A stretch of 64,000 bases of DNA, taken from the sequence record NC_054931.1. One strand, 5' to 3'. This DNA is from Escherichia phage T2. Under the pieces are notes generated by a model. That model ran no database searches. It had not been told where the DNA came from and saw only the letters and a list, made by a program, of their open reading frames with translations. Positions 1 to 64,000 of this stretch are shown here, piece after piece (positions within the stretch are counted from its first letter, which is position 1; each line of letters begins with the position of its first letter). The position numbers and the translations under genes were made by a program.

Positions 1-894
1 ACCGGAACTCAATTGTGACAAACAGGTTGGACATAATCCACCTTCGTGATACATATTAATGACTTTATTATACGAGTCAATTTTTGATTTAATTAAAACT
101 GCTTCTTGACCGATTTTATTAAATGCATCAGTCGGGTCTTCGTCTAAAACAATATTAACTAATCTTTCATTAGCTTCTTCTATTTCCGATTTTAGCGTTC
201 TAGCTTCTTTTGCCAAATCATCATACATATTTTGTAGACGAGTAAGGTTGTCACCAGTTAATTTTTTCTGGCGTTCAACGTTATCATTATATATTTTAAT
301 TTGTTGGATAATACTATCTTTTTTAACATCAAGCACTTGGTTTTGTGAATTTAATTCACGTATTAGTGCTTTATTAAGCTTATCCATTTCAGCTAATGTT
401 CCTACCTCAAGCAGGTCTTCCACAAGCTTTCTTCGTGCAGGGGTCGACAAACCCATGAAAGGGGTATACCCTGCTGTACCAAGGACAACAATCTGCTTGA
501 AACTGGCATATGACATTCCGATAAGCTGTTCAAATTCTGCTTGGAAATCTTTACTGCTGGCAGATTCATTAAGACGTGTACCGTTAACGGTGATTTCGAA
601 AACGTTTGGTTTTTGTCCTCTTTTGATATAGTACTTTTTCTCATCATATTCCATCCACAGTTCAACTAAAAGTTCTTTCTTATTTGTGCTGTTTATTAAT
701 TGACCTTTCTTTACATCACGGAATGGCTTGCCAAAAAGCCCAAATGTGATGGCTTCTAACATAGTAGACTTACCACCGCCATTTCGTCCAGTAATAAGAG
801 TTTTTTGAACCTTATCTAATTGAATGTCAACTCCATTTTGACCAACTGACATTATATTTTTATATTTTACTCTATTAAGTTTAAATGATTTCAT
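1..894 (-). CDS. 46: Recombination endonuclease subunit gp46 (Rad50/SbcC-like ATPase), N-terminal part; gene continues beyond window start
   Basis: Minus-strand frame open from ATG at 892-894 to position 1; translation MKSFKLNRVKYKNIMSVGQNGVDIQLDKVQKTLITGRNGGGKSTMLEAITFGLFGKPF... with Walker A; absent from ORF track because it has no stop in the window. Confidence 0.85.
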   Translation of the reverse strand, partial: MKSFKLNRVKYKNIMSVGQNGVDIQLDKVQKTLITGRNGGGKSTMLEAITFGLFGKPFRDVKKGQLINSTNKKELLVELWMEYDEKKYYIKRGQKPNVFEITVNGTRLNESASSKDFQAEFEQLIGMSYASFKQIVVLGTAGYTPFMGLSTPARRKLVEDLLEVGTLAEMDKLNKALIRELNSQNQVLDVKKDSIIQQIKIYNDNVERQKKLTGDNLTRLQNMYDDLAKEARTLKSEIEEANERLVNIVLDEDPTDAFNKIGQEAVLIKSKIDSYNKVINMYHEGGLCPTCLSQLSSG

Positions 895-909
895 TTTGTA
901 TCCAATTGT

Positions 910-1167
910 TCACAATGAAGAAAATTCTTTAACTAAAGCCTGTAATGAAGCCTCTATTGGATATCCATTCTTAACTAACATTTTCCTAAACATCACATGT
1001 TTAGGACGATTATATGATATCCACAATTCATACAATTTATCTTTATTATCCCAATGATAGCCTTTTCGTCTAGATGCTATATGAGCTTTTCTAATCTCCG
1101 GATTTTTCCAACTAGCAGCTACTGAATTTGATATAGCTATTTTATATTCAGGTTGATAAAGCAGCAC
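910..1167 (-). CDS. Hypothetical ORF with non-ATG (GTG) start overlapping 3' end of the HNH gene; possibly a frameshifted C-terminal fragment
   Basis: 85-aa ORF; first codon is GTG; frame stays open upstream into the HNH ORF region. Confidence 0.25.
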   Translation of the reverse strand: MLLYQPEYKIAISNSVAASWKNPEIRKAHIASRRKGYHWDNKDKLYELWISYNRPKHVMFRKMLVKNGYPIEASLQALVKEFSSL

Positions 1168-1762
1168 GAACAGCCTTTTGGTGTTTAATTTTATTTTCTT
1201 CGTTATTAAACCATTCCATTGAAGCCATTGAAATTTTTTGTTTTGTTTTAAAATTATTTAATCTTTCTTTGTTATCTTTCCTATTTTTTGCTACTGAAAA
1301 ATATTTTAATGCCCTTTCTCTAGCAGCATTTCTATTTTGTGGATTTGAATAATACTGTTGAAGCCTTTTTGATATTATGTCACTTACATCCTGTCTTATA
1401 AAACTATATTCAGCAGCTATTAAATCAACTTCGGCTAAAGATAAATTTTTATATGTTTTTCCTGACATCATTCTATTTAAAGCATTTAGCATTTTTCCAT
1501 TTTTACCTTTTGCTAATAAGAAATGTGCTTTGAAATGATTAAAATGACTTAAATTAACTAAATTCCATGTAGATTTTAAATATTCAGGAAATATTGATTT
1601 AGGAAGCACGTGGTGTGCTTCCGTTTTACCTGGAGTTTTAACAGTTGAATTCATAGAAATAAAATTAATGTAAGACTTGGCGTCTTCTTCACTCAACGCT
1701 AATTTTTCAACTAATTCCTTTATTAAAAATTCATCATTAATATCAAGTTTAAAATTCTTCAC
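1148..1762 (-). CDS. HNH-family endonuclease-like protein (putative mobile/homing endonuclease) between genes 47 and 46
   Basis: 204-aa ORF with HH...N...H arrangement (EAHHVLPKS ... NLVNLSHFNH) typical of HNH nucleases. Confidence 0.6.
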   Translation of the reverse strand: MKNFKLDINDEFLIKELVEKLALSEEDAKSYINFISMNSTVKTPGKTEAHHVLPKSIFPEYLKSTWNLVNLSHFNHFKAHFLLAKGKNGKMLNALNRMMSGKTYKNLSLAEVDLIAAEYSFIRQDVSDIISKRLQQYYSNPQNRNAARERALKYFSVAKNRKDNKERLNNFKTKQKISMASMEWFNNEENKIKHQKAVRAALST

Positions 1763-2022
1763 AAAAGATTCCTTTTAATGTATCTTTTAGACCATTCTAT
1801 CATATCATCATAATCTAAAAAGTATTCATCAAATTCAGCCATGCAAACAACGCCTTGTGCTGTTTTTGATGTAATATAAATTATTCCAACATATCTAGAA
1901 TCTTCTTCGGTATAATCAATGTTTGCTATGAATTCATCATTAATGTCAAATGTCGAAAACTTCACAGTATGCATCCTTAATACAAGATACAGCCATATCT
2001 CGCAATGATTTAGGTGTGTCAT
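1759..2022 (-). CDS. Hypothetical small acidic protein (start probably internal)
   Basis: 87-aa ORF; 5' end overlaps upstream ORF, internal ATG/GTG with AAGG upstream is a likelier start. Confidence 0.35.
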   Translation of the reverse strand: MTHLNHCEIWLYLVLRMHTVKFSTFDINDEFIANIDYTEEDSRYVGIIYITSKTAQGVVCMAEFDEYFLDYDDMIEWSKRYIKRNLL

Positions 2023-2209
2023 TATCTAAAATGTTGAAGTTAAAGGATACAGCCCAGTCAGTGCAGACCGTAACCTTTTTAATACAATTATCTTCAACCT
2101 CTAGCGGTTCAAACCAATATTCAATAATTTCTTTATGCCCAATATCATCTTTTACTTCACATTCAAAGTGCTGACTCATCATAACATTTTTAAATTCATC
2201 AAAAGTCAT
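1946..2209 (-). CDS. Hypothetical protein
   Basis: 87-aa ORF, ATG overlaps stop of gene 47 (translational coupling). Confidence 0.45.
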   Translation of the reverse strand: MTFDEFKNVMMSQHFECEVKDDIGHKEIIEYWFEPLEVEDNCIKKVTVCTDWAVSFNFNILDNDTPKSLRDMAVSCIKDAYCEVFDI

Positions 2210-3225
2210 TGTGTTGCCTCTACATATAGCTGATTTGCATATTGAATAAGTGCTTCACGGTCAGAATCAGTGATGTCTGGAATTGCATTAATGTATTCTT
2301 CCATCAATGTCTGAAGCGATTGAACTTCAACTTCTTCACTGTCATCTGACTCGACAGAGTTATCAATCTTTGACACAACTCGTAATGAATGCACAACTTT
2401 CTCTAGTTCAGATTCGAACTTCGTCAGATTTTTGTCTACTTCAGTTACTATAACACGTACTGATAGATTTGTAAAATCTTTATAGTCAATTTTTCCTTTA
2501 AATGGATAATGAATTCTACGATGCCAGGTAGTATTGTTTGGAATAAATTCCATTCGTTCTGTTTCTGTATCAAACATCCAGAACCCACGAGGGTCATTCT
2601 CGTCACCTGCAGTTAGTGTCCATGGTGTCCCAATATATCTGACGTTTGCAGCCTCAGAAATAGTATGGAAGTGACCAGACCACACTTCTTTATAAGTCTT
2701 AAGGAAATCAGGTTCAAGACCATGAGATTTCATTCCTTTATAAAAATAAAATCCATTCAGTTCCCAGTGACCGACGCAAAAAGAAGCAGATGAAGTTTTG
2801 ATGTGTTCAAGAATTTCACCAGTATTTTCTTCGCACATCCAAGGAATCAAATCAATCAAACATCCGTCAAAATCTACTGTAGTAGGCTTATCATATACTT
2901 TAACATTAGGATATTTAGCCAAAAGCTCAGTAGAGGCATTTGGATGCATTACATTTTTATAGTGGAGATCGTGATTTCCTACAATAGTATGTAATGTAAT
3001 TCCAGCATCATCAAGCGTTTGAACTATTTCACGGGCGAACTCCATAGTTTTGTGTGTGATTGCTTTTCGCACATCAAAAATATCACCGTATTGAATCCAT
3101 GTAGTAATTCCATTTTTCTTAGAATATTCTATTGCTTGTTTAATTCCATCAATTTGAATACCGCGAATCCACTCATCATCAGCTTTAACGCCTAAATGCC
3201 AATCACCTAAATTTAAAATTTTCAT
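2206..3225 (-). CDS. 47: Recombination nuclease subunit gp47 (Mre11/SbcD-like phosphoesterase)
   Basis: 339-aa ORF; metallophosphoesterase motifs (GDWHLG, GDIFD, GNHD, GHFH); length as T4 gp47. Confidence 0.9.
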   Translation of the reverse strand: MKILNLGDWHLGVKADDEWIRGIQIDGIKQAIEYSKKNGITTWIQYGDIFDVRKAITHKTMEFAREIVQTLDDAGITLHTIVGNHDLHYKNVMHPNASTELLAKYPNVKVYDKPTTVDFDGCLIDLIPWMCEENTGEILEHIKTSSASFCVGHWELNGFYFYKGMKSHGLEPDFLKTYKEVWSGHFHTISEAANVRYIGTPWTLTAGDENDPRGFWMFDTETERMEFIPNNTTWHRRIHYPFKGKIDYKDFTNLSVRVIVTEVDKNLTKFESELEKVVHSLRVVSKIDNSVESDDSEEVEVQSLQTLMEEYINAIPDITDSDREALIQYANQLYVEATQ

Positions 3226-3385
3226 ATATCAAGAACCGTCATTGAAATGCAAAATAAAATTATTGAAATAAATCCATCTGGAGTACTAAAGAACCCAATC
3301 CAACATGCTCTAGTGAATAGATAAAATGCAAGAAAAAGTATCACATATCCAAGAAATATCATTATATCAAACTCCGTATAAAGCT

Positions 3386-3405
3386 AAAGGGCCGAAGCCC
3401 TTTAT
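3386..3405 (-). terminator. Stem-loop (GGGCUUCGGCCC on minus-strand RNA) immediately downstream of agt
   Basis: Perfect inverted repeat aaagggccgaagcccttt overlapping the agt stop. Confidence 0.5.
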
Positions 3406-4604
3406 TTTGTAATAATGTCAAACTGTTCTTTAAAGCAGAAGCTTGAATCTTGATGCTGATACAAAAATTCATATGCTTTTTCACGTTCGCGGTCATAAAG
3501 AGTTCGGTCAGATGACAGTTCTTTAATACGCTCGAATGTTGATTCCATGTCATTTTCATCAAACCAAATGATACCGCTATCATGCGAGGTCAAAGGAGTA
3601 TTATCAACACGGAATTTTAAATTATCACCCGTTGATTTCCAGAAAACAGGAATTGTTCCACATGCACCAAGCTCGAGATGAGTATATTCTAAAGAACGTT
3701 GTAGATATTTTTTGTCCAACTTACTCAACTGATAACCAAATCCGGATTTACTCATGCGTTCAAGCATTTCGCTATTTACATAACGGTCAAGAATTTGCGT
3801 TGGTAAATTAGGAGCAATTTTAATTTGGTCTACTTGATGAAGACGATAATACTCGTATGGAATTCCTTTTTCTTTAATAGGAATGAACGCTGGAGAACGT
3901 TCCAGACCTTCCATAATAGTACTTAGTCCTGCAGGTTTAAGATGTTTTTCGTGAAAATCAAACATCTGATAAAAACCTTTCCATGTAGTCGTACGACCAA
4001 TCCAACGGTTGATATTCATGTTAATTTCAGAAACATCTTTCCAGTAGGTTGACCGAACCTTCGCAATATCCATAGGAGGCTGAAAGTTATATACTGTCGG
4101 CGCTTCTTCAATATCATCAAACAGAGAAACAGTTTCTGGATACCATTCTTTCATCAGAACTTTATTAAAATCACCATTATCAGAATGGCTAAAAATAACA
4201 TCAGCTCGACGAACAGTTTCTTCTAATCCCAAATTTCGACGCAAAGAAAGAGAAGAATGGTCATGTTGATAAACTACAACACGAACCGAAGGTTTAATGT
4301 TATCAATAATTTTTTTATAGTTATTAATAGTGTCTTCTTCAACTGAAGTAGCAGGAACTGAATTGATAATTAGAATATCACAATCATTTACCAGCTTAAG
4401 TGTTTTATCGTATTCTTTTGCCAATAAAACCGGAATTGAAAATGATTTATAATCATGCGCACAGTTACGAGTAAATGATTTATCTTTAGCATAAACCAAA
4501 GTTACTTCATGACCATTTTTAATAAACCAATCACGTTGCTCAAGAGAAAATTTAGTTACACCGCAACCTTCAAGACCTCGAGCCATAAAAATACATACTT
4601 TCAT
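3402..4604 (-). CDS. agt: DNA alpha-glucosyltransferase
   Basis: 400-aa ORF starting MKVCIFMARGLEGCGVTKFSLEQRDWFIKNGHEVTLVYAKDK; length and sequence character of T4 alpha-gt. Confidence 0.85.
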   Translation of the reverse strand: MKVCIFMARGLEGCGVTKFSLEQRDWFIKNGHEVTLVYAKDKSFTRNCAHDYKSFSIPVLLAKEYDKTLKLVNDCDILIINSVPATSVEEDTINNYKKIIDNIKPSVRVVVYQHDHSSLSLRRNLGLEETVRRADVIFSHSDNGDFNKVLMKEWYPETVSLFDDIEEAPTVYNFQPPMDIAKVRSTYWKDVSEINMNINRWIGRTTTWKGFYQMFDFHEKHLKPAGLSTIMEGLERSPAFIPIKEKGIPYEYYRLHQVDQIKIAPNLPTQILDRYVNSEMLERMSKSGFGYQLSKLDKKYLQRSLEYTHLELGACGTIPVFWKSTGDNLKFRVDNTPLTSHDSGIIWFDENDMESTFERIKELSSDRTLYDREREKAYEFLYQHQDSSFCFKEQFDIITK

Positions 4605-4847
4605 TTAATATCCTCATTGTTTTGGTTTATTTTACCAAAAATTTATAAAGCAATATAGGAGCCGAAGCTCCTATCCGCATAATACGCCATACAAAGGCTC
4701 ATTAGAGCTTCTAAATTTTATGCGCTTATATGTTATAGTTCCTTCTGCTTTAGCTTTATCATGAGACTCTTTAAAGCGTCTCATCATTTCCTCTTTAGAG
4801 GAACGAATTTTATTATAATCTATTTCAGAAGTCTGGATGTTCATCTT

Positions 4848-5054
4848 TCATAACTGCCACCATTTTTTAACTTGATAAGAATCAACCCACACTTTCATAT
4901 TAGGGTCTGCTCTTACAATAGGAGGATTAACTTCTTTAATTGAACTATCACGGTATTCTTTTTCAGAAATTTTCACACAAAGATGACCATTCAAAGATTC
5001 AGTAAATCCTGCATTAATTTTAAGACGCTTGAATTTTACGCGTGTAAGCATCAA
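4848..5054 (-). CDS. Hypothetical protein
   Basis: 68-aa minus-strand ORF in early region. Confidence 0.35.
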   Translation of the reverse strand: MMLTRVKFKRLKINAGFTESLNGHLCVKISEKEYRDSSIKEVNPPIVRADPNMKVWVDSYQVKKWWQL

Positions 5055-5337
5055 TCATATCCTCAATCTGCGATCTAGTAGTCTTCCAAAGAATACTAAT
5101 GAGTTCATCTTTATATGGCTGTTTTAGAATATCCCGACTTTTCTTGATAGCATATTCGTATTGAGCAAAATTATTATTTTCAGCTGCAATCTGAGCGTGC
5201 TTATAAAGACGATTCAGTTCGCGTTTGTTTTTAGACAATAACTTATTTGCTTTTCTTTCTGCTTCAAGACGGTTCTTTTCTTCAATAGAAGAAATAAGCT
5301 TTTCCACTTCATCATTAATTTCGGGTTTATCAGTCAT
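5020..5337 (-). CDS. Hypothetical protein
   Basis: 105-aa ORF, coiled-coil-like, tightly packed with neighbours. Confidence 0.45.
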   Translation of the reverse strand: MTDKPEINDEVEKLISSIEEKNRLEAERKANKLLSKNKRELNRLYKHAQIAAENNNFAQYEYAIKKSRDILKQPYKDELISILWKTTRSQIEDMIDAYTRKIQAS

Positions 5338-5338
5338 A

Positions 5339-5557
5339 TTATTTCTCTAATATAAAATAAAAATCATCATCTGTTAAATGATACCGATAGTTTAATTCTA
5401 CACCATTAGATTTAAAAGCGGTATCATACGGATTTTCTGGATCAATATCAATGTCAAGAGATAAAACTTCCCTGAGATACATTTTAAGTAAATAGGGAAT
5501 AGCTTCAACTTCAGGTATTTCTTCCAAGAATCCGGAGAGGTTAATCGTTAGCCTCAT
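5339..5557 (-). CDS. Hypothetical protein
   Basis: 72-aa ORF; start overlaps the gene 55 stop. Confidence 0.45.
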
Positions 5558-6098
5558 ATAAAAAATCCAAACTAGGAGAATCGTCTACAACACTTTTCTT
5601 TTCAGCCCCCGGTGTTCTATAGGTTGATTCTTCGTAATGCGTCATTTTATCATAGATGTCTTGAATAAAAGTTTCATCTACTAACGCAACCATATCGTCG
5701 TCACGACTGTCATAGACATTGTGAACGAAGTAACTATATTTCTTTGCAACTTCCTTACGTTCTTTTTTAATACGTTGGACGAATGCATTAAAACAAGCTT
5801 GAGTTATATACGCATGTGGGTTTTTATATTTCGTTTCATCAAAATTGTGAAGCCCCTTAATAGAAGCTTCTATACCATCTGCAATCATTTCTTGTTTCCA
5901 AGACTGGGTGTATCCTGAAAAGTTGAAACGTTTAGATAAGCCTTCTGCAATAAGCATAATGGCTAATCCGATAGTATCATTTTGACGAACTACTTTATTT
6001 GGGTCTTTATTATTTGCTAATTCTGTTTTCCAATCAATAATAGCTTGTAAAAGCTCTTTATTGTTTACGTAATTATATTTAGGCTTAGTTTCTGACAT
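5541..6098 (-). CDS. 55: Late-transcription sigma factor gp55
   Basis: ORF track gives 187 aa from MKM; the second ATG gives 185 aa [33 protein letters not shown]..., matching T4 gp55 as I recall it. Confidence 0.9.
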
Positions 6099-6180
6099 TT
6101 TCACCTCTTAGCTCAATTCATAGATCTATTATATCATAATATTTGAAGATCTATCTTAAAGCATAGAGGATGAATCAATT

Positions 6181-6396
6181 TCAAGAATTCATCAGCTTAG
6201 CCGCTCCAAGAGCTGCATCTAGTGAATCAAATTGGTCAACATATTCAATTAATTCACCGTAATTAGCGTATAACCACCATTGGCTAAATTCATACTCAAG
6301 GATGAATCCGTTTCCTTCAATTTGAATTAAACCAATGCCATTTGTATTTACTTCATATCCAGCAAGACGCAAATCGTTAATAAGAGCTTCGTTCAT
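6181..6396 (-). CDS. Hypothetical protein
   Basis: 71-aa ORF. Confidence 0.45.
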   Translation of the reverse strand: MNEALINDLRLAGYEVNTNGIGLIQIEGNGFILEYEFSQWWLYANYGELIEYVDQFDSLDAALGAAKLMNS

Positions 6397-6398
6397 AA

Positions 6399-6725
6399 TT
6401 ATACCTTAGTAATTTTCAGGTCTGCAAATTTTTTCTTGCGTTGATTTTTCATGCGACGAATAGTTTTATCGGAAATTTCATGCTTTTGATAAGCTTTAGA
6501 TTCTACACCAAAAGCTTTAACATCAAATTCTGACAAGATATATTGAACCAACAATTCACGGACAGTATTGCGTCCAATCTTCTGATCATTCTGTTTCATC
6601 GTCTGATGAAGCTCTTTTTCCCATTTATCCAAAATTTGAGGAGTTACAATATCGCCTTTTTCTAACAAAGAAACTACTTTATCATATGCGTAAGAATTGA
6701 TGGCGTTTTTAATTTGAATAGTCAT
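6399..6725 (-). CDS. Hypothetical protein
   Basis: 108-aa ORF. Confidence 0.5.
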   Translation of the reverse strand: MTIQIKNAINSYAYDKVVSLLEKGDIVTPQILDKWEKELHQTMKQNDQKIGRNTVRELLVQYILSEFDVKAFGVESKAYQKHEISDKTIRRMKNQRKKKFADLKITKV

Positions 6726-6770
6726 ACATTATCCTCAATTACGTTAAAATTTTATTATCCAAAAAGGGCC

Positions 6771-6787
6771 GAAGCCCTTAGCTAAAC
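6771..6787 (-). terminator. Stem-loop GGGCUUCGGCCC followed by U-run on minus-strand RNA
   Basis: Forward aaaaagggccgaagccc; on the minus strand the hairpin is followed by TTTTT. Confidence 0.5.
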
Positions 6788-6978
6788 TTTTTGGCACCCT
6801 TCCAGCCTTCATACATCATTGCGGCTGATATTAATATTGCTCCTGAGCAACTTGAATATTTGTGATTCCAAAACCAGTTTAGAAAAACTTCGTCATCAAT
6901 ACCTTGGGCTATCATATTTTCAAAGAACTGACGACGAGCTTCGGCAATTCGCTGCGATAATTTAGATTCAGGATTCAT
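6778..6978 (-). CDS. Hypothetical protein
   Basis: 66-aa ORF. Confidence 0.4.
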   Translation of the reverse strand: MNPESKLSQRIAEARRQFFENMIAQGIDDEVFLNWFWNHKYSSCSGAILISAAMMYEGWKGAKKFS

Positions 6979-7194
6979 TTAAATTTCCCAATTTCCATTT
7001 TCATCAATAAATTTAATCCAGTCATTTACTGACCACTTGGTCGTATCACCCTTTGGAGTAACATTTAAAGTGTATAGCCCTTGCTTAAAAAGCATGCGTT
7101 TGATATTCATATTTTCCTCAGCTGTAACGATAACACTCGTTTGATTTACGTTTAGCAACTCGTTGAGAAGTATTATAATCAAAATCATCGTCAA
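6979..7194 (-). CDS. Hypothetical protein
   Basis: 71-aa ORF. Confidence 0.4.
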   Translation of the reverse strand: MTMILIIILLNELLNVNQTSVIVTAEENMNIKRMLFKQGLYTLNVTPKGDTTKWSVNDWIKFIDENGNWEI

Positions 7195-7411
7195 TGTAAA
7201 CTGATTTTTTCAACTTTCTTACTTCACCGCGTAATTGACGATTTAGCTCATCTTTAACTTCTGAATCAATACCTTTCATTCTACGCCATTTATCTGAGCG
7301 AAAAATGTTTTCAACCATATCTTTATGACTTACACCATCAGGAGCTTTACGCTTTCCAAAATAGTCATAATCACGCACTTTTAAGTCTTTACGACGATAC
7401 GTTTTACCCAT
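7118..7411 (-). CDS. Hypothetical basic protein (start taken at MGKTYRRKD with AAGGAAA RBS rather than upstream ATG)
   Basis: ORF track 7118..7456; internal ATG has a good RBS. Confidence 0.4.
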   Translation of the reverse strand: MGKTYRRKDLKVRDYDYFGKRKAPDGVSHKDMVENIFRSDKWRRMKGIDSEVKDELNRQLRGEVRKLKKSVYIDDDFDYNTSQRVAKRKSNECYRYS

Positions 7412-7607
7412 GGAGTTTAATTTCCTTAGCAACTGAACTAAATACAGCACGATCACAAATCATACGTTTGTTCCATTTAATCACAGTATAATGAACATCT
7501 AAATCATCGACTGCTGTAACGATAACGATATGTCCGTTAACACGATAATACTGGTCAATTTTAATCTCTTTATCAACCATATCAATTCCTCAAAGGTAAT
7601 TCATATG

Positions 7608-7641
7608 TTAATAATACCATAGTTTGAACTTGTTGTAAACA
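7608..7641 (-). promoter_or_regulatory. T4-type early promoter (-35 GTTTACA, 17-bp spacer, -10 TATTAT) with A/T-rich upstream element
   Basis: Forward tgtaaac at 7634-7640 and ataata at 7611-7616; upstream ttgtgaaaaatatttt. Confidence 0.6.
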
Positions 7642-7710
7642 ACTTTGTGAAAAATATTTTAGGGAATGATAAGAAAGGAACGATAGCTTAGAATGGTAAT
7701 ATACAGAATG

Positions 7711-7735
7711 TGAGAAAGAAAGGCCCAGAGGGCCC
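7711..7735 (-). terminator. Rho-independent terminator downstream of nrdH
   Basis: Hairpin ggccc-agag-gggcc followed on the minus strand by TTTCTTT. Confidence 0.55.
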
Positions 7736-7738
7736 GTC

Positions 7739-8047
7739 TTAATCTTCTATGATATCTCTATCATATCCAAGTGAAATGAGAGTTTCTTTGAAGTGTTTAA
7801 TGTTCTTTTGTCTAGAATCATTAATGAAAATGACTGGATAACGAATGTTAAGAGATGTGAATCCAGCGCGTTTAGCAAGAGATACAATCAGTGGACGATC
7901 ATACTCAATCTTACCATTATTTGTAAGAACTTTATAGAAAGTAAAAGGAGCATTGAGCTCCTTTAGAAGTTTTGTAACTGATTGACATCCAGGACAACGA
8001 CCTACTTCATCTGGAATTCCATAGACTTCAATCTTATTTTGTTTCAC
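7739..8047 (-). CDS. nrdH: NrdH-like glutaredoxin-family redoxin
   Basis: 102-aa ORF with CPGC redox motif, directly upstream of nrdG-nrdD. Confidence 0.7.
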   Translation of the reverse strand: MKQNKIEVYGIPDEVGRCPGCQSVTKLLKELNAPFTFYKVLTNNGKIEYDRPLIVSLAKRAGFTSLNIRYPVIFINDSRQKNIKHFKETLISLGYDRDIIED

Positions 8048-8049
8048 AA

Positions 8050-8262
8050 CTATTCCTTACTAAGAGCAGCATTCAGCTTGTTAGTAATTTTATCCAGGCG
8101 CTCATTGAACTCACTGGAAGATAAGCCCTTTTCTGGAGAAATTAAACTAATCACGAAAAATATAGCAATAAAAGGAATAAGGAAAATAGCTCCAACTGCC
8201 ATAAACAGAAAGAATGTTACAGTTGTAAGAAAATCAGCTAAACCTTTACGAAATTTATACAT
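8050..8262 (-). CDS. Hypothetical small membrane protein
   Basis: 70-aa ORF with long hydrophobic segment TVTFFLFMAVGAIFLIPFIAIFFVISLI. Confidence 0.45.
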   Translation of the reverse strand: MYKFRKGLADFLTTVTFFLFMAVGAIFLIPFIAIFFVISLISPEKGLSSSEFNERLDKITNKLNAALSKE

Positions 8263-8377
8263 ATTTTACCCTTAATTAATTAACCAAGCATTGATAAGCA
8301 CTAAACTATATTGGGAATAAAATTCTGGACCAAAATGAAAAATCATATCATTTATAGTATCCATAATGTAATTCAAT

Positions 8378-8848
8378 TTAATCATGTTTCCACACCCCAT
8401 CGGTATTTGACCAAAGTCGCTGATTATCTGATCCTCGCCACAGCTTTTTAGTCGGAAGATTTTTCTCATACTTCCCATCAATAATAACATCAACATATTT
8501 AAGCATTTCTAGTTGTTTAATATCTTCAAACTTATATCCTGTCCACAACCAAATGCTTTTATTGGGATAAAGATTTTTTACTGTTTGAACAATGCAATGA
8601 ATGACATCTCGATTATCCGGATAGAGAGGGTCTCCTCCAGTTATAGTCAATCCTTCTATATAATCATTATTCAAACATTCAATTAATTGTTCTAGTGTTT
8701 CACCAGTGAATGGAATACCATTTCTAGCATTCCATGTTGATTTATTATAACACCCTTCACATTTATGCAAACAACCTGTAACGAAAAGAACGACCCTGCA
8801 ACCAGGGCCATTCACAAAATCGCAAGGATAAAATCTATCATAATTCAT
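8378..8848 (-). CDS. nrdG: Anaerobic ribonucleotide reductase activating protein (radical SAM)
   Basis: 156-aa ORF with Cys-rich motif CDFVNGPGCRVVLFVTGCLHKCEGCYN; stop overlaps nrdD start. Confidence 0.85.
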   Translation of the reverse strand: MNYDRFYPCDFVNGPGCRVVLFVTGCLHKCEGCYNKSTWNARNGIPFTGETLEQLIECLNNDYIEGLTITGGDPLYPDNRDVIHCIVQTVKNLYPNKSIWLWTGYKFEDIKQLEMLKYVDVIIDGKYEKNLPTKKLWRGSDNQRLWSNTDGVWKHD

Positions 8849-10662
8849 TGATGCTTAACCCTATGCATGATTTCTTTATTTTTGCCGAGATTAAATCCAC
8901 GTTCGTTCGGATTTCCCAAATAACCACACGTTCTTCTTATTGTGTTCATCTTTTTAGGATCAGTTTCTCCACAAATAGAACAAACAAATCCGTTTTCAGT
9001 AGGAGTCATTTCATGGGTACTTCCACATGTAAAACATTTATCTACCGGCATGTTAACACCAAAATAATCTAAATGTTGTGCAGCATAATCCCATACGGCC
9101 TCAAGACCCTTTAAGTTATTTTTCATATCAGGAAGTTCAACATAAGAAATGTGACCACCTGTCGCAATGAAATGATATGGCGCTTCACGAGAAATCTTTT
9201 CAAACGGAGTAATATTTTCTTCTACTGAAACATGGAAACTGTTAGTGTACCAGCCTTTATCGGTAACATCTTTTACGCTTCCATATTTTTCTGTATCGAG
9301 TTTACAGAAGCGATAACAAAGGTTTTCAGCAGGAGTAGAATATAAACTAAAAGCAAATCCGGTTCTTTCAGTCCACTGTTTAAGATGAGCATTCATTTTA
9401 GTTAAAATTTCTCGTCCAATATCACGACCGACAAGAATATTCAATTCGTGAATACCAATGTATCCTAAAGACACTGAACTTCTACCGTTTTTAAATAACT
9501 CAATTATGTCGTCATCAGGTTTAAGACGAACCCCGAATGCACCTTCTTGGTAAAGAATAGGAGCAACAGTAGCTTTAACTCCTTTTAAGGAACTAATTCT
9601 ACACATCAAAGCTTCAAAACATAAATCCATTCGTTCATTGAACAATTCAACAAATTTCTGTTCATTGAACTGTGTTCCAATATAAGAATCTAACGCGATG
9701 CGAGGAAGATTCAGTGTTACAACACCAAGATTATTACGTCCATCAAGAATTTCATTGCCAGTCGAATCTTTCCATACGCCCAAGAAACTACGGCAACCCA
9801 TTGGAGAAACAGGAACAGATGAACCAGTGATAGCTTTATTGTTCTTAGCTGAAATAATATCAGGATACATCCTTTTGCTTGCACACTCTAAAGCAAGCTG
9901 CTTAATATCATAGTTCGGATCGTCTTTATAAAGATTAACACCTTCTTCAACGAACATAACAAGCTTAGGGAAAATAGGAGTTATCCCATCACGGCCAAGA
10001 CCTTTAATGCGATTTTTCAGAATTGCTTTCTGAATCATTCGTTCAGTCCAGTCAGTTCCCGTACCAAATGTAATTGTTACAAAAGGCGTTTGTCCGTTTG
10101 AACTAAAGAGAGTATTTACTTCATATTCATAAGCTTGGAATGCATCGTATACGTCTTTTTCTGTTTTAGATTGAGCATAATTCAACGCATCAGCGATTTG
10201 CCATTTTTCTGCATCCTCAATATGTTTTGCATATGTGCGTTTAACATAAGGAGAAAGTACTTTATCTACATTGGCAAAAGTCGTTCCGCCGTATTGGTGA
10301 GAAGCAACCTGTGCAGTAATTTGTGCCATAATTGCAGTAGCAACGCCAATTGATTTAGGAGTTTCAATCTGTGCATTACCAAGCTTAAATCCGTTTTCAA
10401 GCATTCCTTTTAAATCTACTAAACAGCAATTAGTAAATGGAAGAGCAGGGGAATAATCAATATCATGGAAATGAATAATTCCGCTTTCATGCGCTTTCAT
10501 AATAAAAGACGGGACCATATTTTTGGCAATGTGTTTAGACACAATACCAGCCATAAGGTCCCGTTGAGTTGGAAAAACACGAGAATCTTTATTAGCATTC
10601 TCGTTTAAAAGGTCTTTATTAGTTTTATGAATCAATCCTTCAATTTCTTTTTCAATTGTCAT
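8845..10662 (-). CDS. nrdD: Anaerobic ribonucleoside-triphosphate reductase (glycyl radical enzyme), uninterrupted
   Basis: 605-aa continuous ORF; C-terminal Cys cluster (CFTCGSTHEMTPTENGFVCSICG) and RTCGYLG glycyl-radical motif. Confidence 0.9.
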   Translation of the reverse strand: MTIEKEIEGLIHKTNKDLLNENANKDSRVFPTQRDLMAGIVSKHIAKNMVPSFIMKAHESGIIHFHDIDYSPALPFTNCCLVDLKGMLENGFKLGNAQIETPKSIGVATAIMAQITAQVASHQYGGTTFANVDKVLSPYVKRTYAKHIEDAEKWQIADALNYAQSKTEKDVYDAFQAYEYEVNTLFSSNGQTPFVTITFGTGTDWTERMIQKAILKNRIKGLGRDGITPIFPKLVMFVEEGVNLYKDDPNYDIKQLALECASKRMYPDIISAKNNKAITGSSVPVSPMGCRSFLGVWKDSTGNEILDGRNNLGVVTLNLPRIALDSYIGTQFNEQKFVELFNERMDLCFEALMCRISSLKGVKATVAPILYQEGAFGVRLKPDDDIIELFKNGRSSVSLGYIGIHELNILVGRDIGREILTKMNAHLKQWTERTGFAFSLYSTPAENLCYRFCKLDTEKYGSVKDVTDKGWYTNSFHVSVEENITPFEKISREAPYHFIATGGHISYVELPDMKNNLKGLEAVWDYAAQHLDYFGVNMPVDKCFTCGSTHEMTPTENGFVCSICGETDPKKMNTIRRTCGYLGNPNERGFNLGKNKEIMHRVKHQ

Positions 10663-11132
10663 TTTAAACTCTTTCTAAGCTGCTTCTTGAATGAAGCTAT
10701 TAACTGTGTTTTGGTGTCAGATTCATTATATTCAAATCCTCTTTGAAGCATCTCGGCCATCATTTCCTCTTTTCCTAAACGAGAAAATTCCTTTGATTTA
10801 TCTCCAACAAAGTTAGGGTGAATATTATTTTGGGTGTAATCGGATTTTAAGTAAGTAAGTAAATTTTCTAACCATTCAAGATAATCAACCCCTTGTCCCT
10901 TTAAGCCAGAACGATTAAATTTGTGCTTCATTTGACCTTCTGCGGCATTGCAGAGATTACAAAGCAATCCACGCACCTTTCCTGCTTTTGGTCCATTTAA
11001 TTCATGGTCATGGTCGAGGTGATTAGCTTGAACATCAGGATTTAGTTCTCGTTGGCAAATTAAGCATTTACCGTTTTGTGCATTATAAAATTTTTGTTTT
11101 TCTTCTTTGTATAATTTGCCAGTCAATAACAT
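10659..11132 (-). CDS. 49: Endonuclease VII (Holliday junction resolvase) gp49
   Basis: 157-aa ORF MLLTGKLYKEEKQKFYNAQNGKCLICQRELNPD... with zinc-binding Cys and HDHE motifs. Confidence 0.9.
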   Translation of the reverse strand: MLLTGKLYKEEKQKFYNAQNGKCLICQRELNPDVQANHLDHDHELNGPKAGKVRGLLCNLCNAAEGQMKHKFNRSGLKGQGVDYLEWLENLLTYLKSDYTQNNIHPNFVGDKSKEFSRLGKEEMMAEMLQRGFEYNESDTKTQLIASFKKQLRKSLK

Positions 11133-11173
11133 AATAAACCCTTACCTTAAATAGATAAGGGTATTTATTATTT

Positions 11174-11659
11174 TCAAGTATTGTAAAACATTTGATGCAA
11201 TCGCTTATATTGCTGAATCATTCGGTCAGAAAAAGAAATTTGAGTTTCAAGCCATTCAATGTACTCTGCGGCAGCTTGCATTAAATTTCCTTCATAGCCA
11301 TCGTTATTTTCTTGTGCAGCTAATTTAGCTAATGCGTATGAAATACGTTCACCTTGAAAATCGGCTTTAGGCTTCTGAACAACTTGATTAGTTCGCTCTA
11401 CAACTTCTTCAATTTCGCCATTTTCGACTGATTCAGTATTCCACAAACACCAGTATGTAATTGGCTTATCGTAGATGTTAATAATCTTTCCATCAGAAAG
11501 TTCAATTTCAATAATTCCAGTATCAGGTTCTATATCATCTTCACATTCTTTTGCAAGTTCACGAACTTTAAAGACAGTACCTGCACTAAGTTCCGGCCAG
11601 TAATTACATAGCCCTGTATCAGCACGATTAATTCTAAACCACTTATCTACTGTAATCAT
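11174..11659 (-). CDS. pin: Pin-like protein (inhibitor of host Lon protease), assigned by position and size
   Basis: ORF 11174..11677; internal ATG (MITVDKW) gives 161 aa; located between 49 and nrdC as in T4. Confidence 0.55.
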   Translation of the reverse strand: MITVDKWFRINRADTGLCNYWPELSAGTVFKVRELAKECEDDIEPDTGIIEIELSDGKIINIYDKPITYWCLWNTESVENGEIEEVVERTNQVVQKPKADFQGERISYALAKLAAQENNDGYEGNLMQAAAEYIEWLETQISFSDRMIQQYKRLHQMFYNT

Positions 11660-11897
11660 GTCCCATCTCCATATCAATTAAGTCATTTATCGTTGGTTCA
11701 TTATATACTGTTTCTTCATCAGTGTAAACCGGTTCTTCCGGCTCTGGCTCTACAGTTTCCCATCTAGCCGCCCACCAAGGTTTTATAGCGTAATCCATTC
11801 TCGTACTGTCTGAGTTACTACACGTTCTCGAAGCTCAACCAGTTCAACGGTAGGAACTGCATAATACCAGTCAGAATGGTAAGAACCTGAGCGAGAT

Positions 11898-12101
11898 TCA
11901 TTTACAGCCATGTACATTATGTTTTGGACTAAAATAAACACACTGACGATATTGGCATTTACCATCTTGCACCCAGTCTTCTATTTCGATAGGTTTAAGA
12001 TAGTCGGAAAAATCGAAATCATAGTTTTCCGAAAATGCATCATGGTCTTCGATGATTTCGCTCAGAACTGCATCAACATCTAATTTATTTTCAATAGTCA
12101 T
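11898..12101 (-). CDS. Hypothetical protein
   Basis: 67-aa acidic ORF. Confidence 0.4.
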   Translation of the reverse strand: MTIENKLDVDAVLSEIIEDHDAFSENYDFDFSDYLKPIEIEDWVQDGKCQYRQCVYFSPKHNVHGCK

Positions 12102-12112
12102 TTTTTCACCAA

Positions 12113-12322
12113 TTAATTTCGCAATTTATTAAGTTCTTCATAATCAATCCAGGATTCTAATCCTGATGGCAAATCAGATTCAATTTCCCAAAGAAGTTCT
12201 TCAATTTTATGAAGACGATCTAATTCTTCAGCTGGAATAGTAACCATTGATGGAGTTCTTGATACACTAATATCGTAAATCATATTTACCCCAGTTTGAC
12301 CATACAATCGCCGTATTTCCAC
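12113..12322 (-). CDS. Hypothetical protein
   Basis: 69-aa ORF. Confidence 0.4.
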   Translation of the reverse strand: MEIRRLYGQTGVNMIYDISVSRTPSMVTIPAEELDRLHKIEELLWEIESDLPSGLESWIDYEELNKLRN

Positions 12323-12501
12323 TTAGAAATAGACTTTTCACCGTTAGAATAATAAACTTCGAGTTTAGCACGATTATTTTTAATTTGAATAACCTTGGCT
12401 GTCATCAAAGTTCCATACCCATAGTAAACTGCAACTTCATCACCTACATATACCGCGCTTCCGCGGTAATCATGGATATAATCAGTTCCTTCGAGAATCA
12501 T
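12286..12501 (-). CDS. Hypothetical protein
   Basis: 71-aa ORF; start overlaps nrdC stop. Confidence 0.4.
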   Translation of the reverse strand: MILEGTDYIHDYRGSAVYVGDEVAVYYGYGTLMTAKVIQIKNNRAKLEVYYSNGEKSISKWKYGDCMVKLG

Positions 12502-12761
12502 TTAAAGTATTCCCGCAATTGGTCAAATCCACCAATATGACTTCCATCAGGAGCAAATACCTGAGGCATTGTTAAGCCGATTTGAGTATCACGACCTAGT
12601 TTAGTCAGAAGCTCAGCAATTTTCTCATCGTCAAAAACACCTTTTTCCGGCATAATGTTGATAAATTCAAACGGCTGTTTCTTCACAGCCAAAAGACGTT
12701 TTGCATTATCGCAATACACACATTTATGGATGTTGCTATCATAACCATATACTTTAAACAT
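12498..12761 (-). CDS. nrdC: Thioredoxin/glutaredoxin for ribonucleotide reductase
   Basis: 87-aa ORF MFKVYGYDSNIHKCVYCDNAKRLL... with CxxC motif. Confidence 0.9.
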   Translation of the reverse strand: MFKVYGYDSNIHKCVYCDNAKRLLAVKKQPFEFINIMPEKGVFDDEKIAELLTKLGRDTQIGLTMPQVFAPDGSHIGGFDQLREYFK

Positions 12762-12762
12762 A

Positions 12763-13005
12763 TTATTCCTTAATTCCTAGTACTTGTTTAAAAGTCTCAT
12801 CGTAATCAAGACTTTGGCCCGTTTGTTCTTTATGTTTGTATATAATATCACTTACTTCTGATAGCATATTTTTATATGAACGAGTTAAAGCTGATTTAAG
12901 CACGCTGTATCTATCAGGAAATTTACCATGTTCATTATAATAAGCTATTGCTAATTCACGGACTGCCTTTTCAGCAGTCTCCATATATTCTTTACGCTTT
13001 GTCAT
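12763..13005 (-). CDS. Hypothetical protein (start taken at internal MTKRKEY)
   Basis: ORF track 12763..13146; the 5' portion overlaps the zinc-ribbon ORF. Confidence 0.4.
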
Positions 13006-13210
13006 TTTCTTCTCGGTCAAATCGGTGTTTACAATGGCGACATTTATAACGAAGATTACTAGTCTGCCAATGGACCAATTGCACCTGTTCAGTTCCACAT
13101 TCAGGGCAATTAGGAACGTTTTTAGAAGCCCTTTCGCGGCGTTCAACCATGACCATTACAGAATCCCAATTAACAGGAGGGCTAATCATCGCAACCATGA
13201 ATCTTTCCAC
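12992..13210 (-). CDS. Small zinc-ribbon protein
   Basis: 72-aa ORF with CPECG...CRHCKHRF (two CxxC pairs). Confidence 0.4.
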
Positions 13211-13296
13211 GCACTTTCAGATCGTCTTCTTCACCAGCCATAATAATTTTAATTACTGGAATTACTAGAAGCTGCAATATCTTCTAATAGACGCTT

Positions 13297-14223
13297 TCAT
13301 TTCAACACCTCAATAGCATTACGTAAACCATTTGCTTTGGCGGTTAAAGCCTTAAGAACTTTAGTATGCTCTTCAATTTGTTTTTCAACTTCAATCAAAC
13401 GAGCATTGAGATATTCACGTTCTTCTTTCATAGTATCATTCCCATGATTGGGTTTTGGTGCAGATTTAAATTCACTAGGGTCCTTTAACTTAATAACAAA
13501 TTTAGTTTCAAACAGTGAAAGACCATAATTCGTATTATCATCAAAGGATTTGACTACATCCATATCAGATAATAACACGCGCAAATTATAAGCCAAAGAA
13601 CTAATAGTTTCATTATGTTTATTAGCTTCGCGTGGTTTCATATACGGAAGATTTTTATATATCTCGTGCGGAGCACAAACAATAATTGACAATTCAAATT
13701 GTCCATTCTGGGACGATGGAGTGAATTTAGCCGTAACCCAGTCTTTTACATTCACATTAATAGTACGGTTATCACCATGACAAAACAGTCTACGAGAATG
13801 CTTAAAAAGCATATTCACGTTATTATTGAATTCGTGTGAAAATTCACTAGCAAATTTTTCTTTACTATCTTTAGAAAACCATTCTTCTAAATAAGTTCTT
13901 TTCACGTCGTTAATAATATTAAATGTAACAACACTAGCATTTGATACATTAGTCTCAATGTAGCTTGGATACATAAATTTTTTAACATTATTAACAGCTA
14001 TCACAGAAGATAGTAATCGGGAACGTTTGAACCACTCGAGCAAAGAACCAAGAGAATGTGAATACGCATTTTGTGTATCTTTACAAATATGGTTTTCCCA
14101 TCCAATATAATCTAAAAAATCACGAAGAATATTATTGATTACTGCTCTGTGTCCAATCTGATAATTACGGTGTTTAGTAATAAGACTGCCAAAATAATCA
14201 ATATAATGTTTACGAGTTTTCAT
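13297..14223 (-). CDS. Hypothetical protein with C-terminal coiled coil
   Basis: 308-aa ORF; C-terminal heptad-rich segment EEREYLNARLIEVEKQIEEHTKVLKALTAKANGLRNAIEVLK. Confidence 0.6.
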   Translation of the reverse strand: MKTRKHYIDYFGSLITKHRNYQIGHRAVINNILRDFLDYIGWENHICKDTQNAYSHSLGSLLEWFKRSRLLSSVIAVNNVKKFMYPSYIETNVSNASVVTFNIINDVKRTYLEEWFSKDSKEKFASEFSHEFNNNVNMLFKHSRRLFCHGDNRTINVNVKDWVTAKFTPSSQNGQFELSIIVCAPHEIYKNLPYMKPREANKHNETISSLAYNLRVLLSDMDVVKSFDDNTNYGLSLFETKFVIKLKDPSEFKSAPKPNHGNDTMKEEREYLNARLIEVEKQIEEHTKVLKALTAKANGLRNAIEVLK

Positions 14224-14277
14224 GTTCTTCTCACTTGGTTAATGATTTATACTCCGAGCCATCCTTGGCTTTAAATT

Positions 14278-14790
14278 TTACTTAATTAACTGTAAAGCTT
14301 GTTCAAGACGATCCAGGCGATTAACAGATTCTTCCCAAATCCTTTTAGCCTGCTCATATTCTTTCTGCGCTTTATTAGAAATTTCTAGAACTTCTTTATA
14401 AGCTTTTTCTAGTGCAATAACTTCTGGACGAATTTCTACCGGTTCAGGTGAATCGTCAAGACATTCCATTAGTTCCTCAAGGGTAGTTTCTTCTTTAGGA
14501 GTATTCACAATTTCATCACATTTTTGTTGGTAAATTTCTTTATCAGTCGGTGAGTACGCACACTTTACTTCACGAAGACTAACTACAATTTTATATCCTT
14601 CCCAACCGCATATATTCTTAAAAGGATATGTATGAATATTTTCTACTGTTTCCATACAAAGTAATGCGGTCTCTAATTGACGAGTTATAGTGCTAGCAAT
14701 TGAGAAAAATTTATTAATATTCTTTTGGTTAGTTTCTGGTGTAAAAAATTCATAATTCACAAAAAGCTGCTTTATTTTTATCAAGTTCAT
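14278..14790 (-). CDS. Hypothetical protein
   Basis: 170-aa ORF, acidic coiled-coil C-terminus. Confidence 0.55.
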   Translation of the reverse strand: MNLIKIKQLFVNYEFFTPETNQKNINKFFSIASTITRQLETALLCMETVENIHTYPFKNICGWEGYKIVVSLREVKCAYSPTDKEIYQQKCDEIVNTPKEETTLEELMECLDDSPEPVEIRPEVIALEKAYKEVLEISNKAQKEYEQAKRIWEESVNRLDRLEQALQLIK

Positions 14791-15217
14791 ATTCTTTTAT
14801 GATAATCATATCAGAAGCCAAAGGATGAATTTGACGATAATCACCATAACATAATTTAGAAGCTGATTTTAGAATTTGCTTCTTAAAAAGTCTGAAATTA
14901 CTAATCCAACGACGAGTAAAAATATTCTCAGGGTCTTCTTTGACATTAAGATGATAAGAATTAACATCACCGAACCAATTATATCCTACTACATCTTTGG
15001 TTCGTTTAATTTCTTTCCCAAAATTACCAAGAATATCCCGATTAACCAAATATGAAAGAAGACGAGACTCTTTAAAGGTTTTCTTGATAACATCTTTATC
15101 TACACGGCTAGAAATTTTACGAATTTCATGAATAAATTTAGCAGAAGAAACAATACCTGCATCAACACTATTGAGCCATTGATTGATAATAGAAAGAACA
15201 CTATTTTGGCCAAACAT
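14750..15217 (-). CDS. Hypothetical protein
   Basis: 155-aa ORF. Confidence 0.5.
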   Translation of the reverse strand: MFGQNSVLSIINQWLNSVDAGIVSSAKFIHEIRKISSRVDKDVIKKTFKESRLLSYLVNRDILGNFGKEIKRTKDVVGYNWFGDVNSYHLNVKEDPENIFTRRWISNFRLFKKQILKSASKLCYGDYRQIHPLASDMIIIKEYELDKNKAAFCEL

Positions 15218-15333
15218 CGGTATAGCTTTATCATCAATACACTATTGAATGATTTGATATATTCGTTACGAGTCATAATAATCTCCTCAGTAGAAAGTAA
15301 GAACATTATACCACATCCTTGTGGCAAAGTAAA

Positions 15334-16356
15334 CTAGTTCAGTGCATTTAGTGCATTGTTCAGTTTAGAACGTTGCTTCGTGAGATTTTTGACTTTTTCT
15401 TGTGCTTTTTCTAGCATCTTTTCAGCTTCTAACACTTCATTAGTTGCTTTAACGAGTTCATCATCTACTGCCTTGATAGACTTCTCAATCGCATCCGCGT
15501 GCCATTTTTCAACAGGTTTAAGACTCGGATTTTCAATAGGAAGAAAATTCACTTTATTGAATTTCCATGCATCTTTATTACCTGAACTATACATCCAAAA
15601 TTTAGGATCGTTTGATAAGTAATTAGATAAATTTAAGTTATCTTGCACTTCCTGCTTTTTCTCTTGTACAACTTCGTCCTTTCTCAAAAAATCGTATTTA
15701 AATAAAACGACCATATCAAGTTCATACGTTGTTGTGCCTAATTTAAATCGTTCGAAATGCTGTGAAATCTTAGACTGAACACTAGCAACAACATCCATAT
15801 ACTTAAATGCTTCTATCAACTGTGATTTAAGGCATTCACAAATTGAAAGAGAATTTTTTGTATTAGGTTTAAAGCTAATTCGTGCAGTTCTATTATTTTC
15901 TTTTAATGGTCTTACTTCCATCTGAAGAGTATAACCATCAAATTTCAGATTCTTTAAGTTAATATCAGAACCTTTTAATCGACTAGCAGTCGACAAAATT
16001 TGCTTTAATTGTTTACGGAATAGAGCAATAAATCTCCATTCAAGACGATAATGATTTGGATTAAAAAATCCTGTTGATAAATCAACCTTACTCTGACCAA
16101 CGCCTTGAACAAATAGAGGATTTTTATAATCAATAGTTTTACAGAAATCAACGAGCTGCTCACGAGCAGTCATTTGTGTAATATACCCTGCTTCATTAAA
16201 ATTACGCACCCATTCACTGCTGTTCAGATGTTTAAAGGCGTGAATGGAACAATTAACTTTATTAAGGTCTAAATTATTTTCACACAAAAATGTCATAGCA
16301 TCACGAGTATAGCTGGCATTACGAACCATATCTTCAATTTGAGAACGAGTTTTCAT
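15334..16356 (-). CDS. Hypothetical protein with C-terminal coiled coil (architecture resembles 13297..14223)
   Basis: 340-aa ORF, begins MKTR..., ends with coiled coil ELVKATNEVLEAEKMLEKAQEKVKNLTKQRSKLNNALNALN. Confidence 0.6.
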   Translation of the reverse strand: MKTRSQIEDMVRNASYTRDAMTFLCENNLDLNKVNCSIHAFKHLNSSEWVRNFNEAGYITQMTAREQLVDFCKTIDYKNPLFVQGVGQSKVDLSTGFFNPNHYRLEWRFIALFRKQLKQILSTASRLKGSDINLKNLKFDGYTLQMEVRPLKENNRTARISFKPNTKNSLSICECLKSQLIEAFKYMDVVASVQSKISQHFERFKLGTTTYELDMVVLFKYDFLRKDEVVQEKKQEVQDNLNLSNYLSNDPKFWMYSSGNKDAWKFNKVNFLPIENPSLKPVEKWHADAIEKSIKAVDDELVKATNEVLEAEKMLEKAQEKVKNLTKQRSKLNNALNALN

Positions 16357-16364
16357 GGTGTTCC

Positions 16365-16562
16365 TTAAGATTTAAGTAAATCAACAATTTTAATTAATTT
16401 TTCACGTTCAGATTTAGCTTTACTACTCAATCCAGATAGTCTAAAGATTTCATCGTCATATTGTTGAATAGAAATATTCAGCTCTTCAATCTGTTTATTA
16501 AAATAATCAATTTGTTCAGAATGTTTTTCGTTACTACGAACTGGTACAGGTTTTGTAGGCAA
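16365..16562 (-). CDS. Hypothetical small coiled-coil protein
   Basis: 65-aa ORF. Confidence 0.4.
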   Translation of the reverse strand: MPTKPVPVRSNEKHSEQIDYFNKQIEELNISIQQYDDEIFRLSGLSSKAKSEREKLIKIVDLLKS

Positions 16563-16649
16563 TTTAGTTGAACTGGATTCATTCGGGCGATAAATTAAAA
16601 TGCAATTTGAACCAATCGGGCATTTAGCACCAGATGAATATTCTAACGT

Positions 16650-17198
16650 TCAAGCTTCTTTTAAAACTTCAAAAGCTAAACAGAGATGATGCCCCATATT
16701 GACATAATCTGTAGAGCGAGCTCTGACGTAATAATCATCTCCACGAGTACTAAATTTAAAGCATTTAAGGTCTTCTGTATTATTAGTTTTAAAAATCATT
16801 TGTTTATCTAGACCTTTAGCTAATCGAGCGCCTAATGCTAATAATCGTCGTTGATTTTCCCACAAATCCGCAATCATTTGATCGAATGATAATTTCGGCA
16901 TTAGTCGGCCATAAAGGTCATATCCTTTATTATAATTACGAAGGATTTCACTCGCGTTAATACGAGACAATGCTCCAATTTTATTAAGGGCTTTCATGAT
17001 GCGATTAGATAAACTCATTCCAGACCCGTTTGTTCGCTGTAAATGTTTTTCTAATCCAAATCCAATATCAACTTTAAATTTATCTAAAATTTCAGCATGA
17101 ACATCTCTGTCAATAACATTCAAATCCAAAGTTGGGTTAAATCTATGAAAAAATTTATCTGGCTCTCCACGACGAAGTACAGTCCATTCATTCATCAT
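16650..17198 (-). CDS. Hypothetical protein
   Basis: 182-aa ORF. Confidence 0.55.
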   Translation of the reverse strand: MMNEWTVLRRGEPDKFFHRFNPTLDLNVIDRDVHAEILDKFKVDIGFGLEKHLQRTNGSGMSLSNRIMKALNKIGALSRINASEILRNYNKGYDLYGRLMPKLSFDQMIADLWENQRRLLALGARLAKGLDKQMIFKTNNTEDLKCFKFSTRGDDYYVRARSTDYVNMGHHLCLAFEVLKEA

Positions 17199-17361
17199 TT
17201 TTTATTAACTAAAGATTTAATTACTGCATTGACATTATTAATTACTACTGACATATTTTCCTCACTCAATTTTACTAATTACGCGGAATAAGATTGAACA
17301 GACTATATAAGTACCACATATAGATTGAACTAATACCATTCCAAAGAACCAAACAATATTA

Positions 17362-17661
17362 TCAAACAATGTCTGTTTTACGTCGAAAGGACGTAAACTT
17401 ACAGTAATTATCGCCTTTTTCTATTGATGAATACATCTCTGGCGAAATATATTCGCTAAATCTATAACCGTCTTTGAGTTCATATACGGCAATAAACGAT
17501 AAACTAGACCCCTTTCCTTGAGTTCCTGTAAGGGTATTAACTACAGTAACATCATAATCTTTATAATGCATATAATCATTAATTGCGTAATAACCATATG
17601 CAATTACTATACATAAACAACATATCAATAAATTCAATCTTTTAATTATCAACTGTTTCAT
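17362..17661 (-). CDS. Hypothetical membrane-anchored protein
   Basis: 99-aa ORF with N-terminal hydrophobic segment LNLLICCLCIVIAYGYYAI. Confidence 0.5.
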   Translation of the reverse strand: MKQLIIKRLNLLICCLCIVIAYGYYAINDYMHYKDYDVTVVNTLTGTQGKGSSLSFIAVYELKDGYRFSEYISPEMYSSIEKGDNYCKFTSFRRKTDIV

Positions 17662-17716
17662 AATAATCTCAATTAAAAGGGCTTAGAACCATTATACCAT
17701 CCTTGGTATAAAGCGG

Positions 17717-18244
17717 TTATGCGAGTACCGTCTTTAACCGTTCTTCAAACTTCCGAAGAGTATTTTGGCGTTCAGCTCTTTGCTTTTTGTAAGTTTCAAT
17801 ACGCTCTGAAATGAGAGTGTATCGTTCATTTACTGATTCTTTCATAAAATCAGGAATTTCACGAGAAGCTTTAATCTCGTCAAATTTATCAATAACAGCT
17901 TGCTCTTCAGCAATTAAGTTATCATACATCAAAATATCTTTCTTGATGAACTCAATATCTTCTTGAGTTACACGAGATAACTTAGATGCTTTATCCTTTT
18001 TGTACTGTTCGTTAGTATCACGAGACCAGTGTAATGTACGATTTTTATTCGTATTTTTGTAAATTTCTACAATACCAATCTCATCGATAATAACGATCCA
18101 ATTCCAACGGGATTTGTAAATTTGTCCTCCATCAACTGTGATTTCACCTCCGATTGAGATGTCATTAAAGAACTTGCTTTGTGCTTCAGATTTAAATTTA
18201 CCATCGTTGTAATTTACCAGGTTGAAAATATCTTTAGCGTTCAT
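17717..18244 (-). CDS. Hypothetical protein (start placed at MNAKDIF, downstream of the early promoter)
   Basis: ORF track 17717..18304; the first 20 codons overlap the promoter at 18268-18302. Confidence 0.5.
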   Translation of the reverse strand: MNAKDIFNLVNYNDGKFKSEAQSKFFNDISIGGEITVDGGQIYKSRWNWIVIIDEIGIVEIYKNTNKNRTLHWSRDTNEQYKKDKASKLSRVTQEDIEFIKKDILMYDNLIAEEQAVIDKFDEIKASREIPDFMKESVNERYTLISERIETYKKQRAERQNTLRKFEERLKTVLA

Positions 18245-18267
18245 TTTCTGTTCATCCGTAGTTGATA

Positions 18268-18302
18268 GTTGTATAGTACCACAGAGGAACGGTCTTGTAA
18301 AC
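18268..18302 (-). promoter_or_regulatory. T4-type early promoter
   Basis: Forward tgtaaac (rc GTTTACA) at 18296-18302, 17-bp spacer, -10 rc TACTAT at 18273-18278 preceded by TGG. Confidence 0.6.
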
Positions 18303-18304
18303 AA

Positions 18305-18619
18305 CTAAAAGAAACTTCTTTCACAATTTTTTCCACTGAACCACGCGCTCACTGCTTTCTTAGTCTCAGGAGCAGTGTTATCCATAAACCATTCAAAGGC
18401 AGCCTTTTTATGATTCTGGAGGGCTTCTCGGGCTTTAATCTGCTCACGGTCTATTAACACTAACATATGAGCCTTTCTTGTCACCAGGGGCTTCTTATGA
18501 TTTTTTGAATATTCCCAATCATTTGTCCATCGCATCGTTGTTGCGAATTGAAATACAGCTTCTTTAATCTTAGTTTCGTAAATTTCACGAGCCTTTGAGT
18601 ATAACATCATTACCTCCAT
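18305..18619 (-). CDS. Hypothetical protein
   Basis: 104-aa ORF. Confidence 0.45.
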   Translation of the reverse strand: MEVMMLYSKAREIYETKIKEAVFQFATTMRWTNDWEYSKNHKKPLVTRKAHMLVLIDREQIKAREALQNHKKAAFEWFMDNTAPETKKAVSAWFSGKNCERSFF

Positions 18620-18708
18620 TTACCAGTTTAATTCTAGTCATCTTTTTGATGGCAGTCCATATAATCTATTTCTGAACTGCCTTTTTGTCATAGAAGGCCT
18701 CTTATGAA

Positions 18709-19689
18709 TTATTTCAGAAGAGTAACCTCAGCGATTTCTTCCCAACCGTTTTTGTCGGTCATAATAAAGTCAGCAAGATAAAGAGCAGTACGCAGTGAAA
18801 CATTGCGTAAACGGTTAACATTGACTTTCATCCATGATAATGCTTTATAAGTTTCTTCATCAGAAAGACCGCGCTTTTGCATCATGTCAGTTGAAAGAAT
18901 AACATCTTCAACCCTGACCATAATTTCTTCATTAGTGTGAACACCCAAATCCAAATAAACTGAGCGGGACACTAATGCTTGTAAATGTGGAGCAAGTTTA
19001 GTACCACGGTCTAATTCGCGGTCAATGTCAACGTTTGTGATAAAAACAATCGTTCCTTTAAATTCAAACTCACGCTCAATGCCTTTTTCTTCTAAGTAAG
19101 AAGATGCAGTGCTCCAGCAGACTTTACGGGTCTCTCCAGTGTCCAGAGCAGCTTTCAGAAGATTAAGAATATCCATATCAGAGAAAACATCCACATCATC
19201 AATCAAAAGGACAGAATTCTCTTCACGATTATTCCAGAGCTGTTCATAAAGACCGATACCAGAGATTTTACCGTTAATGCTTTTATATTCAATGTATCCA
19301 ATATCATTTGCTTTATTTAAAGCTTTATCTAAAGAATACGTTTTACCAATACCTGCTGCTCCCGAGATAATTAATGAACGAATGTTTCCGTTAATAATAC
19401 CATTCGTCATCATTCCCATAACATTAAATCTTTTATTAATGCGGGTTTTCATATCTTCATATGATTCTTTAACTTCTTCAACTTTTACACCATCATATGA
19501 AATGTCTGATTTGTAAACCCAAACACCGCGACGTTTACCGTCAATTTCAACAAAAACTTTACCATCTCCTTGTGCATCTACCGGAGCATTATCTGGGAAC
19601 CATTCACCTAAGAGCTCAAAAGTTCCAGAGATTTCTTTACCGAAGTAGATACCCTTATTGATAGTTACAGTTTTCATTTTATTCTCCAA
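18709..19689 (-). CDS. P-loop ATPase (AAA-like)
   Basis: 326-aa ORF with Walker A GAAGIGKT and Walker B LLIDDVD. Confidence 0.65.
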   Translation of the reverse strand: MENKMKTVTINKGIYFGKEISGTFELLGEWFPDNAPVDAQGDGKVFVEIDGKRRGVWVYKSDISYDGVKVEEVKESYEDMKTRINKRFNVMGMMTNGIINGNIRSLIISGAAGIGKTYSLDKALNKANDIGYIEYKSINGKISGIGLYEQLWNNREENSVLLIDDVDVFSDMDILNLLKAALDTGETRKVCWSTASSYLEEKGIEREFEFKGTIVFITNVDIDRELDRGTKLAPHLQALVSRSVYLDLGVHTNEEIMVRVEDVILSTDMMQKRGLSDEETYKALSWMKVNVNRLRNVSLRTALYLADFIMTDKNGWEEIAEVTLLK

Positions 19690-19707
19690 ATCCGTATCAG
19701 TTGATAG

Positions 19708-19741
19708 TTGTATAGTACCATAAAGCTTTATGCTTGTAAAC
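19708..19741 (-). promoter_or_regulatory. T4-type early promoter
   Basis: Forward tgtaaac at 19735-19741, -10 atagta at 19712-19717; upstream ttgtgaaaaattttt. Confidence 0.6.
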
Positions 19742-19761
19742 CATTTTGTGAAAAATTTTTG

Positions 19762-19790
19762 AAATAAAAAAGGGGACCTCTAGGGCCCCC
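19762..19790 (-). terminator. Rho-independent terminator downstream of ORF 19800..20300
   Basis: Hairpin ggggacc-tcta-gggcccc, followed on the minus strand by TTTTTTATTT. Confidence 0.6.
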
Positions 19791-19799
19791 TTTATGCTT

Positions 19800-20300
19800 T
19801 TATTCCATTTCTATTATATGCATGCTCTTTTTGCTATCAAAATATATGTTTTTAACTGTTAACTCCGAATTAATTGGCAATAAAAACTCTCTTTCATAAT
19901 CCACCATACAAAGATTATCATAAAGCTTATTAAGCTTATTATCATCAGTCTGGCTAGATTCTTCAATTGCGATTAAATTTTCTAAAATTTCAATCATAGC
20001 AGTTGAATAGTCAAAAACGTTTGCATTTTTTAACACTATTAAAACATTAGTCATATAGCGTTCTGCTGCAAATGTTTCAGCTATATGAGATTCACTACTA
20101 AAGGAAGTTATTCTTTTAAATTTGATTCTCCTATTAACTTCAAACTTATAAGATAGTACTTCCTCTATTGTAAGTCCTCTAAAAAGTACGTCTTTAATCT
20201 CAAGTTTGTCTTTAATGTAATCATTAACACGCTTATGATTAAAATCATTAATTTTGTTGCCAAGGCATTTCATTAAAATATGCATTGTGTTTCTCTTCAA
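19800..20300 (-). CDS. Hypothetical protein with R / S-x-S / E-x-E motif order (candidate mono-ADP-ribosyltransferase-like)
   Basis: 166-aa ORF (first codon TTG; ATG start MHILMK 5 codons in); motifs VLFRG, TSFSSES, YEREFLL. Confidence 0.3.
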   Translation of the reverse strand: MKRNTMHILMKCLGNKINDFNHKRVNDYIKDKLEIKDVLFRGLTIEEVLSYKFEVNRRIKFKRITSFSSESHIAETFAAERYMTNVLIVLKNANVFDYSTAMIEILENLIAIEESSQTDDNKLNKLYDNLCMVDYEREFLLPINSELTVKNIYFDSKKSMHIIEME

Positions 20301-20329
20301 TTTTTAAAGAACAATTAATTAACTACAAA

Positions 20330-20363
20330 TATATTATAATATGCTTTATGATAGAAGTAAACA
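20330..20363 (-). promoter_or_regulatory. T4-type early promoter
   Basis: Forward agtaaac at 20356-20362, 17-bp spacer, -10 rc TATAAT at 20333-20338. Confidence 0.6.
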
Positions 20364-20382
20364 ACTTTGTGAAAAAATTTTT

Positions 20383-20410
20383 GAAATAAAAGGGGAGCCC
20401 GAAGGCTCCC
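20383..20410 (-). terminator. Rho-independent terminator downstream of ORF 20413..21426
   Basis: Hairpin gggagcc-cgaa-ggctccc; on the minus strand followed by CTTTTATTTC. Confidence 0.6.
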
Positions 20411-20412
20411 TA

Positions 20413-21426
20413 TCATTTATAATAACTTCGGTGGTTTTCAAGATAAACCTTCTCAAGGAAGTCATCCCAGAAACCCATGTCTACTTTTTGCTGCATACCG
20501 TTCTTAGAAGCTTCAGTAGATGCTGCTTCTACTTGATCGACCACATCTTCCAAAAACTCTTGAACCGTTTTAAATGGATGTTTACCCAACTTCACGTCGA
20601 GAATAAATGGAGCGTCTTGAAGTGGATAAACCAAGTCACCAGTTTTGTAAATTTCCAATAGTTGAAGTCCACCACGACAAGCATGGCTCAGAGCTTTCCA
20701 GTCAATGCCTTCGTTGGCTTCGGCCTTACGGGCACGTTCACCATATTCAGCATCTAATTTGTTCAGTGACTGCTTAAGCTCAATAAGAGAAAGCGTTGTC
20801 TGATATTTACGACCCAATACAGTGTAGAACGTTTGTGGGCCTGTTTTCTCATGATTATGGAACACCCATTCACAGAATTCGTTTTCTGGAAGACGATGCT
20901 TAATATCTTCAACTTTAGTACGACGCTGCTTAATAGAACCATCTTCTTGGTAATCAACCCATTGCTCGGGGATTTGATTAACTACTTTCAATACATCACG
21001 TAATGCAGCCAAACGAGAACCCTTGACACCGTATTTAGAAGCTTGCTTACGGACATATCCTAAATATGATTTCATGTTAGTCGTATAAAAACGAGAACGG
21101 TTGTCTTGAATAAACTTCCACACATCAGGCAAATCAGATTTAACCACTAGTTCAGGTTGAGTGTGAAGCATATCTAACGCTACAGTTTCACCATCTGCTG
21201 CTAATTTAAAGAAATATTTAAGACTGTATAGTTCATGGTCAATATCATCTTTAGTGTTTTTAGATGATGTGTTGTTAGTGTTTTTGCTCATGTGCTCTTT
21301 GACATTTCCGATAAGAATATCGCGAGCAGGAGGAACAAAAATTTCTTTAAAATCTACATCAGATTCTGGGGTAGAAGTTCCATAAAGATGACTACCAAAA
21401 TAGCTTTTCATTACTGTTTTCATCAT
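20413..21426 (-). CDS. Nucleotidyltransferase-fold protein (Pol-beta superfamily signature)
   Basis: 337-aa ORF with N-terminal FGSHLYGTSTPESDVDF (G-S ... D-x-D signature). Confidence 0.5.
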   Translation of the reverse strand: MMKTVMKSYFGSHLYGTSTPESDVDFKEIFVPPARDILIGNVKEHMSKNTNNTSSKNTKDDIDHELYSLKYFFKLAADGETVALDMLHTQPELVVKSDLPDVWKFIQDNRSRFYTTNMKSYLGYVRKQASKYGVKGSRLAALRDVLKVVNQIPEQWVDYQEDGSIKQRRTKVEDIKHRLPENEFCEWVFHNHEKTGPQTFYTVLGRKYQTTLSLIELKQSLNKLDAEYGERARKAEANEGIDWKALSHACRGGLQLLEIYKTGDLVYPLQDAPFILDVKLGKHPFKTVQEFLEDVVDQVEAASTEASKNGMQQKVDMGFWDDFLEKVYLENHRSYYK

Positions 21427-21872
21427 TCAGCCTTATATTCAATAACAGGACATACTTTAGCTTTACGAACTTTTAAAAATTCAACGATAATCGATTTCTT
21501 AGGTTGAATAGGAGGTAAACCTTTATACGCCCTATCAATATTTTCTACGTGTAAAGCATAATCCTTTTTCCATTTATAATCTTTATATTTTTCACGCAAA
21601 TGTGCAGGAATAACAAATGAACCGATAATAAGTAAAACAACCAAAAGCGCAAGTATAAATGCCGATGGAAGAAGAGTCCATAAACTACCGAAAATAAGCC
21701 AACGTTGTAGGCTTTCTGCACAAATAATTGTTAGCCCTACGAGTATAGCACACCCAAAAATAGAAACGAAAAATGTAGGAGGCAATAGACCAAAAATATG
21801 CGCATAGTGTCTTAGGTCGTTGCCATTCATCGTTAAACAGTTTGAATAATTTATAGTGCCAAGAGTTTTCAT
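21423..21872 (-). CDS. Hypothetical integral membrane protein
   Basis: 149-aa ORF with two long hydrophobic segments; start overlaps stop of downstream gene. Confidence 0.5.
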   Translation of the reverse strand: MKTLGTINYSNCLTMNGNDLRHYAHIFGLLPPTFFVSIFGCAILVGLTIICAESLQRWLIFGSLWTLLPSAFILALLVVLLIIGSFVIPAHLREKYKDYKWKKDYALHVENIDRAYKGLPPIQPKKSIIVEFLKVRKAKVCPVIEYKAE

Positions 21873-21884
21873 TAATAATCATAA

Positions 21885-22917
21885 TTATCCTTTCATTGAA
21901 GGCGTAACGGTTGTTAAATACTTAATCATAGCTTCAGCTTCTGATTTTGATAATGAAATTTCTCCATTGTTTTGACGAATAGAAATAAAATCCGGATGAC
22001 GGTCACCACCAGCTTTTAAAACACATATAAGTATCAACTTCGCCTTCAATATTTGAAATGATTGAAGCAGTTCCACATGAATGCGGTTTTTGATAAATCA
22101 ATACAGCTTTTCTTCCACCGTTTGACTGTTCATAGGCTTTTAATACATCAAGCAAATCAGTTCTTTTATCAATAGCTAAAATGTTATTTTCATCTTCAAT
22201 GTTAAATCCTTCGGATACTTCATAAAGCGTTACCCATAAATCACCAATGTCAAAACAGCATTTACTTTTCCACGGCTTTCAAGAGTATGACAAATTTTCT
22301 TGATTTCGTCATAACTCATTTTAATAATATCATCTCCTTGACTAAGGAAGATGTCATTTTTAAATTCAACACGAATTAAACCACTTCCACTTGAAATAAA
22401 CATATTTCCTCACTTTGAAATCATAGTTGGAATAACAGAATCAAGATAAGTCTTTAGTGCAATAGCTTCGTCTTTGTTTAATGTAATGATATGCGATCGA
22501 AAATCGTCAATTTGACGAATAGATACTACATCTCCCTCTTCATAGCATTTTGAAACATTTAAAATAGTTTCATCATTCTGATTACAGGAGTTAGTAATAA
22601 TAGCATTACATTTTTAAACCATTTTAAATTATGTTTTCTTTTAGTAGAATCATAAAAATATTTAATGTTAGTTATAAAATTATCCCAATTATTAATTGAT
22701 AAGCACATTGACTCGCTTTTAATATTAAATCCTGGGCATGAAGAATAAAAATGAATTTTATGCTCATCATTAATGCTTACAATTTTATCAGTGTAAGCAT
22801 ATTCAATTTGGGTTAAACGAACAATTTCACTAGGCGTAATATAACATATCATCTTCTTGCGTCAAACGATACATGTTATTTACTTTTTCGATCGCTAATT
22901 CACCAAAAAGCACACTA
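21885..22917 (-). pseudogene. Disrupted region: two tandem related genes each broken by frameshifts at homopolymer runs
   Basis: Protein-like translation continues across three frames; shared C-terminal segment (DVVSIRQIDDF...KTYLDSVIPTM vs DFISIRQNNGE...IKYLTTVTPSM); the middle segment has no start codon. Confidence 0.45.
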
Positions 22918-23099
22918 TCTTCTAATACTAATCGTTTCATATTGATTCTCTTCGACTCACTCATAATTACATACTCCTCTGAATCATATCAATAATGTTA
23001 TTCACCAAATTATAAGTAAACATTGGGTAATTATATTGAATCATCACATACACAACAAACAAAACTTTCATTCTCTTCTCCTTGGCAGTTGACAAGATT

Positions 23100-23129
23100 A
23101 CTATACCATAACCTTGCCAACTTGTAAAC
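23100..23129 (-). promoter_or_regulatory. T4-type early promoter
   Basis: Forward tgtaaac at 23123-23129, 17-bp spacer, -10 rc TATAGT at 23100-23105. Confidence 0.5.
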
Positions 23130-23294
23130 CATTAAATGACGTTTTCGATAAAATTCTGAAGCTTTGTATGAGCATCAACCATGATTTTCATTTCTTCTTT
23201 GGCGAAAGCTATACCTCTTTCACGAGAAGAACATTCATAGTCAGAAACTGCATTAGCATATTCTTCAATTAGCTTCATTAAAAACATCTGTTTT

Positions 23295-23489
23295 TCAGTT
23301 TTCATTATTCCACCTAATCATTTCAAGATATTGAACTAACTTAGCTTTAGATTTATCCAAATCCCTTTTAGCTGCTTCTATACCGTCGTATGAATATCCT
23401 TCACAATGCTCAACTGCTAATTGATATGAATCTATTTCAATATCACGTGCTAATTTAATGATTTTTTCAAACTGTTCACGTGTTAGCAT
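23295..23489 (-). CDS. Hypothetical protein
   Basis: 64-aa ORF. Confidence 0.4.
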   Translation of the reverse strand: MLTREQFEKIIKLARDIEIDSYQLAVEHCEGYSYDGIEAAKRDLDKSKAKLVQYLEMIRWNNEN

Positions 23490-23491
23490 AA

Positions 23492-23710
23492 TTAAACTCT
23501 CGTATTATGATCGATAATTTCATCAAGAAACATATCTAACGCTTCTAAAGCATTATCAACTTTAGCTTCAAGTTCTTCAATACCTGATAAGGCAAAGTTA
23601 ATGCGTTCCTCATCTGCTTTACGAATTAAAGCTACCAATTCCTTAATTTTATCCGCTTGTTCGATACTAATCATTATTCCACCACATATGAAAGAGAGAA
23701 TATTGCACAC
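23492..23710 (-). CDS. Hypothetical protein
   Basis: 72-aa ORF. Confidence 0.4.
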
Positions 23711-23862
23711 GCCATGTGAGTTGCAACTTCATCACACATATTATAACGTTTCTTGAGAAGTTCTACAAGTTCTTCACTAGTAACTTCATCCATGTCGACG
23801 AAAAAATCACCATTAATGATGACGTAGATATTTCCTTCTTGATTAAGTGCTTCAATTTTCAT
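23674..23862 (-). CDS. Hypothetical protein (start at MKIEALN, downstream of the promoter)
   Basis: ORF track 23674..23907; the upstream ATG lies inside the promoter. Confidence 0.4.
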
Positions 23863-23887
23863 GATGTTCTCCTCTTTATCCGATAGT

Positions 23888-23920
23888 TGTATAGTACCAC
23901 AGCTCAAACGGAAAGTAAAC
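23888..23920 (-). promoter_or_regulatory. T4-type early promoter
   Basis: Forward agtaaac at 23914-23920, -10 atagta at 23891-23896. Confidence 0.6.
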
Positions 23921-23925
23921 CGGTA

Positions 23926-23953
23926 AAATGAAAAAAGTCTCCCGAAGGAGACT
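23926..23953 (-). terminator. Rho-independent terminator downstream of ORF 23958..24344
   Basis: Hairpin agtctcc-cgaa-ggagact; on the minus strand followed by TTTTTCATTT. Confidence 0.6.
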
Positions 23954-23957
23954 AATG

Positions 23958-24344
23958 TTATTCGAGGGAAAGAAGATACTTACTCTGGTAAAACATTCCA
24001 GTAATATCATCTATCGTGCTTTGGATGGCTGGAGGCATTTCTTTATAAATGCTGTTAGATTGGTCTAGTATGCGATCAATCATTTTAATTGTGTCGGTAG
24101 GAAGTTTACTGGCATCTGGAATTGAAGGTGTGTATTTTCTACCAGAATACCCCAAATATTGCTCACAAAATTTATCAATCAAATCTGGCAACTCGGAAAA
24201 AATAAAATCGTATGCTTTGTGTCTAGCATAACTTTTAGTTTCAAAATGTGCAGAATGAAAATAAGCTTGTGCAGCCATTAATAAACCTAAGTATTCATCT
24301 GCCTTTGAAGGTTTTCCACTTTGTGAAAAGTCGCTGAATTTCAT
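23958..24344 (-). CDS. Hypothetical protein immediately downstream of rI
   Basis: 128-aa ORF; start overlaps the rI stop. Confidence 0.55.
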
Positions 24345-24634
24345 TCAGTCTCCAATTTAATTTTCATAATTCTAGCGTATGATTGTGCCATCTCCGCGCC
24401 TCGCTCTATACATTCAAAATCAGAAGAGCACGGGTCATTTTTATAGGTCGTTCTCATAAAACTATAGAATTGTTCAGACGATTCTACGCTTTTATTTTCA
24501 AAAAGTGTATAAACGTGCCTAATACCAGATTCCATAAATTTATCAAAATGAGGATCGACATTCGCTTCAATTGATGGAGATAAAACAAATGACAATCCTA
24601 GCATGGCAAATAGTACCGTTGCTTTTAAGGCCAT
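24341..24634 (-). CDS. rI: Lysis inhibition regulator rI (periplasmic antiholin-type protein)
   Basis: 97-aa ORF MALKATVLFAMLGLSFVLSPSIEANVDPHFDKF... with signal-anchor-like N-terminus; matches T4 rI as I recall it. Confidence 0.85.
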   Translation of the reverse strand: MALKATVLFAMLGLSFVLSPSIEANVDPHFDKFMESGIRHVYTLFENKSVESSEQFYSFMRTTYKNDPCSSDFECIERGAEMAQSYARIMKIKLETE

Positions 24635-24646
24635 AAAGGCCTCCTA

Positions 24647-24859
24647 TCATTTTTGTCCTGTATTTACTTTATGCCGATGCACGGCCTTAACTTTATCAAG
24701 GTATTTTTCAAAATTTCGCAATCTAGTATAGTCTGCCGGAGATTGGTTAAGTGATACTTCTCGACGCAAAGCTGAAATGATATTTCCAACTTCCCTACGA
24801 ATTTCATCTAATTGAAGCACAGTAAGATTGCGAAGTTGCTTTTCAGTTAATTGTAGCAT
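24647..24859 (-). CDS. Hypothetical protein
   Basis: 70-aa ORF between tk and rI. Confidence 0.5.
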
Positions 24860-24901
24860 ATATACCCCTTTAGTTAGATAAACCTATTTATAACTTTTGC
24901 A

Positions 24902-25483
24902 CTAACCGAGCTTTTTAGTTAATTCATTCCAATGTTTTCTACACAAAGAAACATAAATTTCATCACCAATACAGATTTGATTACCTTCTTTAACTGGTGT
25001 TCCATCTTCCATTAATCGAGCTGTCATAATCGCTTTTTTACCGCAATGACAAACTGCCTTTAGTTCAATAAGTTTATCTGCAATCGCTAAAAGTTCTTTA
25101 GAACCTTCAAACAATTTTCCAGCGAAATCAGTCCTTAATCCATAAGCCATAACAGGAACATTATATGTATCAACAATTCGGCTCAATTGATGCACCTGTT
25201 CAGTTTTTAAAAACTGAGCTTCATCTACAAATACGCAATGAATATCTTTTTGTGCTTCAGCCCATTTATAGAACTCGAAAATATCCATATCATCTGTAAT
25301 AATATTCGCTTCCTGCTTAATTCCAATGCGAGAAACGACTTCACAGACAGAATCGCGAGTATCAATAGCAGGCTTAAGAACTAATACACTCATTCCACGT
25401 TCTTTATAATTATGTGCAGCAGTCAAAAGAGAAGCAGATTTTCCAGCATTCATTGCTGCATAAGTAAAAATTAAACTCGCCAT
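24902..25483 (-). CDS. tk: Thymidine kinase
   Basis: 193-aa ORF with P-loop AAMNAGKS and C-terminal zinc-binding Cys pairs (CHCGKK ... CRKHW). Confidence 0.9.
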   Translation of the reverse strand: MASLIFTYAAMNAGKSASLLTAAHNYKERGMSVLVLKPAIDTRDSVCEVVSRIGIKQEANIITDDMDIFEFYKWAEAQKDIHCVFVDEAQFLKTEQVHQLSRIVDTYNVPVMAYGLRTDFAGKLFEGSKELLAIADKLIELKAVCHCGKKAIMTARLMEDGTPVKEGNQICIGDEIYVSLCRKHWNELTKKLG

Positions 25484-25484
25484 T

Positions 25485-25673
25485 TTAGTCCTTAGTTAAA
25501 TTTTCTAAATATGTTTCTAAATCATTTTCAGCTTTATCGATAGATTTTACTAATTCGTAATATGTTTCGGCATCTCCATAATCAGAAGATAATTCAAAAG
25601 ACAAATCCTTTTCTAAACTAATAATTTCACCAACTAAAAATAATATTTCGTTCTTTTGTTCGCGAGTAATCAT
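25485..25673 (-). CDS. Hypothetical acidic protein
   Basis: 62-aa ORF. Confidence 0.4.
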   Translation of the reverse strand: MITREQKNEILFLVGEIISLEKDLSFELSSDYGDAETYYELVKSIDKAENDLETYLENLTKD

Positions 25674-25855
25674 AAGGAATTTATATAATTAATAAGTTCT
25701 TGTTCTTTATTATCGAATTCTTTAGAAAGTTCTTCGTACTCGTTTGCGCTAAAAGGACCGCATTCATTACAAACTTTTTCCAATTCACTATTTTTATCCA
25801 TAACTTCGTGGATAAGAGAAAAGAGTTTGTCTTTTTGTTCTTTGCTTAAACTCAT
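25670..25855 (-). CDS. Hypothetical acidic protein
   Basis: 61-aa ORF. Confidence 0.4.
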   Translation of the reverse strand: MSLSKEQKDKLFSLIHEVMDKNSELEKVCNECGPFSANEYEELSKEFDNKEQELINYINSL

Positions 25856-26021
25856 ATATTAATTTCCAGAAGTTTTAAAATAATTCGCTTTTGCTTAAAT
25901 ATTTCCACAGTTAAATGATCAGTATCTTTTTGACCAATTCCAATGGCAAAACCTTTATTAACAGCGAGTTCAATTAAATTATCAAGTTCACGTAACACTT
26001 CATATTGTAACTCAGAACTAT

Positions 26022-26234
26022 TCATTTCGGTTTACCTTCTTTAACGAAATCTGGATAAGGATAAAATCCCGAATAAAATCCTTCACCTTTATGATTGATG
26101 CATCCTTTATTAGAACAATAGCACCAATAATCGAAATCACAAACCATTTCATCGTTGCATAAAGCAAAAACAACCGGCCATTTACACTTTTCGCAGTGGG
26201 CATTTTTAAGAATACTAGTTTGGCTCATAACCAT
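26022..26234 (-). CDS. Hypothetical Cys-rich small protein
   Basis: 70-aa ORF with multiple Cys (CEKCKW...CNDEMVCDFDYWCYCSNKGCINH). Confidence 0.4.
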   Translation of the reverse strand: MVMSQTSILKNAHCEKCKWPVVFALCNDEMVCDFDYWCYCSNKGCINHKGEGFYSGFYPYPDFVKEGKPK

Positions 26235-26452
26235 GTCACCTTTAAGCAGTATTCTTCTACATGCTGTTTACGACCTTTCTTATCAATAAAGGTATATTCA
26301 ACGAATGTTCCAATGTAGTCTTTATCTACATCATGTGGACTATTAATTGGGCATTTAGTACGACAAATGCGTTCCCATTGACGAATAATTACTGCCTTAT
26401 TATTTGGGTCATATGGATGTGGATAATGTATATTCATAATAATGGTTCCCAA
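26225..26452 (-). CDS. Hypothetical protein
   Basis: 75-aa ORF. Confidence 0.4.
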   Translation of the reverse strand: MGTIIMNIHYPHPYDPNNKAVIIRQWERICRTKCPINSPHDVDKDYIGTFVEYTFIDKKGRKQHVEEYCLKVTWL

Positions 26453-26901
26453 TCAACAATCACAATTTCTAATTTAGAGGAATATGTATCTAAAATCCCC
26501 TCAATAATATCCCAGTTCCCTTTACCTATGCCTGCGCCAATCCTAGGCATATAGATTGTAGGTTTAATCAGTTTATTTTCACCAAACTCATTTAATTCTA
26601 ACATACAATTCATTAAAGCGGAATACTCAAAATTTGGCCCTGGTTGAAATTGAGTATAAAGATTAAAGCAGTAAGCTTTATGAGTCCTAAAGTATTTTTC
26701 ATAGACTGAGTAAGAACCGAGTTTAGTTACATCACCCCATTCAGTCTGTAATTTATCAGCTTCCAAAATTTTAGGGAAAGCTTTGGTTAATTGACCCGCT
26801 ACGCCTGAACCCATAGTATGAAAACAATTACATCCATGCGCAATATTTTTACCTTCAGCGAAAAGGGCGACAATATCGCCCTTGATATATTTTACAATCA
26901 T
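26434..26901 (-). CDS. Macro-domain-like protein (candidate ADP-ribose-binding/hydrolase)
   Basis: 155-aa ORF; N-terminal IKGDIV and Gly-rich HGCNCFHTMGSGVAGQL resemble the macro-domain GDIT/GGGV motifs. Confidence 0.4.
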   Translation of the reverse strand: MIVKYIKGDIVALFAEGKNIAHGCNCFHTMGSGVAGQLTKAFPKILEADKLQTEWGDVTKLGSYSVYEKYFRTHKAYCFNLYTQFQPGPNFEYSALMNCMLELNEFGENKLIKPTIYMPRIGAGIGKGNWDIIEGILDTYSSKLEIVIVDWEPLL

Positions 26902-27245
26902 CTAGTACTCAATCCTCGATTATAAGAATCTACCAAACGGTCAACCATTGAATGACAAGCGGCTTTATCTTTCTCCTCCGCAACTGAACATTCTAAGGTA
27001 TTCCACTTTTTAGCATATCGTTTTAATAATGTATCGTTTTTGTATCTGCTTGATTTATCTCTTTCTCCGTCTTTATATGCATATATTAATTTCTGAGCAA
27101 ATTCCGCCTGGCATGCTTTATTTTTCCCACAATAATCTGCCGCAGTGCGGTTTACATATTCTCTAATTTCAGTATATGATGTATCTGCTGACGCAGAAGC
27201 AGAAAATGAAATTAATCCTATACATAAAACCAAAATTTTAGTCAT
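26898..27245 (-). CDS. Hypothetical secreted/periplasmic protein
   Basis: 115-aa ORF with signal-peptide-like N-terminus MTKILVLCIGLISFSASASA. Confidence 0.5.
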   Translation of the reverse strand: MTKILVLCIGLISFSASASADTSYTEIREYVNRTAADYCGKNKACQAEFAQKLIYAYKDGERDKSSRYKNDTLLKRYAKKWNTLECSVAEEKDKAACHSMVDRLVDSYNRGLSTR

Positions 27246-27783
27246 TTACTATTTCCAAAAGTTTATTATTTTTAAGGTAATTAGCCTTTTCTAGGACTTC
27301 AGAAGCATATTTAGAACCTGCTTTAACATTCCATCCCGAATTATAAGAGGATATTGCTTTTCTTATATCGCCCTTATGTATATTTAACCAATAAGAAAGT
27401 TCAATGTACGCCCAGGAAGCTGAATTGGATCGTTTATTCAACATTCTTTTTATTTCAGCATCGGTCATATTATAACCAAGTTCCTTAACTCTTGCTCGCA
27501 TAGTAGGCAAATAATTTTGGAACATTCCGTAGGCGTGATGATTTGGTTTAGATTTTAAATTAACTCCGCCAGAGCTTTCTTGCCATAAAATGGCTGCCAT
27601 TATATGACCTAATCCGCTCTTGTGGATGTTTTTGTGTGTTTTATATTTTCCATCCTTAGAAAATTGTTCCCCGAATTGATACGCGTAACGCATGTTATCG
27701 AGTTGGACATTACTGAAAGTATGCTCGGAGCTATGTGCCATCATTGAAATGGCCAATAGACCAGCGAGTAGTGCTTTTCTCAT
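27238..27783 (-). CDS. Lytic transglycosylase-like (SLT domain) protein with signal peptide
   Basis: 181-aa ORF; N-terminal MRKALLAGLLAISMMAHS; SLT catalytic-region motifs AAILWQESSGG and YGMFQ. Confidence 0.6.
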   Translation of the reverse strand: MRKALLAGLLAISMMAHSSEHTFSNVQLDNMRYAYQFGEQFSKDGKYKTHKNIHKSGLGHIMAAILWQESSGGVNLKSKPNHHAYGMFQNYLPTMRARVKELGYNMTDAEIKRMLNKRSNSASWAYIELSYWLNIHKGDIRKAISSYNSGWNVKAGSKYASEVLEKANYLKNNKLLEIVND

Positions 27784-27790
27784 GCTTACC

Positions 27791-28252
27791 TCATTGAGTT
27801 TTAATTACTGCTTTAGAAGCCTTTCCTGGTAAACGACGACTGTTAATAATTGCCATTCTACATTGAAGTGACGGGTCTTTGAACTTCGCATTAGGTTTAC
27901 AAACTGTAAATCCAAGCCAAAGATTTCCATCTGTGATTTCTAAACGTCCAGGACGATATTCAATTCCATCAATAAAATCCTCGTCAATGTCAGGACGCGG
28001 AGGCATACTCAGGAATTCATTAACTTCTAAAACATGGTCTTTTATTTTATGGAATAATTCAAAAACGTATGTCTCATCAATCTCCCGTTGAATTGCGCGA
28101 TCAAGAAGATGTTGAGAATATTTTAGATGAAACGATGAGACCCCTGCTGCTTTTGATGCCTCACGAATCTCATTGTTAATTTGACGAAACTCCGACTCAA
28201 AGTGACGACGAAGCTTATTTCGACGGATAAAAACTTCTGTATTGATAGTCAT
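27791..28252 (-). CDS. regB: RegB endoribonuclease
   Basis: 153-aa ORF MTINTEVFIRRNKLRRHFESEFRQINNEIREASK...; length and position (upstream of tk block) as in T4. Confidence 0.75.
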   Translation of the reverse strand: MTINTEVFIRRNKLRRHFESEFRQINNEIREASKAAGVSSFHLKYSQHLLDRAIQREIDETYVFELFHKIKDHVLEVNEFLSMPPRPDIDEDFIDGIEYRPGRLEITDGNLWLGFTVCKPNAKFKDPSLQCRMAIINSRRLPGKASKAVIKTQ

Positions 28253-28275
28253 GTTGTTCTCCTCTTAACTGATAG

Positions 28276-28309
28276 AAAAATTATACCACAGTCAAGAGGA
28301 AAAGTAAAC
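28276..28309 (-). promoter_or_regulatory. T4-type early promoter with extended -10
   Basis: Minus-strand GTTTACT, 17-bp spacer, TGG-TATAAT; forward agtaaac 28303-28309 and attata 28280-28285. Confidence 0.65.
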
Positions 28310-28311
28310 AG

Positions 28312-28632
28312 TTATTCTTTAAATCTAATCAATTTATTCATAGACTTTGAAACTTCTGCACGAACCTCATGTAGATTTTTGAGCTGTTCAAGACGCTGCG
28401 TATAGTAAGCAATTTCATCTTCTTCGAGACAGTCCTGCGAATCTTCTTTAAGATACCGTGCATAGTCCTGGAAAGCGTTACGGACTACTTCCTGGAAGTC
28501 ATCAAGACTTTGAATTTTCTTAGGAGCAACAGATACACGACGAGGTGCAGTATAATACTCATAACCAAACCCTGCGCTTAATTGATCCATTAGTATTTTT
28601 CCTCTGGTTGGAACACTGCACGACAAGCCCAC
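28312..28632 (-). CDS. Hypothetical protein
   Basis: 106-aa ORF. Confidence 0.45.
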
Positions 28633-28850
28633 ATACTGGCTTCTTTGAGTTTCGTTTTAGCAATAGTTAACTGATCGAGGCTTTCAGCATAATTCTTCGC
28701 GAATTCACAGTCTTCACAATTATCTAGTGCTTCCCAGAATTCATCATATAAAGCATCAAAGATAAGTCCTAAACGAACTTCAGCGTCTTTGATAGCATTC
28801 ACTTTACCGATTTTCTCTTCAGTATGTGGTTTATCCCTTAATATCTTCAA
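28590..28850 (-). CDS. Hypothetical protein
   Basis: 86-aa ORF. Confidence 0.45.
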
Positions 28851-29068
28851 TCATATTTGACTTCCTCACCAGTACATAAATCATATTCAACTAAACGAAT
28901 AGGTTCATGAATGCCATATCCCTGAACAGAAACTTCTGTCGTAGGATAAATTCCATCAATATCACCCATATTCCAGGCTTCATTAAATTGCTGTTCGCCT
29001 GAATTACTAAACCACTCGGCGAAAGCATTTATCACATCTTTAGAACCTTCAATAATTATCTTTGCCAT
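28847..29068 (-). CDS. Hypothetical protein
   Basis: 73-aa ORF; start overlaps the stop of the GrcA-like gene. Confidence 0.45.
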   Translation of the reverse strand: MAKIIIEGSKDVINAFAEWFSNSGEQQFNEAWNMGDIDGIYPTTEVSVQGYGIHEPIRLVEYDLCTGEEVKYD

Positions 29069-29430
29069 TACAAACTCTCGGTAAAGGTACGAGCGATAAC
29101 GTCGCGCTGCTGTTCCGGAGTCAGAGAGTTAAAGCGAACTGCATAACCGGATACACGGATGGTCAGCTGCGGATATTTTTCCGGATGCTTAACTGCATCT
29201 TCCAGAGTTTCACGACGCAGAACGTTAACGTTCAGGTGTTGACCACCTTCAATTTTAACTGTAGGTTGTGGCTCAATTTCAATTTCACGGGCATGCAAAC
29301 CATAGAAAATTTCTGGGTCTACAAAAGAGTCCTCTTTAAAGGTTTTAGAGACAATAATTCGTGCTTGAATACCATCTTCAAAATAAATAGTACCTTTATG
29401 TGTGCCTTCAAGAATTTGATATGCTTTCAT
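29068..29430 (-). CDS. Autonomous glycyl radical cofactor (GrcA/YfiD-like)
   Basis: 120-aa ORF; C-terminal half [63 protein letters not shown] with glycyl-radical RVSGY motif. Confidence 0.8.
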
Positions 29431-29437
29431 ATAAACC

Positions 29438-29818
29438 TCAATTAGAAAATAAATTTATCCAAGATTGTTCTTTAATTAAAAATGGCTCAGAATCATATGC
29501 CATTAAACTGTGGGTAATTAATCCTTTAAAAGGTCCATCAATAAATTCCATGGTAAAATATGGAATTTTATTCATTAGCCGTGCATTAGGAGCAGTACAC
29601 AAAACTCTGCATCCTTTGAATACGCCTTTTTGTAATTTGTATTGCTTAGGATAAAATTCGCTTAAAATGTTATTTTTTGCCAAAATTTCAAAATGATTCA
29701 CCAATTTATTTTTAATAGTTTTTGGCGAAAAATAAAGATATTCGAAAAGCTGAGTGTCTGTCATCATTGCATTCCGATTACGAAAAACTGTGGACGAGTA
29801 ATACCACCAATACAACAT
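29438..29818 (-). CDS. Hypothetical protein (start probably at internal MMTDTQ)
   Basis: 126-aa ORF; 5' end overlaps the frameshifted ATPase gene. Confidence 0.45.
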
Positions 29819-30300
29819 TTAATATTACAGCAGCAGTGTACAGTGTCAATATGGACACTATAAATCTTATCCATATCAGGAGATTTGACAGGCTCATCAA
29901 TTATATACAAAATTCGCGAAAGCGATAAACCTCTGAACTTGCTTCCTTTATTACCAATAACTGCGCACAGAATCAGTAAATAAACGAAAACGTATATCAT
30001 CATTAGAATAACGCGAAAATTCCTTTTTGATGTTATTTGCAGAAATTTTAGCGTAAGCTGAAGTATTAGAAAGAACAATAACTGTTCCGCCATCATACAA
30101 CCAATTAGCAGCAAAGTTAGTCACAGCAATTGATTTACCAGATTGACGTCCACCATCTAGTCGAAGTGTGCAATACTGTTTAAGTAAGTCTTCAAATGGC
30201 GGGATATTCGTTTTTACAAATTTCTTCTACTCTAGCATCAGAATGGTGTGTAAAAGCATTCATCAGGGATAGATAAGGACCAGTTAAAAATGTTCTCATT
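29764..30300 (-). pseudogene. P-loop NTPase gene interrupted by two frameshifts
   Basis: ATG at 30298-30300 then stop after 35 codons; second frame carries Walker A LDGGRQSGKS; third frame (ORF 29764..30114) carries Walker B ILYIIDEP; the first shift is at a CCC run. Confidence 0.5.
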
Positions 30301-30439
30301 TCTTCTCTCTAAATTTGGGCCATTCCATGGCGCATGAATTGTCCATTTCTGTATTTACCCATTACCGCGCTTGGGCTCGACATTATTACAGGTTGGCGGG
30401 AATCCCTCACAGAATCATGAGGTCCAGGTTGTTCCCATG

Positions 30440-30913
30440 TTATTTGAACGATTTAACGTACTGAATAGAACCTTTACTATTCACAAAGGCAATTTTACCA
30501 TTTTTGTTATACATGGTAGCAGTACGTTGATAGCCATAAGTTTGTTTACCAGATTGATAACCAACTAATGCGAAATTATCTTCACCCATTTTATTCTGTT
30601 TAGCGCGAATGCGTTCATGACCATGTGCCATAAGAACCTTAGCATCACCAGTTGCAATGGATCGACGAGTTTTTTCATCTTCAACTGTATTAACAAAGTC
30701 GTCAAATGAATCAAATTTAGCATGAGATTTATTATACAGTTTTCCATCTACTGCATAATTATATCCCTGTACATCCATCTCAACTTCTGTACCATCATCC
30801 AATACAGCAGTGATTTTCTGACCTTTTTTAAATTTCAAAAGATCAGTAAAAGATTCAGCAATAATTTGAGAATTAATAGCTGCTTCAGTAATAAATTCTT
30901 GATAGGTTTTCAT
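30440..30913 (-). CDS. Capsid internal-protein-like (IP family) with N-terminal targeting leader
   Basis: 157-aa ORF starting MKTYQEFITEAA (leader with I-x-E prohead-protease-type cleavage motif); located downstream of e. Confidence 0.6.
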   Translation of the reverse strand: MKTYQEFITEAAINSQIIAESFTDLLKFKKGQKITAVLDDGTEVEMDVQGYNYAVDGKLYNKSHAKFDSFDDFVNTVEDEKTRRSIATGDAKVLMAHGHERIRAKQNKMGEDNFALVGYQSGKQTYGYQRTATMYNKNGKIAFVNSKGSIQYVKSFK

Positions 30914-30949
30914 GTGTTTCCTTTAAATATTTTAATTAGTAATTGTCTA

Positions 30950-30996
30950 TTCAAGTAACTGTGAATATACTATCACAATTCCAAGAGAAAGTAGAC
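30950..30996 (-). promoter_or_regulatory. Possible early promoter upstream of the IP-like gene
   Basis: Minus-strand GTCTACT ... TAGTAT with 17-bp spacing; weaker match than the others. Confidence 0.3.
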
Positions 30997-31000
30997 AATT

Positions 31001-32312
<1,312 letters not shown>

Positions 32313-32331
<19 letters not shown>

Positions 32332-32726
32332 CGTGATTCCTTAACAAATTTCATAATTTCATTAAATTCATACTCAGCTAGTTTAAGCTGGTGTTCCTTT
32401 TTAATCTTTTTACAATGAGCTTTCCAATCGTGTACACGTTTACGATAATGTCTTCCTTGATACCAGTATCCTACCCAATTTACAGGTACTAATAAAAATG
32501 GAACTACCAATGGAAGAGTTAGCATTAACATAATTATTACGCCAGATTCAATATCAGTCATAACATCTAAAACACCTCCAATAATCAATAGAATTACAAA
32601 TGATATGAGTATCACAGGACCTATTAATACGTCAGTAGGAATTATCTGGCGCTTTAATTCATACTTCAAAGGTTTACTTGGAAGGTATAGTGATGGCTTT
32701 GACATATTCTCTACATTCCTTAACAA
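32313..32726 (-). CDS. Hypothetical membrane protein
   Basis: 137-aa ORF with two hydrophobic helices. Confidence 0.45.
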
Positions 32727-33282
32727 ATTTTTCTAGTAATAAATCACTTTCAAAATTAGGATTTTTCACTAATTTATCAAAAAGACCATCAACAATAGTT
32801 AAAATATTCTTTTTGCTAAGAATACGTTTATTTTCATGCTTCGTTTCAGAGTCAACTATAAGAGTAAAGAAATATTTCTTTCCCTGAAATTTTACCGTAG
32901 TATCAATATAAAATAAATTTGACTTTTGTAAGTTACGTTTAAACCATGCGTCACTTAAACTATAAACACCGAGATAATCAAAATCGTCGTTTAAATAACA
33001 AACTGACCATTCAGGAGAAATGAAATCAGTAAATTCAACATCAAAATCACATGTCAATAAATGAATTGATTCAATATTGTTAATAAGTATTCCAGGACGT
33101 ATTAAAGACTTTTTACCTCTGGAAAATCTTCCAGAAAGACTTTCATCAGTTTCATATGAAGAACCCCAATAATAATTACGTCCTTCTGCCATACGTTTAA
33201 GAGCATTTAGTAATTGGTCTGGAACATCAACCTGTCTTTGGAACTCTTCAAACATTGAATTGAAATCACTTTGCATTTTCAT
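32674..33282 (-). CDS. Hypothetical protein
   Basis: 202-aa ORF. Confidence 0.55.
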   Translation of the reverse strand: MKMQSDFNSMFEEFQRQVDVPDQLLNALKRMAEGRNYYWGSSYETDESLSGRFSRGKKSLIRPGILINNIESIHLLTCDFDVEFTDFISPEWSVCYLNDDFDYLGVYSLSDAWFKRNLQKSNLFYIDTTVKFQGKKYFFTLIVDSETKHENKRILSKKNILTIVDGLFDKLVKNPNFESDLLLEKFVKECREYVKAITIPSK

Positions 33283-33324
33283 TCCTATTTACTCCAAGTA
33301 ATAGGGGGCCGAAGCCCCTTATCA

Positions 33325-33918
33325 TTATTTCAGAGAATTAATATATTCCTGAACATCGGCAGAGGTAGTTTCAACCCCAGAAATATTGCCATTAAAGGTT
33401 TCAACTCGAGCAAGAGTATCTTCAATATCAACCTTAGTCAGTGCTGCAATTTCAACTACATCATCAGCAGTACTAATTCCAAGGGCATTTGCTGCACGAG
33501 TTTCACGGATATATTCCAATTTAACTGCAAGTTCTTGGCGAGCATCATCTAACTCAACTACTTTCTTAGCGATTTCAATTCGCATTTCAGCATAACCATC
33601 AGCTTTAGTAGTCAGCTGTTCAGCTGTTCGACGATATAGCAAACCGAGTTTAGCATGCATTGTTACATCTTGACCTTCGGAAAGAAGCTTGCGAATTTCA
33701 CGCTCTTTTGATTCAGCCTGTTTATTCTTTTCAACAATAAGTTCACGAATACGTTTTTCTTCATTAATAGATTTAACAGAAGCAGTTTTTAGGTCTTTAA
33801 TTTTATCAAGCAGTTTTGCTGCTGCGGCAGTATACTGTTCTTCAACAGATAGATTTTTAGCCATAGCAGAACCAAGTTTAGTGCGAATAAACTCAACAAT
33901 TTTCTTCAGTGTGTTCAT
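33325..33918 (-). CDS. Hypothetical coiled-coil protein (PspA-like character)
   Basis: 197-aa ORF, highly helical/charged. Confidence 0.5.
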
Positions 33919-34207
33919 AGTATTTCCTTAGGTTAATTAAGATTTAAAATCCATGAGAGTATTATACTCCGGATAGTTTGTAAACTATTTCAACATCGCC
34001 TTTTGCTGCTTTATAACCTTCAGCCCAAGATACAACCGAGTTTTTATCTGAAGATTCAAATTCTGGCATTGGGCTTTCGCCAATGTTCACGCAATATGTT
34101 TCTTCATTTTCGTCGAACCAAATAATTAAAGTAGTCATTTATTTCTCCGTTTCTGTATTTGTTTTTGATAAGTCTATAATAACACCGTCCTTGGTGTTTG
34201 TACACAA

Positions 34208-34483
34208 TTATTTCATATTATTGAAATATTCTTCTGCGATTTCGTCGTTATCATGGTAAACTTTAGAAGACAGTTTAACATAACCTTCAGCAGTGAACAT
34301 GTTAATCACGACCTTTACAGTATACCACTGACCATCTTCATTACCCATTACTGCGTAAGTTTCAAACATCGGATGGTCAGGACCGATAACTTTAATATCA
34401 TTCACTGTACGACCGAAATCTTCTGAAACACATTTCATAAAGAAGTTGAACAGTTCACCGTAATTATCCATTTTATTCTCCAA
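34208..34483 (-). CDS. Hypothetical protein
   Basis: 91-aa ORF directly downstream of an early promoter. Confidence 0.5.
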   Translation of the reverse strand: MENKMDNYGELFNFFMKCVSEDFGRTVNDIKVIGPDHPMFETYAVMGNEDGQWYTVKVVINMFTAEGYVKLSSKVYHDNDEIAEEYFNNMK

Positions 34484-34509
34484 GTTGTTTTCTGTATCAG
34501 TAGTTGATA

Positions 34510-34544
34510 GTTGTATAGTACCATGGAAGAACAGGGATGTAAAC
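34510..34544 (-). promoter_or_regulatory. T4-type early promoter
   Basis: Forward tgtaaac at 34538-34544, -10 atagta at 34515-34520; upstream ttgtgaaaaaattttt. Confidence 0.6.
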
Positions 34545-34599
34545 AGTTTTGTGAAAAAATTTTTAAAAAGTTTTAGGGAATTCTAGGGCGGGGAGGGGC

Positions 34600-34900
34600 A
34601 ATTAAAAGATAGGATAATATATTATAAAGGGTATAAACTAAATGATGCCTAGAGAGGTCTGGAAAGGCCTAGATACCAAAAAGCCCCAACCTTTCGGTCG
34701 GGGCTAAGCCTTGCGGCAACCTTGTCGGGGTTCCACCTGCTAAGGCAAGTGTTTGTACGAAACGCCGGGATTTGAACCCGGTTATTAAGTAGTTGACGCT
34801 ACTCAATATTTTTAAAAGGCCATATCTCGACCATATCCGAACGTTCCGTCAAAAACGCTACTCGGCTTACAGCAAAGATATTTCCTCGAATCGATAATTC
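34600..34900 (-). ncRNA. Candidate structured stable RNA region next to the tRNA cluster
   Basis: No convincing ORF; GC-rich hairpins (gccccaacctttcggtcggggc) and a tRNA T-arm-like element (accgggttcaaatcccggc on the minus strand). Confidence 0.25.
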
Positions 34901-35011
34901 GGTGCGCCGTTTCTGCTGTGATAGTAAAGAGCCAGAACACAGTAAAACTGTGGGAGGAACTATACTCCAGGGAACATCAGTCCGACGACTTACCGGTAGC
35001 GACCCGGTTTC

Positions 35012-35362
35012 TTAATATTCTTTTAAAGCATCAATCTGTTCACGGCGTTTACGCCATAAATCAATTGCTTCATACGCGGATTCAGCATTTCGAATTAGCC
35101 GGCATTTATGTAAAGACTTGTGATTTTGGTATTGTGTAGATAATGGAATTTTATCTAAAAGGTCTTTACGTTCAAAGTATTCGTAACCATCTAAACCAAA
35201 TGAACGATTTTTGAGAAATTGCCAATGCCTAAATTCGTTTTCGACATAAACATAGTCTGCATGCTGATAAAGCAAATTAATTACACGTTCAGAAATAACA
35301 GTGTCATTATGATTAAAATAGAATGTTAAATCATGAACGACTAAATAAACATTACCTTTCAT
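35012..35362 (-). CDS. Hypothetical protein within the tRNA region
   Basis: 116-aa ORF. Confidence 0.45.
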   Translation of the reverse strand: MKGNVYLVVHDLTFYFNHNDTVISERVINLLYQHADYVYVENEFRHWQFLKNRSFGLDGYEYFERKDLLDKIPLSTQYQNHKSLHKCRLIRNAESAYEAIDLWRKRREQIDALKEY

Positions 35363-35380
35363 ATTTTCCTCACTTATAAT

Positions 35381-35456
35381 TGGTCGAGGCAGTAGGGATC
35401 GAACCTACGACCCAGGACTTAGAAGGTCCTTGCTCTTCCTTCTGAGCTATGCCTCG
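35381..35456 (-). tRNA. tRNA-Arg (anticodon UCU)
   Basis: Manual fold: 7-bp acceptor stem, T-arm GGTTCGATCC, anticodon loop CTTCTAA, encoded CCA. Confidence 0.75.
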
Positions 35457-35460
35457 TATT

Positions 35461-35535
35461 TGGCGGACGTGATAGGATTCGAACCTATAACCAATCGCTT
35501 AACAGGCGATCGCTCTGCCATTGAGCTACACATCC
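35461..35535 (-). tRNA. tRNA-Asn (anticodon GUU)
   Basis: Manual fold: acceptor GGATGTG/CACGTCC, anticodon loop CTGTTAA, T-arm GGTTCGAATCC, encoded CCA. Confidence 0.65.
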
Positions 35536-35539
35536 AAAT

Positions 35540-35626
35540 TGGTGGGGAGTGATGGAGTCGAACCACCCGAGTCGCAATGACAATGAATTTACAGTCCACA
35601 CCGCTACCTCTACGGGATAACTCCCC
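35540..35626 (-). tRNA. tRNA-Tyr (anticodon GUA), long variable arm
   Basis: Manual fold of 87 nt: acceptor GGGGAGT/ACTCCCC, anticodon loop CTGTAAA, variable-arm hairpin, T-arm GGTTCGACTCC, CCA. Confidence 0.55.
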
Positions 35627-35636
35627 CAAATTAATT

Positions 35637-35711
35637 TGGTGGCCCTGGGTGGAATTGAACCACCATCTGGCGATTATGAGTCGCTTGCTTGAACCTTCCA
35701 GCTACAGGGCC
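35637..35711 (-). tRNA. tRNA with CAU anticodon (Met or lysidine-type Ile)
   Basis: Manual fold: acceptor GGCCCTG/CAGGGCC, anticodon loop CTCATAA, T-loop GTTCAAT, CCA. Confidence 0.65.
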
Positions 35712-35719
35712 AAATTTTC

Positions 35720-36124
35720 TTATTTTATGTAATATTTATTTAAAAACTTTCTAGCTTGAGTATGGCTAACATTTATAGCGTTTGCATAATTTTTAATAAA
35801 ACCTCGTTCATCCATATTAAAATTTTCTAATATTTTTAATCGTCTAGTTATCTCATCTTTGCTTAAGGTACTTGCATTATTTTTAGAAATTTTTTCTAAG
35901 GACTGTGCCGAGTGTTTTCGACCATTAAAATTAAAATTTTTAGATTTTGGAGGAAATCTATCATTTAGTCTCGCATCTTTTGTATTTTGATTATTAGTTG
36001 CGCAATATATGTTATTTAATGAATATGGTCCTTTATCACCGAAACGGCACATGCAGTATTCATGACCCTTTCTTCCACGCTTATCATATTTTCCCGTTGA
36101 TTTCCACCAATAGCCATTCATCAA
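35720..36124 (-). CDS. Small HNH-like endonuclease-like protein inside the tRNA cluster
   Basis: 134-aa basic ORF with Cys/His/Asn motif (HEYCMCRFGDKGPYSLNNIYCATNNQN); sits between the two tRNA sub-clusters. Confidence 0.4.
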   Translation of the reverse strand: MMNGYWWKSTGKYDKRGRKGHEYCMCRFGDKGPYSLNNIYCATNNQNTKDARLNDRFPPKSKNFNFNGRKHSAQSLEKISKNNASTLSKDEITRRLKILENFNMDERGFIKNYANAINVSHTQARKFLNKYYIK

Positions 36125-36245
36125 AAGTTAAATTCCATTCAATGTTTCTACGTATAGCAGAATTCCGCTGAGAAATATTTTGCATAATCTTCTTTCATCA
36201 CAAATTTCTCTACTTATTCAATACACCGAGCTAAATCAGCAAAAC

Positions 36246-36335
36246 TGGCGGAGGCGATAGGATTTGAACCTATGAGTCGCCGGAGCGACTGCCGGTTTTC
36301 AAGACCGGTGCATTAAACCACTCTGCCACGCCTCC
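36246..36335 (-). tRNA. tRNA-Ser (anticodon UGA)
   Basis: Minus-strand GGAGGCGTGGCAGAGTGGTTTAATGCACCGGTCTTGAAAACCGG...; long variable arm; encoded CCA. Confidence 0.85.
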
Positions 36336-36337
36336 AG

Positions 36338-36411
36338 TCTCCATACAAGGATTTGAACCTTGGACCTCCTGATCCCAAATCAGGCGCTCTACCAAACTGA
36401 GCTACACGGAG
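36338..36411 (-). tRNA. tRNA-Pro (anticodon UGG), no encoded CCA
   Basis: Manual fold: anticodon loop TTTGGGA, T-arm CAAGGTTCAAATCCTTG; 3' end abuts tRNA-Ser. Confidence 0.7.
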
Positions 36412-36421
36412 TAAATTAAAT

Positions 36422-36495
<74 letters not shown>

Positions 36496-36500
36496 AAATT

Positions 36501-36589
36501 TGGTGCGAGAAGTGGGACTCGAACCCACAAGGAAATCATTCCGCAGCATTTTAAGTGCTGTGCCTTTACCAATTTGACCATTCTCGCGC
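36501..36589 (-). tRNA. tRNA-Leu (anticodon UAA)
   Basis: Minus-strand GCGAGAATGGTCAAATTGGTAAAGGCACAGCACTTAAAATGCTG...GGTTCGAGTCCCACTTCTCGCACCA. Confidence 0.85.
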
Positions 36590-36661
36590 TGGGAATAAAG
36601 GACTCGAACCTTTGCATCTAGCAGTCAAAGTTCTATGCCTTACCAACTTGGCTAATTCCCA
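36590..36661 (-). tRNA. tRNA-Gln (anticodon UUG)
   Basis: Minus-strand TGGGAATTAGCCAAGTTGGTAAGGCATAGAACTTTGACTGCTAGATGCAAAGGTTCGAGTCCTTTATTCCCA. Confidence 0.8.
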
Positions 36662-36747
36662 ATTATTAACAAAGGCTCTCAAATAAGAACCCTTGATGAT
36701 AGAGGGTATTAATCAATGCGATATGAGTTAATAATAACAAATATTTC

Positions 36748-37263
36748 TTAAAGCAAATCAACCATTTTAACAGTCGGCAAAACAATTTCTTCTTCGATAT
36801 AAGCAAATTCTACATGTTCAACTACACGCAAGAAATCATATTCATAGTATTCAGAAGCATGACCAAGAATATCAATGAGGCCTTCAAATATCTTATTACC
36901 ATTCACAAAGAATAAGTCAAATACACGTTCTTCATCTTCTTCGGATTTATTACCAAGGTCAACTTCTATATCAAAGACCTTTTTAATGAATTCTGGATAA
37001 AGTTGGTCTGAGAACAGTCCTTCAACCAAATATTCATATATAAAAAGCTCTTGCTCGCTGAACAACCCATTACCACAATAACGGTCAGCTTTAGTGCTAG
37101 AATGACGACTCTTAAACTTCTTCAAAAGATATTTAAATTGTTGGAGCTCATGCTCTTCTACGCCAAACAGTGTTTTGGTTTTATAGTTATCACCATCATT
37201 TTCCCAGGTAGTGACATCAATTACGTAACCCTTAGGAATTGTGCTGCCTAAACGAATATACAT
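36748..37263 (-). CDS. Hypothetical acidic protein
   Basis: 171-aa ORF. Confidence 0.55.
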   Translation of the reverse strand: MYIRLGSTIPKGYVIDVTTWENDGDNYKTKTLFGVEEHELQQFKYLLKKFKSRHSSTKADRYCGNGLFSEQELFIYEYLVEGLFSDQLYPEFIKKVFDIEVDLGNKSEEDEERVFDLFFVNGNKIFEGLIDILGHASEYYEYDFLRVVEHVEFAYIEEEIVLPTVKMVDLL

Positions 37264-37553
37264 TTGTTCACCATATTAATGTAAGTATATTTAATACATT
37301 CAAGACCCAAAGGATTCTTGAAAATATCATATTCAAGAGGACCTTTTTCTGTTTCAATAAAGAAATCAAAATTTACTGTATTAAATTTACGGTCTTCCTT
37401 CACTAATTTAACTTGAGAAGATGAACGGTCAATGTAAACCTTTTCAACTTCAAAACATGTTAAAATGCCATAATCATCAATCAAGGCTTTAGCCGCATCT
37501 TGATCATATTTATATCCATTTTCAACGGACGATACTTTCGCATAAAGAATCAT
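37248..37553 (-). CDS. Hypothetical protein
   Basis: 101-aa ORF. Confidence 0.5.
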   Translation of the reverse strand: MILYAKVSSVENGYKYDQDAAKALIDDYGILTCFEVEKVYIDRSSSQVKLVKEDRKFNTVNFDFFIETEKGPLEYDIFKNPLGLECIKYTYINMVNKCIFV

Positions 37554-37555
37554 TA

Positions 37556-37738
37556 TTAACCTTTAGAAATTTTATCCATAACGATAGCGATTAAACCAAT
37601 TAAAAATGCTACTACAAGTGAAAACACATTTTCTGCTGTAGTCAATAATCCGCATATAAATCCAACAAACATTGAAAAACTAAAAGCGGAAGCAGAAATT
37701 GCAATAGCAACATTTCGAATTAATTCACAACGTTTCAT
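37556..37738 (-). CDS. Hypothetical small membrane protein
   Basis: 60-aa ORF, almost entirely hydrophobic. Confidence 0.45.
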   Translation of the reverse strand: MKRCELIRNVAIAISASAFSFSMFVGFICGLLTTAENVFSLVVAFLIGLIAIVMDKISKG

Positions 37739-37762
37739 TTTATTCTCCTCAGTAGTTGATAG

Positions 37763-37795
37763 GGTAATAATATCACCACCCTATCTAAAAGTAAA
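37763..37795 (-). promoter_or_regulatory. T4-type early promoter
   Basis: Forward agtaaac at 37790-37796, 17-bp spacer, -10 rc TATTAT at 37767-37772. Confidence 0.55.
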
Positions 37796-37806
37796 CAGTT
37801 TATAAA

Positions 37807-38115
37807 CTATTTTATTCCGCGTGATGCAATTGTATTCTGCCGTTTAGCACCAGTTTGTTTAAAGTCATGATTGTCGATTTGATCGGTACGAGCAACTCCG
37901 AATGATGATTTGATCTTAGCTTTAGATCCTTTAGTTATAGAAATAAACATCTCGGAAGCCCCTTTCTTAAAGTCCGAGGCGATTACTTCAACGCCGTTCT
38001 TAGCAAGTGACTTCAGAATTGCCTCTGCATACTCATCGTCAAGACTCGTCTGAGTATTAATAACGAATGTCTTTGGCGCAGCCGCTTCATTGATAAATTC
38101 TTTAAATGTTTTCAT
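37807..38115 (-). CDS. Internal-protein-like (ipI-locus) protein with MKTFKEF leader
   Basis: 102-aa ORF MKTFKEFINEAAAPK...; leader with I-N-E cleavage-type motif; own early promoter. Confidence 0.6.
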   Translation of the reverse strand: MKTFKEFINEAAAPKTFVINTQTSLDDEYAEAILKSLAKNGVEVIASDFKKGASEMFISITKGSKAKIKSSFGVARTDQIDNHDFKQTGAKRQNTIASRGIK

Positions 38116-38199
38116 TTTATTTTCCTAATTAATTTTGATGAGGTAATAGTATCACAACTAAAACCCTATGTAAACAACTTTGTGAAATTATTTTAAATC
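38111..38199. repeat. Copy 1 of duplicated 89-bp regulatory/5' module (gene start, RBS, early promoter)
   Basis: Near-identical to 38438..38526 except a central ~20 bp. Confidence 0.7.
38146..38176 (-). promoter_or_regulatory. T4-type early promoter
   Basis: Forward tgtaaac at 38169-38175, -10 atagta at 38146-38151. Confidence 0.6.
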
Positions 38200-38437
38200 T
38201 TCTAATCGTTTCTTCATCTTAGAACCGTTCTTAGCGATTTCGCCTGCATCAGAGCATAATGCTAAAAGCGCTTTAACTTTAGTTTGGTCTCCTTTAAAAG
38301 ATGAAGGATCAACAGCAGCAAGTTCTTTAATACGAGAGAAAAGACGCTCAGCTTCAGCTAAAGCCATTCCAAGTTTTACTTCCATACCATGGGAAGATTC
38401 AGTAATAGTAGTTTTTGTAGCAAACTCTTTGAAAGTT

Positions 38438-38442
<5 letters not shown>
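38188..38442 (-). CDS. Internal-protein-like (ipI-locus) protein with MKTFKEF leader, paralogue of 37807..38115
   Basis: 84-aa ORF MKTFKEFATKTTITESSHG...; leader with I-T-E motif. Confidence 0.6.
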
Positions 38443-39211
<769 letters not shown>

Positions 39212-39212
<1 letters not shown>

Positions 39213-39937
39213 TATAGTACCTTTAGTGTATTTTTAATTTTAGAAAAAAGTTCTTCAATAGAACCATCGTTTGTAATTACTAAATCGCCATCACGAATTG
39301 GCAATCCAGCTTCTGTAATATGTGTATCATTGGATTTTTGACCAGGACGAACTACATGAATTACTGTAGCACCCATCGCCCTAGCCGCATCCATTTCATG
39401 ATCTTGACGGGTATCAGGAACGATATAATAATCATAACCTGAGTTAAATTTATCAAGATAATCTAAAGCAAATAATTTTACCCAGTACATGCGGTCGAAG
39501 TTATTAACAATCAAATCCGTACCTAGGGCTTGCATCAGACGACGGACTGACCATTGATCTTCAATATTATTTATAACGTCAGTAATCTTGTTAAATGCTA
39601 CGAAATTAACTGATTCTTTTCCTTCGTCATCAAAAACAAACACACCTTTAATTGGGCTTTTACCATTAAGATAGCAAAATGCTTGTTCCATAATCGTGAT
39701 TACTTCTAATTTAGTCAGATTTAAATTAGTCTCACGATCATAGTCAATTCCTTCAAACTCTTTACGAGTTAAGCAAGGATAGTCAGTGTTTGCTGCAAAT
39801 ACTCCCCATGCATAAGCCAATGCATCCTTAATAGGACCAGCAAGTTGGTATTTAACTGCAGAATAATTGCTCATGATAAAATCAGCAGTAGTATCTTTTC
39901 CACTACGCTTTACACCACTTAAAAAGATTAGTTTCAT
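39212..39937 (-). CDS. 1: Deoxynucleoside monophosphate kinase gp1
   Basis: 241 aa from MKLIFLSGVKRSGKDT (P-loop); ORF track start 39976 is 13 codons upstream. Confidence 0.85.
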
Positions 39938-39986
39938 GTGTTTCTCCTCAAATTTAATTAAGATTATAACACACAAAACTGAAGCA

Positions 39987-40517
39987 TTAAACTTCTGCTA
40001 TAATTTTTCCATCTTTTTCTACTTGAAAATAGGTGTAAGGAATCGTAGCTGTACATACTAAAGCCGGGTCTGAATCTTCTGTGTAGCTAAATTCTACTTC
40101 AGATAGGTCAGAAACCCAAGGCTTATAAAAATTTATTGACATCACGATTTCAGTTTTGCTATTATCTAAGATGTAAAGCGTAATGTACTCAGGACCTGTT
40201 TTTTGGGCAGTATTTTCACCTGTAAGATAGTTGCTAGTTCCTAGCATCCATTCATACATTCCTATCCATGACTTAAGTTCTTCATCAACTATAAATCTCA
40301 CAATGAGTGGATCGTACTCAAATGTAGCACCTGGACGTTGTGCTCGGCCCAGTCCAAACGGCCCAGTCACGGTATCAGTAACAGGTATTCTAATTCCTGG
40401 AATAGGAACTGACTGAGCATTTAAAGTAAAAGCAGATGTAGTATTACTATGTGGTATTGATACTACAAAGTTAGTTGTATTTGCTTGGTTAAAAATTTGT
40501 TGCAGAGCTTGCGACAT
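39987..40517 (-). CDS. 3: Tail completion / tail tube terminator protein gp3
   Basis: 176 aa from internal ATG (MSQALQQIFNQ...); ORF track 39987..40598. Confidence 0.8.
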   Translation of the reverse strand: MSQALQQIFNQANTTNFVVSIPHSNTTSAFTLNAQSVPIPGIRIPVTDTVTGPFGLGRAQRPGATFEYDPLIVRFIVDEELKSWIGMYEWMLGTSNYLTGENTAQKTGPEYITLYILDNSKTEIVMSINFYKPWVSDLSEVEFSYTEDSDPALVCTATIPYTYFQVEKDGKIIAEV

Positions 40518-40623
40518 ATATTCCTCATAATGCTTTATAACTGTTGGTGGTATAATGGGTCTAAGTCCCTTCCATTCAATTCCATTTAGAACAAACAACA
40601 GAAAAGAATGGAAGATAATAGAA

Positions 40624-41448
40624 TTAGATATTTGACCAGACTTTGTTTGCAGAGAAACGTTTTCCTTTTGAAACGAACTGCTGAAGTGGCATCAACACAA
40701 CGTTCGCCCAGTCTTTCGGGGCGATTTCAACAAGGCTACCCATAATATTACCAGGTATATACGCCTTAATCATTTGATCTGCACCTCTAAATCCTTTCAC
40801 TTGACTCCAATCAATTTTTAATTTCGTTTTATTAGTAATAGTAGGTGTATTTGCATATTGCTTTAAAAGCTCTTCTAGAAATTGCTGACGAGCTTTAGGT
40901 GGAATATAGTGCAAGTTCAATCCGTACATTAAATTATGCTTACCTAAACCAAGGTAAATTATCAAAGGAAATTTATCCCAATAAGGAAGAGTTTCCTTGT
41001 GTTTAGCATCATAAGCAAAAGCATATATTCGTCCCGGCTGCGGGCGAACAACTTTATGTCCTTTTACTTGCTTAATAGTTTCGGCAAACCACTTTCTGGT
41101 TTTATTATTAATTGCTGCACCTTCATTACGAATTTTATCACGCAATGTTTGTCTGAATGAATTTATCATAAGCAGTTGTCTTTCTTGCTTATTGAGTTTA
41201 TTCATTGGTTTTGATTCAAGTTTTTGAATCTTTTCAGCCGTTTTAATTCCTGAAGCATATTTTGACATTGCTGAAGTAAACGTAGAGTATTTGATTCCTC
41301 TTTCTTCAGCAAATTGCTTTCCTGTCATTCCTTTTGCTTTGGCCTTTTTGTATTCAAGACCTATCTGAATCCATTTCTTTTCGTTTAATGATTGCTTAAC
41401 CTTTGGAACTTGGGGAGTGCTTTCATTAATTATTTGAAAAATAGCCAT
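40624..41448 (-). CDS. 2: DNA end-protector protein gp2
   Basis: 274-aa ORF; T4 gp2 length and position. Confidence 0.85.
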
Positions 41449-41900
41449 TATGCCCCCTTAAAGCCAAGAGCTCGTAATCCATCTTCTGTTAGAATTCTAA
41501 ATTTTATTCCACGCTTTTCAGCTAAAGATTGTGCTGCTTTCCATTTGTCGGTATTAACAGAATATGTATAAATTTCATTCATAAATCTTTTCTTCGCTGC
41601 GGTTGTTAGATGTGCTGGTTTAACCGGTGGTTGTGTTTCTTTTTTAGGTTTTATTTCAATAAAAAATTCTTGCCCAGAAGAATCTTTCATCCAAATATCC
41701 ATGAAGTATCTACGTTTTTTCCCTTCTGCATTACAAAAATAAGGAATTACTGCTGTTTCACTACCCCATGCAATAATTTCTGGATTTTTATCTAACCATT
41801 CAAAAAAGAATTTTTCCCAATTTGATCTATACGTAATTTTTTTAGGGTCACCTCTATACTTTGATATATTTTTAGGAACCCATTTTCCAGAATATGCCAT
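41448..41900 (-). CDS. 4: Head completion protein gp4
   Basis: 150-aa ORF; T4 gp4 length and position; divergent from gene 53. Confidence 0.85.
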
Positions 41901-41911
41901 TGGATTCTCCT

Positions 41912-41919
41912 TATAAATA
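41912..41919 (+). promoter_or_regulatory. Late promoter TATAAATA upstream of gene 53
   Basis: Exact TATAAATA about 30 bp upstream of the gene 53 ATG; RBS AGGAGG. Confidence 0.7.
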
Positions 41920-41947
41920 GATAATATATTTATAAACAGGAGGGCCC

Positions 41948-42538
41948 ATGCTCTTTACATTTTTTGATCCGATTGAATATGCGGCCAAAACGGTGAATAA
42001 AAACGCGCCGACTATTCCTATGACAGATATTTTTAGAAACTATAAAGACTATTTTAAACGCGCTCTTGCGGGATACCGCTTACGTACTTATTATATTAAA
42101 GGTTCACCACGCCCGGAAGAATTAGCAAATACTATATATGGAAATACGCAGTTGTATTGGGTTTTATTGATGTGTAATGATAATTATGATCCGTATTATG
42201 GATGGATTACTTCGCAAGAAGCTGCTTATCAAGCATCTATACAAAAATACAAAAATGTGGGTGGAGACCAAATAGTATATCATGTGAATGAGAACGGTGA
42301 AAAATTTTATAATTTAATATCATACGATGATAATCCATATGTTTGGTATGACAAAGGCGATAAAGCTAGAAAATATCCTCAATATGAAGGAGCACTTGCT
42401 GCGGTCGATACGTATGAAGCGTCTGTTCTTGAAAATGAAAAACTTCGTCAAATAAAAATAATAGCAAAATCAGACATCAATTCATTTATGAACGACCTTA
42501 TACGTATAATGGAGAAATCTTATGGAAATGATAAGTAA
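41948..42538 (+). CDS. 53: Baseplate wedge protein gp53
   Basis: 196-aa ORF; first gene of the plus-strand baseplate operon. Confidence 0.85.
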   Translation: MLFTFFDPIEYAAKTVNKNAPTIPMTDIFRNYKDYFKRALAGYRLRTYYIKGSPRPEELANTIYGNTQLYWVLLMCNDNYDPYYGWITSQEAAYQASIQKYKNVGGDQIVYHVNENGEKFYNLISYDDNPYVWYDKGDKARKYPQYEGALAAVDTYEASVLENEKLRQIKIIAKSDINSFMNDLIRIMEKSYGNDK

Positions 42539-44249
42539 TAACCTTAATTGGTTTGTTGGTGTTGTTGAAGATAGAATGGACCCATTAAAATTAGGTCGTG
42601 TTCGTGTTCGTGTGGTTGGTTTGCATCCACCTCAAAGAGCACAAGGTGATGTAATGGGTATTCCAACTGAAAAATTACCATGGATGTCAGTTATTCAACC
42701 TATAACTTCTGCAGCAATGTCTGGAATTGGGGGCTCCGTTACTGGTCCGGTAGAAGGAACTAGAGTTTATGGTCATTTTTTGGACAAATGGAAAACTAAT
42801 GGAATTGTCCTTGGCACGTATGGTGGAATAGTTCGCGAAAAACCGAATAGACTTGAAGGATTTTCTGACCCAACTGGACAGTATCCTAGACGTCTAGGAA
42901 ATGATACTAACGTACTAAACCAAGGCGGAGAAGTAGGATATGATTCCTCTTCTAACGTTATTCAAGATAGTAACTTAGACACTGCAATAAATCCCGATGA
43001 TAGACCACTATCAGAGATTCCAACCGATGATAATCCAAATATGTCAATGGCTGAAATGCTTCGCCGTGATGAAGGATTAAGATTAAAAGTTTATTGGGAT
43101 ACCGAAGGATATCCGACAATTGGTATTGGTCATCTTATCATGAAACAGCCAGTTCGTGATATGGCTCAAATTAATAAAGTTTTATCAAAACAAGTTGGTC
43201 GTGAAATTACTGGAAACCCAGGTTCTATTACGATGGAAGAGGCGACGACTTTATTTGAGCGTGATTTGGCTGATATGCAACGTGACATTAAATCGCATTC
43301 TAAAGTAGGACCAGTCTGGCAAGCTGTCAACCGTTCTCGTCAAATGGCGTTAGAAAATATGGCATTTCAGATGGGTGTTGGTGGTGTAGCTAAATTTAAC
43401 ACAATGTTAACTGCTATGTTAGCAGGAGATTGGGAAAAAGCATATAAAGCCGGTCGTGATTCATTGTGGTATCAACAAACAAAAGGCCGTGCATCCCGTG
43501 TTACTATGATTATTCTTACGGGAAATTTGGAATCATATGGTGTTGAAGTGAAAACCCCAGCTAGGTCTCTATCAGCAATGGCTGCTACTGTAGCTAAATC
43601 TTCTGACCCTGCTGACACTCCTATTCCAAATGACTCGAGAATTTTATTCAAAGAACCAGTTTCTTCATATAAAGGTGAATATCCTTATGTGCATACAATG
43701 GAAACTGAAAGCGGACATATTCAGGAATTTGATGATACCCCTGGGCAAGAACGATACAGATTAGTTCATCCAACTGGAACTTATGAAGAAGTATCACCGT
43801 CAGGAAGAAGAACAAGAAAAACTGTTGATAATTTGTATGATATAACCAACGCTGATGGTAATTTTTTGGTAGCCGGTGATAAAAAGACTAACGTCGGTGG
43901 ATCAGAAATTTATTACAACATGGATAATCGTCTTCACCAGATAGATGGAAGCAATACAATATTTGTGCGTGGCGATGAAACTAAGACAGTTGAAGGTAAT
44001 GGAACTATCCTAGTTAAAGGTAATGTTACTATTGTAGTTGAAGGTAATGCTGACATTACAGTTAAAGGAGATGCTACCACTTTAGTTGAAGGTAATCAAA
44101 CTAATACAGTAAATGGAAATCTTTCTTGGAAAGTTGCTGGGACAGTTGATTGGGACGTTGGTGGTGATTGGACAGAAAAAATGGCATCTATGAGTTCTAT
44201 TTCATCTGGTCAATACACAATTGATGGATCGAGGATTGACATTGGCTAA
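42522..44249 (+). CDS. 5: Baseplate central spike / tail-associated lysozyme gp5
   Basis: 575-aa ORF; N-terminal OB region, lysozyme domain (MAEMLRRDEGLRLKVYWDTEGYPTIGIGHL), C-terminal beta-helix repeats (VEGNxT...). Confidence 0.95.
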   Translation: MEMISNNLNWFVGVVEDRMDPLKLGRVRVRVVGLHPPQRAQGDVMGIPTEKLPWMSVIQPITSAAMSGIGGSVTGPVEGTRVYGHFLDKWKTNGIVLGTYGGIVREKPNRLEGFSDPTGQYPRRLGNDTNVLNQGGEVGYDSSSNVIQDSNLDTAINPDDRPLSEIPTDDNPNMSMAEMLRRDEGLRLKVYWDTEGYPTIGIGHLIMKQPVRDMAQINKVLSKQVGREITGNPGSITMEEATTLFERDLADMQRDIKSHSKVGPVWQAVNRSRQMALENMAFQMGVGGVAKFNTMLTAMLAGDWEKAYKAGRDSLWYQQTKGRASRVTMIILTGNLESYGVEVKTPARSLSAMAATVAKSSDPADTPIPNDSRILFKEPVSSYKGEYPYVHTMETESGHIQEFDDTPGQERYRLVHPTGTYEEVSPSGRRTRKTVDNLYDITNADGNFLVAGDKKTNVGGSEIYYNMDNRLHQIDGSNTIFVRGDETKTVEGNGTILVKGNVTIVVEGNADITVKGDATTLVEGNQTNTVNGNLSWKVAGTVDWDVGGDWTEKMASMSSISSGQYTIDGSRIDIG

Positions 44250-44577
44250 TATACTTCCAATGAGCGCTGATTTAGGAGAATCCATGGAAGGTTCTTCTAT
44301 CGACGTCACCTTTACCGCTCAATTAGAAACAGGTGAAACGTTAGTATCTATAAATATAACTAGTTACGAAGAAACTCCTGGAGTTTTAGTAGAAGAAAAT
44401 CGCTTATATGGAACATATGAATCTGTATTTGGTTTCGGAAATGACGCGTTGAAATATCGTTTAGGCGATGAATTTAAAACTGCTGCTTCATGGGAAGAAC
44501 TTCCTACTGATTCTATACTCAGTTGTATTTGTGGAAAGCTCCTCAAAACCTCCAGAAGACATTCACTTACGAAGTAA
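44221..44577 (+). CDS. Hypothetical protein downstream of gene 5 (5.1-like)
   Basis: 118-aa ORF. Confidence 0.55.
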   Translation: MMDRGLTLANILPMSADLGESMEGSSIDVTFTAQLETGETLVSINITSYEETPGVLVEENRLYGTYESVFGFGNDALKYRLGDEFKTAASWEELPTDSILSCICGKLLKTSRRHSLTK

Positions 44578-44777
44578 CATTAATATATGACTACCAAGAA
44601 CAAAGTGAATCTGGAGGTTCTGGCAGTAATTCTAGGTCATCTTCTGATACTACTGAACCGACAGATCCTCCTGCTCCAGTAAGAAAAACTCTAGTTAAAA
44701 ATTATACTAAAACTATAGTTGGAAATTGGAGTCGTTGGGCTAATAAATTGAGAAGCTATGTGTATGAGAGGCCATAA
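44523..44777 (+). CDS. Hypothetical protein
   Basis: 84-aa ORF overlapping the preceding ORF by 55 bp; Ser/Gly-rich linker. Confidence 0.4.
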
Positions 44778-45071
44778 ATGTCAGGATTAAGTTATGATAA
44801 GTGTGTTACTGCTGGCCATGAAGCGTGGCCTCCAACAGTTGTGAATGCTACACAAAGTAAAGTATTCACTGGAGGAATTGCTGTTCTCGTAGCAGGCGAT
44901 CCAATTACAGAACATACAGAAATTAAAAAGCCATATGAAACACATGGCGGAGTGACACAACCCAGAACTTCTAAGGTATATGTCACTGGAAAGAAAGCTG
45001 TTCAAATGGCTGATCCAATATCATGCGGTGATACTGTGGCTCAGGCATCATCTAAAGTATTCATTAAATAG
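44778..45071 (+). CDS. 5.4: Spike-tip PAAR-like protein gp5.4
   Basis: 97-aa [46 protein letters not shown]... Confidence 0.85.
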
Positions 45072-45079
45072 GATTTAAA

Positions 45080-47062
45080 ATGGCAAATACCCCTGTAAAT
45101 TATCAATTAACAAGAACAGCAAATGCTATTCCCGAGATATTCGTCGGGGGTACGTTTGCTGAAATAAAACAAAACCTCATTGAATGGCTTAATGGCCAAA
45201 ATGAATTTTTGGATTATGATTTTGAAGGCTCAAGATTAAACGTTCTGTGTGACCTTTTGGCTTATAATACGCTGTACATTCAACAGTTTGGTAATGCTGC
45301 TGTGTATGAAAGCTTTATGCGTACTGCTAACTTACGAAGTTCAGTTGTTCAAGCTGCGCAAGATAACGGATATTTACCTACTTCAAAATCCGCTGCGCAG
45401 ACAGAAATTATGTTAACATGCACTGACGCATTGAATAGGAATTACATTACGATTCCTCGCGGAACTCGCTTTTTAGCATATGCAAAAGATACTTCTGTTA
45501 ATCCATATAACTTCGTTTCTACCGAAGACGTTATTGCTATTCGTGATAAAAATAACCAATATTTTCCGCGTTTAAAATTGGCTCAGGGACGTATAGTAAG
45601 AACTGAAATCATTTATGATAAATTAACACCTATTATCATTTATGATAAAAATATTGATAGAAACCAGGTTAAATTATATGTTGATGGAGCGGAATGGATT
45701 AACTGGACGAGAAAGTCAATGGTTCATGCTGGTTCAACATCAACGATTTACTATATGCGTGAAACTATTGATGGAAACACTGAATTCTATTTTGGCGAAG
45801 GTGAAATTTCTGTTAATGCTTCTGAAGGAGCTTTGACTGCTAATTATATTGGAGGTCTTAAACCTACTCAGAACTCTACGATTGTTATTGAGTACATCAG
45901 TACTAATGGTGCTGACGCGAACGGAGCAGTAGGATTTTCATACGCAGATACATTAACAAATATAACTGTCATCAATATTAATGAAAATCCAAACGATGAC
46001 CCAGATTTTGTTGGGGCAGATGGAGGCGGTGATCCAGAAGATATTGAGCGTATTCGCGAATTGGGTACTATTAAACGCGAAACCCAACAACGATGCGTAA
46101 CTGCGACTGACTACGATACATTCGTTTCAGAGAGATTTGGTTCTATTATTCAAGCAGTTCAAACTTTCACTGATTCTACTAAACCTGGGTATGCATTTAT
46201 TGCTGCTAAACCTAAATCAGGATTGTATTTAACTACTGTACAACGTGAAGATATTAAAAATTATCTCAAAGACTATAATTTAGCTCCTATTACGCCATCA
46301 ATTATTTCTCCTAATTATCTTTTTATTAAGACTAATTTAAAAGTCACATATGCTTTAAATAAGCTGCAAGAATCCGAACAGTGGCTTGAAGGTCAAATAA
46401 TTGATAAAATTGATCGCTATTATACCGAAGATGTAGAAATTTTTAACTCATCTTTCGCTAAATCTAAGATGTTGACATACGTAGATGATGCAGATCATTC
46501 TGTCATTGGTTCATCAGCGACTATTCAAATGGTTCGTGAAGTACAAAACTTCTATAAAACGCCTGAAGCGGGTATTAAATACAATAATCAAATAAAAGAT
46601 CGTTCTATGGAATCTAATACGTTTTCATTTAATTCTGGACGAAAGGTTGTAAATCCTGATACTGGTTTAGAAGAAGATGTATTATATGACGTTCGTATAG
46701 TATCAACAGACCGAGATTCTAAAGGAATTGGTAAAGTTATTATTGGTCCATTTGCTTCTGGCGATGTTACAGAAAATGAAAACATTCAGCCGTATACAGG
46801 CAACGATTTTAACAAATTAGCAAATTCTGATGGACGTGACAAATACTATGTTATCGGTGAAATAAATTATCCAGCTGATGTGATTTATTGGAATATCGCT
46901 AAAATTAATTTAACATCTGAAAAATTTGAAGTTCAGACTATTGAATTATATTCTGACCCAACCGATGATGTTATCTTTACTCGCGATGGTTCACTGATTG
47001 TATTTGAAAATGACTTACGTCCACAATACTTAACTATCGATTTGGAGCCTATATCACAATGA
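45080..47062 (+). CDS. 6: Baseplate wedge protein gp6
   Basis: 660-aa ORF, T4 gp6 length/position. Confidence 0.9.
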   Translation: MANTPVNYQLTRTANAIPEIFVGGTFAEIKQNLIEWLNGQNEFLDYDFEGSRLNVLCDLLAYNTLYIQQFGNAAVYESFMRTANLRSSVVQAAQDNGYLPTSKSAAQTEIMLTCTDALNRNYITIPRGTRFLAYAKDTSVNPYNFVSTEDVIAIRDKNNQYFPRLKLAQGRIVRTEIIYDKLTPIIIYDKNIDRNQVKLYVDGAEWINWTRKSMVHAGSTSTIYYMRETIDGNTEFYFGEGEISVNASEGALTANYIGGLKPTQNSTIVIEYISTNGADANGAVGFSYADTLTNITVININENPNDDPDFVGADGGGDPEDIERIRELGTIKRETQQRCVTATDYDTFVSERFGSIIQAVQTFTDSTKPGYAFIAAKPKSGLYLTTVQREDIKNYLKDYNLAPITPSIISPNYLFIKTNLKVTYALNKLQESEQWLEGQIIDKIDRYYTEDVEIFNSSFAKSKMLTYVDDADHSVIGSSATIQMVREVQNFYKTPEAGIKYNNQIKDRSMESNTFSFNSGRKVVNPDTGLEEDVLYDVRIVSTDRDSKGIGKVIIGPFASGDVTENENIQPYTGNDFNKLANSDGRDKYYVIGEINYPADVIYWNIAKINLTSEKFEVQTIELYSDPTDDVIFTRDGSLIVFENDLRPQYLTIDLEPISQ

Positions 47063-50000
47063 CAGTAAAAGCACCTTCAGTCACTAGTCTCAGAATTTCC
47101 AAGTTATCCGCAAATCAGGTGCAAGTACGCTGGGATGACGTTGGTGCTAATTTCTACTATTTTGTAGAAATCGCTGAGACAAAAACAAACTCGGGGGAAA
47201 AACTCCCGAGTGATCAATATCGTTGGATTAATTTAGGATATACAGCAAATAATAGTTTCTTTTTTGATGATGCTGATCCATTAACAACATACATTATTAG
47301 AGTAGCCACAGCTGCGCAAGATTTTGAGCAGTCTGACTGGATTTATACAGAAGAGTTTGAAACTTTTGCTACAAATGCTTATACATTTCAAAACATGATT
47401 GAAATGCAATTAGCCAATAAATTCATTCAGGAAAAATTTACTCTTAATAATTCTGATTATGTTAATTTTAATAATGACACTATAATGGCTGCATTGATGA
47501 ATGAATCGTTCCAATTCAGCCCATCATATGTTGATGTTTCATCAATCAGTAATTTTATTATTGGTGAAAATGAGTATCATGAAATACAAGGTTCTATTCA
47601 ACAAGTATGTAAGGATATTAACCGAGTTTATTTGATGGAATCAGAAGGGATTCTATATCTTTTTGAGCGTTATCAACCTGTAGTTAAAGTATCTAATGAT
47701 AAAGGACAAACCTGGAAAGATGTAAAGCTCTTCAATGACCGTGTAGGATATCCTTTATCTAAGACTGTATATTACCAATCTGCAAACACAACATACGTTC
47801 TAGGATACGACAAGATTTTCTACGGCCGTAAATCTACTGATGTTAGATGGTCCGCTGATGATGTTAGATTTAGTTCACAGGATATAACATTCGCTAAACT
47901 TGGTGTTCAATTGCATCTAGGATTTGATGTAGAAATTTTTGTCACTTATGCGACTTTACCTGCGAATGTATATCGAATTGCAGAAGCTATTACCTGCACG
48001 GATGATTATATCTATGTTGTTGCCAGAGATAAAGTTAGATACATAAAAACGAGTAATGCACCTATAGATTCTGATCCATTATCTCCAACATATTCGGAAA
48101 GACTTTTTGAACCTGATACCATGACTATAACTGGAAATCCTAAAGCAGTATGTTATAAAATGGATTCTATTGGTGATAAAGTTTTTGCTCTTATTATTGG
48201 TGAAGTTGAAACATTAAATGCCAATCCGAGGACTTCAAAAATAATTGATTCCGCTGATAAAGGAATATATGTTTTAAATCATGACACAAAAACATGGAAA
48301 AGAGTTTTCGGTAATACTGAAGAAGAAAGAAGACGCATTCAACCCGGATATGCGAATATGTCAACTGACGGTAAATTAGTTTCTCTGTCTTCGAGTAATT
48401 TTAAATTTTTAAGTGATAATGTTGTTAATGACCCTGAAACTGCAGCAAAATATCAGTTAATTGGCGCTGTTAAATATGAATTTCCTCGTGAATGGTTAGC
48501 TGATAAGCATTATCATATGATGGCATTTATAGCTGATGAAAAATCTGATTGGGAGACTTTTACTCCTCAACCAATGAAATACTACGCAGAACCGTTCTTT
48601 AACTGGTCTAAAAAATCTAACACACGTTGTTGGATAAACAACTCTGATAGAGTTGTAGTAGTTTATGCTGATTTAAAATACACCAAAGTTATAGAAAATA
48701 TTCCGGAAACATCGCCAGATAGATTAGTTCATGAATACTGGGATGATGGTGATTGCACTATAGTAATGCCAAATGTTAAATTCACTGGATTTAAAAAATA
48801 CGCATCAGGAATGCTTTTCTATAAAGCCTCTGGTGAAATAATTTCTTACTATGATTTTAACTATCGTGTGAGAGATACAGTAGAAATTATTTGGAAGCCA
48901 ACTGGAGTATTTTTAAAAGCATTTTTACAAAACCAAGAGCATGAGACTCCTTGGTCACCAGAAGAAGAGCGTGGATTAGCTGACCCAGATTTAAGACCAT
49001 TAATTGGCACAATGATGCCTGATTCTTATTTGCTACAGGATTCGAATTTTGAAGCATTTTGCGAAGCATATATTCAATATCTTTCTGATGGATACGGAAC
49101 TCAATACAATAATTTACGGAATCTTATTCGTAATCAGTATCCACGAGAAGAGCATGCATGGGAATATTTGTGGTCAGAGATATATAAAAGAAACATTTAT
49201 TTAAATGCTGATAAACGCGATGCTGTTGCGAGATTCTTTGAATCACGTAGCTACGATTTTTATTCTACTAAAGGAATTGAAGCATCATACAAGTTTCTTT
49301 TTAAAGTTCTTTATAATGAAGAAGTTGAAATTGAAATTGAATCTGGGGCTGGTACTGAATATGACATAATCGTTCAATCTGATTCTTTGACTGAAGATTT
49401 AGTAGGACAAACGATTTATACGGCAACAGGAAGATGTAATGTTACTTATATAGAAAGAAGCTATTCTAATGGTAAATTGCAATGGACCGTAACTATTCAT
49501 AATCTTTTGGGAAGATTAATTGCTGGTCAAGAAGTTAAAGCAGAAAGACTCCCTAGTTTTGAAGGCGAAATTATTCGTGGCGTTAAAGGAAAGGATTTGC
49601 TTCAAAACAATATAGACTATATTAATAGAAGTAGATCATACTATGTAATGAAAATTAAATCCAATTTACCTTCTTCCCGCTGGAAATCTGACGTTATTCG
49701 TTTTGTTCATCCAGTAGGATTTGGATTTATAGCAATTACCCTTTTAACAATGTTTATTAATGTTGGTTTAACTCTTAAACATACAGAGACTATAATTAAT
49801 AAATACAAAAACTATAAATGGGATTCTGGATTGCCTACTGAATACGCTGATAGAGTAGCTAAATTGACTCCAACTGGCGAAATTGAGCATGATTCAGTAA
49901 CAGGCGAAGCAATTTATGAGCCTGGCCCAATGGCTGGTGTAAAATATCCTCTTCCTGATGACTATAATGCTGAAAATAATAATTCAATATTTCAAGGTCA

Positions 50001-50157
50001 ATTGCCGTCTGAACGACGTAAATTAATGAGTCCTTTATTTGATGCATCTGGAACAACATTTGCACAATTTAGAGATTTAGTTAATAAACGTCTAAAAGAC
50101 AATATAGGAAATCCAAGAGACCCTGAAAATCCAACACAGGTTAAAATAGATGAATGA
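47059..50157 (+). CDS. 7: Baseplate wedge initiator gp7
   Basis: 1032-aa ORF, T4 gp7 length/position. Confidence 0.9.
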   Translation: MTVKAPSVTSLRISKLSANQVQVRWDDVGANFYYFVEIAETKTNSGEKLPSDQYRWINLGYTANNSFFFDDADPLTTYIIRVATAAQDFEQSDWIYTEEFETFATNAYTFQNMIEMQLANKFIQEKFTLNNSDYVNFNNDTIMAALMNESFQFSPSYVDVSSISNFIIGENEYHEIQGSIQQVCKDINRVYLMESEGILYLFERYQPVVKVSNDKGQTWKDVKLFNDRVGYPLSKTVYYQSANTTYVLGYDKIFYGRKSTDVRWSADDVRFSSQDITFAKLGVQLHLGFDVEIFVTYATLPANVYRIAEAITCTDDYIYVVARDKVRYIKTSNAPIDSDPLSPTYSERLFEPDTMTITGNPKAVCYKMDSIGDKVFALIIGEVETLNANPRTSKIIDSADKGIYVLNHDTKTWKRVFGNTEEERRRIQPGYANMSTDGKLVSLSSSNFKFLSDNVVNDPETAAKYQLIGAVKYEFPREWLADKHYHMMAFIADEKSDWETFTPQPMKYYAEPFFNWSKKSNTRCWINNSDRVVVVYADLKYTKVIENIPETSPDRLVHEYWDDGDCTIVMPNVKFTGFKKYASGMLFYKASGEIISYYDFNYRVRDTVEIIWKPTGVFLKAFLQNQEHETPWSPEEERGLADPDLRPLIGTMMPDSYLLQDSNFEAFCEAYIQYLSDGYGTQYNNLRNLIRNQYPREEHAWEYLWSEIYKRNIYLNADKRDAVARFFESRSYDFYSTKGIEASYKFLFKVLYNEEVEIEIESGAGTEYDIIVQSDSLTEDLVGQTIYTATGRCNVTYIERSYSNGKLQWTVTIHNLLGRLIAGQEVKAERLPSFEGEIIRGVKGKDLLQNNIDYINRSRSYYVMKIKSNLPSSRWKSDVIRFVHPVGFGFIAITLLTMFINVGLTLKHTETIINKYKNYKWDSGLPTEYADRVAKLTPTGEIEHDSVTGEAIYEPGPMAGVKYPLPDDYNAENNNSIFQGQLPSERRKLMSPLFDASGTTFAQFRDLVNKRLKDNIGNPRDPENPTQVKIDE

Positions 50158-51154
50158 TTCAAGTGTTATCTATCGTGCGATAGTTACTTCAAAATTTAGA
50201 ACAGAAAAAATGTTGAATTTTTATAATTCAATTGGAAGTGGTCCGGATAAAAACACTATCTTTATCACATTTGGAAGATCAGAACCGTGGTCATCAAATG
50301 AAAATGAGGTGGGCTTTGCCCCACCTTATCCTACCGATTCTGTATTAGGTGTAACTGACATGTGGACTCATATGATGGGAACAGTAAAAGTTCTTCCATC
50401 AATGCTTGATGCAGTTATTCCTCGTCGAGATTGGGGAGATACTAGATATCCGGATCCATACACATTTAGAATTAACGATATTGTAGTGTGTAACTCAGCT
50501 CCTTACAACGCTACTGAATCAGGCGCGGGTTGGTTAGTGTATCGTTGTTTAGATGTTCCTGATACCGGAATGTGTTCAATAGCATCTTTAACTGATAAAG
50601 ATGAATGCCTTAAATTAGGAGGAAAATGGACTCCTTCTGCTAGGTCAATGACTCCGCCTGAAGGCCGAGGAGATGCTGAAGGAACAATTGAACCCGGAGA
50701 CGGGTATGTGTGGGAATATCTTTTTGAGATTCCGCCTGATGTATCTATAAATAGATGCACGAATGAATATATCGTGGTTCCTTGGACTGAGGAATTAAAA
50801 GAGGACCCGACTAGATGGGGATATGAAGATAATCTCACTTGGCAACAAGATGATTTTGGATTAATTTACCGTGTTAAGGCAAATACTATTCGTTTTAAAG
50901 CATATTTAAACTCAGTTTATTTTCCTGAAGCTGCATTGCCAGGAAATAAAGGATTTAGACAAATATCAATAATCACGAATCCTCTTGAAGCTAAAGTTCA
51001 TCCAAATGACCCAAACGTTAAAGCTGAAAAGGATTATTATGACCCAGAAGATTTAATGAGGCATTCGGGCGAAATGATTTATATGGAAAATAGGCCACCT
51101 ATTATTATGGCAATGGATCAAACAGAAGAAATCAATATTCTGTTTACATTTTAA
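50150..51154 (+). CDS. 8: Baseplate wedge protein gp8
   Basis: 334-aa ORF. Confidence 0.9.
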   Translation: MNDSSVIYRAIVTSKFRTEKMLNFYNSIGSGPDKNTIFITFGRSEPWSSNENEVGFAPPYPTDSVLGVTDMWTHMMGTVKVLPSMLDAVIPRRDWGDTRYPDPYTFRINDIVVCNSAPYNATESGAGWLVYRCLDVPDTGMCSIASLTDKDECLKLGGKWTPSARSMTPPEGRGDAEGTIEPGDGYVWEYLFEIPPDVSINRCTNEYIVVPWTEELKEDPTRWGYEDNLTWQQDDFGLIYRVKANTIRFKAYLNSVYFPEAALPGNKGFRQISIITNPLEAKVHPNDPNVKAEKDYYDPEDLMRHSGEMIYMENRPPIIMAMDQTEEINILFTF

Positions 51155-51159
51155 ATTAA

Positions 51160-51186
51160 GGGAGCCCATGGGCTCCCTTTTTCTTT
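51160..51186 (+). terminator. Stem-loop plus T-run after gene 8
   Basis: gggagccc-atg-ggctccc followed by tttttcttt. Confidence 0.55.
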
Positions 51187-51193
51187 ATAAATA
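51186..51193 (+). promoter_or_regulatory. Late promoter TATAAATA upstream of gene 9
   Basis: Exact TATAAATA 25 bp upstream of the gene 9 ATG. Confidence 0.65.
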
Positions 51194-51217
51194 CTATAAA
51201 CTCATAAGGAAACCGCT

Positions 51218-52084
51218 ATGTTCATTCAAGAACCAAAGAAATTGATTGATACCGGCGAAATTGGTAACGCTTCTACTGGTGATATCTTATTCGACGGTGG
51301 TAATAAAATTAATAGTGATTTTAACGCAATTTATAATGCGTTTGGCGATCAGCGTAAAATGGCAGTAGCAAATGGCACTGGAGCAGATGGTCAAATTATC
51401 CATGCTACTGGATATTATCAAAAACACTCTATTACAGAGTACGCAACTCCAGTAAAAGTTGGCACTAGGCATGATATTGATACCTCTACTGTAGGTGTTA
51501 AAGTTATCATTGAAAGAGGCGAACTTGGCGACTGCGTTGAATTTATTAACTCTAATGGATCAATATCAGTTACTAATCCTCTAACAATTCAAGCTATTGA
51601 TTCAATTAAAGGTGTTTCAGGTAATTTAGTAGTAACTAGCCCATATAGTAAAGTTACTTTACGCTGTATTTCATCTGATAATTCTACATCGGTTTGGAAT
51701 TATTCTATTGAAAGTATGTTTGGACAAAAGGAATCACCAGCTGAAGGTACATGGAATGTTTCTACATCCGGATCAGTTGATATTCCACTATTTCAACGCA
51801 CTGAATACAATATGGCTAAATTGCTAGTTACGTGCCAATCAGTAGATGGAAGAAAAATTAAAACAGCAGAAATAAATATTCTTGTGGATACTGTTAATTC
51901 AGAGGTAATTTCTTCTGAATATGCTGTCATGCGAGTTGGGAATGAAACCGAAGAAGATGAAATCGCTAATATTGCATTTAGTATTAAAGAAAACTATGTA
52001 ACGGCGACTATAAGTTCTTCAACTGTCGGTATGAGAGCAGCAGTTAAAGTTATCGCTACGCAGAAAATCGGGGTGGCTCAATAA
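51218..52084 (+). CDS. 9: Baseplate protein gp9 (long tail fibre socket)
   Basis: 288-aa ORF. Confidence 0.9.
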   Translation: MFIQEPKKLIDTGEIGNASTGDILFDGGNKINSDFNAIYNAFGDQRKMAVANGTGADGQIIHATGYYQKHSITEYATPVKVGTRHDIDTSTVGVKVIIERGELGDCVEFINSNGSISVTNPLTIQAIDSIKGVSGNLVVTSPYSKVTLRCISSDNSTSVWNYSIESMFGQKESPAEGTWNVSTSGSVDIPLFQRTEYNMAKLLVTCQSVDGRKIKTAEINILVDTVNSEVISSEYAVMRVGNETEEDEIANIAFSIKENYVTATISSSTVGMRAAVKVIATQKIGVAQ

Positions 52085-53892
52085 TGAAACAAAATATTAA
52101 TATCGGTAATGTTGTAGATGATGGTACCGGTGACTACCTGCGTAAAGGTGGTATAAAAATAAATGAAAACTTTGATGAGCTTTATTATGAACTCGGTGAT
52201 GGTGATGTTCCATATTCAGCCGGTGCCTGGAAAACTTATAATGCTTCATCAGGACAAACATTAACAGCAGAATGGGGAAAATCATACGCTATTAATACAT
52301 CTTCTGGAAGAGTGACTATAAATCTTCCAAAGGGTACAGTTAATGATTACAACAAGGTAATTAGAGCTAGAGACGTATTTGCTACATGGAACGTCAACCC
52401 AGTTACACTAGTAGCTGCTTCCGGCGATACGATTAAAGGGTCTGCAGTACCAGTTGAAATTAATGTTCAATTCAGCGATTTAGAACTAGTGTATTGTGCC
52501 CCAGGACGTTGGGAATATGTCAAAAATAAACAAATTGACAAAATTACCAGTTCAGACATTAGTAATGTAGCTCGTAAAGAATTTTTAGTCGAAGTCCAAG
52601 GGCAAACAGACTTTTTAGATGTTTTCAGTGGAACTAGTTATAATGTAAATAACATCAGAGTAAAACATCGTGGTAACGAATTATATTATGGCGATGTGTT
52701 TAGCGAAAACAGCGATTTTGGCTCTCCAGGCGAAAATGAAGGAGAACTGGTTCCTCTTGATGGATTTAATATTCGATTAAGACAGCCTTGTAATATTGGT
52801 GACACTGTTCAAATTGAAACATTTATGGATGGTGTATCGCAGTGGAGAAGTTCATATACAAGACGTCAAATTAGATTGTTAGATTCAAAATTAACGTCAA
52901 AAACTTCTCTAGAAGGAAGTATTTACGTTACTGATTTATCAACAATGAAATCAATTCCATTTTCTGCTTTTGGATTAATTCCAGGAGAACCTATTAATCC
53001 TAATTCTCTTGAAGTTAGTTTTAATGGAATTTTACAAGAATTGGCTGGAACAGTTGGAATGCCATTATTTCATTGTGTTGGTGCCGATTCAGACGATGAA
53101 GTAGAATGCTCTGTTTTAGGTGGAACTTGGGAACAATCTCATACCGATTATTCAGTTGAAACTGATGAAAACGGCATACCAGAAATTTTACATTTCGATA
53201 GAGTATTTGAGCATGGTGACATTATCAATATCACCTGGTTTAATAATGATTTGGGTACATTATTAACAAAAGATGAGATTATTGATGAAACTGATAATCT
53301 CTATGTATCGCAAGGACCGGGAGTAGATATTTCCGGTGATGTAAATTTAACAGACTTTGATAAAATTGGTTGGCCAAATGTAGAAGCAGTTCAATCTTAT
53401 CAACGCGAATTTACTGCTGTTTCAAATATCTTTGATACGATTTATCCTATTGGAACTATATATGAAAACGCTGTTAATCCAAATAACCCTGTTACATATA
53501 TGGGATTCGGCTCATGGAAATTATTTGGGCAAGGAAAAGTTTTAGTTGGATGGAATGAAGATATTTCGGACCCTAACTTTGCTCTAAATAACAACGATTT
53601 AGATTCTGGTGGAAATCCTTCGCATACTGCAGGCGGAACAGGTGGTTCTACTTCTGTTACATTGGAAAATGCTAATCTTCCTGCAACCGAGACAGATGAA
53701 GAAGTTCTAATAGTTGATGAAAATGGATCAGTCATTGTTGGTGGATGTCAATACGATCCAGATGAATCCGGTCCAATTTATACTAAATACCGTGAAGCTA
53801 AAGCATCTACTAACTCTACTCACACTCCGCCAACATCAATAACTAACATTCAACCATATATTACAGTTTATCGTTGGATAAGGATTGCATAA
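52084..53892 (+). CDS. 10: Baseplate wedge protein gp10
   Basis: 602-aa ORF. Confidence 0.9.
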
Positions 53893-54547
53893 TGAGTTTA
53901 CTTAATAACAAAGCGGGAGTTATTTCCCGCTTAGCCGATTTTCTTGGTTTTAGACCTAAAACTGGCGACATTGATGTAATGAATCGTCAATCAGTCGGGT
54001 CAGTGACAATATCTCAATTAGCGAAAGGATTTTATGAACCAAACATAGAATCAGCTATTAATGACGTTCATAATTTTTCTATAAAAGACGTTGGTACAAT
54101 TATTACTAATAAAACTGGTGTTTCTCCTGAGGGTGTTTCTCAAACTGATTATTGGGCATTTTCTGGAACTGTAACAGACGATTCTCTTCCTCCGGGTTCT
54201 CCTGTTACGGTATTAGTATTTGGTCTTCCAGTTTCAGCAACAACTGGAATGACGGCAATTGAGTTTGTTGCAAAAGTTCGTGTTGCCCTTCAAGAAGCTA
54301 TTGCATCATTTACTGCTATCAACTCATATAAAGACCATCCAACAGATGGTAGTAAATTAGAAGTTACTTATTTAGATAATCAAAAACATGTATTAAGCAC
54401 ATATTCTACATATGGAATAACTATTTCGCAGGAAATTATTTCTGAGTCTAAACCTGGCTATGGTACATGGAATTTATTAGGCGCACAAACTGTAACTTTA
54501 GATAATCAGCAGACTCCTACAGTATTTTATCATTTTGAGAGAACAGC

Positions 54548-54551
<4 letters not shown>
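53892..54551 (+). CDS. 11: Baseplate wedge protein gp11 (short tail fibre attachment)
   Basis: 219 aa from [20 protein letters not shown]; ATG overlaps the gene 10 stop (ATAATGA); ORF track start 53874 is upstream. Confidence 0.9.
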
Positions 54552-57591
<3,040 letters not shown>

Positions 57592-57593
57592 CA

Positions 57594-57612
57594 TGGGGCC
57601 GCAAGGCCCCAA
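57594..57612 (+). terminator. Stem-loop after wac (weak T-run)
   Basis: ggggcc-gcaa-ggcccc. Confidence 0.35.
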
Positions 57613-57622
57613 AGGATTTTAA

Positions 57623-59324
<1,702 letters not shown>

Positions 59325-59365
59325 TAAATATTATAAACTAATTAAAGCCCAGATTAGGAGAAGTC

Positions 59366-62506
<3,141 letters not shown>

Positions 62507-62534
62507 TATTAAAGCATATTAAAGAGGATTAAAA

Positions 62535-64000
62535 ATGACTTTATTATCTCCGGGCATTGAGCTCAAAGAAACTACGGTTCAAAGCACCGTGGTTAATAAC
62601 TCTACTGGTACAGCAGCTTTGGCCGGTAAATTCCAGTGGGGTCCTGCTTTTCAGATTAAACAGGTTACAAATGAAGTAGATTTAGTTAATACTTTTGGTC
62701 AACCAACCGCTGAAACTGCTGACTATTTTATGTCTGCGATGAATTTCTTGCAGTACGGAAATGACTTACGAGTAGTTCGTGCTGTTGATAGAGATACCGC
62801 TAAAAACTCATCACCAATCGCTGGTAATATTGAATACACAATTTCTACCCCAGGTAGTAACTATGCGGTTGGAGATAAAATCACAGTCAAATATGTTTCA
62901 GATGATATTGAAACTGAAGGTAAAATTACTGAAGTAGACGCAGATGGAAAAATTAAGAAAATTAATATTCCTACTGCAAAAATTATCGCTAAAGCGAAAG
63001 AAGTCGGTGAATATCCAACACTAGGTTCTAACTGGACTGCGGAAATTTCTTCATCTTCCTCTGGTTTAGCTGCAGTAATAACTCTTGGAAAAATTATTAC
63101 TGATTCTGGTATTTTATTAGCTGAAATTGAAAATGCTGAAGCTGCTATGACAGCGGTTGACTTTCAAGCAAATCTTAAAAAATATGGAATTCCAGGAGTA
63201 GTAGCGCTTTATCCAGGCGAATTAGGCGATAAAATTGAAATTGAAATCGTATCTAAAGCTGACTATGCAAAAGGAGCTTCTGCATTACTCCCAATTTATC
63301 CAGGTGGTGGTACTCGTGCATCTACTGCCAAAGCAGTGTTTGGATATGGACCGCAAACTGATTCACAATACGCTATTATAGTTCGTCGCAATGATGCTAT
63401 TGTTCAAAGCGTTGTTCTTTCAACTAAGCGTGGTGAAAAAGATATTTACGATAGTAACATCTATATCGATGACTTTTTCGCAAAAGGCGGCTCAGAATAT
63501 ATTTTTGCAACTGCACAAAACTGGCCAGAAGGCTTCTCTGGAATTTTAACTCTGTCTGGTGGATTATCATCAAATGCTGAAGTAACAGCAGGAGATTTGA
63601 TGGAAGCTTGGGACTTCTTTGCTGACCGTGAATCCGTTGATGTTCAACTGTTTATTGCGGGTTCTTGTGCCGGTGAATCTTTAGAAACAGCATCTACTGT
63701 CCAAAAACACGTCGTTTCAATTGGGGATGCTCGCCAAGATTGCTTAGTATTGTGCTCTCCTCCGCGTGAAACTGTAGTTGGAATTCCTGTAACTCGTGCA
63801 GTAGATAATTTAGTTAACTGGAGAACTGCGGCAGGTTCATACACTGATAATAACTTTAATATCAGTTCAACCTACGCAGCAATTGATGGTAACTATAAGT
63901 ATCAGTATGACAAATATAATGATGTGAATCGTTGGGTTCCATTAGCAGCTGATATTGCTGGTTTATGCGCAAGAACTGATAACGTATCTCAGACTTGGAT
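62535..64000 (+). CDS. 18: Tail sheath protein gp18, N-terminal part; continues beyond window end
   Basis: ATG at 62535; MTLLSPGIELKETTVQSTVVNNSTGTAALAGKFQWGP...; frame open to position 64000. Confidence 0.9.
   Translation, partial: MTLLSPGIELKETTVQSTVVNNSTGTAALAGKFQWGPAFQIKQVTNEVDLVNTFGQPTAETADYFMSAMNFLQYGNDLRVVRAVDRDTAKNSSPIAGNIEYTISTPGSNYAVGDKITVKYVSDDIETEGKITEVDADGKIKKINIPTAKIIAKAKEVGEYPTLGSNWTAEISSSSSGLAAVITLGKIITDSGILLAEIENAEAAMTAVDFQANLKKYGIPGVVALYPGELGDKIEIEIVSKADYAKGASALLPIYPGGGTRASTAKAVFGYGPQTDSQYAIIVRRNDAIVQSVVLSTKRGEKDIYDSNIYIDDFFAKGGSEYIFATAQNWPEGFSGILTLSGGLSSNAEVTAGDLMEAWDFFADRESVDVQLFIAGSCAGESLETASTVQKHVVSIGDARQDCLVLCSPPRETVVGIPVTRAVDNLVNWRTAAGSYTDNNFNISSTYAAIDGNYKYQYDKYNDVNRWVPLAADIAGLCARTDNVSQTW

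Follow-up and report, generated by a model that had tools for sequence, protein, structure and literature searches.

PeSL-like terminator and promoter cassettes flank an ADP-ribosyltransferase-like gene in the early region of Escherichia phage T2

PeSL is the name given by Arbiol 2010 (PMC2839356) to the combination of A/T-rich tract, early promoter, neighboring stem-loop and SD-ATG. Promoter and terminator activity and the release of excised mini-circles are further PeSL characteristics. The definition was extended to the T-even subgroup, by comparison of T4 with PST, as TTTACW-N17-TAYWAT with a stem-loop just upstream (Comeau, Arbiol & Krisch 2014, PMC4122927). The element type, its T-even anatomy and the model by which it shuffles genes are already known from these two papers. 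The T4 early-promoter type itself carries GTTTAC at -36 to -31 and an A-rich UP-like tract (Nolan 2006). In the T-even internal-protein (IP) locus, small genes that can be swapped are bordered by T4-type promoters with conserved leader, SD and targeting blocks (Repoila et al. 1994, as cited in PMC2839356). Cassettes consisting of a terminator hairpin and an early promoter had been pointed out in an earlier note on the T2 DNA analyzed here and assigned to a kind proposed for modular gene shuffling; this assignment was borne out, as they correspond to PeSLs. The T2 copies are not catalogued in the PeSL papers, and the 2014 text (PMC4122927) contains neither nrdC nor T2. Literature searches combining nrdC.10/nrdC.11 with T2 or ART (ADP-ribosyltransferase) returned no paper in which the ART module of T2, or its occurrence in Moonvirus and Gelderlandvirus, is described. 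The locus is therefore presented as a fresh and tidy instance, not as a new kind of element.

The window, i.e., the whole stretch of DNA that was analyzed, comprises 64,000 nucleotides of Escherichia phage T2 (NC_054931.1); for positions 17000-25000, several GenBank entries under the name Escherichia phage T2 or its synonym SV76 were 100% identical. The cassette locus is situated in the early, counter-clockwise-transcribed region nrdC - mobD.x - rI - tk, where all genes are on the - strand. These include nrdC.10 (18709-19677), the ART-like gene encoding 161 aa (19800-20285), nrdC.11 (20413-21426; nucleotidyltransferase or NTase, Pfam RlaP, PHROG 388) and a 149-aa ORF (21423-21872) overlapping the start of nrdC.11.

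All three terminator-promoter sites listed earlier were recovered, on the - (coding) strand, as composite cassettes at 20410-20333, 19793-19712 and 23953-23891. Each consists, in this order, of a terminator hairpin, a T-tract and a T4-type early promoter, GTTTAC-N18-TAnnAT. The first terminator with its T-tract (20380..20410), located 3' of nrdC.11, contains the hairpin GGGAGCC-UUCG-GGCUCCC at 20410-20393 (predicted fold -15.1 kcal/mol), was matched in the terminator scan and is carried as annotation in the SV76, DalCa and Kha5h records. It is followed by the UP-like A/T-rich block AAAAATTTTTTCACAAAGTT and the early promoter of the ART-like gene (20333..20379, - strand), with the -35 GTTTAC at 20362-20357 and the -10 TATAAT at 20338-20333. 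The second terminator (19761..19793), 3' of the ART-like gene, has the hairpin GGGGGCC-CUAGA-GGUCCCC at 19793-19769 (predicted fold -16.4 kcal/mol) and was the best-ranked - strand terminator in the scan. Its T-tract leads into AAAAATTTTTCACAAAATG and then GTTTAC-N18-TACTAT. This downstream part (19678..19760, - strand) comprises an UP-like block, the nrdC.10 early promoter (-35 at 19741-19736, TGG-TACTAT -10 at 19717-19712), a CTATCAAC box and an SD-ATG, and from the -35 through the ATG is near-identical to the T4 nrdC.10 upstream region. The third cassette (23891..23953, - strand), between rI.-1 and mobD.5 and thus 3' of rI.-1, starts with the hairpin GUCUCC-UUCG-GGAGAC at 23953-23936 (predicted fold -10.8 kcal/mol), followed by a T-tract and GTTTAC-N18-TACTAT. 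UUCG-type loops, initially ascribed to all three sites, occur at 20410-20393 and 23953-23936 but not at 19793-19769, where the loop is CUAGA. The distance between hairpin and promoter, estimated before at about 20 bp, has to be corrected to 15-30 nt, counted from stem to -35.

In an independent scan, the three cassette hairpins were the top - strand terminators in 15-30 kb, an interval containing 16 terminator-like sites versus 6.7 ± 2.7 in shuffled sequences. A generic sigma-70 scan yielded 86 sites, barely above the 66 ± 9 in shuffles, and the T4-specific pattern GTTTAC-N18-TAnnAT was therefore used instead. Alignment of 10 early promoters of the window resulted in the extended consensus TTTAAAAATTTTTTCACAAAGTT-GTTTAC-...-CTGTGG-TACTAT-A.A.CTATCAA...GGAGAATAAAATG. 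At the e.8/msp1 copy, a matching -35/-10 and a stem_loop were annotated by the depositors of the T4 record L13089. From these features, we infer promoter and terminator activity for the T2 cassettes.

Judged by sequence, the T2 cassettes would qualify as PeSLs in each respect. The promoters read TTTACT-17-TATAAT (20361-20333; 10/12 in the scan), TTTACA-17-TACTAT (19740-19712) and TTTACT-17-TACTAT (23919-23891). The A/T-rich tract is represented by ATTTCAAAAATTTTT(T)CACAAA 5' of the -35 at 20362 and 19741 and by the shorter TTTTTTCATTTTACCG at 23920. Each stem-loop, with the predicted folding energy given above, is followed on its 3' side by a T-run. SD and start codon are provided by GGAGAATAAAATG for nrdC.10 and GAAGAGAAACACAATG for the ART-like gene, and by an annotated ribosome-binding site for mobD.5. 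Finally, the cassettes are intergenic and lie in a hyperplastic region.

The ART-like gene is bracketed exactly by the cassettes at 19.7 and 20.4 kb, which have in common a direct repeat of approximately 50 bp, composed of the T-tail, the UP-like block, the -35 and part of the spacer, with copy A at 19725..19774 and copy B at 20343..20392 (both - strand). Using BLAST with positions 19300-20800 against T4 (sequence L003), window 19300-19774 was aligned with L003 1001-1475 and window 20343-20800 with L003 1426-1880. The same 50 bp of T4, L003 1426-1475, thus align with both 19725..19774 and 20343..20392, which means that T4 has a single cassette and that T2 is some 620 bases longer. The T4 cassette equals the upstream hairpin of T2 joined to the T2 nrdC.10 promoter; without ART, the junction is a clean single cassette. 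A comparison of RB32 with T2 revealed the same repeat-bounded indel. A record was scored as contiguous if one place covered at least 80% of the query. By this measure, the whole ART junction was contiguous in 34 of 585 related records, and a base-level synteny breakpoint coincided with the ART-flanking cassettes in 4/4 panel genomes and in the other 551 records. The proposal that the cassettes delimit the ART-like gene as exchangeable is upheld by these counts together with the indel bounded by the repeat. Since the flanking cassettes coincide with breakpoints, a lack of any such coincidence, named beforehand as the outcome that would speak against the proposal, was not encountered at the ART locus.

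In T4 and most relatives, the nrdC.11/nrdC.10 junction consists of one cassette without a gene. At least five further arrangements of cargo were found there, and the layouts spanned 880 (empty), 1142, 1360, 1620 and 1980 bp. Alternative cargo consisted of a 66-aa ORF (SH7), a 49-aa ORF with a DUF4031 gene (DalCa), the 66-aa ORF together with the 49-aa/DUF4031 set (Geo) and the ART gene plus the 49-aa/DUF4031 set (LF73P3). Every alternative cargo unit has its own early promoter. Copies of the ART gene with 94-100% identity were present in 42 records, among them the Moonvirus phages Moon, CF1 and KM16 and the Gelderlandvirus phage STML-198. In phages of these two genera, the module is approximately 98% identical, compared with 67-76% for the flanking genes. 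In Moon and STML-198, a stretch at least 95% identical to T2 begins at the -35 of the ART promoter, covers the ART gene and, in Moon, extends across the downstream terminator and T-tract; identity is 50-85% for the flanking nrdC.10 and approximately 67% for nrdC.11. The steps in identity consequently fall inside the cassettes. In STML-198, a partly deleted downstream cassette joins the nrdC.10 leader of T2 type to another ORF, of 59 aa. As read from these alignments, the moving unit would be promoter-gene-terminator, with crossovers located in the conserved regulatory blocks.

Most probably, then, the repeats serve the hyperplastic early region of T2 (nrdC to tk) as regulatory punctuation of the PeSL type, and their conserved blocks double as recombination homology. 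The unit comprises a Rho-independent terminator hairpin, a T-tract, an A/T-rich UP-like block, a GTTTAC-N18-TAyTAT promoter (usually with TGG before the -10), a conserved CTATCAA box where the transcript starts and an SD-ATG. Its primary job would presumably be to close one early transcription unit and open the next. Being near-identical from copy to copy, the blocks could in addition act as portable homology patches for the very active recombination system of the phage; this account fits the short stretches of homology that T4 recombination requires (cited in Arbiol 2010, PMC2839356). At nrdC.11/nrdC.10, two cassettes with about 50 bp in common flank a self-contained promoter-gene-terminator module. 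Recombination in the shared tract, either excision between the copies or insertion via one copy, could have given rise to the T2/T4 length difference, and likewise to the alternative cargo arrays and the recent spread of the module to Moonvirus and Gelderlandvirus. The direction assigned to each event is presumptive, as is a circular intermediate.

Promoters of the window share long identical stretches, as had been noticed before. The 22-mer AGTTGATAGTTGTATAGTACCA occurs exactly at 18260, 19699 and 34502 and with 19/22 matches at 23878 (chance expectation 0 in the shuffle control). The 13-mer CAACTTTGTGAAA was found exactly at four sites, 7640, 20362, 38175 and 38502, with a one-mismatch copy at 24316 (chance expectation 0.29). 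Chance similarity as the source of either recurrence was ruled out by the shuffle controls. On the - strand, the 22-mer reads as TGG-TACTAT, an extended -10, followed by the initial ~13 bases of the transcript, ACAACTATCAACT, and the 13-mer as the block TTTCACAAAGTTG leading into the -35 GTTTAC. The orthologous promoters of T4 and RB32 hold multiple copies of the 22-mer as well, which indicates a conserved paralogous promoter family and no peculiarity of T2.

The fate of these copies differs. At the third cassette, a 901-bp query was contiguous in 498/501 records, with length differences of at most 21 bp in the sampled rows. The early promoter at 18273..18302, which contains the 22-mer and has no adjacent strong hairpin, is a stable junction (query at 18261 contiguous in 497/655 records, essentially all relatives of at least 95% identity). 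This also applies to the promoter with the 13-mer at 7611..7640 (500/506 records). The e.8/msp1 promoter with the 22-mer (34515..34544; query at 34500) lies in a plastic neighborhood, contiguous in 348/719 records. The IP locus (38176/38503) is hyperplastic and was contiguous in 10/765; it contains an IP-gene promoter at 38146..38175 and a second one at 38473..38502 within a 327-bp tandem unit, each with the 13-mer (all five promoters on the - strand). An association with indels or replacements ending in the element was seen for the ART-flanking, IP and e.8 copies but not for the copies at 23920, 18302 and 7640. The expected coincidence of cassettes with breakpoints thus held at the ART locus but failed at the third cassette and at 18261 and 7640.

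A role of nrdC.11 as cargo, also suggested in the earlier note, was rejected. All four panels (T4, DalCa, SH7 and RB32) contain the gene, as do nearly all of the relatives sampled; its identity of 67% in Moonvirus and Gelderlandvirus is that of the backbone. It has a cassette at its 3' end only, and the gene upstream overlaps it. A nucleotidyltransferase-domain match was reported for 5/6 nrdC.11 orthologues (Nolan 2006).

The stability of the third cassette and of the promoters at 18261 and 7640 across approximately 500 genomes, and the conservation of the promoter blocks at orthologous sites of T4 and RB32, are what would be expected if the cassettes were ordinary punctuation, their likeness coming from the strong T4 early-promoter consensus and their overlap with breakpoints from survivorship, gene-sized indels being viable only between genes. 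For a window-wide comparison, panels of approximately 41 kb of T4, DalCa, SH7 and RB32 were set against the window, and 85 junctions were obtained from a simple gene call; the power of this test is low, as the panel has only four genomes and promoters, terminators and genes were called heuristically. Endpoints of indels of at least 100 bp lay within 25 nt of a gene junction in 101 of 110 cases, whatever the elements there. Among these four genomes, junctions with promoter and terminator were broken in 4/5 cases versus 28/80 others (one-sided Fisher p=0.064), and those with a terminator, as heuristically called, in 6/8 versus 26/77 (p=0.03). Promoter junctions did not differ significantly in the four genomes (8/16 versus 24/69, p=0.20), and no enrichment remained when only spacers of at least 40 bp were considered (10/19 versus 11/24, p=0.45). 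In this low-power test, nothing beyond the survival of indels between genes pointed to cassettes as general hotspots, and given the weak or non-significant association no such claim is made.

Against punctuation alone, it is the ~50-bp repeat itself that bounds the ART indel, and in Moon and STML-198 the identity steps lie within promoter or terminator blocks and not elsewhere in the ~120-bp spacers. Duplicated regulatory blocks of 30-79 bp lie at the ends of further indels as well, which use whichever conserved punctuation is duplicated locally. In the IP locus, homologies of 44-79 bp involve the -10, leader, SD-ATG and capsid-targeting sequence. Duplicated copies of the terminator hairpin at 34673..34708 (- strand; predicted fold -20.3 kcal/mol; stem_loop annotated in L13089) bound 519-1214-bp insertions in SH7, RB32 and DalCa, with a homology of 30-36 bp. 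Other indels involve tRNA T-arms (35458-35491) and SD-ATG sequences (31969-31998 and 19671-19689). On balance, ordinary punctuation combined with survivorship is an unlikely explanation of the cassettes and their breakpoints. Plasticity nonetheless neither requires cassettes nor follows from their presence: several of them are stable, and other junction sequences are used at most breakpoints of the window.

Of the insertions found in T4 alone, several correspond to homing endonuclease genes or the nrdD intron, and many breakpoints of the window are insertions of homing endonucleases or introns (mobB, mobC, mobD, I-TevII and a seg-like gene). Exchange could accordingly be driven by homing endonucleases situated nearby in relatives, with double-strand-break repair co-converting the flanks and the ART module with them: mobD adjoins nrdC.11 in T4, a seg-like gene lies between nrdC.9 and nrdC.10 in RB32, and homing endonucleases were named as a parallel plasticity route by Comeau 2014 (PMC4122927). 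The T2 junction, however, has no endonuclease gene, the ART-minus state is the clean single cassette described above, and the high-identity tract of Moon and STML-198 ends inside the cassettes, whereas co-conversion would reach nrdC.10/nrdC.11. For this locus, we consider endonuclease-driven exchange very improbable. A dedicated site-specific recombinase reading a GGGG...CCCC stem-loop and moving cassettes integron-like, speculated on in Arbiol 2010 (PMC2839356) and in line with the G/C runs of two stems, can practically be dismissed because the stems are unlike between copies (GGGAGCC, GGGGGCC, GUCUCC) and crossovers are located in the A/T-rich/-35 block and not in the stem; nor was a recombinase gene seen in the annotations inspected.

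The 161-aa product of the cargo gene (- strand) is annotated as "ModA"/"RNA polymerase ADP-ribosylase" and appears to be a ModA/ModB-like ADP-ribosyltransferase paralogue. It matched PHROG 832 (E 1.8e-23) and was 28% identical to T4 ModA (E 6e-11) and 27% to ModB (E 1e-13). Pfam and PDB sequence searches of the protein gave no useful match, so the ART label rests on PHROG 832 and the direct ModA/ModB alignment. In this alignment, Arg, Ser and Glu-x-Glu are in register (LFRG, SFSS and ERE versus LWRG, SAS/SFT and EQE in ModA/ModB), and the protein is shorter by about 37 N-terminal residues. By homology, it would belong with the R-S-E ADP-ribosyltransferases of the T4 ModA/ModB type, and "ART-like" seems a fair label.

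More tentatively, promoter-ART-terminator may be a circulating, self-expressing module that recently crossed between Tequatrovirus, Moonvirus and Gelderlandvirus via PeSL homology and encodes a third, N-terminally shortened Mod-like ART with its own host or defense target. If so, the nrdC.10/nrdC.11 junction would serve early-expressed genes of host takeover or counter-defense as an integron-like array site. The locus offers a base-resolved example, in a classic model phage, of regulatory punctuation doubling as recombination homology, by which accessory genes would arrive equipped for expression. It also calls for caution with the PeSL idea, as an identical cassette architecture can be evolutionarily inert, and most differences in gene content in the window arose by other routes: homing endonucleases, SD-ATG homology, tRNA arms and IP targeting sequences. 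In practice, the results are of use for annotation of the T-even early region and flag a mobile ModA/ModB-like gene.

Compared with integrons, an analogy made after Arbiol 2010, the cassette repeat is a promoter/terminator, unlike an attC site, and no integrase was seen in the annotations inspected. With morons (Hendrix et al. 2000), the ART module shares the organization of a single accessory gene with its own promoter and terminator between backbone genes; morons, however, are without conserved flanking repeats and are not considered to move via their regulatory sequences, whereas the regulatory blocks around the ART gene would be the recombination substrate. The window copies at 37.7-38.6 kb are the T-even IP locus itself. 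There, weaker A/T-rich inverted repeats overlap the -10 and homology extends into the coding region, in contrast to the ART cassettes with their separate G/C-rich terminator upstream of the promoter. The published PeSLs differ from the T2 copies in their cargo, an ORFan instead of an ART paralogue, and several copies in the T2 window are evolutionarily stable. In common with the published PeSLs, a gene lies between two copies in one phage where a relative has a single copy, the crossover is placed in the A/T-rich region, and the topology of the ART junction parallels the published RB49 ORF192/phi1 PeSL example.

The internal-protein (IP) locus (window positions 37700-38600) is the most plastic site of the window, since only 10 of the 765 related records were contiguous across it, that is, had one place covering at least 80% of the query. 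A tandem unit of 327 bp was found here, the copies at 38095-38203 and 38422-38530 being 89% identical, and homology extends past the Shine-Dalgarno sequence and ATG into the capsid-targeting sequence. The -10 elements of the IP-locus promoters are spanned by inverted repeats, such as GATAGGGT...ACCCTATC at 37767-37796 and GATGAG...CTCATC near 38473-38502. Elsewhere, a copy with one mismatch (CCACTTTGTGAAA) of the 13-mer that leads into the -35 GTTTAC lies inside the rI.-1 coding region (24316-24328); no strong promoter hexamers were noted beside it.

At the nrdC.10/nrdC.11 junction, the cargo of the relative DalCa is flanked by a 13-nt direct repeat, CTATCAAAACAAA, which includes the CTATCAA(C/A) box. 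This conserved box, which lies at 19701-19708 in the window, recurs in most early promoters at the equivalent position, approximately 6-9 nt 3' of the -10. In the stretch compared from STML-198 (its positions 3001-3065), a deletion has removed part of the cassette 3' of the ADP-ribosyltransferase-like gene, running from the terminator stem's 3' half up to a point just short of the -10, and an unrelated 59-aa ORF is now joined to a T2-type nrdC.10 leader and Shine-Dalgarno sequence. This fusion is a module-transfer scar.

Repeats also border other indels. Insertions of 519-1214 bp in SH7, RB32 and DalCa are flanked by copies of the terminator hairpin at 34673-34708 (TAGCCCCGAC-cgaaag-GTTGGGGCTT), and the indels of the tRNA cluster carry the common tRNA T-arm sequence GGTTCGAATCC (35458-35491) at their borders. 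An 860-bp segment (886-1745), present in T2 and absent from DalCa, SH7 and RB32, has an 8-bp direct repeat, TTTAAACT, on both sides. It contains a 168-aa ORF on the minus strand (1148-1654), for which a Pfam search returned zero matches; its HHVLPKS motif is reminiscent of HNH endonucleases.

Relative to T4, a 367-bp insertion is found only in T2 in the tk.2/tk.3 region (25857-26223). It carries a pair of small ORFs that RB32 has as well, and is bordered by overlapping stop and start codons, without promoter or terminator. The insertion exemplifies gene gain or loss independent of cassettes.

At about 17198-17204, the window carries six T residues versus seven in the deposited T2/SV76 records. 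Because of this homopolymer difference, the reading frame of the nrdC.6 homologue is shorter (182 aa, with its ATG at 17198, versus 201-206 aa) and annotation coordinates downstream are one base off.

T2 differs from T4 in mobB, mobC, the nrdD intron and mobD at 4595-4620, 8828-8848, 10124-10127 and 21427-22385. T2 has neither mobB nor mobC, both homing-endonuclease genes of T4, and it lacks the nrdD intron with I-TevII; all of these empty sites are clean. The T4 mobD position is occupied in T2 by a 149-aa ORF and small ORFs.

Follow-up and report, generated by a model that had tools for sequence, protein, structure and literature searches.

T4-type phages carry the ADP-ribosyltransferases Alt, ModA and ModB, encoded elsewhere in the genome than the locus described here, and host modification by these enzymes of T4 is a classic system. 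In ADP-ribosyltransferases (ARTs) of the R-S-E type, the E-x-E form of the last motif favours protein arginine over nucleic acid as a target, and the stretch just before E-x-E is the substrate-recognition turn. The residues of the Mod enzymes picked out by mutation are R72 and E165 in ModA and R73 and E173 in ModB. T4 ModA (200 amino acids) acts on Arg265 of the RNA polymerase alpha subunit, and its function has been described (PMC2988021). T4 ModB (207 amino acids) is an NAD--protein ADP-ribosyltransferase that also RNAylates S1 and L2, and the change R73A abolishes its activity (PMC10468400).

T4-like phages also contain mobile regulatory cassettes termed PeSL, for promoter-early stem-loop (PMC2839356; PMC4122927). 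The T4-group promoters of these cassettes follow the consensus TTTACW-N17-TAYWAT (PMC4122927). The window analysed here, a stretch of 64,000 nucleotides from Escherichia phage T2, contains a gene in which the two systems appear to meet: a probable third Mod-type paralogue, alongside ModA and ModB, that lies between two PeSL units. It is likely that this gene encodes a compact, active, arginine-specific and NAD+-dependent mono-ADP-ribosyltransferase of the Mod family, carried on a mobile PeSL module and serving host takeover.

The gene and its neighbours

Positions 19700-20400 of the window match records of Escherichia phage T2 at 100% identity, e.g. AP018813 51689-52389. An initial annotation, made from the sequence alone, had described an open reading frame of 166 amino acids at 19800-20300; this frame is present on the minus strand, from a TTG codon at 20300. 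The ATG at 20285, which gives 161 amino acids, is the likelier start, because AAGAG is found ~8 nt upstream of it, a 486-nt coding sequence from this ATG is called in every GenBank record inspected (T2, SV76, GRNsp7, HY01 and G29), and homologues of the protein begin at the matching position. Residues are numbered below for the 161-amino-acid form; the numbers of the 166-amino-acid form are five higher. The gene is flanked by nrdC.11 on one side and nrdC.10 on the other, and the minus strand encodes all three.

20413-21426, minus strand: nrdC.11, RlaP-type nucleotidyltransferase
19800-20285, minus strand: short Mod-family ADP-ribosyltransferase coding sequence, 161 amino acids (open reading frame list, GenBank CDS calls, PHROG 832, BLASTP, AlphaFold and fold matches)
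20175-20180, minus strand: R36-G37 codons, the R motif, aligned with ModB R73-G74 and ModA R72
20097-20105, minus strand: S61-F62-S63 codons, the S-x-S/T motif, aligned with ModB S99-F-T101
19887-19895, minus strand: E131-R132-E133 codons, the E-x-E motif, aligned with ModB E171-Q-E173 and ModA E163-Q-E165
19800-19802, minus strand: stop codon of the short Mod-family coding sequence
18709-19689, minus strand: nrdC.10, AAA-type NTPase

In T4, nrdC.11 and nrdC.10 are adjacent, separated by a 114-bp spacer, and the short Mod gene is absent. The nrdC.11 product displays a match to RlaP-type nucleotidyltransferases (RNA repair pathway) at 2.9e-10, and that of nrdC.10 shows weak AAA/STAND-NTPase matches, the best of which, 6e-5, is under Pfam thresholds. 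No functional tie of either neighbour to the ART is drawn, since the cassette moves independently of both. Two other small frames are found close by. A 33-amino-acid coding sequence is annotated in T2 record PV958097 wholly over the PeSL terminator and promoter (window 20315-20416, minus strand), and a frame of 106 amino acids (20341-20661, plus strand) is antisense to the 3′ end of nrdC.11. These, and the plus-strand antisense frames elsewhere, look like artefacts of annotation or of the open reading frame finder and were treated as spurious.

Relationship to the Mod family

The initial annotation had proposed an extra ART from the order of its motifs, and had described the evidence as motif-level only and the motif spacing as atypical. 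Sequence, profile and predicted fold now support membership in the R-S-E mono-ADP-ribosyltransferases, specifically in the phage Mod (ModA/ModB) family, and the case goes well past motifs. The protein matches PHROG 832 ('RNA polymerase ADP-ribosylase') with an E-value of 1.8e-23, and BLASTP shows 27% identity to T4 ModB (E 1e-13) and 28% to ModA (E 6e-11). The Pfam family PF26816 (Mod_ADP_RT) is precomputed on the three closest database homologues, which are 54-94% identical, and a Mod-family HMM built here has the short Mod frame as its sole match in the window (5e-65). When the protein was searched locally against Pfam-A, NCBIfam and PDB sequences, the last both as a single sequence and as a profile, no significant match was returned, and the Pfam models ADPrib_exo_Tox (PF03496) and ART (PF01129) do not match it. 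PF03496 is matched by distant proteins found with the family profile, e.g. P0055 at 2e-21, so that the link of the short Mod protein to PF03496 is transitive only.

The motif positions given earlier are accurate in the 166-amino-acid numbering (F-R-G at 40-42, S-F-S-S at 66-69 and E-R-E at 136-138), and the residues that are R41, S66, E136 and E138 in that numbering (here R36, S61, E131 and E133) fall on invariant columns of the ModA/ModB alignment and are not a chance occurrence. The correspondence with ModB residues R73, S99, E171 and E173 is one-to-one. Among 44 family representatives, the R and the G are present in all, as is S61; S or T at position 63 is found in 43, as is each of the two E residues. 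The family profile also aligns the E-x-E stretch to the EQEVLFP motif of XopAI, a solved ART. The R-to-S distance is 25 residues, against 24-26 in ModA and ModB, and the S-to-second-E distance is 72, against 69-74; this spacing is normal for the Mod family and atypical only in comparison with C3-type toxins. R-S-E toxins such as Tre1 of Serratia proteamaculans (PDB 6drh), the C3 exoenzymes and the VIP2/iota-type toxins are 7-18% identical to the T2 protein and differ from it in motif spacing, and the T2 gene has neither an immunity partner nor a secretion context.

A shortened version of the Mod fold

The AlphaFold2 model of the T2 protein, made from an alignment of 12 sequences, has a pLDDT of 90.9 and a pTM of 0.83 and displays the split beta-sheet characteristic of the ART fold of the R-S-E clade. 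Foldseek comparison with the PDB gives matches at probability 1.0 to C3 exoenzymes, XopAI, Tre1, HopU1, ExoS, VIP2, iota-Ia, Vis and Certhrax. Among viral models the best non-orthologous fold matches are Mod-family proteins (TM 0.76-0.88); the BFVD models of ModB and ModA give TM 0.78-0.88, with the ModA model at 0.78. The fold comparison that the initial annotation had proposed as a check has thus returned an ART fold and not an unrelated one.

The T2 protein differs from the full-length Mod architecture, which has about 200 amino acids and four N-terminal helices. A ModB-type model (pLDDT 89.5) places four helices before the R strand, at residues 5-14, 18-31, 34-45 and 50-62. The 161-amino-acid T2 protein retains only the last two, the first ~37 residues of ModB being missing. 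Without the two helices, the stability of the protein, its binding of NAD or its choice of target could be altered. Many Mod-family members of 160-190 amino acids start at the same profile position as the T2 protein, and as short forms are common among distant members, short length is the mark of a subfamily and no argument against membership. In an approximate neighbour-joining (NJ) tree, the T2 protein forms a clade of its own together with the relatives of 94%, 61% and 54% identity, separate from the ModA and ModB clades and beside other metagenomic forms of 175-189 amino acids. The short form looks like a subfamily and not an accident of truncation.

The residues up to E-x-E also differ, being VDYERE in the T2 protein, VSDEQE in ModA and IVREQE in ModB. 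As this is the recognition stretch, a target preference different from those of ModA and ModB is plausible. The predicted helical hairpin that precedes E-x-E, and an early promoter, are common to the T2 gene and modB, which differ in the N-terminal residues, the pre-E-x-E sequence and the nrdC.11/nrdC.10 locus. The likeness to ModA lies in R72 and E163/E165, in its being the nearest named branch of the NJ tree and in the fold score given above. The contrasts with ModA are the same as those with ModB.

Flanking PeSL units

A promoter and a terminator belonging to the gene itself had been proposed initially, and both are found here, at 20361-20333 and 19793-19769 on the minus strand; the promoter and terminator calls on the cassette are consensus matches only. 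On both flanks of the gene a stem-loop is followed by an early promoter, in agreement with the PeSL description and with the PeSL promoter consensus. In the order of transcription, the elements are as follows.

20393-20410, minus strand: terminator stem-loop following nrdC.11, GGGAGCCTTCGGGCTCCC, upstream PeSL, identical to that of T4
20366-20392, minus strand: direct-repeat core copy 1, CTTTTATTTCAAAAATTTTTTCACAAAG (TTTTATTTCAAAAATTTTTTCACAAA), left recombination junction, from alignment of the T2 flanks with the T4 spacer
20333-20361, minus strand: early (sigma-70) promoter of the cassette, TTTACT-N17-TATAAT, 10 of 12 matches in the scan
19769-19793, minus strand: ART gene terminator, intrinsic (G+C-rich stem-loop, 10-bp stem, T-run), downstream PeSL
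19745-19768, minus strand: direct-repeat core copy 2, TTTATTTCAAAAATTTTTCACAAA
19712-19740, minus strand: nrdC.10 early promoter, TTTACA-N17-TACTAT with TG upstream, identical to the T4 promoter between nrdC.11 and nrdC.10

A 17-nt core occurs in exactly two copies in the window; a gapless search with the 24-nt PeSL core returns one copy only, the other having a 1-nt indel. The single T4 spacer is a chimera in which the upstream stem-loop of T2 is joined, via the shared core, to the downstream promoter of T2, which is exactly what an insertion or a deletion through recombination at the core would leave behind. The gene is therefore present in one phage and absent from the other with the junction inside the PeSL. 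This presence or absence between close relatives, together with a stem-loop and early promoter on both flanks, is what the locus shares with described PeSL cassettes. It differs from them in its cargo, since published cargo consists mostly of ORFans and that of T2 is a recognisable enzyme.

An additional sigma-70-like site, TTGATA-N16-TATAAT (11 of 12 matches; window 19813-19840, minus strand), is present within the 3′-terminal part of the ART reading frame, a short distance ahead of the terminator. It may be a chance occurrence in AT-rich DNA, or an extra start that feeds nrdC.10 by read-through.

Spread among T4-like phages

Copies at least 90% identical are found in about 42 of 50,697 phage records, and the 90% cluster spans Tequatrovirus, Citrobacter phage Moon (Moonvirus) and Salmonella phage STML-198 (Gelderlandvirus). 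In two Moonvirus/Gelderlandvirus-like IMG/VR contigs, L015 and L016 (IMG/VR scan, three loci only), the cassette is 96-97% identical to that of T2, and its flanks are far less so, with nrdC.11 67% and nrdC.10 74-76% identical. The left edge of high identity lies at 20371, inside the core repeat. The G+C content of the short Mod frame is 27.4% versus 35% for the window, which places it in the lowest 1.3% of windows. From these comparisons the short Mod gene is evidently horizontally mobile cargo that has moved between T4-like genera. An origin by recent duplication of the resident modA or modB was considered and rejected, given the 27-28% identity, the separate clade, the much lower G+C content and the 96-97% identity across genera.

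More distant relatives occupy related and different places. A 54%-identical homologue is found downstream of an nrdC.11 homologue, and a 61%-identical one lies between regA and the DNA polymerase gene 43 of an uncultured T4-like contig (L011 4001-4546; L012 2946-3491). The latter represents a second insertion site of the subfamily, and its called product of 181 amino acids probably starts 24 codons early.

Other small inserts occur at the nrdC.11/nrdC.10 junction. Phage G29 has two more small frames, of 87 and 49 amino acids, between the ART gene and nrdC.10 (L019 1066-1475), and the Moon-like and STML-198-like spacers of L015 and L016 have about 255-270 bp extra on either side of the cassette. 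These inserts indicate that the junction is a hot spot for small insertions.

Coexistence with modA and modB

That the enzyme would be additional to the resident Mod proteins has been borne out: T2 modA and modB lie about 40 kb away, outside the window, near 10.5-11.8 kb of AP018813. The short Mod gene is outside the srd-modA-modB-modA.2 early cluster, and in at least four phages, G29, ACG-C40, HY01 and Manna, it is found together with intact modA and modB.

The T2 modB gene (AP018813 11140-11761, equal to L005 641-1262; L004 4255-4876 in SV76) has lost 2 bp near codon 135, where ATCAGC has become ATGC. The deletion splits the gene into frames of 142 and 42 amino acids with loss of the E-x-E motif. 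It is present in five of the six T2-type records, which are also the only five of 499 records overall; T2 record MH751506 and 494 other phage records have modB without it. The deletion looks like a stock-specific lesion, and it matters to anyone who studies ModB with T2. In frameshifted T2 stocks ModA and the short Mod protein may be the sole intact Mod-type ARTs. As a general rule, compensation for a broken modB was rejected, given the four carriers with intact modB, the undeleted MH751506 and the count of five in 499.

Selection on the short gene

All seven orthologues compared are intact and 161 amino acids long, and dN/dS is 0.15-0.23 in the divergent pairs (T2 vs HY01 and T2 vs GRNsp7), values that indicate purifying selection on the short Mod gene. 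T2 and the 94%-identical Moon/STML-198-type orthologues are separated by nine replacements as against one or two silent changes, counts too small to interpret. The replacements cluster in codons 108-127 (window 19905-19962) and 139-154 (19821-19869), which map to the tip and second helix of the hairpin preceding E-x-E and to the C-terminal strands. Diversifying selection acting on a surface that binds the target could have produced such clusters. The gene is dispensable, as T4 and most Tequatrovirus records lack it.

Proposed function and alternative explanations

In the mechanism we propose, transcription of the gene would begin as soon as the phage has infected, at an early promoter of sigma-70 type that belongs to the gene, and would end at its own terminator. 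The product would bind NAD+ via the R36 / S61-x-S63 / E131-x-E133 pocket and transfer ADP-ribose onto one or more arginines of one or more host proteins, and would in this way contribute to host takeover. Specificity for arginine is suggested by the E-x-E form of the motif, and catalytic activity, early timing and host-protein targets are likewise inferred. As an optional module between two PeSL units, the gene would be transferred between T4-like genera by recombination in the shared core.

Several other explanations were weighed against this reading. The enzyme might duplicate ModA, with ADP-ribosylation of RNA polymerase alpha Arg265 adding dosage or redundancy, as would fit the many records that name the protein 'RNA polymerase ADP-ribosylase' or 'ModA' and a T2 clade nearer to the ModA than to the ModB branch of the NJ tree. 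These names, however, were transferred from PHROG or BLAST, the tree is approximate, the identities to ModA (28%) and ModB (27%) do not set the former above the latter, the pre-E-x-E recognition stretch differs (VDYERE vs VSDEQE), and carriers of the short gene keep an intact modA; we regard a ModA duplicate as unlikely. Action like that of ModB, on S1, EF-Tu, L2 and others and possibly by RNAylation, with the short enzyme substituting for ModB in the frameshifted T2 stocks, appears equally improbable. The best pairwise E-value is that with ModB, tblastn matches outside the orthologue group land on genes annotated modB, five of the six T2-type records have a truncated ModB, and compensation would be useful because loss of ModB cuts the T4 burst size 4-12 fold (PMC10468400). 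There is no co-variation, however, as intact modB is retained in G29, ACG-C40, HY01 and Manna, and MH751506 is without the deletion, which at five of 499 records is apparently stock-specific. In addition, ModA shares the motifs yet RNAylates inefficiently (PMC10468400), so that family membership does not predict RNAylation.

A counter-defence enzyme, or one with a novel target, would modify a host immunity protein or a nucleic acid and would explain why the cassette is optional and shared between genera. Its patchy spread over about 42 of the 50,697 records, its recent transfer between genera, the two different genomic sites, the distinct clade and the clustering of replacements in the hairpin before E-x-E and at the C-terminus are in keeping with this, but such mobility is typical of any gene in the hyperplastic regions of T4, and E-x-E favours protein arginine over nucleic-acid targets. 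The protein has no match in PADLOC, a library of defence and not of anti-defence proteins. The anti-defence role suggested in the initial annotation found no specific support, and we consider an explanation of this kind quite unlikely. Least probable, and by our estimate very unlikely, is a decayed, non-catalytic Mod remnant (a pseudoenzyme) that lost its N-terminus. The protein is about 37-46 amino acids shorter than ModA and ModB, without the two N-terminal helices, and is dispensable in most relatives. An active, arginine-specific Mod enzyme with its own early promoter remains the preferred reading. A broader proposal is put forward only tentatively: the short Mod clade, comprising the T2 orthologues, the 54-61% identical relatives and other forms of 160-190 amino acids, might represent a functionally distinct third class of T-even ART, with a target outside the ModA/ModB range (e.g. 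a host defence or stress-response protein) or an NAD-capped-RNA route, and might have been spread by PeSL units through a host-specific advantage.

Significance

The initial annotation had called an extra ART at this position uncharacterised. This holds in that the papers searched include none that studies the gene and none that describes a third or fourth Mod enzyme; it does not hold for public records, where the protein is already named by homology as 'ADP-ribosylase', 'RNA polymerase ADP-ribosylase' or 'ModA' (UniProt A0A2Z5WKQ8 and K4FJU3; GenBank BBF63258.1 and ULF50445.1). What is new is the short Mod subfamily member; the enzyme family, its chemistry and the type of cassette mobility are known. 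The finding is incremental for this reason, and because the gene had already been labelled by homology.

The discovery of RNAylation by ModB has revived interest in host modification by Alt, ModA and ModB of T4. A further Mod-type enzyme is encoded in T2 and in some 40 sequenced relatives, and it may be part of the reason why T2 differs from T4 in host takeover or host range. With 161 amino acids, it would offer a convenient minimal Mod enzyme for work on structure and specificity. The cassette itself neatly illustrates the shuttling of a recognisable enzyme from one genus to another by PeSL units.

Follow-up and report, generated by a model that had tools for sequence, protein, structure and literature searches.

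Escherichia phage T2 carries, on the minus strand between nrdC.11 (a nucleotidyltransferase gene) and rI, a stretch of sequence that looks coding and runs through stop codons, which raises the question what this locus is and whether functional protein can still be expected from it. All positions given here refer to the window, i.e. the whole 64,000-nt stretch of T2 DNA (record NC_054931.1) that was analysed. An initial annotation, made from the sequence without database searches, had read positions 21885-22917 as two tandem related genes, each frameshifted at homopolymer runs and located in the nrdC-rI interval. This location is correct, and three-frame translation confirmed that the sequence remains coding-like beyond stops in each of the three minus-strand frames. 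The upper coordinate fell about 47 nt short, the upstream gene starting at 22964. Very probably, the locus consists of two adjacent T2 pseudogenes, mobD.1 and an ancient tandem paralogue of it, which were broken by small deletions and from which no functional MobD.1-family protein is to be expected.

A megablast search with positions 21400-23400 (2001 bases) against nucleotide records returned six records of T2 or the near-identical phage SV76 with 100% identity across 2001/2001 bases, as well as about 500 other Tequatrovirus records at 90-98% identity. Based on Pfam tiling and a 13-genome alignment, 22964-22410 (minus strand, 555 nt) was assigned as the T2 orthologue of T4/RB32 mobD.1, which is intact in relatives and measures 558 nt there if counted from the upstream start, or 534 nt if counted from the annotated ATG. 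Directly downstream, 22403-21885 (minus strand, 519 nt; 522 nt when intact) is the T2 orthologue of RB32ORF097c (hereafter 097c), the tandem paralogue of mobD.1. The intact proteins measure about 177-185 aa (MobD.1) and 173 aa (097c).

That the two units are related had been proposed from a shared C-terminal segment. When the intact RB32 versions were aligned (BLASTP), they showed 29% identity over 176 columns, i.e. over their full length (E=6e-10), and a profile search identified both Pfam domains, PF24449 (T4_y05I_N) and PF24448 (T4_y05I_C), in each of them, with both proteins falling in PHROG 1502. Therefore, the two units are true tandem paralogues. The homology of the C-terminal segment is real, yet the similarity extends over the full length and the segment represents one of two homologous domains. 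Judged from the 29% identity and the presence of both copies across Tequatrovirus, the duplication is an old one. The family is tiny: among billions of proteins, clustering at 90% identity gave 52 groups and clustering at 50% gave 29. Its annotated members are from phages, mostly T4-like phages of enterobacteria. The intact genes would encode early proteins of about 175 aa, built from an N-domain with two repeats (T4_y05I_N) and a C-domain (T4_y05I_C).

In T2, these domains are present in pieces. Against PF24449 (gathering cut-off 24.9), 132 and 116 bits are obtained with the intact orthologues and 41, 92, 53 and 55 bits with the T2 fragments, which tile profile positions 1-98 in each gene. 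Against PF24448 (cut-off 27), the intact orthologues score 78 and 82 bits and the C-terminal frames of T2 70 and 56.5 bits. Six pieces thus cover the two Pfam domains in their proper order (E-values between 3e-10 and 3e-26). In mobD.1, a 44-aa piece corresponds to T4_y05I_N positions 1-31 (E=3e-10), a 97-aa piece to positions 30-98 (E=3e-26) and a 67-aa piece to T4_y05I_C positions 9-69 (E=2e-19). In 097c, a 57-aa piece matches T4_y05I_N positions 1-54 (E=7e-14), followed by a 91-aa piece for positions 49-98 (E=1e-14) and a 63-aa piece for T4_y05I_C positions 26-69 (E=4e-15), with the first 25 of the 69 profile positions missing. A single uninterrupted two-domain ORF of about 173-185 aa is not found in T2, as two frame changes are needed per gene. 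Therefore, the T2 loci are pseudogenes of the MobD.1 family and not functional members.

The lesions were mapped by aligning T2 with 12 relatives (13 genomes) over the 1.09-kb interval; sequences are given on the coding strand. Four micro-deletions are private to T2, two per gene. In mobD.1, lesion 1 (22838..22840, minus strand, at 22840/22839) changes TATATTTTACG into TATATTACG, shortening TTTT to TT (-2) at around codon 35 in the N-domain, and lesion 2 (22610..22615, minus strand, at 22611/22610) changes AAAAAATG into AAAAATG (-1) in the linker between the N- and C-domain. Compared with the closest relatives SA21RB, Sf23 and Shfl2, lesion 2 is a shortening of A6 to A5; in RB32, T6, ECO4 and RB14 the site is AAAAATT, and against these the lost base looks like T. 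In 097c, lesion 3 (22253..22254, minus strand, at 22254/22253) changes GCTGTTATTGAC into GCTGTTTTGAC, i.e. GTTATTG into GTTTTG with the loss of a lone A (-1) at codon 51 in the N-domain. Lesion 4 (22022..22026, minus strand, at 22026/22025) changes TATATGTGTGTTTT into TATATGTGTTTT, which can also be written as ATGTGTGT to ATGTGT, reducing (TG)3 to (TG)2 (-2) at around codon 128 in the C-domain.

These events partly agree with what had been read from the T2 sequence itself. Both genes are indeed frameshifted, but a homopolymer is present at only two of the four events (TTTT and A6); short repeats are found at three of the four when (TG)3 is included. For the downstream copy, the addition of one T (gctgtttTg) and the removal of one A (ttttaaaAgc, TTTTAAAAGC) had been suggested as repairs. 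The first site is right (22254), but the lost base is A (GTTATTG) and not T, so lesion 3 is not a homopolymer slip. The second repair restores the frame, but the true event is the loss of TG from (TG)3, 8 nt upstream. The expectation of one continuous protein of about 170 aa was borne out: with the relatives' bases put in, 097c encodes 173 aa, differing by 1-4 residues from the near-identical proteins of SA21RB, Sf23 and RB32. Repaired in the same way, mobD.1 encodes 185 aa and differs from its counterparts in these three phages by a handful of residues. In the T2 lineage, each gene would thus have acquired two small deletions, three of the four at short repeats, most likely by replication slippage.

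The sole T2-private substitution in the 1.09-kb alignment is located at 22964 (minus strand), where the upstream start codon of mobD.1 has changed from GTG to ATG, an odd change in an otherwise dead gene.

Short repeats at three of the four sites might suggest that the frameshifts are sequencing or assembly errors at low-complexity positions and that the true T2 genes are intact, and ECO4, a 'partial genome' record, likewise has indels in both genes. However, the 2-kb region is 100% identical in the six T2/SV76 GenBank records, which come from different laboratories, and in three Logan assemblies, each from its own SRA run. Moreover, the runs involved are just 2-6 nt, well under typical error-prone lengths, and one lesion lies outside any repeat. 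T2 stocks are also stable, since no more than 12 variants genome-wide separate a stock of 1972 from the RefSeq sequence (PMC8573959). The four lesions are not sequencing errors, and the probability of such an artefact is negligible.

As for the consequences, T2 mobD.1 has retained its native start and Shine-Dalgarno sequence, and reading from this start yields 44 aa before a TAG at 22832-22830. The native start of 097c yields 57 aa before a TAA at 22232-22230. In three-frame translation, stops come within 3 (mobD.1) and 7 (097c) codons of the first lesion of each gene. Translation from the native starts would therefore end after 44 and 57 residues, inside the first repeat, and the downstream pieces appear to have no credible starts of their own. 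Because of these early stops and the lack of credible internal starts, no functional MobD.1-family protein is expected in T2, although low-level read-through or re-initiation may occur on the broken genes.

Alternatively, the fragments could work as separate small proteins, such as a C-domain made on its own from the downstream gene. Proteins of about 70-87 aa that consist of the C-domain alone do exist as real families (PHROG 7763 and 10804; 15 or so clusters), and five small CDS are called here by the pipelines used to annotate T2; record PV958097 lists hypothetical proteins of 44 and 97 aa in mobD.1 and of 57, 50 and 50 aa in 097c. For the 97-aa ORF, there is an ATG that overlaps the end of the 44-aa ORF, and the C-terminal piece of 097c has possible TTG/GTG starts at 22037 and 22076. 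However, three-frame translation revealed no ATG, GTG or TTG in the C-domain frame of mobD.1 until 4 codons from its end, leaving this domain without a usable start codon, and in PV958097 the corresponding part (22410-22558) carries no feature at all. The C-terminal piece of 097c is itself incomplete at its beginning, and all breakpoints except lesion 2 fall inside predicted repeats instead of between domains. In addition, the split is found in none of the aligned relatives, and those sampled among more than 430 records at >=90% identity have single ORFs, against the possibility, raised in the initial annotation, that the segments are independent small ORFs. There is accordingly only a slight chance that the fragments are working proteins.

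The net change is -3 in each gene (-2 and -1 in mobD.1, -1 and -2 in 097c), so the termini of each gene share one frame and only the middle is shifted. A net -3 in both genes has a chance of about 1 in 4. It could be a hint of past compensation, against which the stops in the shifted segments argue. The shared frame of the N- and C-termini would also suit programmed ribosomal frameshifting or hopping, by which full-length proteins would be obtained from the T2 sequence as it is, and T4-type phages do use translational bypassing, as in gene 60 (bioRxiv 10.1101/2022.08.31.505936). But the T2 shifts are absent in 12/12 aligned relatives, where the genes are in one frame save for the own indels of ECO4 and RB14, and there is therefore no conserved recoding signal. 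Two separate recoding events would be required per gene, and inspection by eye did not show a slippery motif adjacent to the stops. Such recoding is extremely improbable.

Another explanation would be that the sites act as reversible on/off switches through repeat slippage, as recently proposed for T2. According to Gomez, Barrick and Waters (2025 preprint), T2 has 168 homopolymers of >=6 nt with elevated indel rates, and the A6 to A5 change of lesion 2 fits such a mechanism. However, each gene would need two independent reversions, as a single slip cannot restore the ORF. Furthermore, the runs now present are A5, TT and (TG)2, all shorter than the 6 nt required in that preprint, next to one site without a repeat, and only the ancestral A6 would qualify. 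Nor do the assemblies vary: nine independent ones are identical and all in the 'off' state. Switching is thus very unlikely, and decay into pseudogenes is preferred over each of these alternatives.

Outside T2, the pair is generally intact. An annotated intact pair is found in RB32, 303Ecol101PP, T6, Sf23, ESh28, SA21RB and Shfl2, with mobD.1 measuring 534-543 nt and 097c 522 nt. In a tblastn survey of the phage GenBank collection, 454 records matched 097c, 433 of them at >=90% identity, with a single uninterrupted match in 58 of the 60 rows sampled; mobD.1 matched 725 records, and nearly all sampled rows were intact. A scan of IMG/VR gave four loci, too few for a population survey. T4 MobD.1 (Y05I, 'uncharacterized 21.1 kDa protein in mobD-rI intergenic region') shares about 97% nucleotide identity over the gene with the T2 copy, as well as the two domains and the neighbours (mobD.2 upstream, the nrdC.11 side downstream), but is intact at 546 nt where the T2 copy is broken by -2 and -1. 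Likewise, RB32ORF097c, annotated as 'similar to mobD.1' and present in RB32, RB14, RB51, T6, Shfl2 and most Tequatrovirus phages, is broken in T2 by -1 and -2. In T4, the HNH homing-endonuclease gene mobD takes the place of ORF097c and ORF096c.

Some relatives carry defects of their own. Independently of the T2 lesions, ECO4 has a -1 and a +1 indel, one per gene, and RB14 has a -1 in mobD.1. Among variants from metagenomes and the BASEL collection, protein P0021 is a chimera of a MobD.1 N-part and a 097c C-domain, apparently derived from recombination between the tandem paralogues. In P0051 (BASEL phage TadeuszReichstein), a large deletion has joined the 097c C-domain to the N-terminal part of a different ORF of the mobD region. 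A metagenomic 097c (P0048) has a different frameshift. Viable genome-reduced T4 mutants lacking the nrdC.11-mobD.3 fragment have been described (PMC9825161). As the genes are intact in most relatives, the fragment is deletable in T4 and independent frameshifts occur, both genes appear to be maintained in nature yet dispensable in the laboratory. The lesions would then have persisted and become fixed in the sequenced T2 lineage because the genes are dispensable for laboratory growth.

What the intact proteins do can be approached from their predicted structure. Pfam labels the family 'putative transcription factor', and no functional study was found in the literature on 'mobD.1' and 'y05I'. An AlphaFold2 model of MobD.1 (37-sequence alignment, pLDDT 85) consists of three sheet-plus-helix units, i.e. 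the repeated beta-beta-beta-beta-alpha architecture of the PUR/Whirly type. In PUR-alpha, Whirly and MRP1-MRP2, such repeats bind single-stranded DNA or RNA; the resemblance of MobD.1 is that of a predicted model, with 4-11% sequence identity to the PUR/Whirly-like structural matches. The intact proteins matched no Pfam PUR or Whirly profile at E<=1, a sequence-profile search of the PDB gave no homologue (best E=0.28, not significant), and a BFVD search returned family members only. The model suggests that the intact protein has a PUR/Whirly-like fold and may hence bind single-stranded nucleic acid.

A putative T4-type early promoter (10/12 consensus matches) is located at 23100..23129 on the minus strand, upstream of mobD.2, and the SA21RB annotation has an early promoter at the equivalent position. 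It probably drives a mobD.2 - mobD.1 - 097c - 096c - nrdC.11 unit, from which we infer that the intact MobD.1-family proteins are made early in infection. In the same region, a mobD.4-like small ORF at 23586-23590 (minus strand) lacks 21 nt in T2 (18 + 3, in frame) compared with SA21RB, KNP5 and LF73P3; the CDS measures 183 nt in T2 and 204 nt in RB32.

The two pseudogenes do not stand on their own. T2 window positions 1-47500 were compared with SA21RB, KNP5 and LF73P3, and positions 10500-32500 also with T6. The next gene downstream of 097c, the orthologue of RB32ORF096c, a predicted membrane protein (21423..21882, minus strand), has a T2-private -2 deletion (GCCATTCC to GCCTCC) at 21781/21780, by which the native 34-codon N-terminus no longer shares a frame with the rest of the protein; T2 records give a 149-aa CDS instead, taken from an out-of-frame ATG at 21872. 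In T2, 096c, 097c and mobD.1 are thus broken in a row. Other isolated T2 deletions of 1-2 nt in accessory ORFs are found at ~11908, 13169-13295, 14281-15306, 16368-17254, 17409, 29959/30204/30299 and 44515, affecting gp49.2-like, nrdC.2, nrdC.4, nrdC.6, nrdC.7, a 195-aa protein (SA21RB_124) and gp5.1. None of these ORFs is broken in SA21RB, KNP5 or LF73P3, nor in T6 for the part compared. The orthologue of acb2/vs.4, which codes for an anti-CBASS sponge (~28593-28884, minus strand), has a 2-nt deletion at ~28835, around codon 18, with a stop immediately after and no early Met in the remaining frame; the SA21RB protein matches Pfam Acb2_Tad1_hairpin (E=2e-18). Within 10.5-32.5 kb of the window, at least nine genes are frameshifted in T2 (eight by an automated test plus 097c), compared with one in T6 and none in the three natural isolates. 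The locus is one case of a widespread frameshift decay of T2 accessory genes.

The frameshifted gene of T6 is a 181-aa ORF (L022 17439-17982; T6 AP018814.1 ~59938-60481) at a position consistent with vs.1; T2 and the three natural isolates have this ORF in intact form.

With 4-5 private deletions against 1 private substitution, the locus might seem to have an excess of indels over substitutions. Over the larger genome stretch, this ratio is not anomalous: in ~40 kb compared with three relatives, 694 substitutions and 15-19 indels are private to T2, against about 400 and 7-22 for the relatives. The T2 excess is one of placement, as the indels fall within ORFs. This speaks for selection that was relaxed or altered, not for a mutator or mutagen. 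Of the 15 frameshift-size indels private to T2, nine are 2-nt deletions, and short di- or mononucleotide repeats host six of these nine. Scars of nuclease escape, either from homing endonucleases leaving 2-nt overhangs or from CRISPR, were also considered, as deletions of 1-2 nt have been seen upon CRISPR escape in T4 (PMC9825161). The 15 contexts share no motif, and slippage is a simpler explanation. Given the normal indel/substitution ratio and repeat contexts without a motif, slippage combined with relaxed, or possibly positive, selection is favoured over mutagen or nuclease scars.

With regard to positive selection, the mutation of acb2 in T2, escape from Panoptes and the general sensitivity of T2 to defence systems have been noted in the Panoptes paper (PMC12657218). 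The acb2/vs.4 escape mutants of T4 under Panoptes likewise carry small indels that inactivate a dispensable early gene. In contrast to acb2, no selective agent is known for mobD.1 and 097c, the loss of which may be neutral drift. By analogy, the deletion load of T2 might reflect selection for losing proteins that set off host defence, in the way that Acb2 sets off Panoptes. The MobD.1 paralogues would then have been sensed by a defence system of the ancestral T2 host, and the two hits per gene would represent separate removal of N- and C-domain activities. This scenario is conceivable but rather unlikely.

That phage genes which are dispensable decay by frameshift is no surprise in itself, and the present case is ordinary gene decay; mobD.1 and 097c are a lineage-specific pseudogene pair in a known but uncharacterised family, and as such offer little that is new. 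The practical value lies in a corrected T2 annotation and in the picture of many T2 accessory genes lost through micro-deletion. At present, the loci are shown as five unrelated small CDS, and users therefore cannot see which proteins are missing from T2. Naming in this region is a more general matter: many RefSeq phage records list mobD.1 under the wrong name 'molybdopterin-guanine dinucleotide biosynthesis protein MobD', and in AP018813 and AP018814 (T2 and T6) the locus has been given spurious labels, among them 'integrase and recombinase', 'prohead core scaffold protein' and 'XRE family transcriptional regulator'.

Research on anti-phage defence uses T2 as a standard test phage, and it has been described as much more sensitive than T4 to defence systems (PMC12657218). 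Based on the present comparison, T2 would be without both MobD.1-family proteins, Acb2, several proteins of the nrdC region and an intact form of the adjacent membrane protein. Once recognised as pseudogenes, these loci would provide natural knock-outs to set against T4, T6 and wild relatives, as well as a testable list of candidate genes behind the distinctive defence profile of T2.

Follow-up and report, generated by a model that had tools for sequence, protein, structure and literature searches.

Genomic context of tk.4 in phage T2

The gene analyzed here lies in a stretch of 64,000 nucleotides (hereafter, the window) of the sequence record NC_054931.1, and the window was 100% identical to Escherichia phage T2 over positions 26000-27400. 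An open reading frame (ORF) had been reported by an initial annotation at positions 26434-26901 and is present exactly there, on the minus strand, with an ATG start and a product of 155 amino acids (about 17.5 kDa) that consists of a stand-alone macro domain. This ORF is the ortholog of T4 tk.4 (AdfM), as the T2 and T4 proteins were identical at 155/155 amino acids and the two genes at 465/468 nucleotides, the three nucleotide differences being silent.

The gene belongs to a tightly packed minus-strand string composed of regB, vs.1, vs, tk.4, tk.3, several small ORFs, and tk. According to sequence and translation, it shares an ATGA overlap with its neighbor on either side, one joining the vs stop to the tk.4 start (26898-26901, minus strand) and the other joining the tk.4 stop to the tk.3 start (26434-26437, minus strand), and the former is read as probable translational coupling. 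In the T2 record, tk.3 is the CDS at 26225-26437 and encodes a DUF7202 protein (Pfam DUF7202, E 8.9e-38), while tk is found at 24902-25483. The earlier placement of the ORF "next to tk" was thus loose in terms of distance, with a gap of about 950 bp and five small ORFs in between, but it fits the T4 name tk.4. The T4 annotation gives the same vs-tk.4-tk.3 order with the same ATGA overlaps, and T2 differs from T4 further downstream by two additional small ORFs between tk.3 and tk.2. In T4, the gene was formerly named ORF 60.5 and was assigned to the "58.3 to 65.5 kb early region." A scan of 24.5-29.5 kb for promoters and terminators yielded 23 sigma-70 promoter-like sites versus 19.5 ± 5.7 in shuffled sequences and was uninformative; because it performed no better than shuffles, expression timing was not based on it.

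A second ORF of relevance, at 19800-20285 of the window, encodes an ADP-ribosyltransferase (ART)-like protein, which matched PHROG_832 ("RNA polymerase ADP-ribosylase") with an E value of 1.8e-23. It carries F-R35-G, S61-x-S, and E131-x-E, arranged as would be expected for an R-S-E transferase, and is a remote paralog of ModA/ModB-type genes, with 26-31% identity; searches of Pfam and of solved structures gave no Pfam match and no meaningful sequence match, respectively. Between the ART-like ORF and tk.4 there are 6.5 kb and over 20 genes, and the two lie in separate clusters.

Both the domain annotation and the counter-defense function of tk.4 have been described before. Homologs of Tk.4 are present in 2749 phage records. 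Names given to the gene in many phage records include "phosphatase," "Poa1p-like," and "macro domain protein," and in T4 the RefSeq note on tk.4 reads "contains A1pp phosphatase motif." As a discovery, the T2 gene is therefore minor: the T4 annotation has long included the domain, and a 2025 report assigned a counter-defense role to the identical protein.

Macro fold and class of Tk.4

Five independent lines of evidence established that Tk.4 is a genuine macro domain protein. The Pfam Macro profile (PF01661) matched it at 27.7 bits (cut-off, 22; E 2.9e-6) over 112/118 profile positions, and a single-sequence search of solved structures returned BT1257 (E 1.3e-9), Poa1p, SCO6735, DarG, and TARG1. 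A profile constructed from 105 Tk.4 homologs, with identities down to about 33%, matched solved macrodomains with E values from 1.5e-19 to 5e-14. Moreover, the AlphaFold2 model inferred from the 105-homolog alignment (pLDDT 96.0, pTM 0.91) supported the three-layer alpha/beta/alpha arrangement with a mixed beta-sheet of the macro fold, and Foldseek assigned this model a probability of 1.00 to TARG1, Poa1p, BT1257, and DarG, with TARG1 as the top match (E 6e-10). The motif-based proposal of a macro domain in the initial annotation was thus borne out far beyond chance, by a Pfam score above the cut-off and a model with a pLDDT of 96, and the fold prediction and macro domain comparison that it had suggested as a check both gave a macro fold.

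In both sequence and structure, the nearest relatives of Tk.4 belong to the ALC1/TARG1-like class, clearly apart from the MacroD, viral, and PARG types, and Tk.4 is a member of this class together with TARG1, DarG, Poa1p, SCO6735, and BT1257. Membership in the DarG family proper was considered and rejected: the NCBIfam equivalog model NF048014 gave 30.3 bits (cut-off, 250), with model positions 2-146 of 338 matched, and the PADLOC and NCBIfam DarG matches to Tk.4 covered the macro domain only and were far under the family cut-off.

Conserved motifs and the predicted ADP-ribose pocket

The motifs of Tk.4, the coordinates of which were checked by translation, were compared with those of characterized macrodomains and among the 105 homologs. 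IKGDIV (residues 6-11; 26869-26886, minus strand) forms the end of strand beta1, and its "GD" motif lies at the entrance to the predicted ADP-ribose pocket; the stretch aligns with "VKGD" of TARG1, Poa1p, and BT1257, with G8 found in 100/105 homologs and D or N at position 9 in all 105. The first ADP-ribose-binding loop, HGCNCFHTMGSGVAGQL (residues 22-38; 26788-26838, minus strand), reads H22-G-C-N25-C...M30-G31-S-G33-V-A35-G-Q-L, and in the alignment its N25...G31-S-G33-V34 portion matches the equivalent loop of TARG1, DarG, and SCO6735. N25 is conserved in 104/105 homologs and corresponds in the alignment to SCO6735 N27 and to the conserved active-site Asn of DarG, while G33 and A35 are invariant (105/105). 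Thus, the two stretches in which macro domain signatures had originally been recognized, IKGDIV and HGCNCFHTMGSGVAGQL, are true counterparts of the "GD" and first ADP-ribose-loop signatures.

N80-L-Y82-T83-Q84 (26650-26664, minus strand) comprises a strand and the loop with Q84. Y82 and Q84 occur in every one of the 105 homologs, N80 in 104, and T83 in 103. Q84 aligned with TARG1 K84 in the profile alignment and with the Lys of PhiKZ gp104 in hhalign, which was relied on there because hmmalign shifts gp104 by one or two residues near the catalytic position; in hmmalign, Q84 aligned with DarG K80, SCO6735 Q85, and the Gln of BT1257. Judging from these alignments, Q84 is predicted to occupy the position of the catalytic Lys in the active site.

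The second, diphosphate-binding Gly-rich loop, PRIGAGIGKGNW (residues 119-130; 26512-26547, minus strand), reads P119-R-I-G122-A-G124-I-G126-K-G128-N-W130. P119, I121, G122, and G124 are present in 105/105 homologs; the SCO6735 counterparts of G122 and G124 are G126 and G128, respectively, and G126 of Tk.4 falls at TARG1 D125 and Poa1p F152. This loop had gone unmentioned in the initial annotation. Taken together, the two Gly-rich loops and the conserved Asn fit a pocket that is predicted to bind ADP-ribose, and among the 105 homologs N25...G31-S-G33-V and G122-A-G124-I-G126-K-G128 show little or no variation.

Tk.4 as a counter-defense against DarTG2

DarT2 ADP-ribosylates thymidine in single-stranded DNA and thereby blocks replication (PMC13309987, PMC11825919, PMC9411070). 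In a recent HIDEN-SEQ preprint, tk.4 was the sole significant hit among T4 transposon mutants on a DarTG2-expressing host, a clean tk.4 knockout of T4 was sensitized to DarTG2, and the gene was named adfM, for anti-DarT factor Macrodomain; the same study reported that tk.4 is dispensable for T4 on plain Escherichia coli K-12 (bioRxiv 10.1101/2025.11.20.689424). This genetic support comes from one preprint and was obtained in T4, not T2, and at the protein level there is no difference between T4 AdfM and T2 Tk.4. Wild-type T2 has been reported to be DarTG2 resistant, and both T2 and T4 remained resistant without the NADAR factor adfN, from which a further factor was predicted (PMC11825919). T2 thus carries the T4 anti-DarTG2 factor unchanged, which fits its reported resistance. 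In addition, a study of T2 infection by RIL-seq and proteomics detected Tk.4 among the proteins of infected cells and found its mRNA to interact with the host small RNA ArcZ (bioRxiv 10.64898/2026.06.19.733364). That study mislabels tk.4 as a putative thymidine kinase.

Considering these data, Tk.4 most likely guards replicating phage DNA against the host toxin DarT2 by erasing thymidine-ADP-ribose, a reading to which we assign a probability of roughly 0.8. We infer enzymatic action on thymidine-ADP-ribose DNA, as did the HIDEN-SEQ authors, who stated that enzymatic ADP-ribose removal from DNA "seems likely" and went no further (bioRxiv 10.1101/2025.11.20.689424). The eraser function raised in the initial annotation is hence the best-supported one, with the loss of DarTG2 resistance in T4 lacking tk.4 as observation and the chemistry as inference, and the protection against an ADP-ribosylating defense system that it had put forward as a test has been reported for the identical T4 protein (bioRxiv 10.1101/2025.11.20.689424).

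A mechanistic precedent is provided by SCO6735, in which the position of the Lys is occupied by Gln85; this protein hydrolyzes thymidine-linked ADP-ribose on DNA and confers protection from DarT (PMC9411070). Its Q85A variant was inactive, N27S was nearly inactive, and mutation of G128 led to a substantial loss of activity, and a water-mediated mechanism was proposed in which the Gln positions the distal ribose (PMC9411070). Because N25, Q84, and G124 of Tk.4 map onto functional residues of SCO6735, a glutamine-type mechanism is proposed for Tk.4 by analogy. In this scheme, host DarT2, the toxin of the toxin-antitoxin defense system DarTG2, would put ADP-ribose on thymidine of phage single-stranded DNA, and Tk.4 would bind the ADP-ribose via its two Gly-rich loops and hydrolyze the ribose-thymine bond, restoring normal DNA. 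Q84, held by N25, would position the distal ribose, and a water-mediated step of the SCO6735 type may break the bond.

Alternative functions

A broader substrate range is conceivable because SCO6735 and TARG1 erase ADP-ribose from both DNA and proteins and the Tk.4 pocket may include Poa1p-like residues. Besides thymidine-ADP-ribose DNA, Tk.4 could then act on ester-linked ADP-ribose of proteins, on ADP-ribose-linked RNA from phage transferases (ModB-type RNAylation or the T2-specific ART-like protein), or on the ADPR-1''-P of RES NADases. We regard such a multi-substrate enzyme as improbable; if real, one small early protein would disarm several host defenses and also edit phage-made marks.

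It is quite unlikely that Tk.4 works without catalysis, either blocking DarT2 by binding or shielding ADP-ribosylated sites as a reader. Tk.4 does lack the catalytic Lys and Asp of TARG1, and in the alignment its Q84 position is also taken by Gln in the macrodomain of ALC1, which is a non-catalytic reader. Moreover, the catalytically dead variants SCO6735 Q85A, DarG K80A, and TARG1 K84A inhibit DarT in vitro by interaction (PMC9411070). However, ALC1 has Asp rather than Asn at the position of N25, whereas Tk.4 keeps both N25 (104/105) and Q84 (105/105), the pair that SCO6735 catalysis requires. At 155 amino acids, Tk.4 also has no equivalent of the C-terminal DarT-binding domain of DarG, and such strict conservation of the pocket among distant phages fits an enzyme better than it fits a protein that binds a single toxin.

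It is likewise quite improbable that Tk.4 is mainly a small-molecule enzyme, namely an ADPR-1''-P phosphatase like Poa1p or Adpp that clears the products of RES-type NADases or of RNA repair. Such a role accords with the T4 RefSeq note and with the "phosphatase" label of PHROG_335, which matched Tk.4 with an E value of 1.3e-65, but this label derives from what the domain used to be called and not from an assay. Yeast Poa1p ranks high among the matches of Tk.4 in both sequence and structure, and H22-G-C-N-C of Tk.4 matches H23-S-C-N-C of Poa1p, of which H23 was mutated in Poa1p structures; the pocket residues H23, S30, and F152 of Poa1p correspond to H22, T29, and G126 of Tk.4. On the other hand, Poa1p has F152 at a position that is Gly or Ala in the Tk.4 family, and it has an insertion of about 25 residues and, after the conserved Thr, a Ser where Tk.4 has the invariant Gln84. 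Among phage proteins, Adpp of Vibrio phage Gary, a Poa1p-type macrodomain, turns ADPR-1P into ADPR (bioRxiv 10.64898/2026.01.28.702374). It was compared with Tk.4 through Poa1p only, and Vibrio phage Gary was not among the matches listed in a tblastn search of a phage collection with the N-terminal 96 amino acids of Poa1p. Adpp acts within the NARP1 operon together with Adps and Namat, whereas the neighbors of tk.4 are vs, vs.1, regB, and tk.1-3, and no NARP1 (Adps-Namat) genes were found near tk.4 in T2 or T4. Furthermore, loss of DarTG2 resistance is the sole phenotype on record for the identical T4 protein, and DarT2 modifies DNA and makes no ADPR-1P. In phage genomes, the "phosphatase" label commonly attached to this gene is probably misleading.

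Finally, it is highly improbable that Tk.4 erases the marks of phage transferases (the T2 ART-like protein, Alt, ModA, or ModB) and thereby tunes or recycles protein or RNA modification. Alt, ModA, and ModB are arginine specific, and the ADP-ribose linkages cleaved by TARG1-class macrodomains are those to Glu/Asp (ester) or to thymidine and not those to arginine, arginine-specific macrodomains (MavL type) being a different branch; the arginine modified by T4-type transferases is thus not a target of this class. T2 does encode the ART-like protein described above, and the activity of SCO6735 and TARG1 on proteins as well (PMC9411070) makes a dual role chemically conceivable. Nevertheless, T4 has an identical Tk.4, and the ART-like ORF went unmatched in the 44-62.5 kb of T4 that were searched, the nrdC.10/nrdC.11 slot included, which speaks against the writer-eraser pair that the initial annotation had proposed; the ART-like ORF is found in 227 phage records versus 2749 for Tk.4 homologs; the two T2 genes lie in separate clusters; and tk.4 is inessential for T4 on plain E. 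coli K-12 (bioRxiv 10.1101/2025.11.20.689424). The experimentally supported "writer" is the host enzyme DarT2, not a phage enzyme.

Comparison with known macrodomains

The reading of Tk.4 as an eraser of thymidine-ADP-ribose relates it to several characterized proteins of its class. TARG1 (OARD1) is described as removing thymidine-linked ADP-ribose from DNA (PMC8501950), and its catalytic dyad K84/D125 is replaced by Q84/G126 in Tk.4. The DarG macrodomain structures from Mycobacterium tuberculosis (5M3I) and Thermus aquaticus (5M31/5M3E) share 19-23% identity with Tk.4, and the catalytic Lys80 of both DarG proteins is Gln84 in Tk.4; unlike DarG, Tk.4 is accompanied neither by a C-terminal DarT-binding domain nor by an adjacent darT, its neighbors being vs and tk.3.

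SCO6735 of Streptomyces coelicolor and BT1257 of Bacteroides thetaiotaomicron resemble Tk.4 in being stand-alone proteins of about 150 amino acids, and the three have in common H-x-C-N, Gln at the position of TARG1 K84 and DarG K80, and P-R-I-G-x-G, at about 26-29% identity between Tk.4 and the other two. Tk.4 has a "TQ" motif in place of "GQ" in SCO6735 and BT1257, and it is a phage counter-defense gene product, whereas the latter two are cellular proteins. In addition, the DNA-binding lysines K34 and K89 of SCO6735 are not kept in Tk.4: S32 replaces K34, and the loop after Q84 is shorter and without lysine, whereas the mobile loop of SCO6735 is longer and carries K89. Tk.4 is also mildly acidic (pI 5.9), while the SCO6735 construct is basic (pI 9.7). 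The lost lysines and the acidic character count against an assignment as a glutamine-type DNA hydrolase and call for caution.

PhiKZ gp104, also designated AdfM, is a stand-alone phage macrodomain that counters DarTG2 and removes DarT2-made ADP-ribose in vitro, and its activity was reduced by N23A (PMC13309987). It is DarG-like (E 9e-25 to M. tuberculosis DarG), keeps the Lys, and belongs to a subfamily other than that of Tk.4; pairwise BLAST between the two gave a 23-residue match only (E 0.005), and they were linked by profile comparison in hhalign. As gp104 is a lysine-type relative of DarG and Tk.4 is of the Gln type, phages seem to have turned two different macrodomain lineages against one toxin, which suggests that the single name AdfM stands for two independent recruitments. 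The Gln-type active site further implies that neither mechanistic conclusions nor the design of inhibitors or mutants should be transferred from DarG to Tk.4.

Genes flanking tk.4

The gene directly upstream of tk.4, which encodes the macro domain protein, is vs (26898-27245, minus strand), the valyl-tRNA synthetase modifier, which is translationally coupled to tk.4 and whose product is identical to that of T4 vs across all 115 amino acids (115/115). In minimal medium, vs showed the strongest depletion among T4 genes in the HIDEN-SEQ study (bioRxiv 10.1101/2025.11.20.689424). Further upstream, vs.1 (27238-27783, minus strand) is annotated in both T2 and T4 only as hypothetical; in its product, a hydrophobic N-terminus is followed by a match to SLT, a lytic transglycosylase domain of Pfam (E = 1.8e-5). 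On the other side of tk.4, tk.3 (26225-26437, minus strand) was assigned to DUF7202 (E = 8.9e-38), a functionally uncharacterised Pfam family, and the translational coupling of tk.3 and tk.4 is common to T2 and T4.

Between tk.2 and tk.3, two small minus-strand ORFs of 57 aa (25852-26025) and 70 aa (26022-26234) were found. Because tblastn against the equivalent stretch of T4 returned no counterpart of either, they represent an insertion in T2 as compared with T4. The 70-aa ORF encodes a cysteine-rich product (CEKC...C...C..C...C.NH) that resembles a small zinc-binding protein.

Expression of tk.4

According to a 2026 RIL-seq preprint (10.64898/2026.06.19.733364), the host sRNA ArcZ pairs with the T2 tk.4 mRNA, and the Tk.4 protein was detected in infected cells in the same study; the designation of tk.4 as a "putative thymidine kinase" there is a mislabel. 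A terminator-like hairpin (26863-26883) with an 8-bp stem, five GC pairs and a T-rich tail lies on the plus strand, antisense to the beginning of tk.4. Considering that the scan returned 5 terminator-like sites in 5 kb, versus 2.1 +/- 1.3 in shuffled sequences, this hairpin may be a chance occurrence.

The ART-like ORF at 19.8 kb

The small ART-like ORF (19800-20285, minus strand; 161 aa counted from the ATG), which the initial annotation had proposed as a writer of ADP-ribosylation, matched PHROG_832, "RNA polymerase ADP-ribosylase," and its product carries R-S-ExE-type motifs. Searches against Pfam and against solved structures returned no match in either. The search of T4, which covered 44-62.5 kb and with it the slot between nrdC.10 and nrdC.11, was also negative. 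Directly downstream of this ORF in T2 lies the ortholog of T4 nrdC.11 (20413-21426, minus strand), which matched Pfam RlaP (E = 2.9e-10), described as "RNA repair pathway DNA polymerase beta family." The ART-like ORF is distributed among T2 and about 40 close relatives, and it shares 26 to 31% identity with modA/modB-type genes of related phages.

Follow-up and report, generated by a model that had tools for sequence, protein, structure and literature searches.

The vs.6 gene of phage T2 is, at a probability of roughly 0.87, the same pyruvate formate-lyase (PFL) spare part as T4 vs.6/Y06I, and it belongs to an old grcA lineage found in phages, its 3' half having been overwritten by the grcA gene of the host. 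It provides a clean and quantified case of a lytic phage gene in which the functional domain consists, almost to the base, of host DNA. The DNA analyzed here, referred to as the window, comprises 64,000 nucleotides of Escherichia phage T2 (NC_054931.1). Within it, vs.6 is an ATG-started open reading frame on the minus strand (29068..29430) that encodes a GrcA-like autonomous glycyl-radical protein of 120 amino acids plus stop (13.8 kDa). An earlier note on this DNA had picked out the same frame and quoted its C-terminal sequence, and the 120-residue minus-strand translation ends exactly so.

The vs.6 locus in T2 and T4

The T2 protein is identical to that of T4T vs.6 at 120/120 residues, and the ~1.3 kb around the gene agree at 100% with six phage T2 records and at 98.1% with T4. 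In the annotation of T4T and of T2 record MH751506, vs.6 is flanked by vs.7 and vs.5 in the regB-side cluster. The suspicion in the earlier note that a T4 homologue had already been described was well founded: T2 vs.6 has an identical protein, the same position between vs.7 and vs.5, and the same DNA mosaic as T4 vs.6/Y06I, the protein of Wagner et al. 2001 (BBRC 285:456, pmid 11444864), cited in PMC8683613. Relative to T4, the T2 gene carries two extra synonymous changes at codons 117 and 118, near the start of vs.5 (ACC GAG in T2; ACT GAA in T4 and E. coli), with no functional difference. The protein cluster that contains T2 vs.6 has 148 members, is represented by A0A653FZL9_BPT4, and is named "autonomous glycyl radical cofactor" by several sources.

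A GAGG motif 5 nt upstream of the vs.6 ATG (29436..29439, minus strand) overlaps the vs.7 stop codon and is the putative Shine-Dalgarno sequence of the gene. At the other end, the last three codons and stop of vs.6 (29068..29079, minus strand) delimit the host tract on its 3' side; the stop and the start of vs.5 overlap as TAATG, and the segment doubles as the vs.5 translation-initiation region. Scanning for promoters and terminators between 28200 and 30600 returned 11 promoter-like sites against 8.6 expected, and thus no usable signal.

As the earlier note had observed, the window also carries a phage-encoded glycyl-radical ribonucleotide reductase together with the corresponding activase, ~18 kb downstream of vs.6 on the same strand. 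These are nrdD (8845..10662, minus strand; Pfam NRDD at 5.6e-171 plus Gly_radical) and nrdG (8378..8848, minus strand; Pfam Fer4_12 and Radical_SAM), both named from the annotation of T2 MH751506. Window coordinates in the nrdG/nrdD region are 5 nt off those of MH751506.1, and there is no offset at vs.6; hence a small indel relative to that record lies between about 10.7 kb and 29 kb.

Family assignment and the radical domain

Profile and structure comparisons agree with the description of the product as GrcA-like. NCBIfam TIGR04365 (GrcA equivalog; IPR011140) aligns to vs.6 residues 20-120 (E 3.7e-45), and the best PDB match is the GrcA NMR structure 6OWR (E 8.6e-42, residues 22-120), followed by PFL residues 697-759 (E 5e-26). 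The score of vs.6 against TIGR04365, 153.3 bits, stays below the equivalog cut-off of 170 bits because its N-terminal half has diverged; E. coli GrcA scores 233.9. The phage family PHROG 1209, whose function is unannotated, aligns to vs.6 residues 1-120 at profile positions 1-121 (E 1.2e-62).

Gly_radical is the sole Pfam domain of the protein (residues 61-101, E 2.8e-18), and there is no catalytic barrel. A full-length PFL is defined as an enzyme of ~760 amino acids with the catalytic Cys418/Cys419 barrel, and vs.6 aligns to the PFL profile TIGR01255 at positions 680-744 only, with 88.9 bits against a cut-off of 994. The radical domain is nonetheless of the PFL type, as 47/59 residues are identical to PflB. 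It includes the glycyl-radical motif RVSGYAV (29137..29157, minus strand; codons 92-98), which vs.6 and GrcA have in common, and alignments to 6OWR GrcA and 1CM5/1H16 PFL equate Gly95 (29146-29148) with GrcA Gly102 and PFL Gly734. Residues 60-120 also share this C-terminal radical domain with GrcA2 (NF008341) and GrcA3 (NF038360), proteins of ~80 amino acids that, unlike vs.6, have no long N-terminal half; vs.6 remains below both of their cut-offs (93 vs 145 bits and 107 vs 158 bits, respectively). A single-sequence AlphaFold2 model of vs.6 was unusable (mean pLDDT 34.5).

Host DNA in the 3' half of the gene

Residues 61-120 of vs.6 are identical to residues 68-127 of E. coli GrcA, 60/60, when compared with grcA from a RefSeq E. 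coli chromosome. The earlier note had put the match at the C-terminal ~70 residues and had held that only weak similarity to host GrcA would count against it. The match itself holds, at 100% identity, but it runs over 60 residues rather than ~70; the first 60 residues differ from the host protein, just as the note had described for the N-terminal half.

The correspondence extends to the DNA. In BLASTN, the vs.6 coding sequence matches grcA in 5426/5426 complete E. coli genomes over nt 179-363 (97.8% identity, E 4e-83), and upstream of nt 179 none of these genomes gives an E. coli match, the sensitive BLASTN mode included. The host-identical tract (29080..29252, minus strand; coding nt 179-351, 173 nt) is E. 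coli grcA in sequence and codes for the structured glycyl-radical domain. Over this 173-nt core, T4 agrees with E. coli grcA at 173/173 positions and T2 at 172/173. Altogether T2 differs from E. coli grcA at four sites in codons 117-120, all of them synonymous: one in codon 117 (nt 351) and three in 29068..29079.

Base composition divides the gene at the same place. GC content rises from 33.7% in the 5' part to 48.6% in the 3' part, compared with 35.0% for the 64-kb window and 47.9% for grcA, and GC at third codon positions (GC3) is 18% in the 5' half and 46% in the 3' half. The two halves are therefore distinct in both GC and GC3; a comparison of their GC and codon usage was what the earlier note had proposed as a test for recent host acquisition. 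Coding nt 184-363 (180 nt, 49.4% GC) fall in the top 0.42% of all 180-nt stretches of the window. The other GC-rich peaks of the window, and the main rival to the vs.6 tail in this respect, belong to a tRNA cluster (35381..36661, minus strand) of nine genes: Arg, Asn, Tyr, Met, Ser, Pro, Gly, Leu, and Gln.

Could the gene simply be ancient, with a tail that resembles the host's only because purifying selection on the radical domain has been extreme? In favor of this, the protein of the tail is strongly conserved, and Slopekvirus and Pseudotevenvirus tails have 59/59 protein identity to E. coli GrcA with DNA identity of only 83-84%. Selection on the protein, however, cannot fix synonymous sites. 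The same tail protein is encoded by 13 bacterial grcA genes of our comparison panel, and among the 173 core sites these differ from T2 at 1 (E. coli), 3 (cryptic Escherichia), or 14-28 (the other eleven), so that the identity sits at synonymous sites and is specific to E. coli. T2 and T4 are thus 0-1 differences from the E. coli core, against 14-28 in bacteria with the same protein, and the GC3 of the tail is host-like relative to that of the head. Because the identity extends to synonymous sites, descent without recent transfer is refuted for practical purposes, and we attach almost no weight to it.

Even less credit is due to an artefact, in which contamination with host DNA or mis-assembly produced the host-like stretch. 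An abrupt change of composition is all that would favor it, whereas the same mosaic with the same breakpoint recurs in 751 phage records from many laboratories, six independent T2 records agree at 100% identity, and the reading frame is intact.

Overwriting of the phage gene by host grcA, the reading we prefer, is also in line with phylogeny. When the 173-nt core is used for a neighbor-joining tree, the tails of Tequatrovirus and Mosigvirus group with Escherichia in 197/200 bootstraps and a phage-only clade of tails appears in 0/200. The direction of transfer is from host to phage because the composition of the tract is host-like and the tract is nested within enterobacterial grcA phylogeny. 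Near-identity to grcA in DNA, host-like GC and GC3, and a tail nested within Escherichia together uphold the claim of a host-derived C-terminal module.

Whether the tract was copied more than once in this group is less clear. Relative to the tails of JK45 and Mosigvirus, those of T2/T4 have fewer changes (1 vs 6), a difference that is not significant in a relative-rate test (p 0.125), and no E. coli genome among the 5426 comes closer than 95.1% identity to the JK45 tail. A second refreshment of the T2/T4 tail after its split from JK45 and Mosigvirus is only suggested by these values. The JK45 tail may reflect an older event or a different donor.

A diverged GrcA N-terminal half in the 5' part

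The phage-type 5' part (29253..29430, minus strand) is AT-rich and consists of coding nt 1-178, that is, codons 1-59 and the first base of codon 60. It could be read as an unrelated phage open reading frame to which a fragment of host grcA became fused in frame, making a new two-part protein and a true chimera. Consistent with this, host grcA shows no DNA similarity to the 5' half, the Pfam Gly_radical match is limited to residues 61-101 and the first 60 residues alone have no Pfam match, and composition shifts sharply at one point. Yet the N-terminal half aligns to that of GrcA in three independent comparisons. The TIGR04365 and 6OWR alignments extend back to vs.6 residues 20-22, well into this half, and an hhalign comparison of thirteen distinct phage N-terminal halves with the distinct bacterial N-terminal halves of the panel gives a probability of 95% (E 3.6e-8, 60 columns). 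After trimming of 8 or 15 residues next to the junction, hhalign still returns E 6e-5 to 8e-5 with a probability of 62-65%, while the reversed-sequence control gives 1.3% (E 0.04).

The distribution of the gene likewise speaks against a fusion. Homologues of vs.6 were found by tblastn in 1590/50,697 phage records. The pattern of the N-terminal half (MKAYQIL...G.H.GTI...) occurs, in some cases in diverged form, in other Straboviridae, T5-like Demerecviridae, Asteriusvirus-type jumbo phages, and Aeromonas phages. Among these, the T5-like, jumbo, and Aeromonas phages join it to a radical tail with only 65-78% DNA identity to any host of the panel, and the tail proteins of these phages are about equally distant from GrcA and PflB. 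Since the N-terminal pattern and the radical tail are found together in phages whose tails are not host-like, the full-length phage grcA lineage is older than the host-identical tract. Moreover, both junctions of the tract are in frame and without indels. We consider a true chimera very improbable. By sequence comparison, both halves of vs.6 are derived from GrcA and differ in age rather than in ancestry, with no fusion to an unrelated frame. The "chimeric architecture" of the earlier note thus survives in part: a host-derived tail does sit on a phage-type head, but that head is a diverged GrcA N-terminal half rather than something unrelated.

Relative to E. coli GrcA/YfiD, vs.6 is 7 residues shorter and its N-terminal half, homologous at ~30% identity, is strongly diverged and of a phage-specific pattern. 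The genomic settings also differ, as vs.6 lies in an AT-rich phage cluster and the host gene in an ung-grcA-eamB neighborhood. A homologue search with the N-terminal 63 residues retrieved 6 near-identical fragments and no distant relatives, and is uninformative on the origin of this half. In Morganella phage vB_Mm5, the annotated coding sequence is 217 amino acids long (937-1590 of the locus extract) and only its C-terminal ~130 residues are GrcA-like; the remainder is either a genuine N-terminal extension or an upstream open reading frame merged by annotation.

Host-specific replacement in Klebsiella Jiaodaviruses

A comparable mosaic with a different donor is present in Jiaodavirus. The heads of these genes, from Klebsiella and Salmonella phages (Roth20, PSE-D1), are 74% identical to T2 at 35-36% GC, and the tails have a GC content of 56-57% and the sequence variant LLDAVEH, which is characteristic of GrcA of the Klebsiella type. 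Over the tail core, PSE-D1 agrees with K. pneumoniae-type grcA at 96.5% identity, including a perfect run of 104 nt, and Roth20 at 92.5%; against E. coli grcA the Jiaodavirus tails reach 84-86%. A 32-nt string of the PSE-D1 tail was located in 31 stretches of metagenome contigs, mostly gut bacterial contigs of 56-58% GC with a host-type GrcA, and the GrcA of those gut contigs is that of Klebsiella pneumoniae (GRCA_KLEP7). The best neighbor-joining tree contains a clade of Jiaodavirus and K. pneumoniae tails, at a bootstrap of 102/200 only.

A survey of phage records with the two host genes gives reciprocal results. The E. coli grcA query matches 623 phage records at 95% identity or more, with sampled Klebsiella phages at 86-88%. 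The K. pneumoniae grcA query matches 106 phage records at 95-99%, those among the sampled rows being all Klebsiella phages; sampled Escherichia, Shigella, and Yersinia phages are at 85-88%. For the E. coli query, 39/40 sampled rows share a match start at grcA nt 200-205 (codon 67-69), and in the rows sampled for the K. pneumoniae query the match starts within a few bases of that 5' breakpoint. No phage record covers even 80% of the E. coli grcA query, and hence none has a host-like 5' half.

Taken at the level of sequence, replacement of the tail by host DNA occurred independently in the T2/T4 group (from E. coli) and in Jiaodavirus (from K. pneumoniae-type grcA), with nearly the same boundaries, and therefore at least twice. 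It is, in other words, a host-specific replacement in two phage genera.

These comparisons yield the following history. The gene is a member of the old phage grcA lineage and has that lineage's own, diverged type of N-terminal half. A 3' core of ~175 bp was then replaced by host grcA, most likely, judging from the pattern, because the phage copy and host DNA underwent homologous recombination. The donor was E. coli for the T2/T4 group and, separately, a K. pneumoniae-type grcA for the Klebsiella Jiaodaviruses. T4 has a highly active recombination system, and host DNA is broken down during infection. Homologous replacement from host DNA fits this biology.

Boundaries of the replaced tract

The ends of the tract may have been set by where phage and host DNA can pair and by what the phage sequence must retain. 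The 5' junction lies at the start of a nearly invariant core (EGGQHLNV), upstream of which pairing between phage and host is probably prevented by their divergence. The 3' junction falls a few codons short of the stop, in a stretch where the phage DNA also serves translation initiation of the next gene and would presumably be kept. Most homologue loci examined (T4-like, T5-like, and Asteriusvirus) have the 1-nt TAATG stop/start overlap with the downstream gene, though the identity of that gene varies. The downstream start is at position 1563 in six homologue locus extracts and at 29068 in the T2 window, with the same TAATG overlap. Tequatrovirus and Mosigvirus have vs.5 as the downstream neighbor, and Jiaodavirus, Slopekvirus, and Pseudotevenvirus have a vs.4-like gene there; this difference between genera rules out a conserved partner gene downstream of vs.6.

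The replaced tract also nearly coincides with the structured half of YfiD. According to the structural account in PMC8683613, YfiD residues 61-127 fold like PFL 693-759 and residues 1-60 are disordered. Residues 61-120 of vs.6 accordingly cover almost the whole structured domain of GrcA (61-127), the one that replaces PFL 693-759.

Proposed function during infection

In the summary that PMC8683613 gives of Wagner et al. 2001 (pmid 11444864), YfiD and T4 Y06I are proteins of ~14 kDa that receive a radical from PFL activase, bind PFL cleaved at Gly734, and restore its activity, and they are the only two validated PFL spare-part proteins. Gly734 of PFL is described there as the site of both the radical and oxygen cleavage. 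YfiD's N-terminal half, which is disordered, is said to aid binding to cleaved PFL and installation of the radical, and to be dispensable for catalysis (PMC8683613); PMC13450708 still calls its role "enigmatic". The diverged and phage-conserved N-terminal half of vs.6 bears on this question of what the disordered YfiD N-terminus does (PMC13450708).

Following the literature on the T4 protein and YfiD, the host activase PflA would place the radical on Gly95 of vs.6. Residues 61-120 would then insert into host PFL whose radical domain has been cut by oxygen at Gly734, and the repaired enzyme would again convert pyruvate to acetyl-CoA and formate. The radical domain of vs.6 is identical to that of the host, so compatibility with host PflA and PflB can be safely inferred. 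The benefit to the phage may be twofold. PFL that is kept running in micro-oxic hosts could sustain energy supply, and a sustained supply of PFL-derived formate could provide reductant for phage NrdD, as expected from the E. coli class III enzyme. In E. coli, class III ribonucleotide reductase uses formate as its reductant (Mulliez 1995, pmid 7568012, as cited in PMC13450708).

Gene neighborhoods in other phages point the same way. A vs.6 homologue is situated either between nrdD and nrdG or next to them in the jumbo phages PHA46 (1195-1557 of the locus extract) and UE-S1 (1198-1557) and in Aeromonas phage AsFcp_4 (1201-1584). The combination of a GrcA-like gene with nrdD/nrdG suggests an "anaerobic dNTP supply" module in which PFL formate feeds NrdD. 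This formate rationale for T2 draws on the arrangement in three other phages and on textbook biochemistry.

The same neighborhoods could instead mean that vs.6 has a client other than host PFL, acting for example as a spare part for NrdD, or as a decoy, either by titrating host PflA or by blocking PFL. A role in nucleotide metabolism was put forward, as a guess, by Nolan et al. 2006 (PMC1524935) in an account of vs.6 as conserved in all six T4-like genomes compared, and the N-terminal half, which binds PFL in YfiD (PMC8683613), is different in the phage protein. Against a different client, the radical domain is identical to that of GrcA and of the PFL type, and Y06I is reported in PMC8683613 to restore cleaved PFL in vitro. 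The position near nrdD is equally explained by formate supply to NrdD. BLASTP of vs.6 against T2 NrdD found no pairwise similarity, the best alignment (E 2.7) being in a segment away from the radical site, and a spare part for NrdD is rejected at this level. We consider a client other than PFL very improbable. For host PFL as the client, which we favor, the literature searched documents no in vivo role of vs.6 in infection.

Relation to known systems

Knowledge of the vs.6 gene and of its biochemical activity dates back to 2001, and the gene is routinely annotated as "autonomous glycyl radical cofactor". The host-matched replacement of its radical domain is possibly new, and is the sole angle for which this might be said. 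The searchable literature holds no description of the host-tracking pattern or of mosaicism in phage grcA, and it excluded the likeliest sources (Wagner 2001; Miller et al. 2003); Petrov et al. 2010 makes no mention of vs.6.

A useful parallel is found in cyanophages. Their psbA is a host-derived auxiliary metabolic gene with documented intragenic phage-host recombination. Like psbA, vs.6 is a phage copy of a protein that is damaged in normal operation, and both genes are patchworks of phage-type and host-type segments. Unlike psbA, vs.6 supplies a spare domain only, and its host-type segment is nearly identical to that of the current host and has fixed boundaries.

By extension, the 3' half of vs.6 might be a standing site of phage-host exchange that repeatedly re-copies the grcA radical domain of the current host, once in E. 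coli phages and once in Klebsiella phages. It would thereby stay matched to PflA and PflB, with a phage N-terminal half that alters targeting or timing and with formate serving NrdD. We offer this broader scheme tentatively, as a conjecture somewhat on the doubtful side. If exchange is ongoing, vs.6 would be a natural reporter of phage-host recombination in T4-like phages and an unusually direct case of an auxiliary metabolic part that is kept matched to its host.

Upstream genes nudE and vs.8

Two further differences between T2 and T4T were observed in this region. The nudE open reading frame of T2 (31001..31987, minus strand) is without its own stop, and a T-run that reads CTCTTTTAATT in T4T reads CTCTTTAATT in T2. 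The resulting frame shift leads to an in-frame run into the lysozyme gene e, for an open reading frame of 328 amino acids, and gene e still has a GGAGG ribosome-binding site and an ATG of its own. The difference in the T-run could be a real feature of T2 or a homopolymer sequencing error. Finally, vs.8, which lies upstream of vs.7 and vs.6, is present in T2 as two fragments (29764..29910 and 29951..30124, minus strand), whereas vs.8 of T4T is intact at 651 nt.

Follow-up and report, generated by a model that had tools for sequence, protein, structure and literature searches.

The vs.8 locus of phage T2

The window analysed here is a 64,000-nucleotide stretch of the Escherichia phage T2 genome (NC_054931.1). 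Within it, a 2-kb stretch around vs.8 is 100% identical to six GenBank T2 records, including SV76 (classified as Tequatrovirus T2), and ~97% identical to many other T4-like phages. A megablast search with the vs.8 locus matched 661 phage records (E = 0). When aligned with intact vs.8, which encodes 179 aa in RB14, 303Ecol101PP and T4, three T2 pieces together span the gene from end to end, and the nucleotide identity of the T2 copy to these orthologues is ~97-98%, two 2-bp gaps aside. The three segments were recovered by tblastn at 92-100% identity to Vs.8, the first of them (aa 1-32) at 100% identity and in one frame with both T4 and RB14 Vs.8 as query. The features of the region are as follows.

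30300..30439, minus strand: conserved non-coding leader between ip4 and vs.8; reading frame not conserved
29764..30299, minus strand: vs.8 pseudogene, start codon to original stop (full-length alignment to RB14, 303Ecol101PP and T4)
30204..30299, minus strand: segment 1, codons 1-32 in the original frame, with the conserved N-terminal helix MRTFLTGPYLSLMNAF... (tblastn)
30204..30207, minus strand: lesion 1, remaining ATAT of (AT)3 (alignment columns 160-161)
30201-30203, minus strand: CCC adjoining lesion 1, unchanged
30192..30203, minus strand: out-of-frame tail Pro-Ala-Ile and premature TGA (30192-30194) (three-frame translation)
29960..30202, minus strand: segment 2, codons 34-114 in the second frame (tblastn, aa 33-115)
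30131-30154, minus strand: Walker A GGRQSGKS, within LDGGRQSGKS, second frame
29959..29960, minus strand: lesion 2, remaining TT of TTTT (alignment columns 409-410)
29767..29958, minus strand: segment 3, codons 117-179 in the third frame (tblastn, aa 114-179)
29890-29913, minus strand: Walker B ILYIIDEP, third frame
29764-29766, minus strand: original vs.8 stop
29438..29767, minus strand: vs.7, whose ATG overlaps the vs.8 stop (ATGATGA)
28831..28854, minus strand: vs.4 start, where T2 has a third 2-bp deletion of its own, GGGTTATAA to GGGATAA, giving MIEDIKG* (four-way alignment)
28312..28590, minus strand: vs.3, homologue of T4 TadIV-1, intact; last gene of the vs.8 to vs.3 block

The gene order on the minus strand is the lysozyme/internal-protein cluster, vs.8, vs.7, vs.6 (GrcA-like), vs.5, vs.4, vs.3 and regB. 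Transcription of vs.8 is leftward, and within the early-gene cluster it is the promoter-proximal member of the vs.8 to vs.3 block. Its position between e or the internal-protein cluster and vs.7-vs.6-regB is shared by T2, T4, RB14, JD18, PEi26 and Pet-CM3-4. An obligate pairing of vs.7 and vs.8 was rejected, as vs.8 of PEi26 and Pet-CM3-4 has no adjacent vs.7.

The ATG at 30299 opens a 35-codon ORF (MRTF...KNEYPAI*, 30192..30299, minus strand). Both the ORF listing and the translation confirmed what an earlier sequence-only reading had described, namely an ATG frame of 35 codons with Walker A in the second frame and Walker B in the third. The sole start codon of the second frame is a GTG at 30124, downstream of Walker A, and the frame ends after lesion 2 at a TAA (29951-29953). 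No remaining ORF holds both Walker motifs. Given this and the early stop, T2 makes no functional Vs.8.

In T4 the leader is annotated as a 40-codon N-terminal extension of vs.8, giving a 219-aa product. The leader frame contains a stop in T2 and in an intact IMG/VR allele (L015), a +1 shift in RB14 and a 9-nt duplication in T4, and distant Vs.8 homologues start at MK or MR without the 40-codon extension. On these comparisons the annotated T4 start is considered over-extended. The leader is GC-richer, but a search for an RNA element gave a fold z of +1.4 relative to shuffles and no Rfam match, and no terminator or promoter signals in it rose above chance.

Two 2-bp deletions in an otherwise preserved gene

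The alignment of T2 with RB14 and 303Ecol101PP contains exactly two gaps of 2 bp each, and comparison with three intact orthologues of related phages defines the lesions. Lesion 1 is the loss of one AT unit, (AT)3 to (AT)2, at codon 33 (GAATATATCCC to GAATATCCC). Lesion 2 is a reduction of TTTT to TT at codon 115-116 (GCAGTTTTATTGG to GCAGTTATTGG). Each removes two bases, four in all, so that three frames are in use. The CCC run, at which the first shift had earlier been placed, is unchanged; the AT unit was lost immediately 5′ of it. When AT and TT are put back, a 179-aa ORF with no further stop is obtained. Alignment and repair thus bear out the proposal that two frameshifts disrupt a gene for a P-loop NTPase.

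Each residue of the repaired T2 protein is present in some intact allele. Relative to the intact allele of IMGVR_UViG_2938479101_000005, the only differences in the repaired gene are E38D, where T4 also has D, and five synonymous changes. Apart from its two deletions, therefore, vs.8 has not decayed, and its inactivation is recent. Three substitutions in codons 157-164 that had appeared T2-specific (Y157C, S161I and one synonymous change) were considered as decay following inactivation; this was rejected, since the intact L015 allele carries all three. A compensatory internal promoter for vs.7 (TTGACA-16-TAATAT, 29849..29822), created by the G to T change, was rejected likewise, as these substitutions are also found in L015.

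The intact Vs.8 protein

Intact Vs.8 belongs to PHROG 1488, a family of 'unknown function', which the intact orthologue matches at E = 3.9e-79 over profile positions 2-177 of 177. All three T2 segments, when tested against one protein family, aligned to this PHROG. Functional members have an uninterrupted ORF of ~173-185 aa; the T2 copy, with its ORF of 35 codons, is a pseudogene of PHROG 1488 and not a functional member. It is a small family, confined to T4-like phages. When 1.84 billion representatives were searched with the profile, only 50 proteins matched, nearly all of 160-185 aa and none of terminase length. Synteny of vs.8 is conserved in Jiaodavirus, Kanagawavirus and Karamvirus, and dN/dS between Tequatrovirus and Mosigvirus is ~0.10. 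Intact vs.8 is under purifying selection and functional.

Conserved residues comprise the N-terminal helix, D49-GGRQSGK56, R113, R124-G125, a Walker B with E137-P138 and a C-terminal FFVIG(M/T)Q. The motifs can be summarised as an arginine-bearing P-loop GGRQSGK[ST], an RG motif, a Walker B hhhhDE-P and a C-terminal strand ending in G[MT]Q; GGRQSGK[ST] and (I/L)(Y/V)II(D/E)E are invariant or nearly so across 16-23 homologues. The Walker A (GxxxxGK[ST]) and Walker B (hhhhD[DE]) patterns of ASCE or RecA-like P-loop NTPases are both present, and the AF2 model of the intact protein (pLDDT 81, pTM 0.80) has the central parallel beta-sheet flanked by helices of the RecA-like fold. Intact Vs.8 is thus a 179-aa single-domain RecA-like (ASCE) P-loop NTPase similar to the ATPase of the terminase, and from its motifs and modelled fold it would bind and hydrolyse ATP.

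The relationship to the large terminase is less clear-cut. By hhalign, residues 49-154 of Vs.8 were placed on residues 160-274 of gp17 with the RQxGK[ST] P-loop, the RG motif and Walker B aligned, at a probability of 16%. PHROG 2 (terminase) gave a weak match (E = 1.2e-5). Pfam returned nothing above threshold, with a weak AAA_14 match and Terminase_6N at 12.7 bits against a cut-off of 22, and Vs.8 fell below the family-profile threshold for TerL. Sequence and profile searches of the PDB found nothing significant, and PADLOC returned only a negligible HerA match. In these tests the sequence link between Vs.8 and terminase is statistically weak. In structure, too, Vs.8 differs from the ATPases of gp17 (PDB 2o0h) and Sf6 gp2 (4idh), in that its 179 aa include neither a nuclease domain nor the lid/subdomain II. 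The chain ends at residue 179, directly after the post-Walker B strand, leaving no C-terminal RNase-H-like nuclease domain; nor does it have the two tandem RecA-like domains of SF2 helicases. Whereas the terminase is encoded in the late packaging operon, vs.8 lies in an early-gene cluster. Matches to the Vs.8 model in BFVD also include many uncharacterised proteins of 145-175 aa from large phages.

Role of Vs.8 and the possibility of adaptive loss

T4 vs.8 (NP_049732, T4p119) is the orthologous locus of the T2 copy, which is twice frameshifted and cannot encode the protein. [quoted passage not shown] Co-expression of T4 or PhiC120 vs.8 with the immune sensor EcAvs2 was toxic (PMC13601566), and the authors suggest that non-terminase Avs2 activators may be anti-defence proteins; 'partial and truncated proteins' were excluded from that work, and T2 is not mentioned (Nat Commun 2026;17:10151). 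A similar case is presented by Ksap1 and Ksap2, non-terminase Avs2 activators that have been shown to trigger KpAvs2 in infection, a role that Vs.8 may or may not share (Nat Commun 2024;15:9860; 2026;17:10151). Like Vs.8, they are small and lineage-restricted, have a terminase-ATPase-like beta-sheet core and activate Avs2 in co-expression, but they are unrelated to it in sequence and occur in other phages (Dhillonvirus, Stephanstirmvirinae). From this literature, Vs.8 most likely acts at the phage-host defence interface.

In T4, transposon sequencing by HIDEN-SEQ recovered insertions at 59/59 TA sites of vs.8, which was scored 'Non-essential' and is not among the conditional hits reported (bioRxiv 10.1101/2025.11.20.689424). 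The CRISPRi-ART score for vs.8 is 'Not Fit' (PMC11879866), a weak negative, as the guides were placed at the over-extended annotated start of T4, ~100 nt upstream of the conserved ATG. The gene is accessory, and is dispensable for T4 on laboratory E. coli. T2 tolerates its loss, since growth on its laboratory hosts does not require the gene.

Loss could also have been adaptive, if vs.8 was a liability, for instance by triggering an Avs2-type terminase sensor of a past host. The toxicity of Vs.8 with EcAvs2 in co-expression fits such a scenario, as do the absence of the whole vs.3-vs.8 block from T6, the existence of further broken vs.8 alleles in metagenomes (P0018, P0013), and the fact that vs.8 was hit twice with other decay absent. 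However, the terminase itself still triggers Avs2, a KpAvs2 operon still defends against T2, and ~1000 relatives retain an intact vs.8. Moreover, lesions of this type are found in at least seven further accessory genes of T2 (see below), which points to mutational input combined with relaxed selection and away from selection acting on vs.8 in particular. Adaptive loss is thus considered unlikely, although it is the strongest of the alternatives to inactivation of a dispensable gene.

Fragments and recoding

A gene split by frameshifts may in principle retain a function in one or more of its fragments, such as the 35-aa N-terminal peptide or a C-terminal piece. The first 16 residues hardly vary within the family and are still translated from the authentic start in T2, and gene callers predict ORFs of 109-110 aa and 57 aa in the other frames. 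Yet no fragment has both Walker motifs. The frame-2 ORF begins at its GTG past Walker A, and the frame-3 ORF places 42 out-of-frame residues ahead of the authentic C-terminal part. The modelled N-terminal helix packs against the core domain, and the 35-aa peptide has no such domain. Two hits within one gene also fit neutrality after the first. A functional split gene is accordingly regarded as very unlikely.

Programmed recoding is less probable still. A +1 frameshift at each of the two sites would formally correct the -2 deletion there, and the two together would produce a near full-length Vs.8 lacking two residues. Slippage of tRNA-Pro by +1 at CCC-N sites is established, and the CCC-G at the first site is a possible site of this kind. 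However, there is no slow or stop codon adjacent to it: it is followed by GCC, a common codon, with the stop a further two codons away. Re-pairing after a +1 shift is not possible at the second site (AGT TAT TGG TAA), and the low efficiencies of two successive events would multiply. The nearby leader has no RNA structure. The arrangement is confined to T2, with ~1000 relatives keeping a plain ORF, and there is no conserved recoding signal. Sites of the prfB type for +1 shifts combine a slippery codon with an adjoining stop or hungry codon and are conserved in relatives; these hallmarks are lacking here, and recoding has hardly any likelihood. The reading of vs.8 as a pseudogene is preferred over both fragments and recoding.

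Distribution of the lesions

Both lesions are identical in six T2/SV76 records, which are 100% identical here: AP018813 (Japan), MH751506 (E. coli B stock), PV958097 and PV648363/4 (USA), and SV76 OM339528. One of the six is labelled as French sewage. Their independence is taken from their differing submitters, countries and record lengths, with the proviso that the SV76 and AP018813 records are equally long and that SV76 could be a T2 re-isolate and not an independent phage. Over 50 kb, MH751506 and the window disagree at 5 sites, so that MH751506 represents a distinct stock and assembly; the vs.8 lesions are common to both. Its annotation already lists a 'Vs.8 N-terminal fragment; vs.8-A' and a 'Vs.8 C-terminal fragment; vs.8-B'.

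Among the 661 megablast matches, only the six T2 records are at least 99% identical. Of the ~655 other phage records, nearly all of those sampled span 541 nt compared with 537 in T2. By tblastn, vs.8 was found in 1008 records, 1006/1008 of which cover at least 80% of the query, and 60/60 sampled matches were a single piece. The junction sequences of both deletions were absent from IMG/VR and from JGI metagenome contigs. Apart from the metagenomic alleles mentioned above, another frameshifted vs.8 occurs in ESh34, an unannotated record marked UNVERIFIED, which was left out of the counts.

The sequence-only reading had left the choice between an accessory gene caught decaying and homopolymer sequencing errors, and it is the former that survives. 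Were the gene intact in the real phage, the indels would be errors of sequencing or assembly. Lesion 2 does sit in a T run, and 5/6 records may have been influenced by a shared reference (AP018813 and SV76 being of the same length). Homopolymer errors are typically of ±1, however, whereas these lesions are of -2, one of them in an AT dinucleotide repeat. MH751506, from its distinct assembly and stock, has both lesions and was annotated as fragments by its depositor, and the lengths of PV648363/4 and PV958097 differ from those of the other records. None of the other T2 records, taken as independent resequencing, restores a single frame. Since six records agree and the lesions are absent elsewhere, sequencing error is effectively excluded, an artefact having only the slightest probability, and the lesions are confined to the T2 lineage.

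We therefore regard T2 vs.8, with high confidence, as a genuine and recently inactivated pseudogene of accessory role, broken by two independent 2-bp deletions that belong to a T2-specific series of at least 12 such losses in dispensable genes. As a pseudogene it is ordinary and lineage-restricted, and at annotation level it was already known (MH751506).

An excess of 2-bp deletions across T2

Small indels were surveyed in a three-way comparison in which T2, T4 and RB14 were each scored against both others over ~84-92 kb of aligned sequence. The survey was prompted by further fragments annotated in MH751506 (nrdC.2, mobD.1 and an RB69ORF104c-like gene). Isolated events were distributed as follows.

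-2 deletions: T2 12, T4 1, RB14 1
-1: T2 5, T4 6, RB14 4
+1: T2 6, T4 8, RB14 2

The excess of -2 events relative to all other indels is significant (Fisher p = 0.0015), as is the occurrence of 12/14 -2 events on one branch (p = 8e-5). The indel spectrum of T4 consists mostly of ±1 events. The T2 deletions lie in 49.2, nrdC.2 (two), nrdC.4, nrdC.7, mobD.1, vs.4, vs.8 (two), rnlB (two) and hoc. Frame breaks in the genes of the window (49.2, nrdC.2, nrdC.4, nrdC.7, mobD.1, vs.4 and vs.8) were confirmed by tblastn, and the deletions in rnlB and hoc are based on the DNA alignment. Every deleted dinucleotide inspected belongs to a repeat, either partial or full (XYX, XYXY or XXXX). Three genes, vs.8, nrdC.2 and rnlB, were hit twice, vs.8 essentially without accompanying substitutions.

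Ten of the 12 deletions are common to all T2 records checked. AP018813, SV76, PV648363/4 and PV958097 also carry the remaining two, in 49.2 and nrdC.4, which MH751506 lacks. Being polymorphic, these two arose after the T2 stocks diverged. It is possible, though we advance this only tentatively, that the vs.8 lesions are part of a T2-specific and perhaps still active -2 frameshift process. If so, a lineage-specific mutational mechanism (a replisome or repair difference, or 2-nt staggered-break processing) would be dismantling the accessory genome of T2.

Several familiar causes were considered for the series and rejected. Ordinary homopolymer slippage would give -1 events. An origin in UV damage or pyrimidine dimers, T2 being without denV, does not account for several deleted dinucleotides that lack a dipyrimidine (AT in ATAT, CA in CACA). 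As for cuts by homing endonucleases, the mobD.1 lesion alone lies near a known T4 homing-endonuclease gene. Phage contingency loci have likewise been described as frameshifts at simple repeats in T2, T4 and T6 genes; these are homopolymers, 6 nt or longer, in which ±1 changes are reversible, and the preprint makes no mention of vs.8 (bioRxiv 10.1101/2025.10.21.683753). A contingency locus was rejected for vs.8, whose two tracts, (AT)3 and T4, have each changed by -2, both changes being fixed in all six records.

T2 hoc, rnlB, nrdC.2 and mobD.1 (annotated as fragments in MH751506) and T4 vs.5 are likewise natural pseudogenes in laboratory T-even phages, and resemble T2 vs.8 in being dispensable genes with small frameshifts between intact flanking genes. 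The T4 vs.5 lesion is a 1-bp deletion, whereas the T2 lesions are predominantly of 2 bp. Our literature search found no report of a 2-bp-deletion signature in T2.

Possible consequences for the vs.8 to vs.3 block

Further along the block, the deletion at the start of vs.4 is shared by the six T2 records and by none of the others, and tblastn recovers only aa 9-88 of T2 Vs.4. The product of the last gene, Vs.3, is identical to the T4 protein at 91/92 positions. T4 vs.3 is TadIV-1, a sponge against type IV Thoeris (Nat Commun 2026;17:5047, PMC13243611). In that study Vs.3-Vs.8 were expressed by the authors from 'the promoter of vs.8', and T2 is sensitive to type IV Thoeris despite a functional TadIV-1, a result ascribed to 'insufficient expression' and left unexplained there (PMC13243611). 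In T6 the missing region extends over the entire vs.3-vs.8/denV/ipII/ipIII block.

Frame-0 ribosomes in T2 stop 424 nt upstream of the vs.7 start. Owing to the frame breaks in vs.8 and vs.4, stretches of vs.8 (424 nt) and vs.4 (240 nt) mRNA upstream of vs.3 are untranslated, the vs.4 part directly upstream of it. Polarity arising from the dead vs.8 and vs.4 may therefore lower the expression of vs.3/TadIV-1 and contribute to Thoeris IV sensitivity. A Rho-utilisation signature was sought in the untranslated vs.8/vs.4 mRNA, and no C-rich, G-poor stretch was found (C/G mostly at or below 1), so that composition does not support the idea. The vs.3 gene also has its own GAGG Shine-Dalgarno sequence. 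If polarity were nevertheless to hold, the Thoeris IV sensitivity of T2 could be linked to the vs.8 and vs.4 breaks.

Taken by itself, the loss of vs.8 matters little, as it concerns a dispensable gene of one laboratory phage that had already been flagged in GenBank. It does, however, make T2 a ready-made vs.8-null for examining Vs.8 as an Avs2 trigger in infection, and the T-even phages provide an allelic series for the Vs.8-Avs2 question, with T4 intact, T2 a double-frameshift null and T6 without the block. Of wider bearing is that exact 2-bp deletions are in excess in T2, two of them having arisen between laboratory stocks, a mutational signature so far unreported for this founding model organism of molecular genetics.

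Two-base-pair deletions and variation between T2 stocks

Isolated, lineage-specific 2-bp deletions were far more frequent in T2 (n = 12) than in T4 or RB14, a T4-like relative (one each). The T2 deletions break 49.2, nrdC.2 (twice), nrdC.4, nrdC.7, mobD.1, vs.4, vs.8 (twice), rnlB (twice) and hoc. This differs from the indel spectrum of T4, in which +/-1 changes predominate.

T2 deletions and variable sites (window positions unless labelled)
11908, 13255, 13297, 14764, 17406, 22837, 28834, 29958, 30203: 2-bp deletions
~7937, ~8884, ~9611 of AP018813:95990-145989: remaining 2-bp deletions
11908, 14764, 16652, 17197, 31534: sites differing from MH751506, another T2 record

The window, which is of the AP018813 type, and MH751506 differ at only these last five sites in 50 kb. 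One 2-bp deletion in 49.2 and another in nrdC.4 account for two of the sites, 1-nt changes in homopolymer length for two more and an SNP for the last, so that substitutions are outnumbered by indels. Laboratory T2 stocks are therefore not all alike.

Frameshifts in T2 vs.4 and T4 vs.5

Genes neighbouring vs.8
28312-28590: T2 vs.3, a TadIV-1 homologue, 91/92 identical to T4
28831-28854: start of T2 vs.4, with a 2-bp deletion
28847-29068: T2 vs.5
3382-3558 of NC_000866:60000-68000: T4 vs.5

The 2-bp deletion reduces the T2 vs.4 product to MIEDIKG*, in place of which annotators give an 86-aa ORF with a TTG start; the stop codon of this ORF and the vs.3 start codon overlap in TAATG. T2 vs.3/TadIV-1 is reported to be functional, yet apparently under-expressed in T2 (2026 paper, PMC13243611). 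In vs.5 it is T4 that carries a 1-bp deletion (GCTTTCGCCGAG to GCTTTCGCGAG) relative to T2, RB14 and a second T4-like relative, 303Ecol101PP; its annotated 58-aa product thus consists of 18 authentic residues and an out-of-frame tail, whereas T2 retains the 73-aa form.

Alleles and start site of vs.8

Intact vs.8 is confined to T4 when T2, T4 and T6 are compared. The whole block of vs.3-vs.8, denV, ipII and ipIII is missing from T6 (MH550421:58000-68000, 2495-3512), where regB directly adjoins e. Further candidate broken alleles are two vs.8-family sequences, P0018 (a frameshift after IKK; contigs up to 38.9 kb) and P0013 (in-frame deletions removing Walker A and the C-terminal part), and that of ESh34 (401-943 of its stretch), which has an N-terminal frameshift in a record marked UNVERIFIED.

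Region upstream of vs.8
30300-30439 (T4, 4794-4913 of NC_000866:60000-68000): T4-annotated N-terminal extension
30404-30421: small conserved hairpin, CCUCAUGAUUCUGUGAGG in T2 and CCUCAUGAUUAUAUGAGG in T4

T4 vs.8 is annotated as 219 aa (25 kDa), including 40 additional N-terminal codons. Their reading frame is not conserved, being interrupted by a stop in T2 and in an IMG/VR contig with an intact allele (L015) and by a +1 shift in RB14, and the region contains a 9-nt duplication in T4. The conserved MRTF is likely to be the true start. The CRISPRi-ART guides against vs.8 were positioned at the over-extended T4 start (PMC11879866). The hairpin lies immediately 3′ of ip4 or denV and 5′ of vs.8; it lacks a U-tract, and shuffled sequences fold at least as well as the whole region that holds it.

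Wrong labels are spread among the database records covering this region. AP018813 (60989-62989) assigns vs.5, vs.6 and vs.7 to the tail tube, tail sheath and baseplate, and describes ip4 as a 'valyl tRNA synthetase modifier'. Many records give vs.8 as 'endoribonuclease RegB' or as the 'large terminase subunit'.

The ip4 and lysozyme neighbourhood

Genes beyond vs.8 in T2
30440-30913: ip4 (DUF7412, 157 aa)
31001-31495: lysozyme e
31533-31973: nudE

Since ip4 stands where T4 has denV-ipII-ipIII, T2 is without denV. T2 is classically more UV-sensitive than T4, and the absence of denV is consistent with this. T2 also lacks e.2, because e.3 comes directly after nudE. Although annotated as two genes, nudE and e form a single 328-aa ORF (31001-31987) in the ORF listing, as their 37-nt spacer has no in-frame stop; this joined ORF is probably trivial.

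Proteins of similar fold

In BFVD, the predicted structure of intact Vs.8 (mfd921303d9ed) shares its fold with stand-alone RecA-like proteins of 145-175 aa from unrelated large phages (201phi2-1, EL, phiRSL1, SPO1 gp34.44 and Vibrio phage JSF10), all uncharacterised. These model-based matches point to a wider class of mini-ATPases to which Vs.8 would belong.
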